Source: an uncultured Solirubrobacteraceae bacterium (GTDB lineage: Bacteria > Actinomycetota > Thermoleophilia > Solirubrobacterales > Solirubrobacteraceae). Taken from it: 64,000 bases of DNA. Each line of letters starts with the position of its first letter. Within the stretch, counting starts at the first letter, position 1. Where the stretch lies: positions 11,536-75,535 of the forward strand of contig CAVTXW010000009.1 in the NCBI GenBank assembly GCA_963738815.1, given 5' to 3'. Positions 1 to 64,000 of the stretch are shown here, piece after piece. Below the pieces are notes generated by a model. The model searched no databases and had not been told where the DNA came from. It saw only the letters and a program-made list of their open reading frames with translations. The position numbers and the translations under genes were made by a program.

Positions 1-1103
<1,103 letters not shown>

Positions 1104-1114
1104 GGGCGCTGATC

Positions 1115-2245
1115 CTACGCCGGGGCGCCCGCGAGAACCGCGCGCAGCTCGGTCGCGACCCGCTCGATGAGGCCCTCGCTCATCTCCGGGAAGAACGGGA
1201 GCGCGATCGAGCGAGCCGCGACGTCCTCGCAGACCGGGAACTCCCCGTCGCGGTGGCCGAAGCGCTCGCGGTAGAAGCTCATCAGGTGGATCGCGGGCAG
1301 GTAGGGCTTGCTCTGGATGCCCCGGGCGTTCAGAGCCCGGACCGTCTCGTCGCGGTCCACCCCCCGCGGCAGCTGCACGACGAACACGAACCAGCCGCGC
1401 CGGAGAGCGCCCTGCTCCTCGCACGGGAGGGTGAGCTCCTCCACGCCGTGGAGCGCCTCGCGATAGAGGGCGGCGACGCGCGCACGAGCGTCGAGCATCC
1501 CGCGCAGCCGCGCGAGCTGTGCGATCCCGAGCGCGCAGGCGATGTCAGACAGGCGGTAGTTGAAGCCGAGCCTGTCGTGGTCGAGCCAGTCCATGTCGGG
1601 CGCGCGGCCCTGGTTGCGCTCGGAGTCCAAGCGCTCCTTCACCGCGGCGGAGCCGGTCGTGACCATGCCCCCCTCCCCGGTCGTCAGCTGCTTGTTGGCG
1701 TAGAAGGCGAACACCGCCGGGCTCTCACGCGAGCCGACCTCGCTCCCATCGCCGTAGCGCGCGCCGAGCGCCTCGCAGGCGTCCTCGACGATGCCGAGGC
1801 CGTGGCGCGCGGCGAGCGCGTCGAAGGCCTCCATGTCGGCCGGGTAGCCGAAGATGTGGACCGGGAGCAGCGCGCGGGTGCGGTTCGTGACCGCGGCTGC
1901 GGCGGCGTCGGGGGCGAGGTCGAGGGTGACGGGGTCGATGTCTGCGAAGACCGGGCGCGCGCGCTCGAAGACGACGGCGTTCGCCGAGGCCACGAACGAG
2001 AACGGGCTCGTGACGACCTCGTCACCGTCCTGCACGCCGACCGCGCGCAGCGCGAGATGCAGGCCTGCGGTGCCGCTGCTGACAGCGCTCGCGTGGCGCG
2101 CGCCCGTGAAGTCCGCGAACCGCTGCTCGAACTCGCCGAGCGCCGGCCCCAGCGAGAGCCGGCCCGAGCGCAGAACCTCGACGACGGCCTGCTCCTCCTC
2201 CTCGCCCAAGACCGGTTTGGCGAGGGGGATCGGCTCCCCGCTCAC
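1115..2245 (-). CDS. DegT/DnrJ/EryC1/StrS family PLP-dependent aminotransferase
   Basis: Motifs AVSSGTAGLH, IVEDACEALG and FAFYANKQLTTGEGG (PLP lysine), GFNYRLSD. GTG start overlaps the cimA stop. Confidence 0.9.
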   Translation of the reverse strand: MSGEPIPLAKPVLGEEEEQAVVEVLRSGRLSLGPALGEFEQRFADFTGARHASAVSSGTAGLHLALRAVGVQDGDEVVTSPFSFVASANAVVFERARPVFADIDPVTLDLAPDAAAAAVTNRTRALLPVHIFGYPADMEAFDALAARHGLGIVEDACEALGARYGDGSEVGSRESPAVFAFYANKQLTTGEGGMVTTGSAAVKERLDSERNQGRAPDMDWLDHDRLGFNYRLSDIACALGIAQLARLRGMLDARARVAALYREALHGVEELTLPCEEQGALRRGWFVFVVQLPRGVDRDETVRALNARGIQSKPYLPAIHLMSFYRERFGHRDGEFPVCEDVAARSIALPFFPEMSEGLIERVATELRAVLAGAPA

Positions 2246-3876
2246 TGCGCCTCGCCGGTGGCCGGAACGGTGCTCGCGCCCTCCCCCGCTGCGGCTTGCG
2301 GCCGGCGCCCCGGTTGCATGCCGTACTCGAGCGAATCGACCAGCGCGTCCCAGGACGCCGCGATCAGGTTCTCCGAGACGCCGATCGTTCCCCACACCTG
2401 ATGACCGTCCGAGGCGTCGATCAGCACGCGCGTGACCGCGCCGGTGCCGTGGCTCTCGTCGAGGATCCGGACCTTGAAGTTCACGAGCTCGATGTCCCGC
2501 AGGTGCGGGTGCAGCTCGCCGATCGCGTCGCGCAGCGCTGCGTCCAGCGCGTTCACGGGGCCGTTTCCCTCGGCGGTCCTGACGAAGCGCTCGCCGCCGA
2601 GCCAGACCTTGATCGTCGCCTCCGTCGCGACCTTGCCGTCGGCGCGCTTCTCGACCAGCACCCGCCAGGACTCGAGGCGGAACAGCGGCTCGTACTCGCC
2701 CGCCTCCTTGCGCATCAGCAGCTCGAGCGAGCCGTCGGCGGCCTCGAACTGGAAGCCCTCGTGCTCGAGCTCCTTGACGCGCCCGAGGACTCGCTGGGCG
2801 AACTCGCCGGAGGCCGCCCCGATCCCGGCCTCGGCCGCCTTCTCGGCGATCGTGGCCCTGCCGGAGAGCTCGGAGACCAGCACGTCGCGTGAGTTGCCGA
2901 CCTGCGCCGGGTCGACGTGCTCGAAGCTGCTCTCGTCGGCCTGGATGCCCGCGGCGTGGAGGCCGGCCTTGTGCGCGAAGGCGTGCTTGCCGACGTAGGG
3001 CTGAGCCGGATCGGGGGTGCGGTTCAGAAGCTCATCCACGAAGTGGGCGGTCTCGGTGAGCCGGGCGAGCTGCTCCGCCGCCAGCACCTGGACGCCCATC
3101 TTCAGCTGCAGGTCAGCGACGATCGTGAGCAGGTTGGCGTTGCCGGTGCGCTCGCCGATCCCGTTGACCGTGCCCTGGACCTGGGTCGCGCCCGATTCCA
3201 GCGCGGTCAGCGAGTTGGCGACCGCGCAACCCGAGTCGTCGTGACAGTGGATGCCCAGGCGCGCGCCCGGCAGCGCTTCGCGGACGACCGCGAGCGCGGT
3301 GCGGATCTGGGGCGGCAGGCTGCCACCGTTCGTGTCACAGAGGACGAGGCGCTCGGCGCCCGCGTCGGCGGCCGCGCGCAGGCAGTCGAGCGCGTAGCCC
3401 GGATCCAGAGCGAAGCCGTCGAAGAAATGCTCGGCGTCGAGCAGCACGCGCTTGCCCTCCCCGGCGAGGAAGGAGACCGAGTCCGCGATCATCGCGAGGT
3501 TCTCCTCGCGGCTGACCCGCACGACCTTCTCGACGTGCAGCACCGAAGCCTTGCCGACGAGCGTGCAGACCGGCGCGAAGGAGCCTGCCAGCACCTTCAG
3601 GCCCTCGTCCGCGGCGGCCGCGGTCTCGCGGCGACGGGTCATCCCGAACGCGACGATCTCGGCGTTCGCCAGCCGCTCCTGCGCGAGCAGCGAGAACAGC
3701 TCCTGCTCCTTCGGGTTCGACGCCGGGAAGCCGGCCTCGATCATGTGCACGCCGAGCTCGTCGAGGGCGTGCACGACGCGCAGCTTCTCGGCCGCGGTGA
3801 GCGACATCCCACCGCCGCCCATGCCGTCGCGCAGGGTGGCGTCGTACAGCTCGATGCGGTTCTGCTCGGGGCTCAT
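2242..3876 (-). CDS. cimA: Citramalate synthase
   Basis: YDATLRDG, LDAEHFFDGF, HCHDDSGCAVAN, HAFAHKAGLH, SELSGRA, GFQFEAADGS, GNGPVNALD are typical of bacterial CimA. Confidence 0.9.
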   Translation of the reverse strand: MSPEQNRIELYDATLRDGMGGGGMSLTAAEKLRVVHALDELGVHMIEAGFPASNPKEQELFSLLAQERLANAEIVAFGMTRRRETAAAADEGLKVLAGSFAPVCTLVGKASVLHVEKVVRVSREENLAMIADSVSFLAGEGKRVLLDAEHFFDGFALDPGYALDCLRAAADAGAERLVLCDTNGGSLPPQIRTALAVVREALPGARLGIHCHDDSGCAVANSLTALESGATQVQGTVNGIGERTGNANLLTIVADLQLKMGVQVLAAEQLARLTETAHFVDELLNRTPDPAQPYVGKHAFAHKAGLHAAGIQADESSFEHVDPAQVGNSRDVLVSELSGRATIAEKAAEAGIGAASGEFAQRVLGRVKELEHEGFQFEAADGSLELLMRKEAGEYEPLFRLESWRVLVEKRADGKVATEATIKVWLGGERFVRTAEGNGPVNALDAALRDAIGELHPHLRDIELVNFKVRILDESHGTGAVTRVLIDASDGHQVWGTIGVSENLIAASWDALVDSLEYGMQPGRRPQAAAGEGASTVPATGEAQ

Positions 3877-3948
3877 TCGGGGTTCCTTTCAGGCTTTCGG
3901 GTGACGGGCGGCGGACGGGATCTGCGACCGGCCGCGCGGCGTCACCGC

Positions 3949-4932
3949 CTAGCCGGTCGCCCCGGTAATTCGCTCGCCCGGCGAGGCCTCGCCCGTGGGC
4001 GTCTCCAGATCGCGCGGGCGCACGACGTCGAGCCACTCGTGGTAGTGCTCCGAGCGCCCGTGGATCGCGTCGTCGAACGCCGCGCCCAGCACCTTGGTGA
4101 TCTCGCCGGGCACGCCACCCGCGATGGCGTGATCGTCGACCTCCACCACGGGGACCAGCTCGGCCGCGGTGCCGGTCATGAAGACCTCGTCGGCGAGGTA
4201 CAGCTCGGCCCGGCCCACATCCCGCTCCGAGACGGTGTAGCCGAGGTCGCGCGCGATCTGGATCACCGAGCGGCGGGTGATGCCGTCGAGGATCGAGTTG
4301 CTCTGCCCGGGCGTCACGATCTCGCCGTCGCGCACCAGGTAGACGTTCTCGCCGGTGCCCTCGCACACGTACCCGTGATCGTCGAGCAGGATCGCCTCCT
4401 GGTAGCCGGCCTTCGTCGACTCGATCTTGGCGAGCACGCTGTTCAGGTACTGCCCCGAGGCCTTCGCGTGCGGGATCAGCGAGTCGGGGCTGATCCGCCG
4501 CCAGGAGGACACCTTGGCGCGGATGCCGTTGGCCTTGCCCTCCTCGCCGAGGTAGGTCGCCCACTCCCAGCAGGCGATCGTGACGTCGACGTTGCAGTCC
4601 AGCGGGTTCAGCCCCATCTGGCCGTAGCCGCGGTAGACGATCGGACGGATGTAGCACGAGCGCAGGCCGTTGCGCGCGACGAGCTCGAGCGTTGCGGCGC
4701 GGATCTGCTCGGCCGTGTAGGGCACCGGCATGTAGTAGAGCTCCGCGGAGCGCAGCAGGCGATCGACGTGCTCGCCGTTGCGGAAGACAGCGGGACCCAG
4801 CTCCGTGTCGTAGCAGCGGACCCCCTCGAAGACCCCGGTGCCGTAGTGCAGGCCGTGGGTCAGGACGTGGACCTTGGCGTCCTCCCAGGCGACGAAGTCT
4901 CCGTTCATCCAGATGAGGTCGGTGGGGTCCAC
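3949..4932 (-). CDS. ilvE: Branched-chain amino acid aminotransferase
   Basis: HGLHYGTGVFEG, AKASGQYLNS, EGTGEN, ILDGITR, FMTGTAAE. Confidence 0.95.
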   Translation of the reverse strand: MDPTDLIWMNGDFVAWEDAKVHVLTHGLHYGTGVFEGVRCYDTELGPAVFRNGEHVDRLLRSAELYYMPVPYTAEQIRAATLELVARNGLRSCYIRPIVYRGYGQMGLNPLDCNVDVTIACWEWATYLGEEGKANGIRAKVSSWRRISPDSLIPHAKASGQYLNSVLAKIESTKAGYQEAILLDDHGYVCEGTGENVYLVRDGEIVTPGQSNSILDGITRRSVIQIARDLGYTVSERDVGRAELYLADEVFMTGTAAELVPVVEVDDHAIAGGVPGEITKVLGAAFDDAIHGRSEHYHEWLDVVRPRDLETPTGEASPGERITGATG

Positions 4933-4944
4933 TTTTCCGTGCTC

Positions 4945-5976
4945 CTATTCGAGGTTGTCGAGCACTGTTCGGGTTGCCTGCGCCGTTCCCTCTTCGCCGC
5001 CGAGATCAGCGGTGCGCAGGCCCCCGTCCAGTGCGCGCTGCACCGCCGATTCTACAGCCGCCGCCTCGCTTTCCAAGGACAGCCCATGCCTCAGCATCAG
5101 CGCTGCGGAGAGGAACATCGCGAGCGGATTCGCGATCCCCTGACCCGCGATGTCGGGCGCCGAGCCGTGCACGGGCTCGAACAGCCCGGGGTCGCCCTCG
5201 GCTCCGAGCGAGGCGCTCGGCAGCATCCCGATCGAGCCCGTGAGCATCGCCGCCTCGTCGGAGAGGATGTCGCCGAACAGGTTCTCGGTCAGGATCACGT
5301 CGAAGTGCCGTGGCGATGAGACGAGCTGCATCGCCGCGTTGTCCACGAGCACGTGCTCGAGCTCGATGTTCGGGAACTCCTGCGAGTGCACCCGGATCAC
5401 GGTCTCGCGCCACAGCCGGCTCGTCTCGAGCACGTTGGCCTTGTCGACGCTCGACACGCGCGAGCGGGCGGCGCGGAAACCGACGCGCGCGATCCGCTCG
5501 ATCTCCTCGACGGTGTAGGCGCACAGGTCGCTGGCCATCAGCGCATCGCGCTGCTTCTCGCCGAAGTAGATCCCACCCGTCAGCTCGCGCACGACCAGCA
5601 GGTCGGTGCCCTCGATGCGCTCGCGCCGCAGCGGCGAGGCGTCATAAAGGGCCGGCAGGGGCTTGACCGGCCGCAGGTTCGCGTACAGGCCCATCCCCTT
5701 GCGCAGGCCGAGCAGGCCCTGCTCCGGGCGCGGCGCGTCAGGGTCGGTCGTGTCCCACTTCGGCCCGCCGACGGCGGCGAGCAGCACCGCGTCGGCGGCG
5801 CGGCAGGCCGCGAGCACATCGTCTGTCAGGGCGGTCCCGTGAGCATCGATCGAGGCGCCGCCGAAGACGTGCTCCTCGAACTCGAAGTCGCCCAGGACGC
5901 GCAGGAGCTCCAGCGTCGGGGCCATGATCTCGGGCCCGATGCCGTCGCCGGGCAGGGTGACGATGCGGTGCGGCAC
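4945..5976 (-). CDS. leuB: 3-isopropylmalate dehydrogenase
   Basis: LPGDGIGPE, RPEQGLLGLRK, VRELTGGIYFG, NLFGDILSDEA, EPVHGSAPDIAG. Confidence 0.97.
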   Translation of the reverse strand: MPHRIVTLPGDGIGPEIMAPTLELLRVLGDFEFEEHVFGGASIDAHGTALTDDVLAACRAADAVLLAAVGGPKWDTTDPDAPRPEQGLLGLRKGMGLYANLRPVKPLPALYDASPLRRERIEGTDLLVVRELTGGIYFGEKQRDALMASDLCAYTVEEIERIARVGFRAARSRVSSVDKANVLETSRLWRETVIRVHSQEFPNIELEHVLVDNAAMQLVSSPRHFDVILTENLFGDILSDEAAMLTGSIGMLPSASLGAEGDPGLFEPVHGSAPDIAGQGIANPLAMFLSAALMLRHGLSLESEAAAVESAVQRALDGGLRTADLGGEEGTAQATRTVLDNLE

Positions 5977-6152
5977 GGCGCGCGACGCTAGCAGGACGGG
6001 CGCCGGCGCGGCCAGGCCGCGGCGATCACCAGATCGGCGCCGGGCGACAGGAGGCAGACACCCGAGCTACGCCGTGCGGCCGCGGTCCTGCTCGGCACGG
6101 CTGGCGGCAGCCGGCGCCCGCCGGGCGCCGTCGCGGCGCGGCCCCCCACTGC

Positions 6153-6542
6153 TCACCACGACAGCCCGCGATAGAGCGCCTGCACGCGCTCGATCAGACC
6201 ATCCCCGTCGTACTCGTGCAGCTCGCACACCGGCGTCCCGTCGGCCCACCGGTAGGTCATCGCGAGCGAGTGGACACCGGCATAGACGCTGTCGAGCTCG
6301 AAGCGCAGATCGGGCAGCCGCTCGAGCCCGCGCGCGAAGTGCTCGCGCAGGCGCTCGGAGCCGCGAACGGTGCCGTCGGGGATGCCGAGCGTGTCGATGA
6401 TCGTCGGCGTCTGGAACACGATTCCCGGTGCGTAGAGCGCCATGATCGCGTCCAGGTCGTGAGCGTTCCACGCGGCCACCCACTCCTCCGCGAGCGAGCG
6501 GGCGCGGGCGCTGTCCAGCGGGGTCGGAAGCGGGCCGCTCAC
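6153..6542 (-). CDS. NTF2/SnoaL-like domain protein
   Basis: AEEWVAAWNAHDLDAIMALYA...LREHFARGL pattern; GTG start overlaps the leuD stop. Confidence 0.8.
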   Translation of the reverse strand: MSGPLPTPLDSARARSLAEEWVAAWNAHDLDAIMALYAPGIVFQTPTIIDTLGIPDGTVRGSERLREHFARGLERLPDLRFELDSVYAGVHSLAMTYRWADGTPVCELHEYDGDGLIERVQALYRGLSW

Positions 6543-7111
6543 AGCGCCGTCGTCGGCACGCGCTGCCAGCTGGCGCCGCCGTCGTGCTCGCCCTCGTAGC
6601 CGGCGATCTCCGGCTCCGAGCCGAGCGTCACGCCGACGTCGTCGAGGCCGTCGAGGAGCCTGCGGCGGATCTCGTGATCGATCTCGAAGGCGACCTCGCG
6701 CCCGTCGAAACGCACCTCCTGCGCCCGCAGGTCGATCTGCCCGTGGCCGGCGTGCGCCAGCGCCCGGCAGTCCTCCTCTCCGAGCACGATCGGCAGCAGC
6801 CCGATCTTCGTGCAGTTCGAGTAGAAGATGTCGGCGAAGCTCGGCGCGACGACCGCCTGGAAGCCGTAGTCCTGGAGTCCCCATGGCGCGTGCTCGCGCG
6901 AGGAGCCACAGCCGAAGTTCTCGCCCGCGACGAGGATCGGGTTGGCGGGCAGGTCCCAGCCGGGCTCCTTGGCCCAGTCGTAGAACAGGAACTCGCCGAA
7001 GCCGGTCCGCTCGACCCGCTTGAGGAACTGCTTGGGCATGATCTGGTCGGTATCGACGTTGGCGCGGTCCAGGAAGCTGACCTGGCCGGTGATCGTCTCG
7101 ATCTTCTCCAT
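6539..7111 (-). CDS. leuD: 3-isopropylmalate dehydratase small subunit
   Basis: NVDTDQIMPKQFLK, ENFGCGSSREHA, SFADIFYSN; purine-rich SD-like sequence before ATG 7111. Confidence 0.96.
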   Translation of the reverse strand: MEKIETITGQVSFLDRANVDTDQIMPKQFLKRVERTGFGEFLFYDWAKEPGWDLPANPILVAGENFGCGSSREHAPWGLQDYGFQAVVAPSFADIFYSNCTKIGLLPIVLGEEDCRALAHAGHGQIDLRAQEVRFDGREVAFEIDHEIRRRLLDGLDDVGVTLGSEPEIAGYEGEHDGGASWQRVPTTAL

Positions 7112-7172
7112 CGTGTTTTCCTTGGTTGTGGGTCCGCGCACCGTCCCGGCGCGCTCTTGACTGGACGTCCGG

Positions 7173-7877
7173 TCAGCTGGCCGCTCCCGGCTTGACGGCG
7201 CTGAAGATCGCGCCCTCGGCCCATTTGAAGCTCAGTTCGACCTGCTCGAAACCGGCCTCGCGCAGCCACTCGAGCTGGTCCGCGGCAGGATCGGGGCGGT
7301 CTTCGCTGTGATCGTCGAAGGGCTCGTCGCGGTCGGAGCCGGGGTGCATCGCGGCCGCGTTGGCGAGGATCTGCTCGTCGAAGAGCCCGGCCAGCGGGCC
7401 GTCGATCTCGACGACGTCCATGTTCACGAACATCGCGCCGGGCGCGAGCCGGTCGTGGATCTCGGCGAACAGCGCACGCTTGCGCTCAGCCGTCAGGTGG
7501 TGGATCGCGTACGAGGAGACGGCGGCGTCGTAGGAGCCCTCCGGCACCGCGTCGCGCCAGGCCGGGGTCGAGAGGTCACCCCGCACGGCGGTCCAGCCCT
7601 CCGCGCCGAGCCGCTCGCCCGCGCGAGCGAGCATCGGCTCGGAGAAGTCGACCAGGACCGCCTCGGCGCCGGGCGCGAACGAGCGCATGAGCGCGGAGGA
7701 CGCGCCGTCACCGGAGCCGATGTCGAGGAACCGTACGACGGGCCGGCCGTGCCGCTCGAACAGCCGCCGCACGAGGTCTTCCTGGACGTCGAGCAGCGGC
7801 AGCAGCTGCTGGCGGTGCTCGAGGAATTCCTCGGCCAGCTCGGCGCGCTGCCAGTGGGCGTCCCTCGTCTCGCTCAC
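7173..7877 (-). CDS. Class I SAM-dependent methyltransferase between leuC and leuD
   Basis: [39 protein letters not shown]; start overlaps the leuC stop. Confidence 0.88.
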
Positions 7878-9280
7878 GACCACTCCCGGATGTCCACGAA
7901 GCGTCCCTCGATCGCCGCCGCGGCCGCCATCTGCGGCGAGACCAGGTGGGTGCGCCCGCCGCGGCCCTGGCGCCCCTCGAAGTTGCGGTTCGAGGTGGAG
8001 GCGCAGCGCTCGCCGGGCTGCAGGATGTCCGGGTTCATGCCCAGGCACATCGAGCAGCCCGCGACGCGCCAGTCGAACCCGGCGTCTCGGAAGACCTTGT
8101 CGAGGCCCTCGGCTTCGGCCTGCGCGCGCACCTGCTGGGAGCCCGGCACGACCATCGCGTTCACCGACGGCGCGACCTTCTTGCCGGCGACCACCTCGGC
8201 AGCGGCGCGCAGGTCGCCGATCCTGGAGTTGGTGCACGAGCCGATGAAGACGCGGTCCAAGGCGATCTCCTGGATCGGCGTACCCGGCTCGAGCGCCATG
8301 TAGTGCAGGGCACGTTCGGTCTCCTCGCGATCGGCGGGCGCCTCGAAGTCCTCCGGCGCCGGCACCGTCTCGGTCACGGCCCGCACCATCCCCGGGTTCG
8401 TGCCCCAGCTCACCTGCGGCGAGATCGCACCCGCGTCGATCTCGATCTCGGTGTCGAAGAACGCGCCCTCCTCCGTCGGGAGCTGCGACCAGGCCGCGAC
8501 CGCGCGCTCCAGCTCGGAGCCCTTCGGCGCGCCGGGCCGCTCGGCCTGGGTGAACCACTCGAAGGTCGTCGCGTCCGGCGCCACCATGCCGGCGCGCCCG
8601 CCACCCTCGATCGTCATGTTGCAAACCGTCATCCGGCCCTCCATCGAGAGCGCCCGGATCGGCGCCCCTGCGTACTCGACGACGTGGCCGGTCATGCCGC
8701 CGACGCCGAGCCGCCCGAGCGTGCCCAGGATCAGGTCCTTGGCGCTCACGCCGAAACCCAGCTCGCCGGTGTAGAGGATCCGCATCGAGCGCGCCTTGTG
8801 CTGGACCATGCACTGGGTGGCAAGCACGTGCTCGACCTCGCTGGTCCCGATGCCGAACGCGAGCGCCCCGAAGGCCCCGTGCGTCGATGTGTGCGAGTCG
8901 CCGCAGACGATCGTCATGCCCGGCTGCGTGACGCCGAGCTCAGGCCCGATCACGTGGACGATGCCCTGGCGCGGCGAGCCGAGCGAGTAGACCGGCACCC
9001 CGAACTCCTCGCAGTTGCGCTCGAGCGTTTCGACCTGCACCCGTGAGAGCTCGTCCTTGATCCGTGCCGCGACAGGGGTCCCGTCGGTGGGCGTGTTGTG
9101 GTCCGCGGTCGCGAGCGTGCGATCCGGACGGCGGACCTTGCGGGCGGCGAGGCGCAAGCCGTCGAAGGCCTGCGGGCTCGTGACCTCGTGGACGAGGTGC
9201 AGGTCCACGTACATCAGGCCGGCGCCCTCGCCCCCGACCTCGTGCGCCTCCCAGATCTTGTCGTACATGGTCTTGGCCAT
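7874..9280 (-). CDS. leuC: 3-isopropylmalate dehydratase large subunit
   Basis: [52 protein letters not shown]. Confidence 0.97.
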
Positions 9281-9295
9281 CGGTGGTCCTCCTGG

Positions 9296-9922
9296 TCAGC
9301 TCCGTCTCAGGCCCGCCGAGACCACGGCCAGGAAGGCCGCGTCGCGCGCGGTCGGGTTCTCGAAGTGGTGGGGCAGGTCGGCGTCGAAGGTGACCGTGTC
9401 GCCCTCGTCCAGCTCGTAGCGCGCGCCGTCGCAGACGAGCACGACCGTGCCCTGCTCGACGAGCGCGGTCTCGCGGCTGCCCGGCTCGTGGAACGGCGGA
9501 TCGTCAGGGGCGCCGGTCGATCCCCCCGGTCCCAGCTCATGCCGGGAGAGCTCGGCGCGCTGCCCGGGCTGCGCCGCGGTCAGGACCTCGTAGCGGTGGC
9601 CGCTCCGGGCGTTGCCGCCACGTCGCCGGCCGTCGGCGCGCACGACCGTCACGGCGCCCTGCTCGTCCAGGCGCAGCAGCTGAGAGAGGCGCAGCTGCAG
9701 CCCCGTGGCGATGCGGGCTGCGACGGTCAGCGTCGGGCTCGTCTCTCCACGCTCCACCTGCGAGAGCATCGGGGCCGAGACCCCGGAGCGCTCCGCGAGG
9801 TCGCGCAGCGATAGCCCCTCGGCCTCGCGCAGAGCCTTCACGCGCGCGCCGACCGCTCCCGGCTCGACCGCTGCCGCCGCCTCGGGGACGGCCTTCCCGC
9901 CTCGCTCCTTCACGCTCGCCAT
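9296..9922 (-). CDS. XRE-family HTH plus cupin transcriptional regulator
   Basis: HTH LSLRDLAERSGVSAPMLSQVERGETSPT; cupin LDEGDTVTFDADLPHHFEN; ends 15 nt before leuC. Confidence 0.9.
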   Translation of the reverse strand: MASVKERGGKAVPEAAAAVEPGAVGARVKALREAEGLSLRDLAERSGVSAPMLSQVERGETSPTLTVAARIATGLQLRLSQLLRLDEQGAVTVVRADGRRRGGNARSGHRYEVLTAAQPGQRAELSRHELGPGGSTGAPDDPPFHEPGSRETALVEQGTVVLVCDGARYELDEGDTVTFDADLPHHFENPTARDAAFLAVVSAGLRRS

Positions 9923-9952
9923 CAGGCGGCGTACGTTATCACAGACAAATGT

Positions 9953-11230
9953 CTAGGGCAGCGGGCCGTCCGGGCTGCCGTTGCCCGTCGGACCGTCATA
10001 TCCCTTCACGCCGTGGCAGAAGTACTTGACCGTGCAGTGGCCGTTGCTCCCGCCCTTGACGTCGAACAGCACGCCCTCGGTGTAGAACGCCTCGCCGCCC
10101 GGCAGCGCCCGCGAGCCGGCGCTCGCATGCGCCTCGATCCCTGCCACCAGCGGCGAGCCGGCGCTCGTTCCGCAGAGGTCGATCCAGCCGCCTTCGGTGC
10201 TGTCGTATACGGACACCGGGGTGATGCACGCGCCGACCGCCGAGACGTCGTTGGTCATGCGCCCGGCGCAGCCGGTGTCTTTCTGCCAGGCCGGCTTCGA
10301 CCAGGTGCTGCTGCATCCACTACCGGTGCCGAGACCGAGACCCCGTTCGCCCCACACCTTCTCCTTGAAACCGCGCGCGCCGCCGCCCTTCTTGAGCGCC
10401 GTGCCGCCGACCGCCGCGACGGTCGGCAGTGAAGCCGGGAAGCTGGGCGAGGCCCCGAACACGAATTCGTTGTCGTAGCCGTAGTCGCCCGAGGAGACGG
10501 ACACGAAGATGCCGGGGTGGTTCCAGTCGGCTTCGGCTTCGCCGCATTCGCCGCCGCACGTTTCTTCCGCCAGCCCGTAGCTGTTGGAGATCTCAGTGGC
10601 GCCGTGCGCGGCCGCGTAGTTCACCGCGGCGCCGAGCGCCTTCCACGATTCTTCTTCGGCGCTGACGAGCATGATGTGGCATTCCGGGCACGCTGCGGAG
10701 ACCATGTCCAGGTCCAGCGCGACCTCCGGTTCCCATTCGGTGAAGCCGTGGTTGGCAGGGGCCGCACCTTCGGAGTTGACGATCGTCAGGCAGCCGCTTG
10801 CCGTGGTGCACGCCGGGATCCCGTACCGGGTGCGGTATTTGGCGAGGTCTTTCTCGGCCGCTTTGTAGGAGAACCCCTCGATCACCGCGACCGTCTGGCC
10901 GGCGCCGCCGGTGGTCGGGATCGCGTACGCCTGGCGGAGTTCTTCGGGGTCGATGCCGCCTTCTTCTCCGCCGCCTTCCGGTTTCTTTTTGTTGAACACG
11001 GCCGATTGCAGGCCCGCAGCAGTGGACGGACGGGGATCGACGATCGCGTCGCAGAGGCCGTGGGCGCACGCCCAGTGCGGCTGCGAGGCCGCACTGCGGC
11101 TGTCCGAGACGCCGTGCGCCGAGGGGCGCGGCGGCGCCGCGGCGGCGAACGCCGGCACCGCCAGCAGGGCGGCCATTGCGGCGGTCACAGCGAAGCTGGT
11201 CCTGGCGGCCCTGCTCACGGCCTTCCCCAT
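9953..11230 (-). CDS. Secreted S53/S8-like serine peptidase
   Basis: Signal peptide; EVALDLDMVSAACP, ISNSYG, SSGDYGY, CGTSAGSP (catalytic Ser), GYDGPTGNGSP. Confidence 0.85.
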   Translation of the reverse strand: MGKAVSRAARTSFAVTAAMAALLAVPAFAAAAPPRPSAHGVSDSRSAASQPHWACAHGLCDAIVDPRPSTAAGLQSAVFNKKKPEGGGEEGGIDPEELRQAYAIPTTGGAGQTVAVIEGFSYKAAEKDLAKYRTRYGIPACTTASGCLTIVNSEGAAPANHGFTEWEPEVALDLDMVSAACPECHIMLVSAEEESWKALGAAVNYAAAHGATEISNSYGLAEETCGGECGEAEADWNHPGIFVSVSSGDYGYDNEFVFGASPSFPASLPTVAAVGGTALKKGGGARGFKEKVWGERGLGLGTGSGCSSTWSKPAWQKDTGCAGRMTNDVSAVGACITPVSVYDSTEGGWIDLCGTSAGSPLVAGIEAHASAGSRALPGGEAFYTEGVLFDVKGGSNGHCTVKYFCHGVKGYDGPTGNGSPDGPLP

Positions 11231-11297
11231 GTCGTCCTCCCGTCGGATGCCTGCGGGAACGGTAGAGCAAAACCGTGCCGGCGCCGCAGGTTGCGGT

Positions 11298-11900
11298 TCA
11301 GGCCACGTTCGGAAGGGAGTAGACGCGCCAGGGGTCCTGCACTCCCTTCAGGCGCAGCTCGCCGCGGCTCTCGAGCGCGAAGGCTGAACCCAGGGCGAGA
11401 TCGCGGGCGGTGCCGCTCGCCAGGACCTCGCCCGCCTCGGCCAGCGCCGCGATGCGGGCGGCGATGTGGACCGCGATGCCGCCGACGTCATCGCCGAGCA
11501 GCTCGCACTCGCCGGTGTGAAGCCCTGCCCGCAGGCTCAGCCCGAGCTCGCGCAGGCGCTCGCCGACCGCGACCGCGCAGGCAATCGCGCGACTCGGCCC
11601 GTCGAACACCGTCAAGGCTCCGTCGCCGAGCGACTTCACGACGCGCCCGCCACGCGTGGCCACCTCCTCGCGGACGACGGCGTCGTGGCGGCCCAGGAGC
11701 TCGGCCCAGCGGACGTCGCCCAGCCGAGCCGCGATCTCGGTCGAGCCGGCGATGTCGGTGAACATCACGGTCGCGAGCACGCGCCCGGCGGCCGGCCCTG
11801 CGGGCTCGATCGCCGCGGCGCGGCCGCGGGCGCAATCGCACAGCGGCAGGATCTCCGCCCGCGGCGGCGTCGGCTCCAGAAGGCGCGTTTCGGGTCCCAC
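11298..11900 (-). CDS. Class III adenylate/guanylate cyclase domain protein (start uncertain)
   Basis: TVMFTDIAGST, VKSLGDG, RAGLHTGECE, GIAVHIAARIAALA, LKGV. Confidence 0.85.
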   Translation of the reverse strand: MGPETRLLEPTPPRAEILPLCDCARGRAAAIEPAGPAAGRVLATVMFTDIAGSTEIAARLGDVRWAELLGRHDAVVREEVATRGGRVVKSLGDGALTVFDGPSRAIACAVAVGERLRELGLSLRAGLHTGECELLGDDVGGIAVHIAARIAALAEAGEVLASGTARDLALGSAFALESRGELRLKGVQDPWRVYSLPNVA

Positions 11901-11944
11901 CTCCTGTTGAACGCCGCCGAGGGCGTCGGCGTGAGGCGACTTCC

Positions 11945-13531
11945 CTAGGGCGTCGGCTCGGGGAGCCCCAGCGCCTCGGGAGCCAGCGACCGCGTCCGTG
12001 CGACCGACAGCGCGCGCACATACGCGCGCGCGGCCGCGTCGATGATGTCGGTCGAGACGCCCTGGCCGGCGCCGGTGGCGCCGTCGAGCTCCAGCACCAC
12101 CGAGGCCTCTCCGAGTGCGTCCTGGCCCTCGGTGACGGCGCCGATCGTGAACTCGCTGAGCACCGGCGCGGTCGCGGTCGCCGCGTTGATCGCCTGGAAG
12201 ATCGCGTCGATCGGGCCGTCGCCGACGAAGTCACCCGTGACCTCGCCGCCGTCGGGCAGCCCGACGCCCACTCGCGCGTGCGGTGAGCGCCGCGTCGAGG
12301 ACTCGACGTCGAACCACTCCAGCGTGTAGCCGGGAACCTCCTCACGCAGCTCGTCGGTGACCAGCGCCTCGAGGTCCATCGCGGTCACCTGCTTCTTGCG
12401 GTCGGCGATCTCCTTGAAGCGCTTGAACGCGACGTTCAGCGCCTGGCCGTCGATGTCGAAGCCCATCTCTTCGAGCGCTTTGCGCAGCGCGTGGCGCCCC
12501 GAGTGCTTGCCGAGCACGATCGAGTTGCTGCGCAGCCCGACGGTGGTCGCGTCCATGATCTCGTAGGTCGCGCGCTCCTTCAGGACGCCGTCCTGGTGGA
12601 TGCCCGCCTCGTGAGCGAACGCGTTGCGCCCCACGATCGCCTTGTTGGGCTGCACGGGGTAGCCCGTCATGCGCGAGACCAGCCGGCTCGTGCGGGCGAT
12701 CTCGGTCGTGTCGATGCCCGTCCACAGCCCCAGCGCGGGCTCGCGTGTGTGCAGCAGCATCACCACCTCCTCCAGGGAGGCGTTGCCCGCGCGCTCGCCG
12801 ATGCCGTTGATCGCCCCCTCGACCTGGCGACAGCCGGCTTCCAGCCCGGCCAGGGAGTTCGCGACCGCGAGCCCCAGGTCGTCGTGGCAGTGGACCGACA
12901 CCGTCACCCCACGCAGGTCGGGCACCAGCTCGTAGAGGCGTTCGAACATCGCCTTGTACTCGCCGGGCATCGTGTAGCCGACGGTGTCGGGCACGTTGAT
13001 CGTCGTCGCGCCCTCGTCGAGCGCGACCTGGATCACCTCGGCCATGTACTCGATGTCCGAGCGCGAGCCGTCCTCGGGCGAGAACTCGACGTCGTCGGTG
13101 TACTCCTTGGCCTGCGCGACCGCCGCGCGCGCCTGCCCGATCACGTCCTCGCGCGTCGTCATCAGCTTGCGCTCGATGTGCAGGTCGCTGGTCGCGATGA
13201 ACGTGTGGATGCGCGGGCGGTCGGCGTCGCGCACCGCGTTCCACGCGGCCTCGATGTCCTGCTTGCTGGTGCGGGCCAGCCCGCAGATGACGGGGCCTTC
13301 GACCTCCCGCGAGATCGTCTGGACCGCCTCGAAGTCGCCGGGCGAGGTGATCGGGAAGCCCGCCTCGATCACGTCCACGCCGAGCCGCGCCAGTTGATGC
13401 GCGATCTCGAGCTTTTCCTGGCGGTTCAGGGAGATCCCCGGCGACTGCTCGCCGTCGCGCAGGGTCGTGTCGAAGATCAGGACCCGATTCGCCGGGTCGC
13501 GGTCGGAGTGGCTATCGGTGTGGGTGCTCAT
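11945..13531 (-). CDS. leuA: 2-isopropylmalate synthase
   Basis: FDTTLRDGEQSPG, EFSPED, HCHDDLGLAVAN, AHEAGIHQDG, LGKHSGRHA, C-terminal regulatory domain. Confidence 0.96.
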   Translation of the reverse strand: MSTHTDSHSDRDPANRVLIFDTTLRDGEQSPGISLNRQEKLEIAHQLARLGVDVIEAGFPITSPGDFEAVQTISREVEGPVICGLARTSKQDIEAAWNAVRDADRPRIHTFIATSDLHIERKLMTTREDVIGQARAAVAQAKEYTDDVEFSPEDGSRSDIEYMAEVIQVALDEGATTINVPDTVGYTMPGEYKAMFERLYELVPDLRGVTVSVHCHDDLGLAVANSLAGLEAGCRQVEGAINGIGERAGNASLEEVVMLLHTREPALGLWTGIDTTEIARTSRLVSRMTGYPVQPNKAIVGRNAFAHEAGIHQDGVLKERATYEIMDATTVGLRSNSIVLGKHSGRHALRKALEEMGFDIDGQALNVAFKRFKEIADRKKQVTAMDLEALVTDELREEVPGYTLEWFDVESSTRRSPHARVGVGLPDGGEVTGDFVGDGPIDAIFQAINAATATAPVLSEFTIGAVTEGQDALGEASVVLELDGATGAGQGVSTDIIDAAARAYVRALSVARTRSLAPEALGLPEPTP

Positions 13532-13606
13532 GCCGCTCGTGCTCCTTCTCTTTCTCGCTTTACGTTCCTCTCTGCTGTGGGTATGCGGCTACGCGGCCGC
13601 CACGCG

Positions 13607-13663
13607 CTATTCCCCCCGGAGGGGGAGCAGGAGAAGGGCGAGAAGCGAGAACTGCGGCGACAT
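13607..13663 (-). promoter_or_regulatory. Leucine-rich leader peptide (attenuator) of leuA: MSPQFSLLALLLLPLRGE
   Basis: 18-codon ORF with 7 Leu codons ending 75 nt upstream of leuA; TAATCT 9 nt before its ATG; CCCCC/GGGGG hairpin at its 3' end. Confidence 0.85.
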
Positions 13664-13705
13664 TCACGTCGCAGATTAGCATCGGGGCGTTAGCGTGGAG
13701 GCCCG

Positions 13706-14617
13706 ATGGGCCGTCTCCGGAACGCCGCGCTCGCCGCGTTGCTGATCGCCGCCGTCCCCGCGGCGGCAGCCCGGCGCGCGGCGGCCGCGCCGGTCTACGG
13801 CGTGACGATCGACAAGACCTCGAAGCCGGCGCGGATCATCGAAAGCCTCGCGGCTCTGCCGGAGCGCGCGACCGTCCGCGTCTACCTCGAACCGCGGCAG
13901 AAGGCGCCGGGCTACGCCGCCGCGCTCTCCCAGCTGCACGGCGCGGGCTCGGTGATGGGCGAGCTGCTCGACTCCTCCGATGAGAAGTCGCTGTCGACCG
14001 AAGCGTTTCAGGCGCACGTCCAGGAATACGTCGCGGCGCTGTCGGGCTCGGTCGACATCTGGGAGGTCGGCAACGAGGTCAACGGCAACTGGACGGGCCC
14101 ATACGAAACCGTCGCGGCCAAGCTGACCGAGGCCTACCGAGATGTGGCGGCTGCGGGCGGCGCGAGTGCGCTGACCCTGTACGAGAACTCGTTCGGGCCC
14201 GACCACTGCGGCGATGGCGAAGCCGAGCTGACGCCGGTCCAGTTCACCCAGCGCTTCGTCCCGGCCGAAGTCGCCGGCGGGCTCGACTACGTGCTGCTGT
14301 CCTACTACCCGACGCAGTGCGGCGGCGCGATGCCCGGCGACGCCCAGGTCGCCGCGGAGCTGGAGCAGCTGCATGCGCTCTACCCCAACGCGATGCTCGG
14401 CTTCGGCGAGGTCGGCCTCCCCCACCCCGCCTCCAAGCGCACGGTCGCGCAGGCCGAGTCGATCATGCGCTGGGCCTACTCGCTGGACCCCGGGCTCCCG
14501 TACTACGTCGGCGGCTACTTCTGGTGGTACGGGTGGCAGGACGCGCTCAAGCCGAAAGCGCGCCTTGGCAGCGCCCTCGGCGAAGCGTTCGAAGCAGAGA
14601 ACTCGGCGCTCGGCTAG
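13706..14617 (+). CDS. Secreted protein, possible glycoside-hydrolase-like TIM barrel
   Basis: Signal peptide; DIWEVGNEVNG and LGFGEVG resemble clan-A acid/base and nucleophile positions (inference). TAGCGT upstream. Confidence 0.65.
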   Translation: MGRLRNAALAALLIAAVPAAAARRAAAAPVYGVTIDKTSKPARIIESLAALPERATVRVYLEPRQKAPGYAAALSQLHGAGSVMGELLDSSDEKSLSTEAFQAHVQEYVAALSGSVDIWEVGNEVNGNWTGPYETVAAKLTEAYRDVAAAGGASALTLYENSFGPDHCGDGEAELTPVQFTQRFVPAEVAGGLDYVLLSYYPTQCGGAMPGDAQVAAELEQLHALYPNAMLGFGEVGLPHPASKRTVAQAESIMRWAYSLDPGLPYYVGGYFWWYGWQDALKPKARLGSALGEAFEAENSALG

Positions 14618-14749
14618 GGCGCGCTCGCCGATCAGGCTCCGACGACGACCGTGCGGCTGGCGGTCGTGGAATCGGCGCTCAGCGCAGCGGCGACCGGCCA
14701 GCAGTGCGCCGGCTGCCCGTCGCCCCATGCGCTGTATAAGTCCATCGCT

Positions 14750-15703
14750 GTGAACTCGCTCGTGGCGGAGGGCCTGAGAAAGGATTTCGGCGAGGTTCGC
14801 GCCGTGGACGAGGTGACGCTCGCGCTCGCCGCCGGAGAGGTGCGCGGGCTGTTGGGCCCCAATGGGGCAGGCAAGACGACGCTGCTGCGGCTGCTGCTGG
14901 GGCTCGTGCGACCGGATGCCGGCGAGATCGAGGTCTTCGGAGAGCGGGCACGCTGGGCCGACGGGGCGCTCTCGCCGCTCGTCGCCGGCGTCGTCGAGGA
15001 ACCGGCCTTCTACCCGTATCTGTCCGCTCGCGCGAACCTCCAGGTCCTCGCTGCGCTGGACGACGGCGAAGGCGAGTCGCGGATCGGTGCCCTGCTCGAG
15101 CGGGTCGGGCTGCGCGATGACGCCGAGCGCCGCGTCGCCGGGTTCTCGACCGGGATGCGCCAGCGGCTCGGCCTGGCGTGTGTGCTGCTGCGCTCGCCGC
15201 GCCTGCTGATCCTCGACGAGCCGACGTCCGGGCTCGATCCGGCGGGCATGCGCTTCGTGGAGCGGCTCGTGCGCGAACTGGCGGCAGACGGCGTGAGCAT
15301 CCTCCTGAGCAGCCACCACATCTCCGACGTGGAGCGCGTCTGCGACAGCCTCACGGTCCTGCGCTCGGGGCGAGTCGTCTGGGAGGGCACCGGCGAGGAG
15401 ATGCGCGCGCAGGCGCCGGCGTCGCCGTGCGTGCTCGAGACCAGTGACGAGGAGCTGACCCTCGCGATGGCGTCCGGGTTCGACGGGGTGCAGTGCGTGG
15501 AGGCCCGCAACCCAGGCTTGCTCGTGAACGCGAGCGAGCAGGCTCGGGACGCATTCGTCCTCGCGCTCGCCGGAGCCGGCGTCGCCGTGCGGCGCCTGGA
15601 GCCGGCGATGACTCCGCTCGAGGCGATGTACTTCGAGCTGACTGGCGCAGATGCGAGCGCCGCGGGCGCGCTGCGGGGTGCGACCGCGGGAGCGGCTGGA
15701 TGA
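14750..15703 (+). CDS. ABC transporter ATP-binding protein (exporter type)
   Basis: GPNGAGKTT, FSTGMRQRL, ILDEPTSGLDP, SSH. Confidence 0.93.
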   Translation: MNSLVAEGLRKDFGEVRAVDEVTLALAAGEVRGLLGPNGAGKTTLLRLLLGLVRPDAGEIEVFGERARWADGALSPLVAGVVEEPAFYPYLSARANLQVLAALDDGEGESRIGALLERVGLRDDAERRVAGFSTGMRQRLGLACVLLRSPRLLILDEPTSGLDPAGMRFVERLVRELAADGVSILLSSHHISDVERVCDSLTVLRSGRVVWEGTGEEMRAQAPASPCVLETSDEELTLAMASGFDGVQCVEARNPGLLVNASEQARDAFVLALAGAGVAVRRLEPAMTPLEAMYFELTGADASAAGALRGATAGAAG

Positions 15704-17268
15704 GCGCGCCGTCGGCGGCCGCGGCCCTTCCGCTCGCGCCGCCGCGCCGCCGCGGGCTGCTGCCCGCCTATCGCGCCGAGCAGCGCAAGCTGCTGGCGCA
15801 AGGCTCGATCCGCGCGCTCGCCCTGTGCTGCGCGCTCCTGCCGTTCCTGTTCGCCCTGCTCGTCAGCTCGCAGAGCGGCGTCCCCGCCGACAGCCTGCTG
15901 GGCGTCTGGGTTCACAGCTCCGGCGCCGGCGTCGGCTTCGTCGTCCTCGATTTCGCCGGCTACCTCGGGTTCCCCGTGCTCGCCGGGCTGGTGGCAGGCG
16001 ACCTGTTCGCCTCCGAGGACCGCTTCGGTACCTGGAAGGTCATCCTCACGAGGTCGCGGAGCCGGGGCGAGCTGTTCGCGGCCAAGGTGCTCGCCGGCTG
16101 GGCGCTGGCCTGCGCGCTCGCGCTCCTTGCCGCGCTGTCGAGCGTCGCAGGAGGGTTGCTGTTCGTCGGCTCGGGCCAGCTCGTGGACCTCGGCGGCGCG
16201 GCGCTCGGGAGCGGCGAAGCCGTGCTGCTCCTCCTGTGCGGCTGGCTCCTCGACCTCCCCCCGCTGATCGCGCTGGTGTCCGTGGCGGTCCTGCTCTCCG
16301 TCGCCTCCCGCAACGGCATCGTGGGTGTCCTCGGCACGGTCCTCGTCGGCCTGCTGATGCAGCTCCTGTCCTTCGTCGGCAACGGGTCGGTGGCCGGCTT
16401 CGCGCTGCTCGGCACGGCCTTCGACGACTGGCACGGGCTCCTCGCCGACCCGCGCTTCGCCGGGCCGCTGGCGATCTCGGTGGCGGTCTCGGTGGCGTGG
16501 AGCGCCGGCTGTCTGTGGGTGGCCTGGCGGCTCGTGCGACGCCGCGAGTTCGCAGGGCCGCCGGTGTCGCGCCGCACGGGTTGGGCCGGTGTCGCGCGCC
16601 CCGTCCTGGTCGTCGCCGTTGCCGCGGTGGCGCTCGGCGCGGCCGCAAGACTCGCGCCGAGCACGGTGACGCGCTCGAGGCTCGCGGCTTCGTTCGGCCA
16701 GAGCTTCGAACGGCTGACCGTGCTCCAGCAGCACGAGCTCGGCCGGAGCATCCCCGCCGGCGCCCGCCTGAACATGCGGACGCGCTGCACCCGGCGGGGC
16801 ACGGCGCTCAACGGGCCGGGCGATGACTGGGGCTGCACGTTGACCCTCGGCGGCAGCGAATCGGGCTGGAACCCGGTCAACCTCACGGCCGTCACCTACG
16901 ACCTGAGCGTCAAATCGAACGGCTGCTACAAGGCCGACGCGCCTCCTTCATTCATCGGCGCGCAGACGATGGCCCTGGCGCACGGTGCGAGCGTCGTGAA
17001 CCCGCTCTACACGATCTATGGCTGCTTCGACCCGCTCGCCTCGGCCCGCTGCCCAGAAGCGGCGCCGTGCGAATCGCTCCCCGGCCCTCGCTCGTCAGCG
17101 GCGCCGCCGGAGCGATCCGCGCCACCCTCCGCGGCACAGCGCGCACGCGCGCTGCGTCAGCTGCACGAAGCCGAACGCGCCGCGGGACCGGCGGTGATCC
17201 GCAAGCAGGAAGAAGAAGAACGGCGCTTCGAGCGGGAAGGGTCGAGCAGCAGCCGGCCTGCGCGCTGA
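15700..17268 (+). CDS. ABC-2 type permease with Cys-containing C-terminal soluble domain
   Basis: Several TM helices; AGDLFASEDRFGTWKVILTRSRSRGELFAAK; ATGA overlap with the ATPase gene. Confidence 0.85.
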   Translation: MSAPSAAAALPLAPPRRRGLLPAYRAEQRKLLAQGSIRALALCCALLPFLFALLVSSQSGVPADSLLGVWVHSSGAGVGFVVLDFAGYLGFPVLAGLVAGDLFASEDRFGTWKVILTRSRSRGELFAAKVLAGWALACALALLAALSSVAGGLLFVGSGQLVDLGGAALGSGEAVLLLLCGWLLDLPPLIALVSVAVLLSVASRNGIVGVLGTVLVGLLMQLLSFVGNGSVAGFALLGTAFDDWHGLLADPRFAGPLAISVAVSVAWSAGCLWVAWRLVRRREFAGPPVSRRTGWAGVARPVLVVAVAAVALGAAARLAPSTVTRSRLAASFGQSFERLTVLQQHELGRSIPAGARLNMRTRCTRRGTALNGPGDDWGCTLTLGGSESGWNPVNLTAVTYDLSVKSNGCYKADAPPSFIGAQTMALAHGASVVNPLYTIYGCFDPLASARCPEAAPCESLPGPRSSAAPPERSAPPSAAQRARALRQLHEAERAAGPAVIRKQEEEERRFEREGSSSSRPAR

Positions 17269-17296
17269 GCGCCGTCCGTCGGCGTCGGCACGAGGC

Positions 17297-18637
17297 TCAG
17301 GGCAGCAGTTCCGAGCGCCACACGGAGAGCTTCAGCCCGGCGCTGTACCAGGCGACGGCCGCCAGGCGCGCGAACGGCGCGGACGCGAGCACACCGCCCG
17401 TCGAGGGCGCGGCTTCCAGCGGCGCCCCTCTGCGAGGGAGCACGAACTGGCTCGCAGCTTCCGACGGGAAGATCCGCGCCGGCGTGAAGAGGATGTCGCC
17501 GCCGCCTGTGGAGGCGACGGGCTCGCTCCCGGCGGGGATCGACGCGAGCGGACCCGGCGCCCCGACGATCCTCGAGCTGGGCACCGCGACGCCGTTCGAG
17601 CCGGTGGTCAGCCAGCTCGCCACGCCGCCGCCGGGGACCGCGGCGCTGCGTGCTCCGTAGGCCTGGACGCCCGCCGCGGTGAGCACCGAGGGCGCCGCGA
17701 ACACACCGCCCTTCAGAGCGCTCGCGAGAACGGGGCCTGCGACGTTGCCGACGGCCTGGTCGGTCGAGCAGGCACCGGCGACCCAGGTGACGAGCCCTTC
17801 GCCGGCGCCCGACGTGCCGAGCTGCAGGTCCGAGACCGGGCCGCGTGCGAGCGTGACGAGGCGCGCGACGTTGCGGCTGCCGGGCGAGGACATCAGGACA
17901 CGGCCGCTGCACGGGCTGTAGAGGTAGGCCGTCCCGGCGGCGTCGTAGACCGGCCGGGCGCCTTCGGGCGCTTCGCGGACCAGCCGGGCTGCGCCGAAGC
18001 CGTGGTGCGGAGCCCGCCACGCGAGCTCGACGCCGCCCGCCGGGCGGGGGCATGCCTTGACGCTCCGGCACGCCGCCCAGGCGGCGAGCACGGTCCCATC
18101 CGGCGCCAGCGCGAGTTCGGGATAGGCGGGCGTCCGCCCGCCCGTGAACCAGAGGTCGGAGAAGTGGCCGAGGAGCTTCGAGGGCTGCCAGGCGCCTTTG
18201 AACGGGCCGTGGGCGACGCGCGCGCTCTCGGAGAGCCCGTTGAGGTCCTCATAGCCCCATGCGACCGTCACTTCGCCGCGGGCGACCGTCACCGAGATCT
18301 TCATCGTCGGGTTGGCGCGCTGCCGCCACACCGTCCGGATCAGCTTCTCGCGGTTCGCCGTGAGAACCGCGACCTTCAGGGTCACGACGGGCAGGCAGTC
18401 GACCCGCCCGGGCTCGAGCGCGCAGCTCTTCGCGCGCGAGGGCGAGGGCTGGCCGCGGACGGTCTCCCACGCGACCGCGGCGTCGCCGCGCCCCGCAATG
18501 GCGACCGCCGGAGCCGCGTAGGGCGAGGCGGCGCCGGCTTCGAGGGGGGTCGGATGCGTCCAGCGGGCGAGCGCAGCCGCGGGGCCGGCGAGTGCCGCCG
18601 CCGCGAGCAGGACGATGAGAGCCGTGAGCCGGGACAT
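17297..18637 (-). CDS. Hypothetical secreted protein with repeated beta-rich 'VAW' units
   Basis: Signal peptide MSRLTALIVLLAAAALAGPAAALA; repeats AAVAW, VTVAW, VLAAW, LVTW, AAVAW; TACGTT 6 nt upstream of ATG. Confidence 0.7.
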   Translation of the reverse strand: MSRLTALIVLLAAAALAGPAAALARWTHPTPLEAGAASPYAAPAVAIAGRGDAAVAWETVRGQPSPSRAKSCALEPGRVDCLPVVTLKVAVLTANREKLIRTVWRQRANPTMKISVTVARGEVTVAWGYEDLNGLSESARVAHGPFKGAWQPSKLLGHFSDLWFTGGRTPAYPELALAPDGTVLAAWAACRSVKACPRPAGGVELAWRAPHHGFGAARLVREAPEGARPVYDAAGTAYLYSPCSGRVLMSSPGSRNVARLVTLARGPVSDLQLGTSGAGEGLVTWVAGACSTDQAVGNVAGPVLASALKGGVFAAPSVLTAAGVQAYGARSAAVPGGGVASWLTTGSNGVAVPSSRIVGAPGPLASIPAGSEPVASTGGGDILFTPARIFPSEAASQFVLPRRGAPLEAAPSTGGVLASAPFARLAAVAWYSAGLKLSVWRSELLP

Positions 18638-18744
18638 GGATGGAACGTAATCCCGCGCCGGAGGCGCTGGATCGGGGGAAACCCGCGGTCTCTGTGTGAC
18701 ATCCCCGTACGGCAGCCGATCAGGCACCGCCGGCGCGGCATCGC

Positions 18745-19743
18745 TCAGGGCGTCAGCACGACCTTCCCGAGGTTCCGCCGCTCGACGATCATCGTCTGCG
18801 CCTCGCCCGCCTGCTCGAACGGGAACGCACCAGCCACGACCGGATCGATCGTGCCGTCGGCGAGCATCGCGGTCAGCGGCTCGATCCACGGGCGCAGCGT
18901 GCCGCGGTCCTTCCACAGCGTGAGCATGTTCAGCCCGATCACGGCCTTCGATTCCTGCATCTGCTTGATCAGGTTGAAGCGCGGCATCCGCAGCACGGCT
19001 TTGAGCGCCGCCGGGATGTTTTTGCGCTCGCCGGAGACGACCGAGGAGGCGCCGAACGCGACCAGGCGCCCGCCCGGCGTCAGGAGGTCGTAGCTGGTGC
19101 GGAAGCTCTTGCCCCCGACCGCGTCGAGGACGATGTCAAAGCTCCCGATGCCCTTCTCCCAGCCCGGGCGCGTGTAGTCGAGCGCCCGGTCGACGCCGAT
19201 CTCGCGGCAGCGCTCGTGCTTGGACGGAGACGCGGTCCCGTAGACCTCCGCGCCGAAACGCTTGGCGATCTGCGTCGCGGCGATGCCGACGCCACCCCCG
19301 GCCGAATGGACGAGGACCCGCTCGCCGGGCTGGAGGTTCCCGTAGCCGATCAGCCCCGCCCACGCGGTCGCGTAGTTGACGGGGATCGCGGCGCCCTGCT
19401 CGAAGCTGAGACGCTCAGGCAGCTCGACGACGTCGTCCGCGGGCACGACGACCTCCGAGGCGTAGCCGCCGAACTGCGTGCCGGCCAGCACGCGCTGGCC
19501 CGGCACGAAGGTCTCGACCCCCTCGCCGACCTCGAGCACCGTGCCCGCCACCTCGTAGCCCACCACGCACGGCGTCTTGGGCGCGTCGCGGTAGAGCCCC
19601 ATCCGCGCCATCACATCCGCGAAGTTGATTCCCGACGCCGCGACCTCGATGCGCACCTCGCCCGGGCCCAGCGGCGGGTCGGGGCGCTCCTGCACCTGGA
19701 GCACCTCGGGCCCTCCGTGCTTGGTGATGACGACCGCGTGCAT
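18745..19743 (-). CDS. MDR-family NADPH:quinone oxidoreductase (VAT-1-like)
   Basis: GINFADVMARMGLY, VGYEVAG, HSAGGGVG, RRNLGKVVL; TAGGCT 7 nt upstream. Confidence 0.9.
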   Translation of the reverse strand: MHAVVITKHGGPEVLQVQERPDPPLGPGEVRIEVAASGINFADVMARMGLYRDAPKTPCVVGYEVAGTVLEVGEGVETFVPGQRVLAGTQFGGYASEVVVPADDVVELPERLSFEQGAAIPVNYATAWAGLIGYGNLQPGERVLVHSAGGGVGIAATQIAKRFGAEVYGTASPSKHERCREIGVDRALDYTRPGWEKGIGSFDIVLDAVGGKSFRTSYDLLTPGGRLVAFGASSVVSGERKNIPAALKAVLRMPRFNLIKQMQESKAVIGLNMLTLWKDRGTLRPWIEPLTAMLADGTIDPVVAGAFPFEQAGEAQTMIVERRNLGKVVLTP

Positions 19744-19810
19744 CGCCGCGAGCCTAACCGACGGCGCCAACGCCGTTGTGTGAGCGCACGCACACCCGCG
19801 CGCTCACCGC

Positions 19811-23336
<3,526 letters not shown>

Positions 23337-23355
23337 CGCGGCGCGGGCGGGCGCT

Positions 23356-25248
<1,893 letters not shown>

Positions 25249-25252
<4 letters not shown>

Positions 25253-26571
25253 GCCAGCTCCCGGCGCAGGAGCTTCCCGGACGCCGTCCGTGGCAGCGGC
25301 TCGCCGCTGCGGTCGAACGCCTTCGGGACCTTGTACGGCGCGAGGTGCGCCCGGCAGTGCGCGACGAGGTCGTCCCAGTCCACGGCGGCCCCGGGCGCCG
25401 CGACGATCCAAGCGGCGACCATCTCGCCCCATTCCTCGTGCGGGCGCCCGACCACCCCGGCCTCGATCACCTGCGGGTGCGCTTCGAGGACGGCCTCGAC
25501 CTCGGCCGGCGCGACGTTCTCGCCGCCGGTCACGATCGTGTCCGCCTTGCGCCCGAGCACCTGCAGCCAGCCACGCTCGTCCAGACGCCCCAGATCCCCC
25601 GTCGCGAGCCAGCCGTCGTCCAGCTCGGCCGAGGCCGCGACGGTCGGCCCGGCAAGCATGATCTCGCCGTCGGCGGCGATCCGCAGGCGGGTGCAGAACA
25701 GCGGCGGCCCCGCCGTGTGCGCCGGGTCCTCAAGGGCCGCCGCGGGCAGCGTCGTCGCCTGCGAGGAGCTCTCGGTCAGGCCGTAGGTCAGCGAGACCCG
25801 CACCCCTGCCCGCAGCGCCCGCGCCCGCAGCGCCGGCGGCACCGGGCCGCCGCCGGTCAACGCGCAGCGCAGGGCCGGCGGCCGTTCGAGGCCCGCGTCG
25901 AGCAGCCGCGCGAGCGTGGTCGCCACGAGGCTCGCGAGCGTCACGCCGCCGGAGCTCAGCGCGTGCAATGCGCGGTCGGTCTCGAAGCGCTCGTGCACGA
26001 CGGCGGTCGTGCCGTAGACCGCGGAGCGGATGAGGATCGAGAGGCCGCCGACGTGCGAGAGCGGCAGCGCGCACAGCCAGCGCTCCTCCGGCGCCGTGCC
26101 GAGAGCGACTCCCGAGCCGAGCGCGCTCCACAGCAGGTTGCCGTAGCTCAGCTCGACGGGCTTGGGGGCGGCGGTCGTGCCGGAAGTGTGGACGACGATC
26201 GCCGTCGCATCCAGATCGTGCCGGGCGCCGAGATCGAGCATCTCGCCGCCGCCCGGCAGCGGCTCCTCCACGAGCACCGCGGCTCCGCCTGCGATCCGCT
26301 CGCGCTCGGCGGGCGCGAGCCGCAGGTCGACGGGGACGACGGCCGCGCCGAGGAGCAGGCACGCGTGCAGTGCCTGGGCGAACTCCAGGCCCGCCGGCAG
26401 CGCGATCGCGACCCGGTCCCCGGGCCCGGCGCCGAGCGCCTGCAGGCGGGCGGCGCCGGAGCGTGACGCGGCCAGCAGCTCGGCGTAGCTCCAGCTCCCG
26501 CGCGGCGTCTCCACCGCCGTTCGCCCCGGTGTCCGCGCCGCTGCCCGCTCGAGCCATGCGCCGGTCTTCAT
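25249..26571 (-). CDS. menE: o-succinylbenzoate-CoA ligase
   Basis: [42 protein letters not shown]; men context. Confidence 0.9.
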
Positions 26572-26597
26572 CGCGCAACAGGCTAGCCTTCGCGCCG
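26572..26597. promoter_or_regulatory. Symmetric bidirectional leaderless promoter for menE and menB
   Basis: CAT-N8-AGGCTAGCCT-N8-ATG: the palindrome at 26580-26589 presents TAGCCT on both strands. Confidence 0.75.
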
Positions 26598-27446
26598 ATG
26601 AGCACCGTCTGGCAGCCCGGCGAAGGCTCCTACACCGACATCCGCTACGAGCTCTCGACCGGGGCGGACGCAGGCATCGCGAAGATCACGATCGCGCGCC
26701 CGGAGGTCCGCAACGCGTTCCGCCCGCGCACGATCATCGAGATCTCCGACGCGCTCGAGCGCGCACGCGAGGATCAGTCGGTCGGCGTGATCGTGCTGAC
26801 CGGAGAGGGCCCTGACGCGTTCTGCTCCGGTGGCGACCAGCGCGTGCGCGGGGACACCGGCTACCTGCAGGACGAGGGCGAGGGTCTCGCGAAGGTGGGC
26901 CGCTTCCACGTCACCGACCTGCACGTCCAGATGCGGCGGCTGCCGAAGCCGATCGTGGCGATGGTCGCCGGCTACGCGATCGGCGGCGGCCACGTCCTGC
27001 ACGTCGTCTGCGATCTCACGATCGCCGCCGAGAACGCCCGCTTCGGCCAGGTCGGACCGAAGGTCGGCTCCTTCGACGGCGGCTTCGGTGCCGGGCTGCT
27101 CGCCAACCTCGTCGGCCCCAAGAAGGCGAAGGAGATCTGGTTCCTCTGCCGCCAGTACGACGCCGCCCAGGCGCTCGAGATGGGCCTCGTCAACACCGTC
27201 GTCCCGCTGGAGCGGCTGGAGGAGGAGACGGTGCAGTGGTGCCGGGAGATGCTCGCCCTCTCCCCCTTCGCGCTGCGGCTTCTGAAGGCGAGCTTCAACG
27301 CGGCCGAGGACGGCCTGTCCGGGATCCAGCAGCTCGCCCACGACACCAACCTGCTCTTCTACGAAAGCGGGGAGGCGCAGGAGGGCCGGGACGCCTACCG
27401 GGAGAAGCGCAAGCCGGACTTCTCGCAGTTCCCGCGGCGCGCCTGA
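26598..27446 (+). CDS. menB: 1,4-dihydroxy-2-naphthoyl-CoA synthase
   Basis: [44 protein letters not shown]. Confidence 0.96.
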
Positions 27447-28375
27447 TGGCCGCTCCCGCGACCCTGGAGCGCTCCCGCCCGTCGGCTGTCCGGATCTGGG
27501 TCATGGCAGCGCGGCTGCGGACGCTGCCGGCGGCGATCGCCCCGGTGCTCGTCGGCACCTCGCTCGCGCTCGGCAACGGGACCTTCCACCCGCTCGCGTT
27601 CGCCGCCGCCCTGCTCGGGGCGATCTTCATCCAGGTCGGCACCAATTTGTCAAACGACTACTCCGACGCGCGGCGCGGCGCCGACACCGAGGACCGTCTC
27701 GGACCCGTCAGGGTCACTGCCGGGGGGCTCGTGCCGCCCCGCCAGGTGCTGATCGCGACCTACGTGACCTTCGGCCTGGCCGTGCTGTGCGGCATCTACT
27801 TGATCGCGGTCGCCGGCTGGGAGCTCTTGGCCGTCGGCGCGGCCTCGATCCTGGCGGGCGTGCTCTACACCGGCGGGCCGCGGCCGTACGGGTACGAGGG
27901 GCTGGGCGAGCTGTTCGTGTTCCTTTTCTTCGGCATCGTCGCCGTCGCCGGCTCCTACTTCGTGCAGGTCCAGCAACTGCCCTGGGAGGCGTTCGTGTGC
28001 GCGGTGCCGGTCGGGCTGCTCGCGAGCGCGATCCTCGTGGTCAACAACGTCCGTGACATCGACACCGACCGCCGCGCCGGGAAGCGCACGCTGGCCGTGC
28101 GGCTGGGGCGCGAGCGCACACGCGCGCTCTATACGGCGATGCTCGCGGGCGCGTTCATCGTCGCACCCCTCCCGTGGCCGCTCGGGTCGATGAACGCCTG
28201 GCTGCTGCTGCCGTGGCTCGCGCTGCCGCTGGCGCTCGCGGTCGCGCGCGTGGTGCGGACTCGAACCGACGGGCCCTCGCTGAACGGCGCGCTTGCGCGA
28301 ACCGGGATGCTGCAGCTCCTCTTCTGCCTGCTGTACTCGGCCGGGATCCTCGCCGCCGGCGGGATCCAGCCGTGA
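27446..28375 (+). CDS. menA: 1,4-dihydroxy-2-naphthoate polyprenyltransferase
   Basis: [46 protein letters not shown]. Confidence 0.95.
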
Positions 28376-29412
28376 GACTCGAGCTGCGCCGTCGCACCGT
28401 GCGGCTCGCCGAGCCGCTGCAGACCGCCCACGGCACCATCACAGAGCGTGAGCTGGCGATCGCCGCGCTCACCGGCGAGGACGGGGTCACCGGCTACGGC
28501 GAGGCGGCCCCCCTGCCCTCCTACGACGGCCCGGGCATGGACGTCGTCTGGCCCGCGCTCGAGAGCTACGCCGAAGCGCTGGAGGAGGCGGGCGAAGCGC
28601 GCGGCGACCACCTTCTGGAGGCGTGCCGCGCACGCGCCGACGTGCCGGCGGCGCTGGCCGCGATCGACATGGCGCTGTGGGACCGCGCCGGGCGGCGCAC
28701 CGGGCGCTCGGTGGCGGCGCTGCTCAGTGACCGGCCCGCTGCGCGCGTGCCGGTGAACGCCACGCTCACCGGCAGCGATCGAGCGACGGCCGCCGAGCAG
28801 GCCGCCCGGGCCGTCGGCGAAGGCTTCGAGTGCCTGAAGATCAAGGTCGGGGGCGGCGACGACGCCGGCCGTCTCGCCGCGGTACGCGCCGCGGCGGGGC
28901 CCGAGGCACGGCTGCGGCTGGACGCGAACGGCGCCTGGGGCGTCGAGGAGGCGGTGCGCTCGATCGAGGCGCTGGCCCCCGCCGGGCTGGAGCTGGTCGA
29001 GGAGCCCGTCCACGGCCTTGCCGAGATGCGCGCCGTGCGCGAGCGCGTGCCCGTGCGGGTCTCGATCGACGAGACCGCCGGCGAGCGCGGCGCGCTCGGA
29101 GGCGGGATCGCCGACGCCGTATGCCTGAAGATCTCGCGCTGCGGCGGGATCGGCGCGCTCGTGGCCGCCGCCGCGCTCGTGCGGGCCTCCGGCGCCGAGG
29201 TCTACCTCGCCTCCACGCTCGACGGCCCGCTCGGCATCGCGGCCGCGCTGCAGGCGGCCTCGGCGCTGGCCTCGCGCGGGCCGCTGCCCCACTGCGGACT
29301 GGCCACGCTCGCCCTCTTCGAGGACATCGAGAACCCGCTGCCGGCCCGCGGCGGCGCGATCGAGCTGCCCTCAGCCCCCGGGCTCGGCGTCGAGGCCGGC
29401 CAGCTCTTCTAG
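28372..29412 (+). CDS. menC: o-succinylbenzoate synthase (enolase superfamily)
   Basis: GYGEAAPL, KIKVG, RLDANGAW, VEEP, IDE, CLK; men context. Confidence 0.85.
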   Translation: MRLELRRRTVRLAEPLQTAHGTITERELAIAALTGEDGVTGYGEAAPLPSYDGPGMDVVWPALESYAEALEEAGEARGDHLLEACRARADVPAALAAIDMALWDRAGRRTGRSVAALLSDRPAARVPVNATLTGSDRATAAEQAARAVGEGFECLKIKVGGGDDAGRLAAVRAAAGPEARLRLDANGAWGVEEAVRSIEALAPAGLELVEEPVHGLAEMRAVRERVPVRVSIDETAGERGALGGGIADAVCLKISRCGGIGALVAAAALVRASGAEVYLASTLDGPLGIAAALQAASALASRGPLPHCGLATLALFEDIENPLPARGGAIELPSAPGLGVEAGQLF

Positions 29413-30120
29413 GGCGCGGGCCACCCCGGCGGGGTCCTCGAGGGGGAGGCCGTGCCCGCCGTCGAGCACGGTGAGCTCCGCGCGGGGCACCAGGGGCTGC
29501 GCACGCGCGAGCAGCCGCGTGAACTTCTCGTCGCGCGCGCCTGCGAGCAGCGCGACCGGCATCGACAGCTCCCCGAGCCGCTCCCACAGCGGCTCCATCG
29601 CACCGGTGCTGAGACCGCGCATCGCGGCGGCGAGCGCGAGCGGCTGGTTGCGGCGCTGGTCGGCCCGCGCCAGCTCACCGGCCGCGGGCGGCTCGGAGGC
29701 GAACAGGGGCTGCGAGCGCCAGCTCTCGACGAAGTCCTCGAAGGGCTCCGTTTCGAGCCGCTCGGCCAGCCGCTCGTCGGCGGCGAGCCGCGCTGCCCGC
29801 TCGCCCTCGTCCTCGATGCCCGGGTTGGCGGCGATCACGCACAGCCGGCTCACGCGCTCGGGGGCCGCGAGCGCGACGTGCAGCGCCACGCGGCCTCCGA
29901 GCGAGTAGCCGCAGAGCGCGAAGCGCTCCGGCGCCGCGGCGAGCACGGCATCGACGCACACATCGAAGCCGATCGGCGGCGGGTACGCCGAGGCCGCGCC
30001 GTGGCCCGGGAGGTCGAGCGCGAGCGGGCGATAGCGTTCCGGGTCCAGACGCTCGATCACGCCGTCCCAGGCGCGGTGCGTGCCGCCGAAGCCGTGGAGC
30101 AGGACGAGCGTCTCTGGCAC
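29371..30120 (-). CDS. menH: SHCHC synthase (alpha/beta hydrolase)
   Basis: LLHGFGG, DLPGHG, GYSLGGR, GARDEKF, GH; men context. Confidence 0.88.
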   Translation of the reverse strand: MPETLVLLHGFGGTHRAWDGVIERLDPERYRPLALDLPGHGAASAYPPPIGFDVCVDAVLAAAPERFALCGYSLGGRVALHVALAAPERVSRLCVIAANPGIEDEGERAARLAADERLAERLETEPFEDFVESWRSQPLFASEPPAAGELARADQRRNQPLALAAAMRGLSTGAMEPLWERLGELSMPVALLAGARDEKFTRLLARAQPLVPRAELTVLDGGHGLPLEDPAGVARALEELAGLDAEPGG

Positions 30121-30131
30121 GCCCCGATCCT

Positions 30132-31906
30132 ATGACCGCGAACACCGACACCCATGTGCTGCTGCGGGCGTTCGTGGACGAGCTCGCCCGCTGCGGCATG
30201 GGCGCCGCCTGCACCTCGCCGGGCTCGCGCAACGCGCCGCTCGTGCTCGCGCTCGCGGCCGAGGAGCGCCTGCGGTGCTTCTCGCACATCGACGAGCGCT
30301 GCGCGGGCTTCTTCGCACTCGGGCTCGCGAAGGCGAGCGGCCTGCCGGTCGCGGTCACCTGCACCTCCGGGACGGCCGCGGCAGAGCTGCTGCCGGCCGC
30401 GATCGAGGCGCGCGAGGCCCGCGTGCCGCTGCTGCTGCTCACAGCGGACCGGCCGGCCGAGCTGCGCGACGTCGGTGCCGGGCAGGCGATCGACCAGCTG
30501 AAGCTCTACGGCAGCGCTGTGAAGTGGTTCGTCGAGGTCGCCCCCGAGAGCGCGTCTGCGCAGCGGCTGCGCTGGATCAGGACGCTGGCGTGCCGTGCCT
30601 ACTGGACCGCCCTGGAAGGCCGCCCGGGGGCGGTGCATCTCAACTTCCCCCTGCGCGAGCCGCTGGTGACGAGCGAGGAGCTGCCCCCCGACGACACCGC
30701 CCGCCCCGGCGGCAGGCCGTTCGTGCTGCGGGCGCGTACGAGCGCCGATCGCGAGCCCGGCAGCGATGGACGAGCTCCTGCGCGGCAGTGCAGGGGGCGC
30801 GTCGTGGCGTGCTCGTCGCCGGGCGCCACGAGCGTGACACCCCGCTCGGCGCAGCGGCGGCGGCGTTCGCCGCAGCCGCCGGCTGGCCGCTGCTCGCCGA
30901 CCCGATGTCCGGAGCGCGCAGAGGCGAGGCGGCGATCGCCCACTACGACGCGCTCCTGCGCGTCGAGGGCCTCGCAGCCGCGCTCAGCCCGGACCTCGTC
31001 CTGCGCGTCGGAGACCTGCCGGTGTCGAAGCCGCTGCGCGGCTGGCTCGCGCGTCTCGGAGACACGCCGCAGATCGCACTCGACCCGGAGGGCGCATGGC
31101 AGGACCCCGACGCCGTCGCCTCACTGTCGCTCGCGCTCGAGCCGGCGGAGGCGCTGTCGGCCCTGACCGAGCTGCGGGGGCTCGCCGACGGCCCCTCGCC
31201 CGCCGAGCCGGCCTGGCTCGCCCGCTGGCGGGCCGCCGACGAGAGCGCCGCCCGTGCCATCGAGGCAGCGCTCGCCCCCACCGGCCTGTCCGAGCCGGTG
31301 GTGGCGGCCGAGCTCGGCGCGATGCTGCCAGCGAGGACGTCGCTGTTCGTCGCCTCCTCGATGCCGGTCCGGGACATCGAGACCTTCTGGCCCGCGCGCG
31401 AAGACCCGCCGCGCGTGCTCTGCAACCGCGGCGCGAACGGCATCGACGGGACCGTCTCCTCGGCGTTCGGCGCCGCGGCCGCGATCCACGAGCCCGGCGA
31501 GGAGGTGGTGCTGCTGATCGGCGACGTGGCGCTCGCGCACGACATCGGCGGCCTGCTCTCAGCCTCGCGTCTGGGCCTGAAGCTGACGGTGGTGCTCGTG
31601 AACAACGCGGGCGGGGGCATCTTCGACTTCCTGCCCGTCTCACGCGCCCCACGCGCCGGCGGCTGGAGCGAGCAGCTCTACACCCGGCACGTCGCCACCC
31701 CCACCGGGCTCGACTTCGCGCGCGCCGCCGCCCTCTACGGGCTCGAGTACGAGCGCGTCGACGGCGTCCCCGCGTTCCGCGCGGCCCTGGAGCGCGCGCT
31801 CGACCGGCCTCGCTCGGGGATCATCGAGGTGCCCTCCGAGCGCCCTCGCAACGTCGAGGTTCACCGCGGCGTGTCCGACGCCGTCGCGGCCGCGCTCAGC
31901 CGCTGA
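30132..31906 (+). CDS. menD: SEPHCHC synthase; one frameshift near 30740-30790
   Basis: First frame SPGSRNAPL, DERCAGFFALG, TADRP; second frame SSMPVRD, NRGANGIDG, IGDVALAHD, NNAGGGIF. Confidence 0.9.
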
Positions 31907-33335
31907 GCAGCGGCAGCAGCGCCTGCAGCTTGATCTCGGTCTCGGCGAGCTCCTTCTCGGGTACCGAGTCGCGGACGATCCCGCCGCCGGCGTAGCAGCG
32001 CGCCGTGGCGCCGCTCAGCAGCGCGCAGCGCAGCGTCACACAGAACTCGCCGTCGCCGGCCGCGTCGGTCCAGCCGAGCGGGCCCAGGTACCAGCCCCGG
32101 TCGAGACCCTCGAGCGCCGGGATCAGCGGCGCCGCGGCCGCGAGCGGCTCGCCCCCGACGGCCGGGGTCGGATGCATCAGCCCGGCCAGCTCGAGGGCGT
32201 CGATCGGCTCGGCGAGCTGGGCGCGGATCGGAGTGGCGAGATGCTGGATGTTCGCGATCCGGGCCAGCCCGGGCTCGGGGGCGGCGGCCACCCACACCGA
32301 GTGCGGCCGCAGGGTGCGCTCGATCCGCCGTGCGACGATCGCATGCTCTTCGCGATAGCTGGGGTCTCGGAGCAGCTGCTCGCCCAGGTGCGCGTCGACA
32401 GCGGGGTCGGCGCTGCGCCGCATGGAGCCGGCCAGCGCCAGCGTCGACGCGCGCTGTCCCTCGCGGCGCACGAGCAGCTCGGGGCTCGCCGCGATCAGCG
32501 CGTCCTCGCCGCGGCCCGCACAGAAGACGAAGCAGGACGGGAACTCCTCGCGCAGGACCCCGAAGACCGCCGCCGGGTCATACGAGCGCGGCGCGTGCAC
32601 CTGAACCTCGCGGGCGAGGACGATCTTCTCCATGCGTCCCTCCCGGATCAGCTGGACCGCGCGCGCCACGGCCTGCTCGTAGTGCTCGGGCGGCATCGCG
32701 CTCAGCACCTCGAAGCGGCCGGTCGGCGCGGGGTCGAGCAGCGGCAGCGGCAGCTGGCGCAGCTCCTCGGCGCGGGCGCACAGACGGCCGAGCAGCTCGG
32801 TCGGGTCATCATCGGGCTCAACGAGCGCCGCGAGCGTCATCGTCGCGCTCCCGTCGGCCCGCGCGAGGCTCAGCTCGGGCACGACGAGGCTCGCCGGCCC
32901 GAACGCCCGCCAGTGCGGCACGTGGCCGCCCTGCGGATCGAAGCTGAAGCCGCCCACGGCGACGGGCCCCGCGGCATGCCCGCCGGCCGGCTGGTCCTGG
33001 ACCGCATGTCCGGTCAGCTCGCGCCAGGACGCGGCGAGCTCGGCGAAGCGCTCCGCCCCGCTCGCCCGCAGATCGACCGCCTGCCCGAGCGCGGCCAGCG
33101 CCCGGCCGCCCCGGTCGGGCTGCTCGAAGCAGAACCAGGGCTCGCCCGCTCGGCGCGAGGCGAGCGCGACGGCCGACGGGTCCGTGGCGTCGCCGGCCGC
33201 CACGGTCAGCGCCGCGAGCGTGGCGCGCCCCCGCGCGCGAGAGCGCTTGGACGCGTCGTGCAGGCACGCCGCGAGACGGCCCCGCTCGCGCTCGTCGAGC
33301 GCGAAGGGCGGCCGTTGCGCGGTGGCGCTCGTCAT
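31896..33335 (-). CDS. menF: Isochorismate synthase
   Basis: KIVLAR, ASPELLV, LAGS, EEHAIV, HPTPAVGG, RGWYLGP, AGGGIV. Confidence 0.9.
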   Translation of the reverse strand: MTSATAQRPPFALDERERGRLAACLHDASKRSRARGRATLAALTVAAGDATDPSAVALASRRAGEPWFCFEQPDRGGRALAALGQAVDLRASGAERFAELAASWRELTGHAVQDQPAGGHAAGPVAVGGFSFDPQGGHVPHWRAFGPASLVVPELSLARADGSATMTLAALVEPDDDPTELLGRLCARAEELRQLPLPLLDPAPTGRFEVLSAMPPEHYEQAVARAVQLIREGRMEKIVLAREVQVHAPRSYDPAAVFGVLREEFPSCFVFCAGRGEDALIAASPELLVRREGQRASTLALAGSMRRSADPAVDAHLGEQLLRDPSYREEHAIVARRIERTLRPHSVWVAAAPEPGLARIANIQHLATPIRAQLAEPIDALELAGLMHPTPAVGGEPLAAAAPLIPALEGLDRGWYLGPLGWTDAAGDGEFCVTLRCALLSGATARCYAGGGIVRDSVPEKELAETEIKLQALLPLLSG

Positions 33336-33372
33336 CGAGGGAAGGCCGGCCGGCGCTCCATGCCGGCCCCGG

Positions 33373-33939
33373 TCACGTCTCCGTGCGCCCGCGCGAGATC
33401 GCGATCTCGCCGGTCCGCATCATCTCGATCAGCCCGAACGGGCGCACCATCGTCTCGAACGCCTCGATCTTGTCGGTCGTCCCCGTGACCTCGATGATGA
33501 CCGCGCGCTTGGTGACATCGACGACCTTGCCGCGGAAGATCTCGGCGATCTGCATCAGCTCTCCGCGCTGCGGCCCGTCCGCGGTGACCTTGAACAGCGC
33601 CAGCTCGCGAGCGACGGTCTCGCCGGGCTCGAGGTCGCGGATCTTCAGGACGTTGACGAGCTTGTGCAGCTGCTTGGTGACCTGATCGATCGGGTGCAGC
33701 GCACCGTCCACGGTCAGCGTCACGCGCGAGATCTCCTCGTCCTCCGTCGGTCCGACGGTGAGGGTGTCGATGTTGAAGCCCCTGCGCGCGAACAGCCCCG
33801 CGATGCGCGTCAGGACACCGGACTTGTTTTCCACGAGGATCGAGAGCACGTGCTTGCGGCCCGTGCGCAGGCCGGCGGCAGCGTCCAGCTCCTCGAGGCT
33901 GAGCGGCTCCTTGGTCCCTGGTTCGCCCATGACGGTCAC
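33373..33939 (-). CDS. ilvN: Acetolactate synthase small subunit
   Basis: LVENKSGVLTRIAGLFARRGFNI, QLHKLVNV, RTG. Confidence 0.96.
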   Translation of the reverse strand: MTVMGEPGTKEPLSLEELDAAAGLRTGRKHVLSILVENKSGVLTRIAGLFARRGFNIDTLTVGPTEDEEISRVTLTVDGALHPIDQVTKQLHKLVNVLKIRDLEPGETVARELALFKVTADGPQRGELMQIAEIFRGKVVDVTKRAVIIEVTGTTDKIEAFETMVRPFGLIEMMRTGEIAISRGRTET

Positions 33940-35642
33940 CTCCGCGGGGCATCGAGCCCCGCGACCGGACCAACCATCTCGCGCGCGGCGTGGCCGGCCG
34001 GGATCATCGGGTAGGTGTTCTCCTCCCGCGTCACCCGCACGTCCACCAGCACCGGGCCGTCGATCGCGATCGCGCGCTTGATGTCATCGACCAGCGTCGT
34101 CTTGTCGGTGAAGCGCATCCCGGTGACGCCGTAGGCCTCGGCGAGCTTGACGAAATCGGGGAACTCCCCCATGTCGACGTGGCTGTATTTGCCGTCCCAG
34201 AACAGCTCCTGCCACTGGCGGACCATCCCGAGGTAGCCGTTGTTCATGATGAACACCTTGATCGGGATCTCGTTCTGCGCGCATGTCGCGAGCTCCTGGG
34301 CGTTCATCTGCACCGAGCCGTCGCCGGCGACGCAGCAGACCACCTGATCGGGGCAGGCGACGGCCGCGCCCATCGCGGCCGGCAGGCCGAAGCCCATGGT
34401 GCCGAGCCCGCCTGAGTTGATCCACCGGCGCGGGGCCGGGAAGTCGTAGTACTGCGCGGTCCACATCTGGTGCTGGCCGACGTCGCTGGTGACGATCGCC
34501 TGGCCCCCGGTCGCCTCATACAGCGCCTGGATCATGAACTGCGGCTTGATCTCGTTGTCGGAGCTGTCCTCGTAGGAGAGCGGGTACTTCTCGCGCCAGG
34601 ACTCGATCCGGCCCCACCAGGCGTCGAGGCGGCCGGGATCGGCGCCGATCGCGCGGTACTCGACGAGGAGCTTCGCAAGCACGTGCCTGGCATCGCCGAC
34701 GATCGGGATGTGCGCGGGGACGTTCTTGGAGATCTCCGCCGGATCGACGTCGATGTGGATGAACTTCGCTCGCGGGGCGAACTCCGAGAGCTTGCCCGTG
34801 ATGCGGTCGTCGAAGCGCGCGCCGACGGCGCAGATCAGGTCCGCCTCGTCCATCGCGTAGTTGGCCGCGCGGGTGCCGTGCATGCCGAGCATCCCGAGCC
34901 ACTGCGGGTCGGGCGCGGGGTAGGCGCCGAGGCCCATCAGCGTGCACGTGATCGGGAAGCGGTCGCTGCGCACGAACTCGGTCAGCTCCGCGGAGCCTTC
35001 GGCGTTGACGACCCCGCCGCCCGCGTAGATCACGGGCCGCTGCGCGGCCGCGAGGGCCTTGGCGGCCTGGCGGATCTGCTTCTGGTTGCCCTCGATCCGG
35101 GGCTGGTAGCCCGGCAGGCGCACGTCGGTGACCGGCTCGTAGTCGATCTCGGCCCGCGAGAGGTCCATCGGGATGTCCACGAGCACCGGGCCGGGACGCC
35201 CGCTGCGCGCAACGTGGAACGCCTCGTGGATCGCGCGCGGCAGCTCCTCGGGGCTCTGGATCATGAAGGAGTGCTTGACGATCGGCATCGTGATGCCGAT
35301 CGTGTCGGCCTCCTGGAAGCCGTCGGTGCCGAGCAGCTCGGTGCGCACCTGGCCCGTGATGAACACGCAGGGGACGGAGTCCATCATCGCGTCGGTGATC
35401 GGCGTGATCAGGTTGGTGGCGCCGGGACCGCTGGTCGCGAACGCGACGCCGACCTTGCCGGTCGCCTTCGCGTAGCCCTCGGCCGCGTGGCCGCCGCCGG
35501 CCTCGTGGCGGACGAGGATGTGGCGCACGCCGCCGTCGACGAGCGCGTCATACGTCGGCAGGTTCGCCCCCCCTGGGAGGCCGAAGACGACGTCGACGCC
35601 CTCCGCCTTGAGGCATTCCATCAGTGCATCGACTGCCCGCAT
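33936..35642 (-). CDS. ilvB: Acetolactate synthase large subunit
   Basis: FGLPGGA, RHEAGG, TSGPGATN, RFDDRITG, DVGQHQMW, GLGTMGFG, GDGS...NN. Confidence 0.97.
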   Translation of the reverse strand: MRAVDALMECLKAEGVDVVFGLPGGANLPTYDALVDGGVRHILVRHEAGGGHAAEGYAKATGKVGVAFATSGPGATNLITPITDAMMDSVPCVFITGQVRTELLGTDGFQEADTIGITMPIVKHSFMIQSPEELPRAIHEAFHVARSGRPGPVLVDIPMDLSRAEIDYEPVTDVRLPGYQPRIEGNQKQIRQAAKALAAAQRPVIYAGGGVVNAEGSAELTEFVRSDRFPITCTLMGLGAYPAPDPQWLGMLGMHGTRAANYAMDEADLICAVGARFDDRITGKLSEFAPRAKFIHIDVDPAEISKNVPAHIPIVGDARHVLAKLLVEYRAIGADPGRLDAWWGRIESWREKYPLSYEDSSDNEIKPQFMIQALYEATGGQAIVTSDVGQHQMWTAQYYDFPAPRRWINSGGLGTMGFGLPAAMGAAVACPDQVVCCVAGDGSVQMNAQELATCAQNEIPIKVFIMNNGYLGMVRQWQELFWDGKYSHVDMGEFPDFVKLAEAYGVTGMRFTDKTTLVDDIKRAIAIDGPVLVDVRVTREENTYPMIPAGHAAREMVGPVAGLDAPRR

Positions 35643-35793
35643 CTCGACCTCCTTCCAAAGGGTCGGAGAACGACGAATCGCGGGGGATGTCCCCGCGCTG
35701 GAATGCCAGTCTACCAGCGGGTTTTCGGGCCGAATGAGCGCGCCCCGGCCGTCACATTCGCGTAACGGCGCCCGGTCGCCGGGATCCTGCCGC

Positions 35794-36964
35794 TCAGGCG
35801 ATCGCCTCGGCGGGATCGTGCGCCTGCTCCCACACCAGCAGCACGAGCAGGATCAACGCGACCACGCCCGCCACGACCCAGGCCGGCACCCCTCCGGAGA
35901 GCGCGAACCACACCAGGCACGCGGCCGCGGCGGCGAGCTTCTCCCAGCCGACGCTGCCGGCGATCCGCAGCCGGAACGCGACGCCGACCGGCCATCCACA
36001 TCGCGACGCCGCCGCACAGCGCGAGACGCGCCGGGGCTCCCAGCTCGCCCGTGACGTCGGCGACGGCCTCGCGCGCCCCGACCGCGAACACGATGATCCC
36101 CGCGACGATCAGCAGGTGGATGTAGCTGTAGGCGTCCGCGGCGACGAGCACCGGGTCCGAGACGGTGCGCAGGCGTTCCTGCGCGGTCGCGGCGAAGCGG
36201 GTGAAGTACGCCCACCAGAGCTCTCCGGTGATGATCAGCGCGAGCGCGACCCCGAGCACGATCTCGGCATCGAGCAGATGCGCCTGGGCGCCGACACCGA
36301 TCGCCACGACGCTCTCGCCGAGGCAGATGATCACGAACAGGCCGTAGCGCTCGGCGAAGTGCTCGACCGCCACCGTCTGCAGGCCGCGCAGCCGCTCGCG
36401 CGTGAGCCACGCAGGCCCGGCGTAGTCGATCAGCGCCGCGGCCGTCCAGAGCCCCACCCTCCAGCCGCCGTCCAGGAGCGCCCCGGCCAGCAGCAGCGAC
36501 ATGCCGACGCAGGTCCAAGCCCCGAAGCCGACGATCGCGCTCCACGAGGCGTTGCCGCGGCGTGAGACGTCGGCGTAGAGCGCGAGGTGCCCGAGCCGGA
36601 CGATCACGTAGGCGACCGCGAACAGGACCCCCTCGCTGCCGTAGGCGTGCGGGACGGCCAGGCCGGCGATGAAGATCACGCCTCCGGCAGCCAGCAGCGA
36701 GGCACGCAGCACAGGGCCGTCGGGGTCCTGCGCGTTGGTGACCCACACATACGCCGACCAGGCCCACCACACGAGCGCCAGCACGAGCATCGCGCGCCCG
36801 AACCCGGCCCAGGTCAGGTCTTTGCGCATCAGCGTGGAGACCTGCGTCACCGCGAACACGAACACGAGGTCCCACAGCAGCTCGACGGGAGCCGTGCGCC
36901 TCGGCTCGGAGCTCTCCGCCGCGGTCGCCGCCGCGCCCGCGGAAGCCTCGGAGACGGACGGCAT
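35794..36964 (-). CDS. LtrA (low-temperature requirement A) family membrane protein; frameshift near 35988
   Basis: ELLWDLVFVFAVTQ, WWAWS, HFAERYGLFVIICLGES; hydrophobic C-terminus continues in another frame to TGA at 35794. Confidence 0.85.
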
Positions 36965-36979
36965 CCGCCGCGCGGCTCC

Positions 36980-37522
36980 CTAGGAGACGCCGAGCCCGAC
37001 GCCGATCGCCAGGCTGATGAGGCCGCCGATCCCGACGAAGACCAGCGAGGCGCGGATCGACACGCCCAGGAAGCGGTTGCGGATCCAGGCGATCGTGAAC
37101 AGCTCGACGGCCACCACCACGGCGGCGACGATCAGCGCCGTTTTCACATCGGCGATCAAGAACGGCAGCGTGTGAAAGATGCTGCCGAGCATCGTCATCC
37201 CGCCGGTGATGGTCCCGCGCACGACCGCCGACCCGCGCCCGGTCTCCTCGCCGGTATCCGAGCCCGCCTCGGACCAGCCCATGCTGACACCGGCGCCGAG
37301 CGCGACTCCCAGCCCCACGACGAAGGCGGTGTGAGAGCTCGAGGTGATCGCCGCGGCGAAGATCGGAGCGATCGAGGAGATCGTGCCGTCGATCAGCCCG
37401 ACCAGCCCGGGCTGCACGACGCGCAGCAGGAAGTCGCGCTCGTCCTCGAAGCCGAAGCGGTGGATGATCCTCGCCACGTGCGAGTCGCCGCGGCGCGGTG
37501 CCGCGTTCACGTCGGTGCTCAT
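36980..37522 (-). CDS. VIT1/CCC1-family membrane protein (resembles the MbfA C-terminal domain)
   Basis: VQPGLVGLIDG, AGVSMGWSE, SDTGEETGRG, HTLPFLI; TATGTT 6 nt upstream. Confidence 0.8.
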   Translation of the reverse strand: MSTDVNAAPRRGDSHVARIIHRFGFEDERDFLLRVVQPGLVGLIDGTISSIAPIFAAAITSSSHTAFVVGLGVALGAGVSMGWSEAGSDTGEETGRGSAVVRGTITGGMTMLGSIFHTLPFLIADVKTALIVAAVVVAVELFTIAWIRNRFLGVSIRASLVFVGIGGLISLAIGVGLGVS

Positions 37523-37588
37523 GCCCACAACATAAGGGCCGGACCGGCTTAGGCTGGCCTGATTCGAGTTAGGGGAGCCGAAGCTCGA

Positions 37589-37885
37589 TCAGCCGGGCGG
37601 CGCCGTTGGGCGCTGCCAGGATTCGGGCGCGACGGCGACGTCCGGGAACTCGAGATCCTCGCCGCAGCGCATGCAGACCGCGTCGTAGATCTTCGTCACG
37701 CGCCCGCATTTCGGGCAGCGACGGCGCATCTCGTCGCGCTCGACGCGGTAGGCGAAGGCCGCCATCAGCCCGAAGAACGGGATCAGGCCCGAGATCAGGA
37801 ACCACAGGAAGAAGGAGCTGCCCTTGATCTTGCCGACGATCCCGCCGGAGATCCCGAAGCAGACGGCGATCACGACGTAGGCCAT
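37589..37885 (-). CDS. Small membrane protein with C-terminal zinc ribbon
   Basis: Two hydrophobic segments followed by CPKC...CMRC. Confidence 0.8.
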   Translation of the reverse strand: MAYVVIAVCFGISGGIVGKIKGSSFFLWFLISGLIPFFGLMAAFAYRVERDEMRRRCPKCGRVTKIYDAVCMRCGEDLEFPDVAVAPESWQRPTAPPG

Positions 37886-37909
37886 TTTTGGGGCTCCCGC
37901 CCGCCGGCG

Positions 37910-38086
37910 TCAGAGCAGCACGCGCAGCGCCCAGATCACCGCGACGACCGCGACGACCAGGAGCAGCGTGCTGAAAAGGAACGACAGGACGTGCCCGATC
38001 ACGCCGAGCAGCAGCCATCCGGCCACCAGCACGACCAGGACCGCGACCGCCGTGCGCCCGAATGAGCGCTGTGAGGACTCGTTCAT
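37910..38086 (-). CDS. Small hydrophobic membrane protein
   Basis: MNESSQRSFGRTAVAVLVVLVAGWLLLGVIG...; TAAAAT upstream. Confidence 0.7.
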   Translation of the reverse strand: MNESSQRSFGRTAVAVLVVLVAGWLLLGVIGHVLSFLFSTLLLVVAVVAVIWALRVLL

Positions 38087-38241
38087 CTCGGCAACCATTT
38101 TACGCGAACCGAGCTCACCCCCGGCAATTCTGCAGCCAAGGCCGGAATCGAGCGCCGGCCTCGGCCTCCGGCTCGCGGCCCCCGACGAACGGAGCGATCC
38201 TGACCCGGGCGCGCTCGGCCGGCGATCACCAGGGGACGGCA

Positions 38242-38280
38242 ATGCGGCCGGACAGAGAGGGATTCCCTGTCCGGCCGCAT
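38242..38280. terminator. 14-bp perfect inverted repeat, probable terminator
   Basis: ATGCGGCCGGACAG-N11-CTGTCCGGCCGCAT. Confidence 0.7.
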
Positions 38281-38327
38281 GCCAGACGCTCGCCGAGGGA
38301 AGCGCGCGCCGCCGCGTCGGTGGTGGG

Positions 38328-38546
38328 TCAGCTCAGGCGGCCAGGCGGACGCAGATCGCGGGCCGTCCGTGCCGTCGCGAAGTCCGCGCCGCGCTGGCCA
38401 GAGCGGGTGCGACCCGCCCCCGACGCGACACTTGTGAGCCGGTAGCGGCGGATCCTGGGTCCGCGCCGCCCGGACTCGGCCACCACCTCGGGCAACAGGA
38501 CGAAGCGCCGGGGCGATGACACGCTTGAGGAGGTTGGGGAACTCAT
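38328..38546 (-). CDS. Small Arg-rich hypothetical protein
   Basis: 72-aa ORF in the gap after gatB; CAACAT 7 nt upstream and a strong hairpin downstream; no recognisable family. Confidence 0.4.
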   Translation of the reverse strand: MSSPTSSSVSSPRRFVLLPEVVAESGRRGPRIRRYRLTSVASGAGRTRSGQRGADFATARTARDLRPPGRLS

Positions 38547-38667
38547 GGCCGTCATGTTGGCGCGCGACGGCGCCCGTGCCTTTGGCCGAGCGTCCAAAAT
38601 CTCGCGCGGCGGCCTCGACGCGCTGCGACGGCCGCCCGCAGAGGCCGGCCGGCGCCCCGTGCCGGCC

Positions 38668-40089
<1,422 letters not shown>

Positions 40090-40097
<8 letters not shown>

Positions 40098-41534
40098 GGG
40101 CCGCGCTCCCGTCGAAGCCGAACGCCAGCTCGAGCGCGTGGGAGGCGTCGAGCAGCGCGTTCTCGCTGAAGGCCGGCCCCGCGAGCTGGAGCCCGACGGG
40201 CAGGCCGCCGGCGAGCCCGCACGGGATCGAGATCGCCGGGATCCCGGCGAGCGACATCGGCACCGTGCAGTAGTCGTTCAGGTACATCGCCAGCGGGTCG
40301 CCGGTCTTCTCGCCGAGCGCGAACGCGACGCTCGGCGCGGTCGGCGTGGCGATCAGGTCGACCTGCTCGAAGGCCTTGCGCGAAGTCCTCGGCGATCTTC
40401 GTGCGCACGCGCTGGGCGCGGCCGTAGTAGGCGTCGTAGTAGCCGGAGGAGAGCGCGTAGGTGCCGAGCATGATGCGGCGCTTGACCTCGGGGCCGAAGC
40501 CGTCGTGGCGCGTGCGCGTGTACATGTCGAGCAGGTCGCGCGCGTCCGGCGCCCGCATGCCGTAGCGGACGCCGTCGAAGCGGGCGAGGTTCGAGGACGC
40601 CTCGGCGGGGGCGAGCACGTAGTAGGCGGAGAGCGCGTGCGGCGCGTGCGGCAGCGCGATCTCGCGCACCTCGGCGCCGAGCTGAGACGGCGGTCTCCAG
40701 CGCGCGCCCGGAACGACTCCAGCACGCCCGCTTCGATGCCCTCGCCGGTGAGCTCTCCCGGGACGCCGATGCGAACCCCGTCGAGGCGCTCGGCGCTCGG
40801 CAGGGCGACCGGCTCGGGCAGCTGCGAGCGAGGTCGCGTCGCACGGGTCCTGGCCGACCATCTCCCGCAGCAGCAGCGCGGCGTCGCGCACGTCGCGCGT
40901 CAGCGGGCCGGCCTGGTCGAGCGAGGAGGCGAACGCGATCATGCCGTAGCGCGAGACCGAGCCGTAGGTCGGTTTCAGGCCGACGATCCCGCACAGCGCG
41001 GCCGGCTGGCGGATCGAGCCGCCGGTGTCGGTGCCGAGCGCCCACGGCGCGAGCCCGGCCGCGACGGCCGCGGCGCTGCCGCCCGAGGAGCCGCCGGGCA
41101 CGCGGGCGCGGTCCCACGGGTTGCGGACCGGCCCGTAGGCGGAGTTCTCGTTCGAGGAGCCCATCGCGAACTCGTCCTGGTTGGTCTTCGCGAGCAGCGT
41201 CGCGCCGGCGCTCTGCAGGCGCTCGACGGCGGTCGCCGTGTACGGCGGCCGATAGCCCTCGAGGATCTTCGAGCCCGACTGGCTCGGCACCCCCTTGGTG
41301 CAGAACAGGTCCTTGACCGCCAGCGGCACGCCGGCGAGCGGGCCGCCGTTCGTGCGCGGAGCTCCGTCCTCCGCAGCGACCCACGTGAAGCAGTTCAGCC
41401 CGCCCTCGCCGGCGTCGCGGTCGCGCGGCCGCGCGCTCGCGGTAGAAGGCGAACAGCTCGGCGGCCGAGATCTCGCCGCCCGCGACCCGGTCGGCGGCCT
41501 GCGCGGCCGTGAGTGAGAGCAGCTCGGCGCTCAC
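40090..41534 (-). CDS. gatA: Asp/Glu-tRNA amidotransferase subunit A; several frameshifts
   Basis: [59 protein letters not shown]. Confidence 0.95.
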
Positions 41535-41816
41535 GCCTGCGGGCTGGGCACGAGGAAGCCCTCGTCGTTCGCGTCCGGGGCCTGTTCGAGGGCGACCTCG
41601 CGCGGCAGGCACTCGTGGGGGACGTCCTCGCGCAGGCGCCCGGTCACCTCGACGACGTGGGAGGTCGGCGCGACGCCGTCCAGGTCGAGCTCGCCGATCT
41701 TCGCGACGTGGTCGATGATCGCCGAGAGCTCGCGCGCCATCGGCTCGATCTCCTCCTCGCTGCAGCGCGAGGCGGGCGAGGCGGGCCACGTGCAGGACCT
41801 CGTCGCGGTCGATCAC
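41531..41816 (-). CDS. gatC: Asp/Glu-tRNA amidotransferase subunit C; frameshift near 41765
   Basis: MIDRDEVLHVARLARL then ELSAIIDHV...LRED...FLVP. Confidence 0.92.
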
Positions 41817-41851
41817 GGCTGGCAGTCTACGCGGCGCGCGCGGCCCGGCCG

Positions 41852-42286
41852 CTAGGGCCGCGGGCGCGGCTCGATCGGGCCGGGTGGTAACGCGACGGGC
41901 GTTCGTCGCGGATCACGAGCCACGACCCGACCAGGATCAGCAGCGCGCCCGCGAGGCCGAACCAGGCGCCCGCGCACAGACCGCGTCGCGTGGTCGGGGC
42001 GCTCGAGCACCCGCACGATCGCGGCGATCGCGCCGATCAAGCCGAGCAGCACGCTCCACACCCCGGTCGAGACCGGCAGCGCCGGGCTCTCGCGCTCGAG
42101 CGCCGCGGCCAGCACCATCGCGCAGGCGGCGGCGAGCGCCGCCAGCATCAGCACGGCCGCGCCGCCGAACGTGTCCCAGAAGTCGAGGTTTCCGGCCGGG
42201 CTTTCATACCAGGGCAGGATCAGCGCGGCGATCGTGCAGCCGATCCCGGCCACGGCCGTCCACTCGCCGGCGCGCAGCTTCGTCAT
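41852..42286 (-). CDS. Hypothetical membrane protein; probable frameshift(s) near the 3' end
   Basis: Hydrophobic helices, LILPWY; start overlaps the folD stop. Confidence 0.65.
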
Positions 42287-43180
42287 GCGGGGCTCCCCGC
42301 CGGGGCGCGCTCGGCCTGCGCACGCGCGGCCTGCAGCGTGTTGCGGAGCAGCATCGCGATCGTCATCGGGCCGACGCCGCCGGGCACCGGCGTGATCGCG
42401 GCGGCGATCTCCTGCACGGCGGCGTGGTCGACGTCGCCGACGAGGCCGCTCTTGTTCTGCGCCTCCTCAGGGCTGATGCGGTTCATGCCGACGTCGATCA
42501 CGACCGCCCCCGGCTTGACGTGGGCCGGCGCCGAGCATCCGCGGGCGCCCGATCGCCGCGATCAGGACGTCGGCGCGGGCGCACACCGCCGCGAGGTCGC
42601 GCGTGCGCGAGTGGCAGACCGTGACGGTCGCGTTGGCGCCGAGCAGCAGCTGGGCCATCGGCTTGCCGAACAGGTTCGAGCGCCCGACGACGACCGCTTC
42701 GGCGCCCTGCAGCTCGACCCCGGCCTCCTCGAGCAGCAGCATCACGCCGAGCGGCGTGGCGCCGACGAGCTGCGGCGTGCCGAGCGCGAGCATGCCGGCG
42801 TTGAAGGTGGTCAGGCCGTCGACGTCCTTCTCGGGGCGGACGAGCTCGGTCAGCGCGCGCCCGTCGAGGTGGTCGGGCACCGGGAGCTGGACGAGGATCC
42901 CGCTCACCGCGGGGTCCTCGTTGAGCGCCTCGATCTCGGCTTCGACCTGCTCCATGCTCGCGTCGGCGCCCAGCCGCTTGTCCACCGGCACCATGCCGAC
43001 CTCGGCCGAGGCGCGCTGCTTGCCGCCGACGTAGACCGCAGAGGCGGGGTCGTCGCCGACCAGCACCGTCGCGAGGCCCGGCGGGCGCCCGTGCTGCTGC
43101 GTGAACGCGGCGACCTCCTCGGCCACCTCGGCGCGCACGCGCGCCGCGATCGCCTTGCCGTCGATGAGCCTCGCCGCCAT
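42283..43180 (-). CDS. folD: Methylenetetrahydrofolate dehydrogenase/cyclohydrolase; frameshift near 42525
   Basis: [44 protein letters not shown]. Confidence 0.95.
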
Positions 43181-43218
43181 CGCCCCTGATGCTATGAGGT
43201 CGGCAAGCGGCGCAGCGC

Positions 43219-45594
43219 TCAGCGCTTGGAGACCGGCGCGTACTCGGCCATCAGCTTGCGTTCCGAGCCGTCGCCCGCGAAGCGCACGACGATCACGCCG
43301 TCGGGCTCGACCGCGGTCACGACGCCGTCGCCGAAGGCGGCGTGAACGACGTCCTCGCCGAGGCGGAAGGCCTGGATCTCCTCCGCAGGGCGCGGTTCGC
43401 GCCGCGACGACGGCGCCGCCCACACCGTCTCGGTGCCGCGGGCGAGCGACGGCGTGAAGGAGCCGGCGGCGGCGAAGCCGTCGCCGCCCTCGTCGAGCAG
43501 GTCACCGGGGATCTCGGCCAGGAAGCGGCTCGGCATCCCGTAGCTCTGCGCCCCGAACACGGCGCGTCGCCGCGCGTGGGTCAGGTAGAGCTTTCGCATC
43601 GCGCGCGTGACGCCGACGTAGAACAGGCGCCGCTCCTCCTCGAGGCCGCCCTCGTCGATCGCGCGCGAGTGCGGGAAGACGCCGTCCTCCAGGCCGGTGA
43701 TGAACACCGTCGGGTACTCCAGCCCCTTCGCGTTGTGCAGCGTCATCAGCGTCACGAGCCCCTCGTCGTCGCTGCGCGCGTCCGCGTCGGCGACGAGCGC
43801 GATCTCCTGCAGGAAGCGCTCCAGGGTGTCTTCGCCTTCGTCCGCGCCGAACTCGCGCCCCACCTCGACGAGCTGCTCGAGGTTCTCGATCCGCCCCTGG
43901 CCCTCGATCGAGCGCTCCGCTTCGAGCGCCTCGACGTAGCCGCTCTGCGCGAGCACCGCCTCGATCAGCTCGGCGACCGGAACCCCGCCCCCGGCGCGTA
44001 CCTCACCGCCGGACTGCGAGTCCGCGCCCAGCTGCGCAGGCAAGTCCTCCAGATCCTGATTTTCACCGCCCAACGGCTCCGCGCCCGTCATCGCGCGCAG
44101 CTCAGCCATCGTGGCCATGAAGCGCCCCAGCGCCTTCACCGCCGCCGCCCCGAGGCCGGGCACCTCGCGCGGGGACGCCGCCGCCTCCCACACCGAGACG
44201 TCCATCGCCGCCGCATGCGCCGTCACGCGCGCCAGCGTCGTCGCGCCGATCCCGCGCCTCGGCGAGTTCGCCACGCGCGTGAAGCTGACCACGTCGTAGG
44301 GGTTCGCGAGCAGCGACAGGTAGGCGATCGCGTCCTTGATCTCGGCGCGCTCGTAGAACTTCGTGCCGCCGATCACCTGGTAGCCGATCTCGCTGCGCAC
44401 GAGCGCGTCCTCGATCACGCGCGAGGACGCGTTCGTCCGGTAGAGCACCGCGATCTCAGCGCGCGAGGCGCCCTCGTCGAGCAGGCGCTGGATCTCGCCG
44501 ACGACGTAGCGCGCCTCGGCGTGCTCGTCCTGCAGCGCGCGCACCTCGATCTGATCGCCCTGGCCCAGCTCGCTCCACAGCCGCTTGCGCGATCTGGCCG
44601 CGGTTGTTCGCGATCACCGCGTTCGCGGCGGCGAGGATCGTCTCGGTGGAGCGGTAGTTCTGCTCCAGCTTCACCACGCGGGCGTCAGGGAAGTCGTCCT
44701 GGAAGTCGCAGGATGTTCTCGAATGTCGGCCTGGCGGAAGCCGTAGATCGACTGCGCGTCGTCGCCGACCACCGCCAGGTTGCGGTGCCCAATCGGACCC
44801 GCGTAGGCCGGCCGATCGCCTCGCTGGGCATCGCCTCGCTGTGGCGGCGCCCGCCGCCGACCAGCAGCTGCAGCAGCCGGTACTGCGCGTGGTTGGTGTC
44901 CTGGTACTCGTCGACCAGCACGTGGCGGAACGTGTCGCGGTAGCGCTCGCGCACCTCCTCGAACAGCTCCAGCAGGTTCACGGTCCGGAACAGGAGGTCG
45001 TCGAAGTCCATCGCGTTCATGCGCACGAGGTCGCGCTGGTAGATGTCGTAGACCTCGCCGATCATCTCCTCGAACGGAGAGGCGGCCTGCCCGCGGTAGT
45101 CATCGACGTCGATCAGCTTGTTCTTGGCCGCCGAGATCTGGTTCAGGACCGCGGCCGGCGTGTAGCGCTTGGGGTCGACGCCGACCGCGTCGGCGCTGCG
45201 CTTGGCCAGCCGGCGCGAGTCGGCCTGGTCGTAGATCGTGAACTGGCGCGTGTAGCCGAGCCGCGCCGCCTCGGCGCGCAGGATCCGCGCGCAGGCCGAG
45301 TGGAAGGTCATCAGCCACATCCCGCGCGTGGCGTGGCCGAGCAGCCGTTCGACGCGCTCGCGCATCTCGCTCGCGGCCTTGTTCGTGAACGTGATCGCGA
45401 GGATCTCCCCGGCCTGCGCCTGGTCGGTGTAGATCAGGAACGCGATCCGGTGGGCCAGCACGCGCGTCTTGCCGGAGCCCGCGCCGGCCAGGATCAGCAG
45501 CGGCCCCTCGCCGTGCGTGACCGCCTCGCGCTGGGGCTCGTTGAGGTCCTCGAGGAGCTCGGCGAGGTGCTCTGCGTGCGGGTTGCGCGGACAC
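43219..45594 (-). CDS. pcrA: UvrD/PcrA ATP-dependent DNA helicase; several frameshifts
   Basis: LAGAGSGKT, ITFTNKAA, VDEYQDTN, VGDDAQSIY, LEQNYRS, MTLHNAKGLEY, EEERRLFYVG, C-terminal Tudor-like tail; TATCCT 7 nt upstream of GTG 45594. Confidence 0.93.
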
Positions 45595-45669
45595 GATCCT
45601 GAGGATAGATGCGGGTGCGGCAGCCGGCGGCGCGAGCCGCAGGTGCCCGAGCGGGATACTCGAAGGGCG

Positions 45670-46074
45670 ATGTCCCGCAGAACCTCGCGCTCGTGCGCTC
45701 GATCTTCGACGCTTGGGAGCGCAGCGACTTCTCACGCACCGACTGGGCCAGCCCCGAGATCGAGTTCGGCTTCGGCGACGGGCCGGACCCGCAGCGATGG
45801 ACCGGCATCGCGGGCATGGCCGAGGGCTGGTTCACGTTCCGAGCGCTCCTGGGAGAGCCTTCGCTTCGAAGGCATCGAGTACCGCGAGCTCGACGGCGAG
45901 CACGTCCTGGTCAGCACGCGGTTCATCGGTCGCACGCGGGGAAGCGAGCTCGAACTCGGGCAGGTGCCGACGCTGCAGGCAGCGCTGTTCGGCTTCAAAG
46001 GCGGACGGGTCGCGCGGCTGATCCTCTACTGGCACACCGAGCAGGCGCTCGCGGACCTGGGGGTGGAGGACTAG
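45670..46074 (+). CDS. NTF2/SnoaL-like protein; frameshifts near 45675 and 45845
   Basis: QNLALVRSIFDAWERSD...PEIEF, then WESLRFEGIEYRELDGEHVLV...GRVARLILYW. Confidence 0.7.
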   Translation: MSRRTSRSCARSSTLGSAATSHAPTGPAPRSSSASATGRTRSDGPASRAWPRAGSRSERSWESLRFEGIEYRELDGEHVLVSTRFIGRTRGSELELGQVPTLQAALFGFKGGRVARLILYWHTEQALADLGVED

Positions 46075-46128
46075 CGGCCGCTCCTCGGGTCCTCCACATC
46101 GTCCGCCGGGGCTAGAATCGCCCGCGGC

Positions 46129-46347
46129 GTGTTCGGCAGGCGCTACGCAGACAGACTCTCGCGACCGCAGTACGTGCTCGTCGGCGTGCTGGTGGCGATG
46201 GCCGTCGACTTCGGCATCTTCCTCGCCATCGGAGACGACGCCCGCCGGGCGCTCGTGAACTGCGCGGCCGTCGGCATCGGGGTCGCGGTCGGGCTGAACC
46301 TGCGCTACGGCCGCCGTCGGCGCGGCAGCTCCACTGAGACCTACTAG
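46129..46347 (+). CDS. Small membrane protein
   Basis: Two hydrophobic segments; TAGAAT upstream. Confidence 0.6.
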   Translation: MFGRRYADRLSRPQYVLVGVLVAMAVDFGIFLAIGDDARRALVNCAAVGIGVAVGLNLRYGRRRRGSSTETY

Positions 46348-47084
46348 CCCCCGGCGGGGTTCGGCCCGCGCACCTCTCTGAGCGGACGCACGTCGGCCAC
46401 CGGCGCCGGCGGCTCGTCGGAGAGCTCGGCGACCATCCGTTCGAGCTGCACGATGCGCCCGGAGAGCGCCTGGATCGCCTCGGCGATCGGGTCGGGCAGA
46501 TGGATCCAGTCGGCGTCGGGGCCCTCCACGCGCCGGCCTTCGACGCGCACGGGGTGGCCGGGGTTGCCGACGACGGTCGAGTTCGGCGGCACGTCGGTGA
46601 TGACGACGCTGTTGGCGCCGATCTTCGCGCCGTGGCCGATCGTGATCGGGCCGAGCAGCTTCGCGCCGGAGCCGATGGTGACGTTGTCCTGCACGGTCGG
46701 GTGGCGCTTGCCGGTGGCGAAGCCGGTGCCGCCGAGCGTGACGCCCTGATAGAGCGTGACGTTGCTGCCGATCTCGGCGGTCTCGCCGATCACGACGCCG
46801 GTCCCGTGGTCGATGAAGAGCCCCGGGCCGATGCGCGCGGCGGGGTGGATCTCGATCCCGGTGATCGTGCGCGTGAGCATCGCGATCAGGCGCGGTAGCA
46901 GCGGCACGCCGGCGGTGTAGATGGCGTGCGCGACGCGGTGGGCGAGCAGCGCGTGGATGCCGGGCCAGGTGGCGACGATCTCGGCGGGCTGCACGCCGCG
47001 GGCGGCCGGGTCGCGCTCGCGCGCCGCGAGGACGTCGCGCCTGACCTCGCCAGCCACCCGGGCGAACGCGCTGAGGTGGGCCAT
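46344..47084 (-). CDS. cysE: Serine O-acetyltransferase
   Basis: RDPAAR, TGIEIHPAA, FIDHGTGVVIGET, KRHPT, VGNPG; TACGCT 6 nt upstream. Confidence 0.96.
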   Translation of the reverse strand: MAHLSAFARVAGEVRRDVLAARERDPAARGVQPAEIVATWPGIHALLAHRVAHAIYTAGVPLLPRLIAMLTRTITGIEIHPAARIGPGLFIDHGTGVVIGETAEIGSNVTLYQGVTLGGTGFATGKRHPTVQDNVTIGSGAKLLGPITIGHGAKIGANSVVITDVPPNSTVVGNPGHPVRVEGRRVEGPDADWIHLPDPIAEAIQALSGRIVQLERMVAELSDEPPAPVADVRPLREVRGPNPAGG

Positions 47085-47256
47085 GCCCAAAGCGTAGCGA
47101 CGATCCTTGCGCCTACAACCTTTTATTCAGGGGGTTCTCCGCGTCGCTGGCTACAACGCCCCTGGGCGGGCGGCGGACGGCTGGAGCGGGCCGCCCTCGC
47201 GCGAGGCCGCCACGGAGCGCGGCGCCTGAGGCCGGCACAGCGCCGGCCGATCCCCT

Positions 47257-48193
47257 TTACGGCGCGAAGAACGACTGCGAGACGTAGCGCTCGCCCGAGT
47301 CGGGCATCACGACGACGATGCGCGCGGCCTTGCGACTCGGGCCGCGCGGCCAGCTCGAGCGCCGCCCACAGCGCCGCTCCGCAGGAGATGCCGGCCAGGA
47401 TCCCGACGCCGCGCGCACAGCGCCACGCGGTGTGGATCGCGTCGTCGTCGGAGACGGGGATCACCTCGTCGAGCAGCTCGCGGTTGAGCACCGGCGGCAC
47501 GAAGCCCGCGCCGATGCCCTGGATGCGATGCGGGCCGAGGCGTCCGCCGGAGAGCACCGCCGAGCCCTTCGGCTCGACCGCCACGACCTTCAGCTTCGGG
47601 TTGCAGTGCTCGCGCAGGTACTCGCCCACGCCGGTGATCGTGCCGCCGGTGCCGACGCCCGCGACCAGCACGTCGACCTCGCCGTCGAGCGCGGCGGCGA
47701 TCTCGGGGCCGGTGCTGCGCCGGTGCGCCTCGGGGTTGGCCGGGTTCGTGAACTGGTCGGGCAGGAACACGTCGTCGCGCTCGGCCATCGCCCTGGCCGC
47801 CTGCACCGCCTCCTCCATGCCGCCGAGCGACTCCGTGATGTCGACCCGCGCGCCGTAGAGCCGCAGCAGGCTCTCGCGCTCTTTGCTCATGCCCTGCGGC
47901 AGCGTCAGGACCAGGTCATAGCCCTTCGCGGCGCACACGAACGCGAGCGCGATGCCGGTGTTGCCGCTCGTGGCCTCGACGATCGTCGTGCGGCCGGGCT
48001 CGATGCGGCCTTCGGCCTCGGCCGCCTCGATCATCGCGACGCCGATGCGGTCCTTGACGCTGCCGCCCGGGTTGTAGGCCTCGAGCTTCGCGAAGATGCG
48101 GACGCCCTCCGCGCGCGGACCGAGCGTCTCGGGCAGCTCGACCATCGGCGTCCCGCCGACAAGCTCTGCAATGTTGATCGGGATTCCGGACAT
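47257..48193 (-). CDS. cysK: Cysteine synthase A; frameshift near 47325
   Basis: KLEAYNPGGSVKDR, EATSGNTG, GVGTGGT, HRIQGIG; tail PDSGERYVSQSFFAP in a shifted frame. Confidence 0.95.
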
Positions 48194-48253
48194 CTGCCCC
48201 GACAATATCGAGGGCGGACCGGCGTTCCACCGCCGGCCTGCGGGTCCAGGCGC

Positions 48254-48711
48254 TCAGCGCAGCGCCTTCGCCATCAGGAAATGCGGGCCGATCTCCGCGA
48301 TCTCGAACTGCTCGCCTTCGACGCTCCAGCCCGCCTGCTCGTAGAAGGCGCGCGCGCCTGTGCGCGCGTTGCACCACAGCCGCCGCCCGCCGCGCTCGCG
48401 CGCGTGTCCTTCGAGCGCGTCGAGCACGAGCCCGCCGAGCCCGCGCCCGCGCAGATCGGGTCTGGTGGCCATCCCCCGCACGCGCCAGTCCCCCTCGCGG
48501 GGCTCGCGCGGGTGCGCCTCGGCCATCACGCTGCCGACGGCGAGCACCGCGTCGTCTTCGCCGAGCGCCGCGTAGTGCGCGGTCGCCGGATCATCCTCGC
48601 CCGCGTACATCGACTCCCCCGGGGACTGCCACGGGCGCAGCACCGCCATGCGCAGCGCCTGCCCCTCGTGCGCGCCGACCGCGAGCACGCGCACGCGCGC
48701 CGGCGCGCCGC

Positions 48712-48715
<4 letters not shown>
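48254..48715 (-). CDS. GNAT-family N-acetyltransferase
   Basis: WRVRGMATRPDLRGRGLG, LWCNAR, FYEQAGW, IGPH. Confidence 0.9.
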
Positions 48716-50112
<1,397 letters not shown>

Positions 50113-50116
<4 letters not shown>

Positions 50117-51778
50117 GCGCTCGCCAGGTACTCGTGGATCAGCGACACCGCCATCGAGCCCTCGCCGACCGCGCTCGCGACGCGCTTGATCGAGCGCGAG
50201 CGCACATCGCCCGCGACGAAGACGCCCGGGACGCTCGTCTCCAGCAGCGTAGGGGTCGCGCTCGAGCGGCCAGCCGTGCGCGCGCACCTCGGCGCCCGCG
50301 AGGATGAAGCCGCGCTCGTCGCGCGCGAGCACGCCCTCCAGCCAGTCGGTGCGCGGCGCCGCGCCGATGAAGATGAAGCAGGCGTCGGCCCGCTCGGTCG
50401 CGACCTCGCCGTCGGGGCCGCGGATGTCGAGGCTCGCCAGGCGCCCGTCCTCGCCGTGCGCGGCGACGGCCTCGGTGCCGGTGCGCACCTCGACGTTCTC
50501 GAGCCCCGCGATCTGCTCGATCAGGTAGTGGGACATCGACTTCTCGAGCGAACTGCGCACGAGCATCGAGACGCGGCTCGCGTAGCCGCTGAAGTAGACA
50601 GCCGCCTGGCCGGCGGAGTTCGCGCCGCCGATCACGACCACGTGCTGGTCCGCGCACGAGCGCGCCTCGGTCAGCGCCGCGCCGTAGTAGACGCCGGCGC
50701 CGGTGAGCTCGGAGAAGCCGGGCGCAGGCATCATCCGGTAGGAGACGCCCGAGGCGATCAGCACGCAGTTCGCGCTCAGCTCGGCGCCGCCGCGTCAGCT
50801 CGACGATCCGCCCGGCGCCCTCGATCCGCAGCGCGGCGGCGTCGTTGATCGTCAGCAGCTCCGCCCCGAGCCGGCGCGCCTGGTCGGTCGCGCGGCGCGC
50901 GAGGTCCGAGCCCGACAGGCCGGCCGGGAAGCCGAGGTAGTTCTCGATCCGGCTCGACTGGCCGGCCTGCCCGCCGGGCGCCTCGCGCTCGACCATCACC
51001 GTGCGAAGCCCCTCCGAGGCGCCGTAGACCGCCGCCGCGAGGCCGGCCGGGCCGCCGCCCACGATCACGAGGTCGTAGTGCTCGGCCGCCGGCTGCCCGG
51101 CGACGCCGATCTTCTCGGCCAGCTCGAGGACCGTCGGCTGCTCGAGCACGGTGCCGTCCTCGAGCAGCACGACCGGCAGGCGCTCCTCGTCCACGCCCGC
51201 GACCGCGATCAGCTCGCGCGCCTCGGCGTCGCGCTCGACGTCCAGCCAGCGGCCGGGGACGCGGTTGCGGGCGAGGAAGTCGCGCAGCTCGTGCGTGGCG
51301 GCCGAGAAGCGGTGGCCGATCACCCGCACGCCGCCCGCTTCGAGCGCCGCCCCGGCCTCCCAGGTGGTGAGCAGGTCCTCGACCACCGGGTAGAGCTGCT
51401 CCTCGGGCGGGTCCCAGGGCTTCAGCAGGTAGTAGTCGAGCGCGACCTCGTTGATCGCCTGGATCGCCGCGTCGGTGTCGGCGTAGGCGGTCAGCAGCAC
51501 GCGCTTGGCTTCGGGGAAGATCGCCCGCGCCTTGACCAGGTAGTCGGTGCCGTCCATCCCCGGCATGCGCTGGTCGGCGACGAGCATCGCGACCCGGTCG
51601 CCGCGCGTGTGCATCTGCGCCGAGGCAGCTCCAGCGCCTCGGCGCCCGAGCCCGCGCGCATGATCCGGTAGTTCTCGCCGAAGCCGCGCCGCAGGTCGCG
51701 CGCGACGGCCGCGAGCACGGCGGGCTCGTCGTCGACGGCGAGGATCGCCGGGTGCCGCTCGCGCCCGTTCTCGGACAC
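50113..51778 (-). CDS. Receiver / glutaredoxin-like / thioredoxin-reductase-like fusion; frameshifts near 51620, 50795 and 50248
   Basis: REC: AVDDE, ADQRMPGMDG, LLTAY, LLKPW. Reductase: GGGPAGL, SRIENYLGFP, GGANSAGQAA, PGVFVAGDVR. Confidence 0.9.
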
Positions 51779-51780
51779 GC

Positions 51781-52096
51781 TCAGCTCAGCATCGGCGACG
51801 GCGGGATGCGGGTGCTGCCGTGGACCTGCGGCGAGCACCATGCCGACGTCGTCCACGAAGCACCACGACCATTGCTCGCCCGGCTCCAGCGAGCGGATCA
51901 GCGGGTGCTCGGCGGAGCCGGCGTGCCTGCGGGCGTGTTTGTTCGGCGAGTCGTCGCAGCAGCCGACGTGGCCGCACTCGAGGCAGATCCGCAGGTGCAG
52001 CCAGACGCCGCCTTCGCGCAGGCAGTCCTCGCAGCCGGCCACCTCGGCCGGCAGCTCGGTGACGGTGATCGTGTCGAGGTGGCTGCAGGGCGGCAC
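51781..52096 (-). CDS. UBP-type zinc finger (ZnF-UBP/BUZ) protein; frameshift near 51830
   Basis: CSH...CEDC...WLHLRICLECGHVGCCDDSPNKHARRH...WSWCFVDD. Confidence 0.88.
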
Positions 52097-52180
52097 GCCC
52101 CCAGCATGACACGACCGGCGCGGCCTCGCCGGCCGAGCGCTGCCGGCGTCTTCCGTCCGGGCCGCGACTACACTCCCGCG

Positions 52181-52342
52181 GCGGGGATGGAGGTCCCCAC
52201 GGAGCCCACGGATGGGACCGCAAGGAGGGCAGTCTCGGCGCTCGCGCGCACAGGCCGCAAGGCCTATCGGGCGCCGACGCCGAGACGCAAGCCCACGCCG
52301 CGGGCGGCGCGCGGGGCATCCAGCACGGATGCCCGGCGCCGC
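52181..52342 (+). ncRNA. Candidate structured small RNA with multiple ANGGA (CsrA-type) motifs
   Basis: TACACT at 52169-52174; hairpins GGGGAU-GGAG-GUCCCC, CCCA-CGGA-UGGG, AGGCC-GCAA-GGCCU, GUCUCGGCG/CGCCGAGAC; terminal hairpin 52304-52342; no convincing ORF. Confidence 0.55.
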
Positions 52343-52356
52343 CCCGCCTGCGGCCT

Positions 52357-53028
52357 TCAGGGCAGGTGTGCGACGGCGTTCACGCGCGTCGTGCGGCGCG
52401 CGGCGATCGTGAACGCCGTCGCCGGCACGCCGACCTGCGAGCCGCCGGCCCCACGGACGAGGGTGCCCCCGAGCACGTAGCTGCCGGGAGCCAGCGGGAA
52501 GATCGCGAAGTGCCCGTCGCGGACGCGCCGGCTGGCGACGGGGCTGCCGGCCGCCGTGGAGACGGTCACGGTGCCGCCCTGCGGCCTGCGCGTGGCGGCA
52601 GCGCGTACTCGTCTGGAGCGGTCCGCCCTGCAGGTAGAGGGCGACGACGAGCTCGGTCGGGCCCGCGGCTCTGCACGGTGCCGGGGTGATCCGGGCCGGG
52701 CAGCGCAGGCTGGGCGCAGAGCGGCTTCACGAACACCGTCACCGTCCGCGTGTGCCGGCCACCGCCCGGACTCTGACGGGACACGAGCTGGCGCCCGTCG
52801 GGACTGGCGGGAGTCACGTAGGGGCCGTGGGCGGGGAGCTGGTGCACCGTGATCGCCGCAGCCCGATGAGCCGAGGGCCTGGCGGGCGCTCGCCAGGCTG
52901 ACCCCCACGACGTCGGGCGCCACGCACCCTTCGCCGGCCTGCGTGGCGGCGCCCGCAGCGGGAAGCGCGGCGCTCGTGGCGAGGGCCGCTACTGCCAGGG
53001 GAACCGCATTTTTGCGCGGACGTTGCAT
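52357..53028 (-). CDS. Secreted PASTA-like domain protein; several frameshifts
   Basis: Signal peptide; CVAPDVVGVSLASARQAL, LVSRQSPG, C-terminal beta domain FPLAPGSY. Confidence 0.65.
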   Translation of the reverse strand: MQRPRKNAVPLAVAALATSAALPAAGAATQAGEGCVAPDVVGVSLASARQALGSSGCGDHGAPAPRPRPLRDSRQSRRAPARVPSESGRWPAHADGDGVREAALRPACAARPGSPRHRAEPRARPSSSSPSTCRADRSRRVRAAATRRPQGGTVTVSTAAGSPVASRRVRDGHFAIFPLAPGSYVLGGTLVRGAGGSQVGVPATAFTIAARRTTRVNAVAHLP

Positions 53029-53215
53029 TGCAGGTTTGACCAGTTTTGTCGCGAGTTGGCAATATTAACCGTAGGTGTCCTGGCCGAAACGGTCCGCTGC
53101 GCGCGGTTCCGGTCGGAGGAGGAGGCAGGAGACCATGGAGCGAACGCACCCGAACAGCCGGGTGCGGGACCCTCCAGAACGGGAAACTCCTCACAAGCTG
53201 CGCAACCGGAGAGGC

Positions 53216-53473
53216 ATGAACGCGTCCAGCTCAACGACCCCCCTGAGGCGGCGCAAGCGCCGCGCTCTGCGGCTGCTCGAGAAGCCGAGCGGGCCCGCCG
53301 GCCCGGGGCGCGTGGTCGAACGCTGGCTGTTCGTGTGGCGCTGGGAGACCTGGGCCAAGGAGTCCGCGCTCGAACGCCGCCCGCGCGGGGGTTGGGCGCT
53401 GACCTACCGCAAGGCGCTGGTCGCGAGCCAGGACGCGCTCGACGACTACGAACTGGTCGAGCTCGCCGCCTGA
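53216..53473 (+). CDS. Hypothetical basic, Trp-rich protein (alternative in-frame start at 53135)
   Basis: SD-like GGAGAGG before ATG 53216 and AGGAG before ATG 53135; RWLFVWRWETW...GGWALTYRKA. Confidence 0.6.
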   Translation: MNASSSTTPLRRRKRRALRLLEKPSGPAGPGRVVERWLFVWRWETWAKESALERRPRGGWALTYRKALVASQDALDDYELVELAA

Positions 53474-53506
53474 GAACAGGAGGGTCGGCCGGCGCTCCGT
53501 GCCGGA

Positions 53507-54048
53507 CTAGCCGTAGCGGCGCATCGCCGCCACCCAGTTGGCGGCGATCTGACGCTGGGCGTCAGCGAGCGCGAGCCGCCGCTCGCACACGAGGCGCTTC
53601 ATCGCCGTCTCGAGCTTGTCCTTCGGGTTCAGGTAGAAGCCCTGGGCGCGCCGTAGTCCGGCTCGGGCCACAGGTTGCGGGGGTCGTTGACGGCCCCGCC
53701 CAGCTCCAAGGGGACGAAGTGGTCGTACTCGTAGCGGGAGGCGCCGGTCTCGCCGTAGGCGCGCAGGCTCGCGAGCTTCTCCGGCTCGGTCACGCGCTCG
53801 GGCGGGCGCACGCCCGCCGTCCAGCCGCTGCGGCAGATCGTGCTCGCGATCGTCGCCTGCGTGACCGCCGGGTTCACGGCGCCCGGCGTGCAGCGACGGT
53901 CGGGGAGCTGGCTCAGCCCGGAGCCCGAGGCATGGCAGCTGCCGGCGGGCGGCTGGCGCTGCACGACCCCGGCGGACGCGCTCGAGTACGGAAGCCCGGA
54001 GGGCGCGAGCGCAAGACCGAGCGCCGCCGCGAGTGCGAGCGGGCTCAT
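53507..54048 (-). CDS. Secreted HNH-like domain protein; frameshift near 53642
   Basis: LPDRRCTPGA, YEYDHFVPLELGG, NLWPEP, then NPKDKLE...VC...AQRQIAANW in a shifted frame. Confidence 0.75.
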
Positions 54049-54145
54049 CTGCTGGTCGGCCGGTTCGCGCTCATCGCGCAATGAGCATCCCACGGTGATG
54101 CGACGGCACGCGCCGGCGTGCCTCGCGCGCGGCTGCGATGCGGAG

Positions 54146-54175
54146 GCCGGGCGCGCCTGCTCCGGCGCGCCCGGC
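54146..54175. terminator. 12-bp GC hairpin downstream of the SGNH gene
   Basis: GCCGGGCGCGCC-N6-GGCGCGCCCGGC. Confidence 0.55.
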
Positions 54176-54193
54176 CCGCATGAGGAGATCCGC

Positions 54194-55126
54194 TTAGCGG
54201 ACGCCCGCCTTCAGCATCGCCTGCTCGACGCGGTAGGAGTCCTGTTCCTCACCGGTCGCGTTGGGGTGCACCGGCACGCCCGTGAGGGAGCCGAGCAGCG
54301 GTTCGATCCAGCGTTCGCCGGCCGGCTTGCACGCGTTGTGTTCTTCGCTGTTCTTGAACGTGTCCACGAACGTCGCGCCGTGAGCCTTGGCGGCTGCCTT
54401 GATCATCTTGTTGCCCTGCACCTCGACGTCCTTGCGGAACCACTTGAGGTCGCCTTCTTTCCACGGGAACGCGAGGCAGAACCCTTTCTTCGGAGCGATG
54501 TCCGGGTAGCCGACGACGAACACTTTGGCGTTCGGCGCCAGTTCTTTGATGTGATCGAGCGCCGCTTCCTGGGCCGGTTTGTCGGCCGCGAAGGTTTCGG
54601 TCACGAATTTTTCGAAGTGGTGTTCGTTGGCTTCCCTGCACGGCGCCTTGCCTGACAGGTTTTCGATCACGTCGGTCTGGGTGCAGCCGTTCAACAGGCC
54701 ACCGAACAGGCCGCCGTCGTTACCGCCCATGCCGATCGTCACGACTTCGGTCGATGCGCTCAGAGCGTTGTCCTGCGGCGGCGTCACGCCCGGGATCTGT
54801 TCTTCGGTCTCATCCGAGGTCGTCGCCCCGCCGCAGCTGACGTCGGTCAGCGTCAGGTTGAGCGCCGCCGCGACGAGGTGCGGGTAGTTTTTCGTCGAGC
54901 GCCCGCATTTCTGAGCAGCTTCGTTTTCTTCGTACGGCGTCACGCCCGGCGCCGACGTGTACGAGTCGCCGATCGAGACGTAGTTGATCGCTTTCGCGTT
55001 CGCGGCCGCCGGCAGCGCGAGCAGCAGGGCCCCCACGAGACCCATCAGTGCGACCAGCGCGCGGCGGGCGGAGCGCCCGTCTGACGACGGCGCCGAACGA
55101 CGCGCGTCCCTCATCCCTCTCATCAT
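54194..55126 (-). CDS. Secreted SGNH/GDSL lipase/esterase
   Basis: YVSIGDSY, SCGGA, GMGGND, VGYP, HPNATG; signal peptide. Confidence 0.92.
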   Translation of the reverse strand: MMRGMRDARRSAPSSDGRSARRALVALMGLVGALLLALPAAANAKAINYVSIGDSYTSAPGVTPYEENEAAQKCGRSTKNYPHLVAAALNLTLTDVSCGGATTSDETEEQIPGVTPPQDNALSASTEVVTIGMGGNDGGLFGGLLNGCTQTDVIENLSGKAPCREANEHHFEKFVTETFAADKPAQEAALDHIKELAPNAKVFVVGYPDIAPKKGFCLAFPWKEGDLKWFRKDVEVQGNKMIKAAAKAHGATFVDTFKNSEEHNACKPAGERWIEPLLGSLTGVPVHPNATGEEQDSYRVEQAMLKAGVR

Positions 55127-55363
55127 TTCTCCCCTTTTGTTCCGGAGCCGGGCCCCGGAAGCCCCACCACCCGTTCCCTGGCGGTCTGGGAGCCCCCTCC
55201 TCGAGCCCATGAGCCAATCACGCGCGAATGTACCAAAGGTGGCATGCGCGCGGTGCGATTCTCAGCGTCCCGGGTGCTTGCGCGGCGGCAGGCCGAGACG
55301 CCCGCAGGAGCAGGCTCGGTGTCGCATCTCCTGCGGGCTCAGCGGCGGGCGCCCGCCTCGCCG

Positions 55364-56052
55364 TCAGGGACCGACCGTCGCGGTGACCGGCTGGCCTTCG
55401 GAGCTGAGCGCGAAGCTCGCGCTCACCATCGGCTTCGGGTTCCCTTGCCGCAGTTCGGCCCGCTGTCCGCGGCCACGTGGAACGTGACGTTCGTGAAGCT
55501 GAGGACGACCGGTTCGCCGTTGGTCGCGAATTTCGTCTTGACTTTGGCGGAGTTGTAAAGGCATGCCACCGCGCCGTGCGGGGGCGGCGGCGGGTTCAGC
55601 GGTTTGAGCCTCACCATGATCCCGCCCTTCAGTTCGGTCGGCGGCGCCTTGAGTTCCGCGGCCCCCTTCGAGTTGAGGCGCAGTTCCCACGGCAGCAGTT
55701 CGGGCACGACGACCGCTTCGTTCAGCGGCGGCGCGTAATTCGAGCTGCACGAGCCTTCTTCGCCTTCGCCGCTGAACAGCCCGCTTTCCAGCGTCACGAG
55801 ATCCTTCTTCGACAGGTTCGTCGTCATCGACCCGTCCAGCTCGTTGTCGGTGCAGCTCACTGTCCCGGCTTCCGTGGTGATCGTGAAGCTCGTGCCCGCG
55901 ACCGTGACAGGGGCGCCCGGCGCGAGCGCCGTCCCCCCCGCTTCCAGGTGCAGCACCGGTTGCGCCTTGGCGCTCGCGCTCGCGGCCCCTGCTGCGGCGC
56001 ACAGCGATGCGCCCGCCAGCGCCAGCGTGATCCTGACCGTACGGCTCCCCAT
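55364..56052 (-). CDS. Hypothetical secreted beta-rich protein; frameshift near 55440
   Basis: Signal peptide ending ASASA; four Cys in the mature region; C-terminus KPMVSASFALSSEGQPVTATVGP in a shifted frame. Confidence 0.7.
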
Positions 56053-56129
56053 TGCTCTCTCCCCTCCGTCCTCGACGCCTCCGTGCGGCGTGAGCATAAC
56101 CGCGGGGGTCCCGCGTGTGGGGGTTGTTC

Positions 56130-56528
56130 TCAAATGTGGTACATGCTCGCGCCCGCCTCGCGGGTCTCGCGCTCGATCACGTCGGCGATCGAGGTCTGCG
56201 CGAGCACGCGGCGAGCCGCCGCGGCGGCGTCGGCGAAGATCCCCTCGGAGTCACGGCCGAGCGGGCCGTCGAGCAGCTCGACGACCTCCAGCACCGTGAC
56301 GGTCTCGGGCGGGCGCGCGAAGCGGTAGCCGCCCTTCACGCCGCGCTGCGAGCTGATCACGCCCGCGCGGCGCAGGACCGCGAACAGCTGCTCGAGGAAC
56401 TGGACCGGAACGTCGCGGCGCCGCGCGAGCTCGCCGATCGGCACCGGATCGCCGGTGACGCCGCTGGTGCGTCCGAGCTCGGCGAGTGCCAGCACCGCGT
56501 ACGGGGACTTGGTCGTGATCGAGATCAT
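56130..56528 (-). CDS. Rrf2-family transcriptional regulator, CymR-like (no Fe-S cysteines)
   Basis: KSPYAVLAL, FLEQLFAVLRRAG, SQRGVKGGY, LDGP; C-terminus ASMYHI. Confidence 0.9.
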   Translation of the reverse strand: MISITTKSPYAVLALAELGRTSGVTGDPVPIGELARRRDVPVQFLEQLFAVLRRAGVISSQRGVKGGYRFARPPETVTVLEVVELLDGPLGRDSEGIFADAAAAARRVLAQTSIADVIERETREAGASMYHI

Positions 56529-56607
56529 CGCTCGCTCGCACGCGATGCTACGCAAGCAGTCGGAGGCTGCGCGGCCCGAGTCACGCCGAGCTCCCGGCGG
56601 GCGGCGC

Positions 56608-56645
56608 GGAGAGAAAGCGGGTGCCCCGCGTTGTGCGGGGCACCC
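56608..56645 (-). terminator. Intrinsic terminator after the secreted-protein gene
   Basis: 11-bp stem GGGTGCCCCGC/GCGGGGCACCC followed by GCUUUCUCUCC on the minus strand. Confidence 0.75.
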
Positions 56646-56659
56646 TGAACTGCGTCACA

Positions 56660-57070
56660 TCACGATTCGAAGATCGCGACGAGCTTGAACTTCGTCAGCT
56701 TCTTGTTGACTTTGTAGGAGAAGTTGGTCGTCTTCTTGCCGTCGCCGGAGTCGGATTCCCATTCGCCGACACTGCCCCCTTCGGAGTTTTCGAAGGATTT
56801 CTGCCCGGCGCCTTCTTTCATGTGCTGGAGCATGCCTTCCGTGGTTTCGCACGTCTCGGAGTCCTTGCCGAACGGGTATTTCCTGTTGACCACGGTCCTT
56901 CCGGTGCATTTCACGGCGCCGTAGTAGCTGGAGGCGTTGTATTCCACGGTCCAGTTCGTCCTCGTGGCGGCCGCGCGGTGCGCGTCACCCGATGCTCCTG
57001 GCGATGCCGATGCAGCCGACGTGAAGACGCCGACCATCACCGCCACCGCGACCAGCGCGATGCGCTTCAT
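56660..57070 (-). CDS. Hypothetical small secreted protein
   Basis: MKRIALVAVAVMVGVFTSAASA signal peptide; two Cys; Lys/Glu-rich. Confidence 0.75.
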   Translation of the reverse strand: MKRIALVAVAVMVGVFTSAASASPGASGDAHRAAATRTNWTVEYNASSYYGAVKCTGRTVVNRKYPFGKDSETCETTEGMLQHMKEGAGQKSFENSEGGSVGEWESDSGDGKKTTNFSYKVNKKLTKFKLVAIFES

Positions 57071-57319
57071 CTGCCATACCCCCTCTTGCCCTTCCGGGCA
57101 ATCCGTTGCTAGGCCCCTCCGTAAGGGCGGGCGGCGACCATAACATCGGGACAACACCAGATGGAGGAATTTGGCATATAGATATCGACAGTCTGTATAG
57201 GACCCGCTTATCTGGGCCTATGGCGCCGGCTCACAGCCCAGGCGGGGCGGGCCCTCAGGCGGGCCTTGGGCAGCGCACGTGCGAAGCGAGGATCGCGCCC
57301 GCGCGGCCCAGGACCCGCC

Positions 57320-58457
57320 TCAGAGCCAGCCGCGCTCGGTGGCGATCAGGACGGCCTGGGCGCGGTCGACGGCGCCGAGCTTGCCGTAGATGTTGTGCAG
57401 GTGCGTGCGCACGGTGCTGGTCGAGAGCGTCAGCTCGTGGGCGATCTGCTTGTAGACCTTGCCCTCGGCCAGGCGCTGCAGGACGCCGAGCTCGCGCGTG
57501 GAGAGCGGGCACGGGTCGACGTGGCGCTGGCGCTGGACGTTCGCGCTCGGCAGTTCGTACATCACCCGGCGCAGCTCCTGGGGCCCGAGCCCGACGGCGC
57601 GCGCGGTGTGCAGCAGCTCGCTCGGGCTGACGCGGCCGCCCTGCTCGTAGTGGGCCAGCATGTCGGCCAGGCGGATGAATGCGGCCTCGCCCTCCGCGTC
57701 GGGGTTGTGGTGGCGCTCGATCGGCGTCGCCAGCGAGGCGGGCAGGCCCCAGCGGCGGATCAGGACGCCGCCCACGAGCGCGTGGTCGACACCGAGCTCG
57801 CGCCGCTCGGAGTGGACCCGTTCCTCGGGCGTGCGGGCACCCTTGTGGACCTGCGAGGGGTAGCCCGGGTAGGCGTGCAGGAGGACGAGCTTGCCGACGT
57901 CGTGCAGCAGGCTCGTGACGGTCAGCCGGTCGCGGTTCTCGTAGCCGACCTCGGCCGCGAGACGGTCGGCGGCGTGCTGGGTCGCGAGCGCGTGCAGCCG
58001 GAAGCGCTCGGGCGCGGCGTCCCAGACGCTGGCGCGCTCGAAGAAGTCGAAGGTGCGCACGCGGTTGGCGACCGAGTGGACCGTCTGCGGGCTCAGCAGC
58101 TCGACGGCGCCGACGGCGGTGTCGACCTTGCCGTTCGCGCTCTGAGCGCGGTTGGCGAGACGCAGCACGGCGATGATCAGGGCGACGTCGGACTCGACGG
58201 CGGAGACGACGTCGGCCGTCGCGACGTTGTCCTTGGAGATGACCGAGAGCAGCCGGTTGCGAGACTCTGCCAGCGCAGGGAAGGCCTCGAGCGCTTCGAA
58301 CGCCAGCGTCAGCCGCCGGCCGTGGCCCTCGTTCTGGTGGCGCTCACCGGTGCTCGGCGCAGGGGCACTCCGCGCGCTTCGCGGCCGTGGCAGCGCGCAC
58401 GTTCGGGGCGTTCGTCGTCTTCTTGGGGGCCTTCTTGGCCGCTGCCGTCGCCTGCAT
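57320..58457 (-). CDS. HDOD domain plus LuxR-type HTH regulator; probable frameshift near 58370
   Basis: HDOD: VESDVALIIAVLRLAN, LLHDVGK, DHALVGG, WGLP, HH. LuxR: LSTRELGVL...IAHELTLSTSTVRTHLHNIYGKLG. SD precedes ATG 58457 (MQATAAAKKAPKK). Confidence 0.9.
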
Positions 58458-58522
58458 TCGGTTGTTTCCCCTTCCTTGGGTTCACCGGCCATCCCGGCCG
58501 GGGTCAATCCGCTTCTCGATCC

Positions 58523-58551
58523 CTATCGGCAACGGCGCGAACCGAACTTTA
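58523..58551 (-). promoter_or_regulatory. Sigma28 (FliA/SigD/WhiG)-like promoter
   Basis: TAAA-N17-GCCGATAG, ending 65 nt upstream of the HDOD-LuxR start. Confidence 0.6.
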
Positions 58552-58617
58552 GGATTCTTGAGAATCCGCATTGCGATGCGGATTTCCGGTGTGAGTCCCG
58601 GGCCGCGAAGAGGTCTG

Positions 58618-59986
58618 TCAGCCTGGCGGCGCGGGTGCGGGCGCAGCCAGAGCGGCGTCGATCCGTGCCAGAGCGGCGTCGCGGCCCAGCAGGGCGAGGC
58701 TCTCGAACATCCCGGGCGAGATCGTGGTGCCCGTGATCGCGACGCGAAGCGGCTGATAGACGTCGCGCGGCTTGGCGCCCTCGCGCTCGATGAGCGCGCC
58801 CAGCGCGCGCTCGATCCCGGCTTCGTCGAACGGCTCGACGCCCTCCAGGGCCTCACGGGCCTGCGCCAGCAGCGCCCGGCCTTTCTCGTCCAGCCAGCGC
58901 TCGCGCGCCTTCGGGTCATCCACCGGCTCGTCGAGGAGCGGGCCCGCGAGCGGCCAGAAGTCCGCGAGCGTGTGGATCTTCTCCTGGCTGATGCGAGCGG
59001 CCTCCTCCAACCCGGTGCGGCCGGTGAACTCTTCGAGGCGCGAGCGCCAGCTCCGGAGCCGGCAGCGAGCGGATGTACACGCCGTTCAGCCAGCGGAGCT
59101 TCTCCTCGTCGAACCGTGCGGGGTTGCGGCTCACGCGCTCGAGCGTGAAGCGCTCCACCAGCTCCGCCGTCGAGAGCACGGTGCTGTCGTCGCCCGCGCC
59201 CCACCCGAGCAGCGCAAGGTAGTTCCGAACCGCCTCCGGCAGGTAGCCGGCGTCGCGCAGCTCCTGCACGGAGGCCGCGCCGTGGCGCTTTGAGAGCTTC
59301 TTGCCGTCGGGACCGTGCAGCAGCGGCAGGTGGGCGTAGAGCGGGAGCGGCGTGTCGGCGTGGATCCCGGCGGCACGCGCAGCCTCGATCACGAGCAGCT
59401 GCTTGGGCGTGTTGGAGAGGTGGTCCTCGCCGCGGACGACGTGCGTGATGCCGGCGTCGAGATCGTCGATCGCGACCGCGAAGTTGTAGAGCACCGACCC
59501 GTCGGCGCGGGCGATCACCGGATCGTCCATGTGCACGTGCTCGAAGCGGGTGTCGCCGCGCACCGCGTCGTGCACGACCGTGGCGCCGTCGTCGGGCACG
59601 CGCAGGCGCACCGCGCCGGTGTCGCCGGGTTCGCCGCGGTAGCCGCGCTCTGCGCCGTGGCGCTCCTTGTAGGCCTTCACGTCATCGGCGGTCGCCTCGG
59701 AGCGGTAGGCCAGGCCGCTGTCGAGCAGCGCCTGCAGCGCCTCCTGGTGGCGCTCGCTCAGCGAGGTCTGCATGATCGGCCCCTCGTCCCAGTCGATCTC
59801 CAGCCACTGGAGCGCGTCGATGATCTGCTCGATGTTCTCGGGCGTCGAGCGCTCGCGGTCGGTGTCCTCGATCCGCAGCACGAGCTGGCCGCCCTCGTGG
59901 CGGACGAGCAGCCAGTTGAAGAGCGCCGTGCGGGCGCCGCCGATGTGCAGCGCGCCCGTGGGCGAGGGGGCGAAGCGGGCTCTCAC
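58618..59986 (-). CDS. gltX: Glutamate-tRNA ligase; frameshift near 59045
   Basis: RFAPSPTG, LHIGG, RIEDTD, RGEDH, KLSKR, LRVAITG. Confidence 0.96.
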
Positions 59987-60048
59987 GCCTCGACCCTAGC
60001 GCCACGCGGCGCGAAGCTGCGCGCCGCCGCGGGGCATAATCCCGGCCC

Positions 60049-60912
60049 ATGCTGATCGGCGCCCACGTCTCCCCCTCCGGCGGCCTCTACAAGGCGATCG
60101 AACGCGGAGTCGAGCGCGGCGCCGAAGCGATCCAGATCTTCAACCAGTCGCCGCGGATGTGGCGCCCGACGGCCTACACCGAGGAGGACTTCGCGGCCTT
60201 CCGCGAGGCGATGGCCCCGAGCCCGGTACGGGCGGTCTTGATCCATGCCGTCTACCTGGTCAACTGCGCCAGCGAGGACCGCGAGATCCGCGCCAAGTCG
60301 CTGACATCGCTGACTCACTCGCTGCGCGTCGGGCACGGGATCGGCGCAGCCGGCGTCGTGCTGCACCCCGGCTCGGCGCTGAAGGGCCACGTCGGGGAGG
60401 CGATCGCCCGCGCCGGCAAGACGATCGCCGAGGCGCTCGCCGACAGCGAGGGCTGCGAGCTGCATCTGGAGAACACGGCGGGTGCCGGCGGAACGCTCGG
60501 CCGCTCCTTCGAGGAGCTTGCCGCGCTGATCGACGCGGCGGGCGCAGGAAAGCGTCTCGGGGTGTGCCTGGACTCCTGCCACCTGCTCGCGTCGGGCTAT
60601 GACATCCGCACACCCAAAGGCGCCGACGGCGTGCTCCGCGAGGCTCGCCGCGCGCTCGGAAGCGGGCGGATCCGCTCGCTGCACTACAACGACTCGAAGA
60701 CGCCGCTCGGATCCAATCGCGATCGCCACGAGAACGTCGGTGCCGGCGAGCTGGGCGAGAAGGGCTGCGCCGCCTTCCTCTCCGCGCCCGGCATCCAGCG
60801 CCTTGCCTGCGTGCTCGAGACCCCGGGCGAGAAACGCGAAGGCCCCGGTCCGGCCGAAATCGAGCTGACCAGGCGCCTGCGCGAGCGCGGCCTGGCGGCG
60901 CGGCGGCGCTGA
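60049..60912 (+). CDS. nfo: Endonuclease IV
   Basis: IGAHVS, HAVYLVN, HPGS, LENTAG, LDSCH, HYNDSK, DRHE, LETP. Confidence 0.94.
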   Translation: MLIGAHVSPSGGLYKAIERGVERGAEAIQIFNQSPRMWRPTAYTEEDFAAFREAMAPSPVRAVLIHAVYLVNCASEDREIRAKSLTSLTHSLRVGHGIGAAGVVLHPGSALKGHVGEAIARAGKTIAEALADSEGCELHLENTAGAGGTLGRSFEELAALIDAAGAGKRLGVCLDSCHLLASGYDIRTPKGADGVLREARRALGSGRIRSLHYNDSKTPLGSNRDRHENVGAGELGEKGCAAFLSAPGIQRLACVLETPGEKREGPGPAEIELTRRLRERGLAARRR

Positions 60913-60915
60913 GGC

Positions 60916-63900
60916 TCAGACCGCCATGCCGGCTGCGGCCGCGGCCGGGGCGACAGCCACGGCCGGCGCGACGGCCGCAGGCAGAATGCTCGTCAGCTCC
61001 GCCCGCAGCGTCGGCGAGTTCTCGACGCGGAACTCGTCGCCGAGGCGCAGGCGCCGGCGCGCCCCGTCCTCGAGCTCGACGATCACCCGTACGTCGGCGG
61101 GCCCGGGGAAGTCCTGGCAGACCTGCTTGAGCGACTCGATCACCTTCGGGGAGAGGTCCTGCGCGCGGACGGGCGGCAGGTCCAGCGGCTGCGCGGCGGC
61201 CTCGCGCTGTCGCGCCGCGGCCTTCGCCTTCTCCCGCGCCCGCTCGATCTCCTCGGCGGACGGCGCGAAGCGCTGCACCTCGCCGACGATCACGCAGGTG
61301 CTGCCGGCTTCCTTGTGGTCGACCCGTCCCTTCACGAGCACGATCTCGTCCGGGACGAGCACCGTCTCGAACTCGCCGAGCGCCTTGCCGAAGACGAGCA
61401 TCTCCACGGCGCCTGCGAGGTCGTCGAGCGTGGCGAACATCATGTAGTCGCCGCTGCGGGTGCGGATCCGCTTGGTCTCCGTGATGATCCCGCCGACCGT
61501 GACCTGATCCTTGTCGCGGCGTTCTGCCAGGGCGGAGAGCGGGCAGTCGGTGCGGGCGCGGAGCACCTCTTTCAGCGGCTTCAGCGGGTGCTCGGAGATG
61601 AACAGGCCGATCGCCTCCTTCTCGGCGGCGAGCAGCTCCTTCTGCTCGAACTCCTCGCCGAGGATCGGCGGGTGCGCCTGTGCGAAGGCGCCGCCGGGAG
61701 CGCTCGCCCCTGTCTCGCCTTCTTCGAGGTCGAAGATCGAGCCCTGTCCGATCATCGCGTCCTGCTGGACCTGCTGGCCTTTGGCCTGCGCCTTCTCGAG
61801 CACCTCGAGCATGCCGCGGCGGGTTGCGCCGGTCGAGCCGAACGCACCGCACTTGATCAGCGCCTCGATCGCCTTCTTGTTGACGGTGCGGTTGTCGACG
61901 CGTTCGCAGAAGTCCCACAGCGACGTGAACGGGACGTCCTCACGCGCGCGCTTGATCGCCTCGACAGCCTGGTAGCCGACGCCCTTGACCGCGTCGAGGC
62001 CGAAGCGGATGTTGCCCTCGACGACCGTGAACTCGTGGTCTGAGAGGTTCACGTCGGGCGGCAGGATCTCGATCCCCATCTCCTCGCAGCGCGCGACGAA
62101 GAACGGGACCTTGTCCTTCGTGGACATCACCGAGGAGATCAGCGCCGCCATGTACTCGGCGGTGTGGTTGGCCTTCAGCCAGGCCGTGCGGTAGCCGATC
62201 AGCGCGTAGCAGGCCGCGTGGGAGCGGTTGAACGAGTAGTCGGCGGAGCGCTCGTTGGTCGTCCACAGGAACTCGATCACCTGCTCGCTCGTGCCCGACT
62301 CGCGGCAGCCGGCGACGAACTCGGGCTTCAGCTCTCGCCATCGCGGCGCGGTTCTTCTTGCCGATCGCCTTGCGCAGGTCGTCGGCCTTCGCGCCCGAGA
62401 AGCCGGCGAGCTCCTTGGAGATCTGCATCGCCTGCTCCTGGTAGAGGATCACGCCCTTCGAGGATTCGAGGATCGGCCTCAGCCGCTCGTCGGGGTAGGA
62501 GATCGCGCCGGGGTTCTGCTTGCCCTTGGCGTACACGGGGATCTGGTCCATCGCGCCGGGCCGGTAGAGCGCGTTCAGCGCGATCAGGTCCTCGAACTCG
62601 GTCGGGCGCACCTTGCGCAGCGCCTCGCGCATGCCCTCGGACTCGAACTGGAACACGCCCGTCGAGTCCCCGCGCGAGAGCATCTCGTAGGTCACCGGAT
62701 CGTCGAGCGGCAGCGTCGTCATGTCCGGACGCTCGCCCGTCGAGCGCTCGATGATGTCGAGCGCGTCCTCGATCACGTCGAGGTTGCGCAGGCCCAGGAA
62801 GTCCATCTTGAGCAGGCCGATCTCCTCGATCGGCTTCATCGAGAGCTGCGTGACCGTGCGGTAGACCTTCTCGCCGTTCTCGTCGGTGCCGGCGTCGGCG
62901 AGCTGCAGCGGCACGATGTCGGTCAGCGGCCGGTCGGCGATCACGACCGCGGCGGCGTGGATCGAGGAGTTGCGCACGATCCCCTCGAGACCCTTCGCGA
63001 CGTCGACGATCTGGCGCGCCTGCGGGTCCTCGTCGTACGCCTTGCGCAGCGGCTGGCCCTGCTTCAGGCACTCCTCGAAGGACGGCGCGCGGCCCATGAT
63101 CGGGTCCGGGATCAGCTTCGCGAGGCGGTCGCCCGTGCCGTAGTCGAGCCCGAGCACGCGCGCCGCGTCGCGCGTGGCCGCGCGCGGGAACATCTTGCCG
63201 AAGGTGACGATCTGCGCGACCGACTCGCGGCCGTACTTCTCGGTCACGTAGCGCATCACGCGCTCGCGGCCGCGCACCGAGAAGTCGATGTCGATGTCCG
63301 GCATCGACACGCGCTCGGGGTTCAGGAAGCGCTCGAACAGCAGGTCGTACTCGAGCGGGTCGACGTCGGTGATCGACAGGCAGTAGGCGACGATCGAGCC
63401 GGCCGCCGAGCCACGCCCCGGGCCGACCGCGATGCCGTTCTCCTTCGCGTAGCGGACGAAGTCCCACACGATCAGGAAGTAGGCGTTGAAGCCCATCTTG
63501 TCGATCACGCCGAGCTCCATCTCGGCGCGCTCGCGCGCCGCGGCGGGAACGGGGTCGCCGTAGCGCAGCCGCAGCCCCAGCTCGACCTGCTCGTGCAGGT
63601 AGGCCTGCTCGTCGGCCGGCCGTCCGGCGTCGGGTAGCTCGGGATCAGCTGCTTGCCGAGCTCGATCTCGACGTCGCAGCGCTCGGCGATCTCCAGCGTG
63701 CTCGCGATCGCCTCGGGCCACTCGGCGAACGCGCTGTGCATCTCGGCGCTGTCGCGGAGGTAGAACTCGTTCGTTTCGAAGGTCATCTTCGGCGCCGCGA
63801 GCGTGCTCTTGGTCTGCACGCACAGCAGCGCCGTGTGGTGGTCGTAGTCCTCGCGGCGCAGGTAGTGCACGTCGCCCGTGCCGACCAGCGTCCCCCCGAC

Positions 63901-64000
63901 CTCGCGCGCGATCCTGACGATGCCCTCGTTGCACTTGTCCTGCGTCGGCGAGGCCGTTCTTCTGGACCTCGAAGTAGACGTTCTCGGGGCCGAACACCCG
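60916..64000 (-). CDS. dnaE: DNA polymerase III alpha subunit (5' end off the window; frameshifts near 63945, 63620 and 62335)
   Basis: GPGRGSAAGS, FERFLNPERVSMPDIDIDF, HAAAVV, KMDFLGL, GVFQFES, YQEQ, FNRSH, C-terminal OB fold. Confidence 0.97.

Follow-up and report, generated by a model that had tools for sequence, protein, structure and literature searches.

Two routes of CsrA control have been described: sponge RNAs serve Gammaproteobacteria, the protein FliW is the expected means in other bacteria, among them Actinobacteria, and the two routes are reported to be anti-correlated (PMC4682653, PMC7652899). Specifically, Zere et al. reported a strong anti-correlation between fliW and the BarA-UvrY sRNA route, placed Actinobacteria with the phyla for which FliW is the expected route, and left open whether inhibitory RNAs occur in fliW-bearing species (PMC4682653). 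Messenger RNA leaders belong to the same picture. The B. subtilis hag leader has a two-site design through which CsrA represses (PMC7652899), and the flaA mRNA leader of C. jejuni, a CsrA partner, also titrates the protein (PMC7652899, PMC4894983). Here we describe a locus from an uncultured member of the Solirubrobacteraceae that, judged from its sequence, appears to be a real, previously uncatalogued, single-copy small RNA gene carried by a handful of uncultured actinobacteria from soil, and we compare it with these systems.

The window, i.e. the whole 64,000-nt stretch of DNA analysed (C9:11536-75535), is part of a metagenome-assembled genome of 3.39 Mb with 71% GC and an estimated completeness of 74%. 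Within it, a spacer of 260 nt (52097-52356) separates two minus-strand ORFs; in a GC3 frame plot, the coding signal is clear on both flanks and there is none in between. On one side, the zf-UBP gene (51615..52096, minus strand; GTG start at 52096; PF02148, E 2e-13; frame backed by the GC3 plot) heads a divergent operon encoding, in addition to zf-UBP, a receiver-flavoenzyme, a cNMP-binding protein and a GNAT protein. On the other side, the ORF list places a convergent ORF (52357..53028, minus strand; TGA stop at 52357-52359), the 3′ neighbour, which lies outside the RNA and has no Pfam match. The high-GC3 frame of this convergent ORF switches three times, near 52560, 52650 and 52860, which suggests frameshifts, be they assembly errors or the mark of a pseudogene. 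The other flank has an irregularity of its own: the zf-UBP ORF reads stop-free (window 51491-51620) into the N-terminal part of the receiver domain and overlaps the next ORF (50139..51614), whose start corresponds to position 41 of the receiver profile. The GC3 frame switches near 51580-51610, and in relatives a stop codon separates the two genes. Either the two genes are fused here, or a frameshift or assembly indel has produced the run-through.

Queried with blastn against its own genome, the spacer matched only itself, and against 40 relatives it returned only short GC-rich chance matches. Homologues were collected from the regions upstream of zf-UBP orthologues (two congeners) and by means of a 22-nt pattern and a gapped pattern, run over collections of genomes and metagenomes, and a covariance model, yielding 15 distinct homologous sequences in total, from genomes of the genus and from soil contigs. 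Four soil sequencing runs contributed only relatives' contigs that cover the zf-UBP gene. The covariance model (R1, built from alignment A1) detected a single copy in each of 8 genomes among the 151 sampled from one Solirubrobacteraceae genus and had no match in 146 genomes representing 50 other genera of the family. Loose matches to the gapped pattern in unrelated phyla and gut metagenomes were discarded: they had no 5′ hairpin, lay in coding DNA and were about as numerous as chance would produce for 21 fixed bases. Rfam did not match the spacer even at E values up to 10, nor did it match 11 homologous loci. Over their first 23 nt the homologues are 95.7% identical to each other, compared with 83% for the adjacent zf-UBP coding sequence overall and 72% for its third codon positions. 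On the strength of the homologues, their covariation and the empty Rfam search, the original prediction was right to propose an undescribed, conserved, structured noncoding RNA gene on the plus strand, and the family is genuine, new and of narrow range. The multicopy REP or MITE repeat that the prediction had named as a refuting outcome is not what we found: blastn detects one copy in this genome, and the covariance model one per genome.

The sequence TACACT at 52169-52174 (plus strand) has the conservation of a −10 box. T1, A2 and T6 are invariant in 14 homologues, whose variants are TACACT, TAGACT, TACGAT and TAACAT, and 7-8 variable nucleotides follow. A conserved −10 box, a variable stretch and then an invariant hairpin form the signature of a promoter whose transcript starts at the hairpin; the predicted start is 52182 or 52183. 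Further upstream, the box TCCGTCCGG (52152..52160, plus strand), in the −35 region of the RNA promoter, is kept in 12 of 15 upstream regions, and a genome-wide regulon search for this box together with the −10 recovered only the RNA's own promoter. A consensus scan for U-tract terminators and E. coli-type promoters was empty on either strand, as expected at 71% GC. Between the divergent promoters lies a GC-rich 7-bp hairpin followed by a T-rich run (52127..52153, plus strand). The closest homologues keep the hairpin and TTTT, other homologues have different hairpins in the same place, and there is no plus-strand gene upstream for it to terminate. Elsewhere in the window, TACACT recurs at 22721-22726 (minus strand), 2-3 nt upstream of a match to the ZMP/ZTP riboswitch (22634-22718).

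The 5′ portion of the predicted RNA is where the GGA motifs are found. HP1 (52183..52198, plus strand), the 5′ hairpin GGGGAU-GGAG-GUCCCC, carries site 1 (52187-52191) in its loop and is near-invariant in 14 homologues, with the consensus GGGGA-(U/A)GGA(G/A/U)G-UCCCC and a loop reading A(U/A)GGA(G/A/U); compensatory changes in its stem are seen in the distant member L179. Site 2, a single-stranded A-C-GGA-G (52199..52204, plus strand), is unpaired in every MFE fold and is present as A-N-GGA-G in 14 of 15 homologues, N being C, A or U. The linker that leads to the rod measures 15-30 nt; its sequence turns over, with at least one further (A)GGA always kept. In the window's own subgroup, the linker includes HP2 followed by CAAGGA. 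HP2, CCC-ACGGAU-GGG (52205..52216, plus strand), holds site 3 and is confined to this subgroup (the window's own sequence, L055, L056, L057, L059 and L175), across which its loop reads A(C/A)GGA(U/C); its CACGGAUG matches the SELEX/RsmE consensus. Site 4, CAAGGAGG (52221..52228, plus strand), lies at the foot of the rod. AAGGA is kept here in nine homologues, and those without it have (A)GGA or AGGGA elsewhere in the linker.

The long rod (52228..52294, plus strand), in which GUCUCGGCGC... pairs with ...GCGCCGAGAC, ends in a GCAA tetraloop (52257-52260) and is the only hairpin common to all members of the family. Here, 95% of cells are paired, three pairs show compensatory change and U-A has become U-G in five sequences; the base of the rod is almost invariant, its tip cap is GCAA or GCGA, and the closest relatives have an extra GNRA-capped hairpin inserted in it. 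In L085 and L179, U-rich tails follow. The rod is likely a stabiliser of the transcript and possibly its terminator. Beyond it, a 3′ GC-rich hairpin (52302..52344, plus strand) contains the fifth GGA (52325) and is seen only in the closest subgroup, where its outer stem is conserved and its inner stem differs in L056 and L057 yet still pairs. No U tract follows this hairpin, which could be a further terminator for the RNA or, equally, terminate the convergent gene. The GNRA-capped rod and terminal hairpin of the original prediction are both present, the latter with the restriction to the closest subgroup just given, while the two alternative pairings proposed for a tandem CGCCGA repeat did not survive comparison, the repeat being restricted to 3 of the 15 homologues. 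We likewise rejected a closing helix that would pair CCCGCGGC (52175-52182) with GCCGCGGG (52297-52304): its 5′ half coincides with the variable stretch between −10 box and start, and the pairing is lost in other homologues. The distant member L179:869-990 (genome G104; 46 bits) has a different, longer 5′ hairpin, retains the rod with its U-rich tail and has no zf-UBP neighbour within 868 nt; its form and context suggest that the rod module may predate the other parts of the RNA or be more mobile than they are.

In silico folding of the plus strand (52180-52345) gave −106.6 kcal/mol (z = −5.1), and none of 200 shuffles folded as well. Alignment A2 has 95.4% of its cells paired and changes on both sides in 6 of 22 pairs; none of 500 shuffles and no slid register comes close to these values, although the fitting of A2 to the covariance model flatters them. 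Reading the same pairs on the minus strand lowers the paired fraction from 95.4% to 89.9%, the G-U cells (23) outnumber the A-C cells (5), and the hairpins have GNRA caps only when the plus strand is read. Together with the −10 box, the G-U excess and the GNRA caps place the RNA on the plus strand, divergent from zf-UBP.

These strand signals also speak against the element acting in cis, as a minus-strand leader of zf-UBP or as the terminator of the convergent gene, or being a REP/MITE repeat. Such readings could draw on the position of the rod and the 3′ hairpin directly beyond the stop codon of the convergent ORF and on the minus strand, which folds as well (z −2.7). Yet there is only one copy of the element, its G-U pairs, GNRA loops and −10 box all favour the plus strand, and L026 and L178 carry the element in the absence of the convergent gene, which is replaced there by a co-directional signal-peptide gene. 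Moreover, zf-UBP has a promoter of its own, 6-7 nt from its start, whether the element is present or absent. In the window this is the putative extended −10 TGTCATGCT (52103..52111, minus strand), 6 nt before the start codon, and TGTCAT(G/A)(C/T)T is kept 6-7 nt before the zf-UBP start in all loci, including the RNA-less L028. Given the function we infer for this box, its spacing suggests a leaderless zf-UBP mRNA. In G013, both flanking genes and the zf-UBP promoter are kept and the element is absent, so it is not needed as a zf-UBP leader. Overall, we regard a cis element or repeat as improbable.

Pattern search located ANGGA on the plus strand at 52187, 52199, 52208, 52222 and 52325. The original prediction had listed these five motifs along with TACACT in a gap of ~260 nt, two GGA hairpins and three matches to CANGGANG, and all of this was recovered: the hairpins at 52183-52198 and 52205-52216 of the MFE fold, the matches at 52207, 52221 and 52324. 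ANGGA proved to be rarer than the guessed one per ~400 nt, with a genome-wide count of once per 582 nt per strand. Four of the sites lie inside 40 nt. Clusters of at least four ANGGA within 40 nt number only five in 6.8 Mb (both strands), where a rough Poisson estimate gives ~0.6. Three of the other four clusters are ribosome-binding and start regions of genes and the fourth falls inside a small ORF. The latter cluster (C11:264279-264318; L212:980-1019) follows a TAGACT box where a 66-codon ORF begins, within an island of low GC (0.60-0.68); it is probably coding rather than RNA, and we dropped it as an RNA candidate. In the RNA described here, the role foreseen for the fifth GGA (52325) could not be upheld, this motif being partly in a stem and its hairpin being limited to the closest relatives. 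The check by covariance model, in turn, came out in favour of GGA-loop conservation. No letters of the RNA are better conserved than the GGA motifs, every homologue has at least three of them, they are unpaired or looped in every MFE fold, and only the N of A-N-GGA varies, at three independent sites.

Motifs of this kind could also make the RNA a ribosome-binding-site mimic, or part of a short coding leader of 66 codons beginning with ATG 52212. Indeed, AAGGAGG at 52222 is a perfect ribosome-binding sequence, and the GGAG at 52201 sits 7 nt before that ATG. Variation of the base after GGA, which in HP1 is G, A or U, nevertheless fits A-N-GGA better than an exact GGAGG mimic. As for coding, ATG 52212 is missing in 10 of 15 homologues, and the homologues, 101-155 nt long, differ by lengths that are not multiples of three, with no frame kept. 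The small ORF was consequently rejected, and mimic or coding leader alike would be highly improbable.

A weightier alternative is a base-pairing small RNA that acts without CsrA, using the G-rich 5′ region (UCCCCA-N-GGAG and GGAGG stretches) as a seed for C/U-rich stretches in mRNAs. The 5′ region is contiguously conserved and accessible, the narrow range is typical of lineage-specific base-pairing sRNAs, and the gene lies divergent from a signalling operon, an arrangement common for base-pairing sRNAs. On the other hand, the variable N would interrupt the seed midway at each site, the linker turns over yet keeps its GGA, and predicted duplexes with the 5′ regions of hag, zf-UBP and csrA were no better than those of shuffles (z −0.5, +2.1, −1.2 and +0.6). 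Weighing both sides, we consider base pairing rather unlikely.

The divergent arrangement itself, already part of the original prediction, is strict: all 14 loci with sufficient flanking sequence have 51-95 nt between the 5′ end of the RNA and the start codon of the divergent zf-UBP gene, and the two promoters stand back to back. Such linkage would be compatible with a structured RNA that has another partner or role tied to the zf-UBP operon, either bound by a protein of the module or serving as the module's output or input; so would the large, conserved, GNRA-capped rod, which is more elaborate than a terminator requires. But the linkage may reflect only recent common descent in one subclade, the zf-UBP gene is present in 51 of 61 genomes, most of which lack the RNA, and none of the operon's domains is known to bind RNA. 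A role tied to the operon seems rather unlikely to us. It and base pairing are the main rivals of the reading to which we turn below, that of a CsrA decoy.

Both csrA and fliW, the genes to which the original prediction had directed attention, are present, and csrA exists in two paralogues. One is an orphan (C6:164116-164271; L001) adjoining a DUF2090 gene; the other (C7:384811-384966) follows a flagellin-like gene and fliW in a flagellin-fliW-csrA cluster (L002, C7:384325-384966). The products of the two paralogues share 35% identity, and each can be aligned across the RNA-binding core with CsrA proteins of solved structure. In a region that is presumably important for FliW control, the orphan reads HREATG and the flagellar copy KEENRA, compared with QAENNA in the Geobacillus protein (PDB 5DMB).

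The major flagellin gene (C7:352072-352136, minus strand) has a sigma-28-type promoter (CTCAAGTTTC, ~11 nt, GNCGATAA) and a 65-nt leader with a 5′ 8-bp hairpin, whose pentaloop is AUGGA, and the ribosome-binding site AAGGAG. This layout is kept in 30 genomes of the genus. The AAGGAG ribosome-binding region is invariant, the loop is A-N-GGA in 28 of the 30 with N being any base, and the stems vary and covary. By its architecture, the leader looks like a two-site CsrA target. The small RNA is under the same constraint, with A and GGA fixed and N free, which argues for a protein that reads A-N-GGA over base pairing or an exact ribosome-binding mimic.

Given the orphan csrA, the flagellin-fliW-csrA cluster and a flagellin leader with the same loop, a CsrA decoy would be the best single reading of the RNA, albeit one that we advance tentatively and with somewhat less than even confidence. 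More doubtful still is the wider proposal that this decoy would be the first RNA antagonist of CsrA in Actinomycetota, operating alongside FliW, copying the two-site flagellin leader and maybe serving the orphan CsrA. The RNA itself is predicted to be an independent transcript of ~115 nt (52182/3 to ~52295), or of ~165 nt if it extends through the 3′ hairpin to 52344. Transcription would start at the 5′ hairpin, and the first 50 nt would display three to four A-N-GGA sites—in the HP1 loop, in the single strand, in HP2 (within its subgroup) and at the rod foot—while the GNRA-capped rod would stabilise the transcript and probably end it. The GGA sites would bind one or two CsrA dimers, and the RNA would thereby compete with mRNA targets of CsrA, e.g. 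the flagellin leader, working like RsmX, RsmY and RsmZ without being their kin.

Several conserved GGA motifs, looped or unpaired, and a csrA gene in the same genome are features to be expected of a CsrA-sequestering class of RNA, and the RNA described here shows both. The presence of the RNA, however, tracks neither csrA nor one of its paralogues: csrA is found in 144 of 151 genomes of the genus and the RNA in 8 of 151, and carriers have 1-3 csrA copies, as do non-carriers. With the RNA in ~5% of the genus genomes and csrA near-universal, it is not the general CsrA control of this lineage. Other findings count against a decoy as well. The RNA has only three to four sites, compared with 7-22 in classical CsrA sponges; the strict linkage to zf-UBP points to a local role outside the CsrA reading; and GGAG-type motifs are also ribosome-binding-like, making another partner possible.

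The same genome contains a REP-like hairpin, CCGGC-A(C/U)GGAGC-GCCGG, in 69 copies at 56 loci, two of them in the window (33350-33366 and 53489-53505, both minus strand). These hairpins are mostly single and located just after stop codons; some form tandem arrays of 4-6 (C6:448081-448250 and C7:305516-305618, both minus strand; C10:252370-252477, plus strand). The GGA-bearing strand coincides with the sense strand of the gene upstream in 33 of the intergenic cases, versus 16. With an A(C/U)GGAG loop on 69 REP-like hairpins, the looped motif is not specific to CsrA targets in this genome. As the motif in the loop is of the CsrA type, transcription of the arrays could make them sponge-like. A unique tandem repeat at C10:231798-231971 (L213:999-1172), with 4.8 units of 37 nt between RodA/FtsW-like and EAL-domain genes, has seven ANGGAG on its minus strand. 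The units show kinship to the REP-like hairpins, Rfam has no match to the repeat, and within the genus it is hardly conserved. A stretch of 13 identical nucleotides shared with the C10 tandem array was set aside, since chance would account for it in a genome of this size.

If the decoy reading were true, then, with the REP-like arrays, RNA titration of CsrA would not be a gammaproteobacterial speciality. An actinobacterium that combines the RNA, fliW and an orphan csrA offers a concrete test for RNA decoys outside Proteobacteria. Even if CsrA is not the partner, the locus represents a new structured RNA family of uncultured soil Solirubrobacteraceae, with a defined promoter, boundaries and 15 sequences, enough for a family description.

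Compared with known systems, the RNA resembles 6C RNA and other orphan structured sRNAs of actinobacteria in being lineage-restricted, GC-rich and highly structured, in its conserved loop motifs and in having no canonical U-tract terminator. 6C RNA has C-rich loops and is widespread in Actinobacteria, whereas the RNA described here has G-rich GGA loops, is confined to part of one genus and has no Rfam match.

Like the Rsm/Csr sRNAs, it would stand alone as a small RNA, it presents several GGA motifs, some in hairpin loops and some in single-stranded linkers, it has a GGA-presenting 5′ hairpin, and it comes from a genome with csrA; its size (~115-165 nt) and number of sites (3-5) are within the range of RsmX/Y/Z. 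The CsrB/RsmZ kinship implied by the original prediction, by contrast, has to be given up, as there is no homology in sequence or structure: the families of CsrB, CsrC and RsmX/Y/Z (RF00018, RF00084, RF00166 and RF00195) had no match, be it to the window (gathering score), to the spacer (E values up to 10) or to 11 homologous loci. The RNA further differs from these sRNAs in its phylum, Actinomycetota (Solirubrobacteraceae), in having neither a known GacA/UvrY-type upstream site nor a U-tract terminator, and in that more than half of it is one long GGA-free rod. It also coexists with fliW, which is reported to be anti-correlated with the sRNA route (PMC4682653).

The flagellin leaders, i.e. 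B. subtilis hag and C. jejuni flaA, differ from the RNA in that it encodes no protein, lies far from flagellar genes and is preceded by a −10 box of the sigma-70 type, in contrast to the sigma-28-type flagellin promoter. What it has in common with them is a 5′-terminal hairpin loop with A-N-GGA and, after it, a second GGA in an AAGGAG box: the flagellin leader of the genus has exactly the hag/flaA layout, and the small RNA repeats the same.
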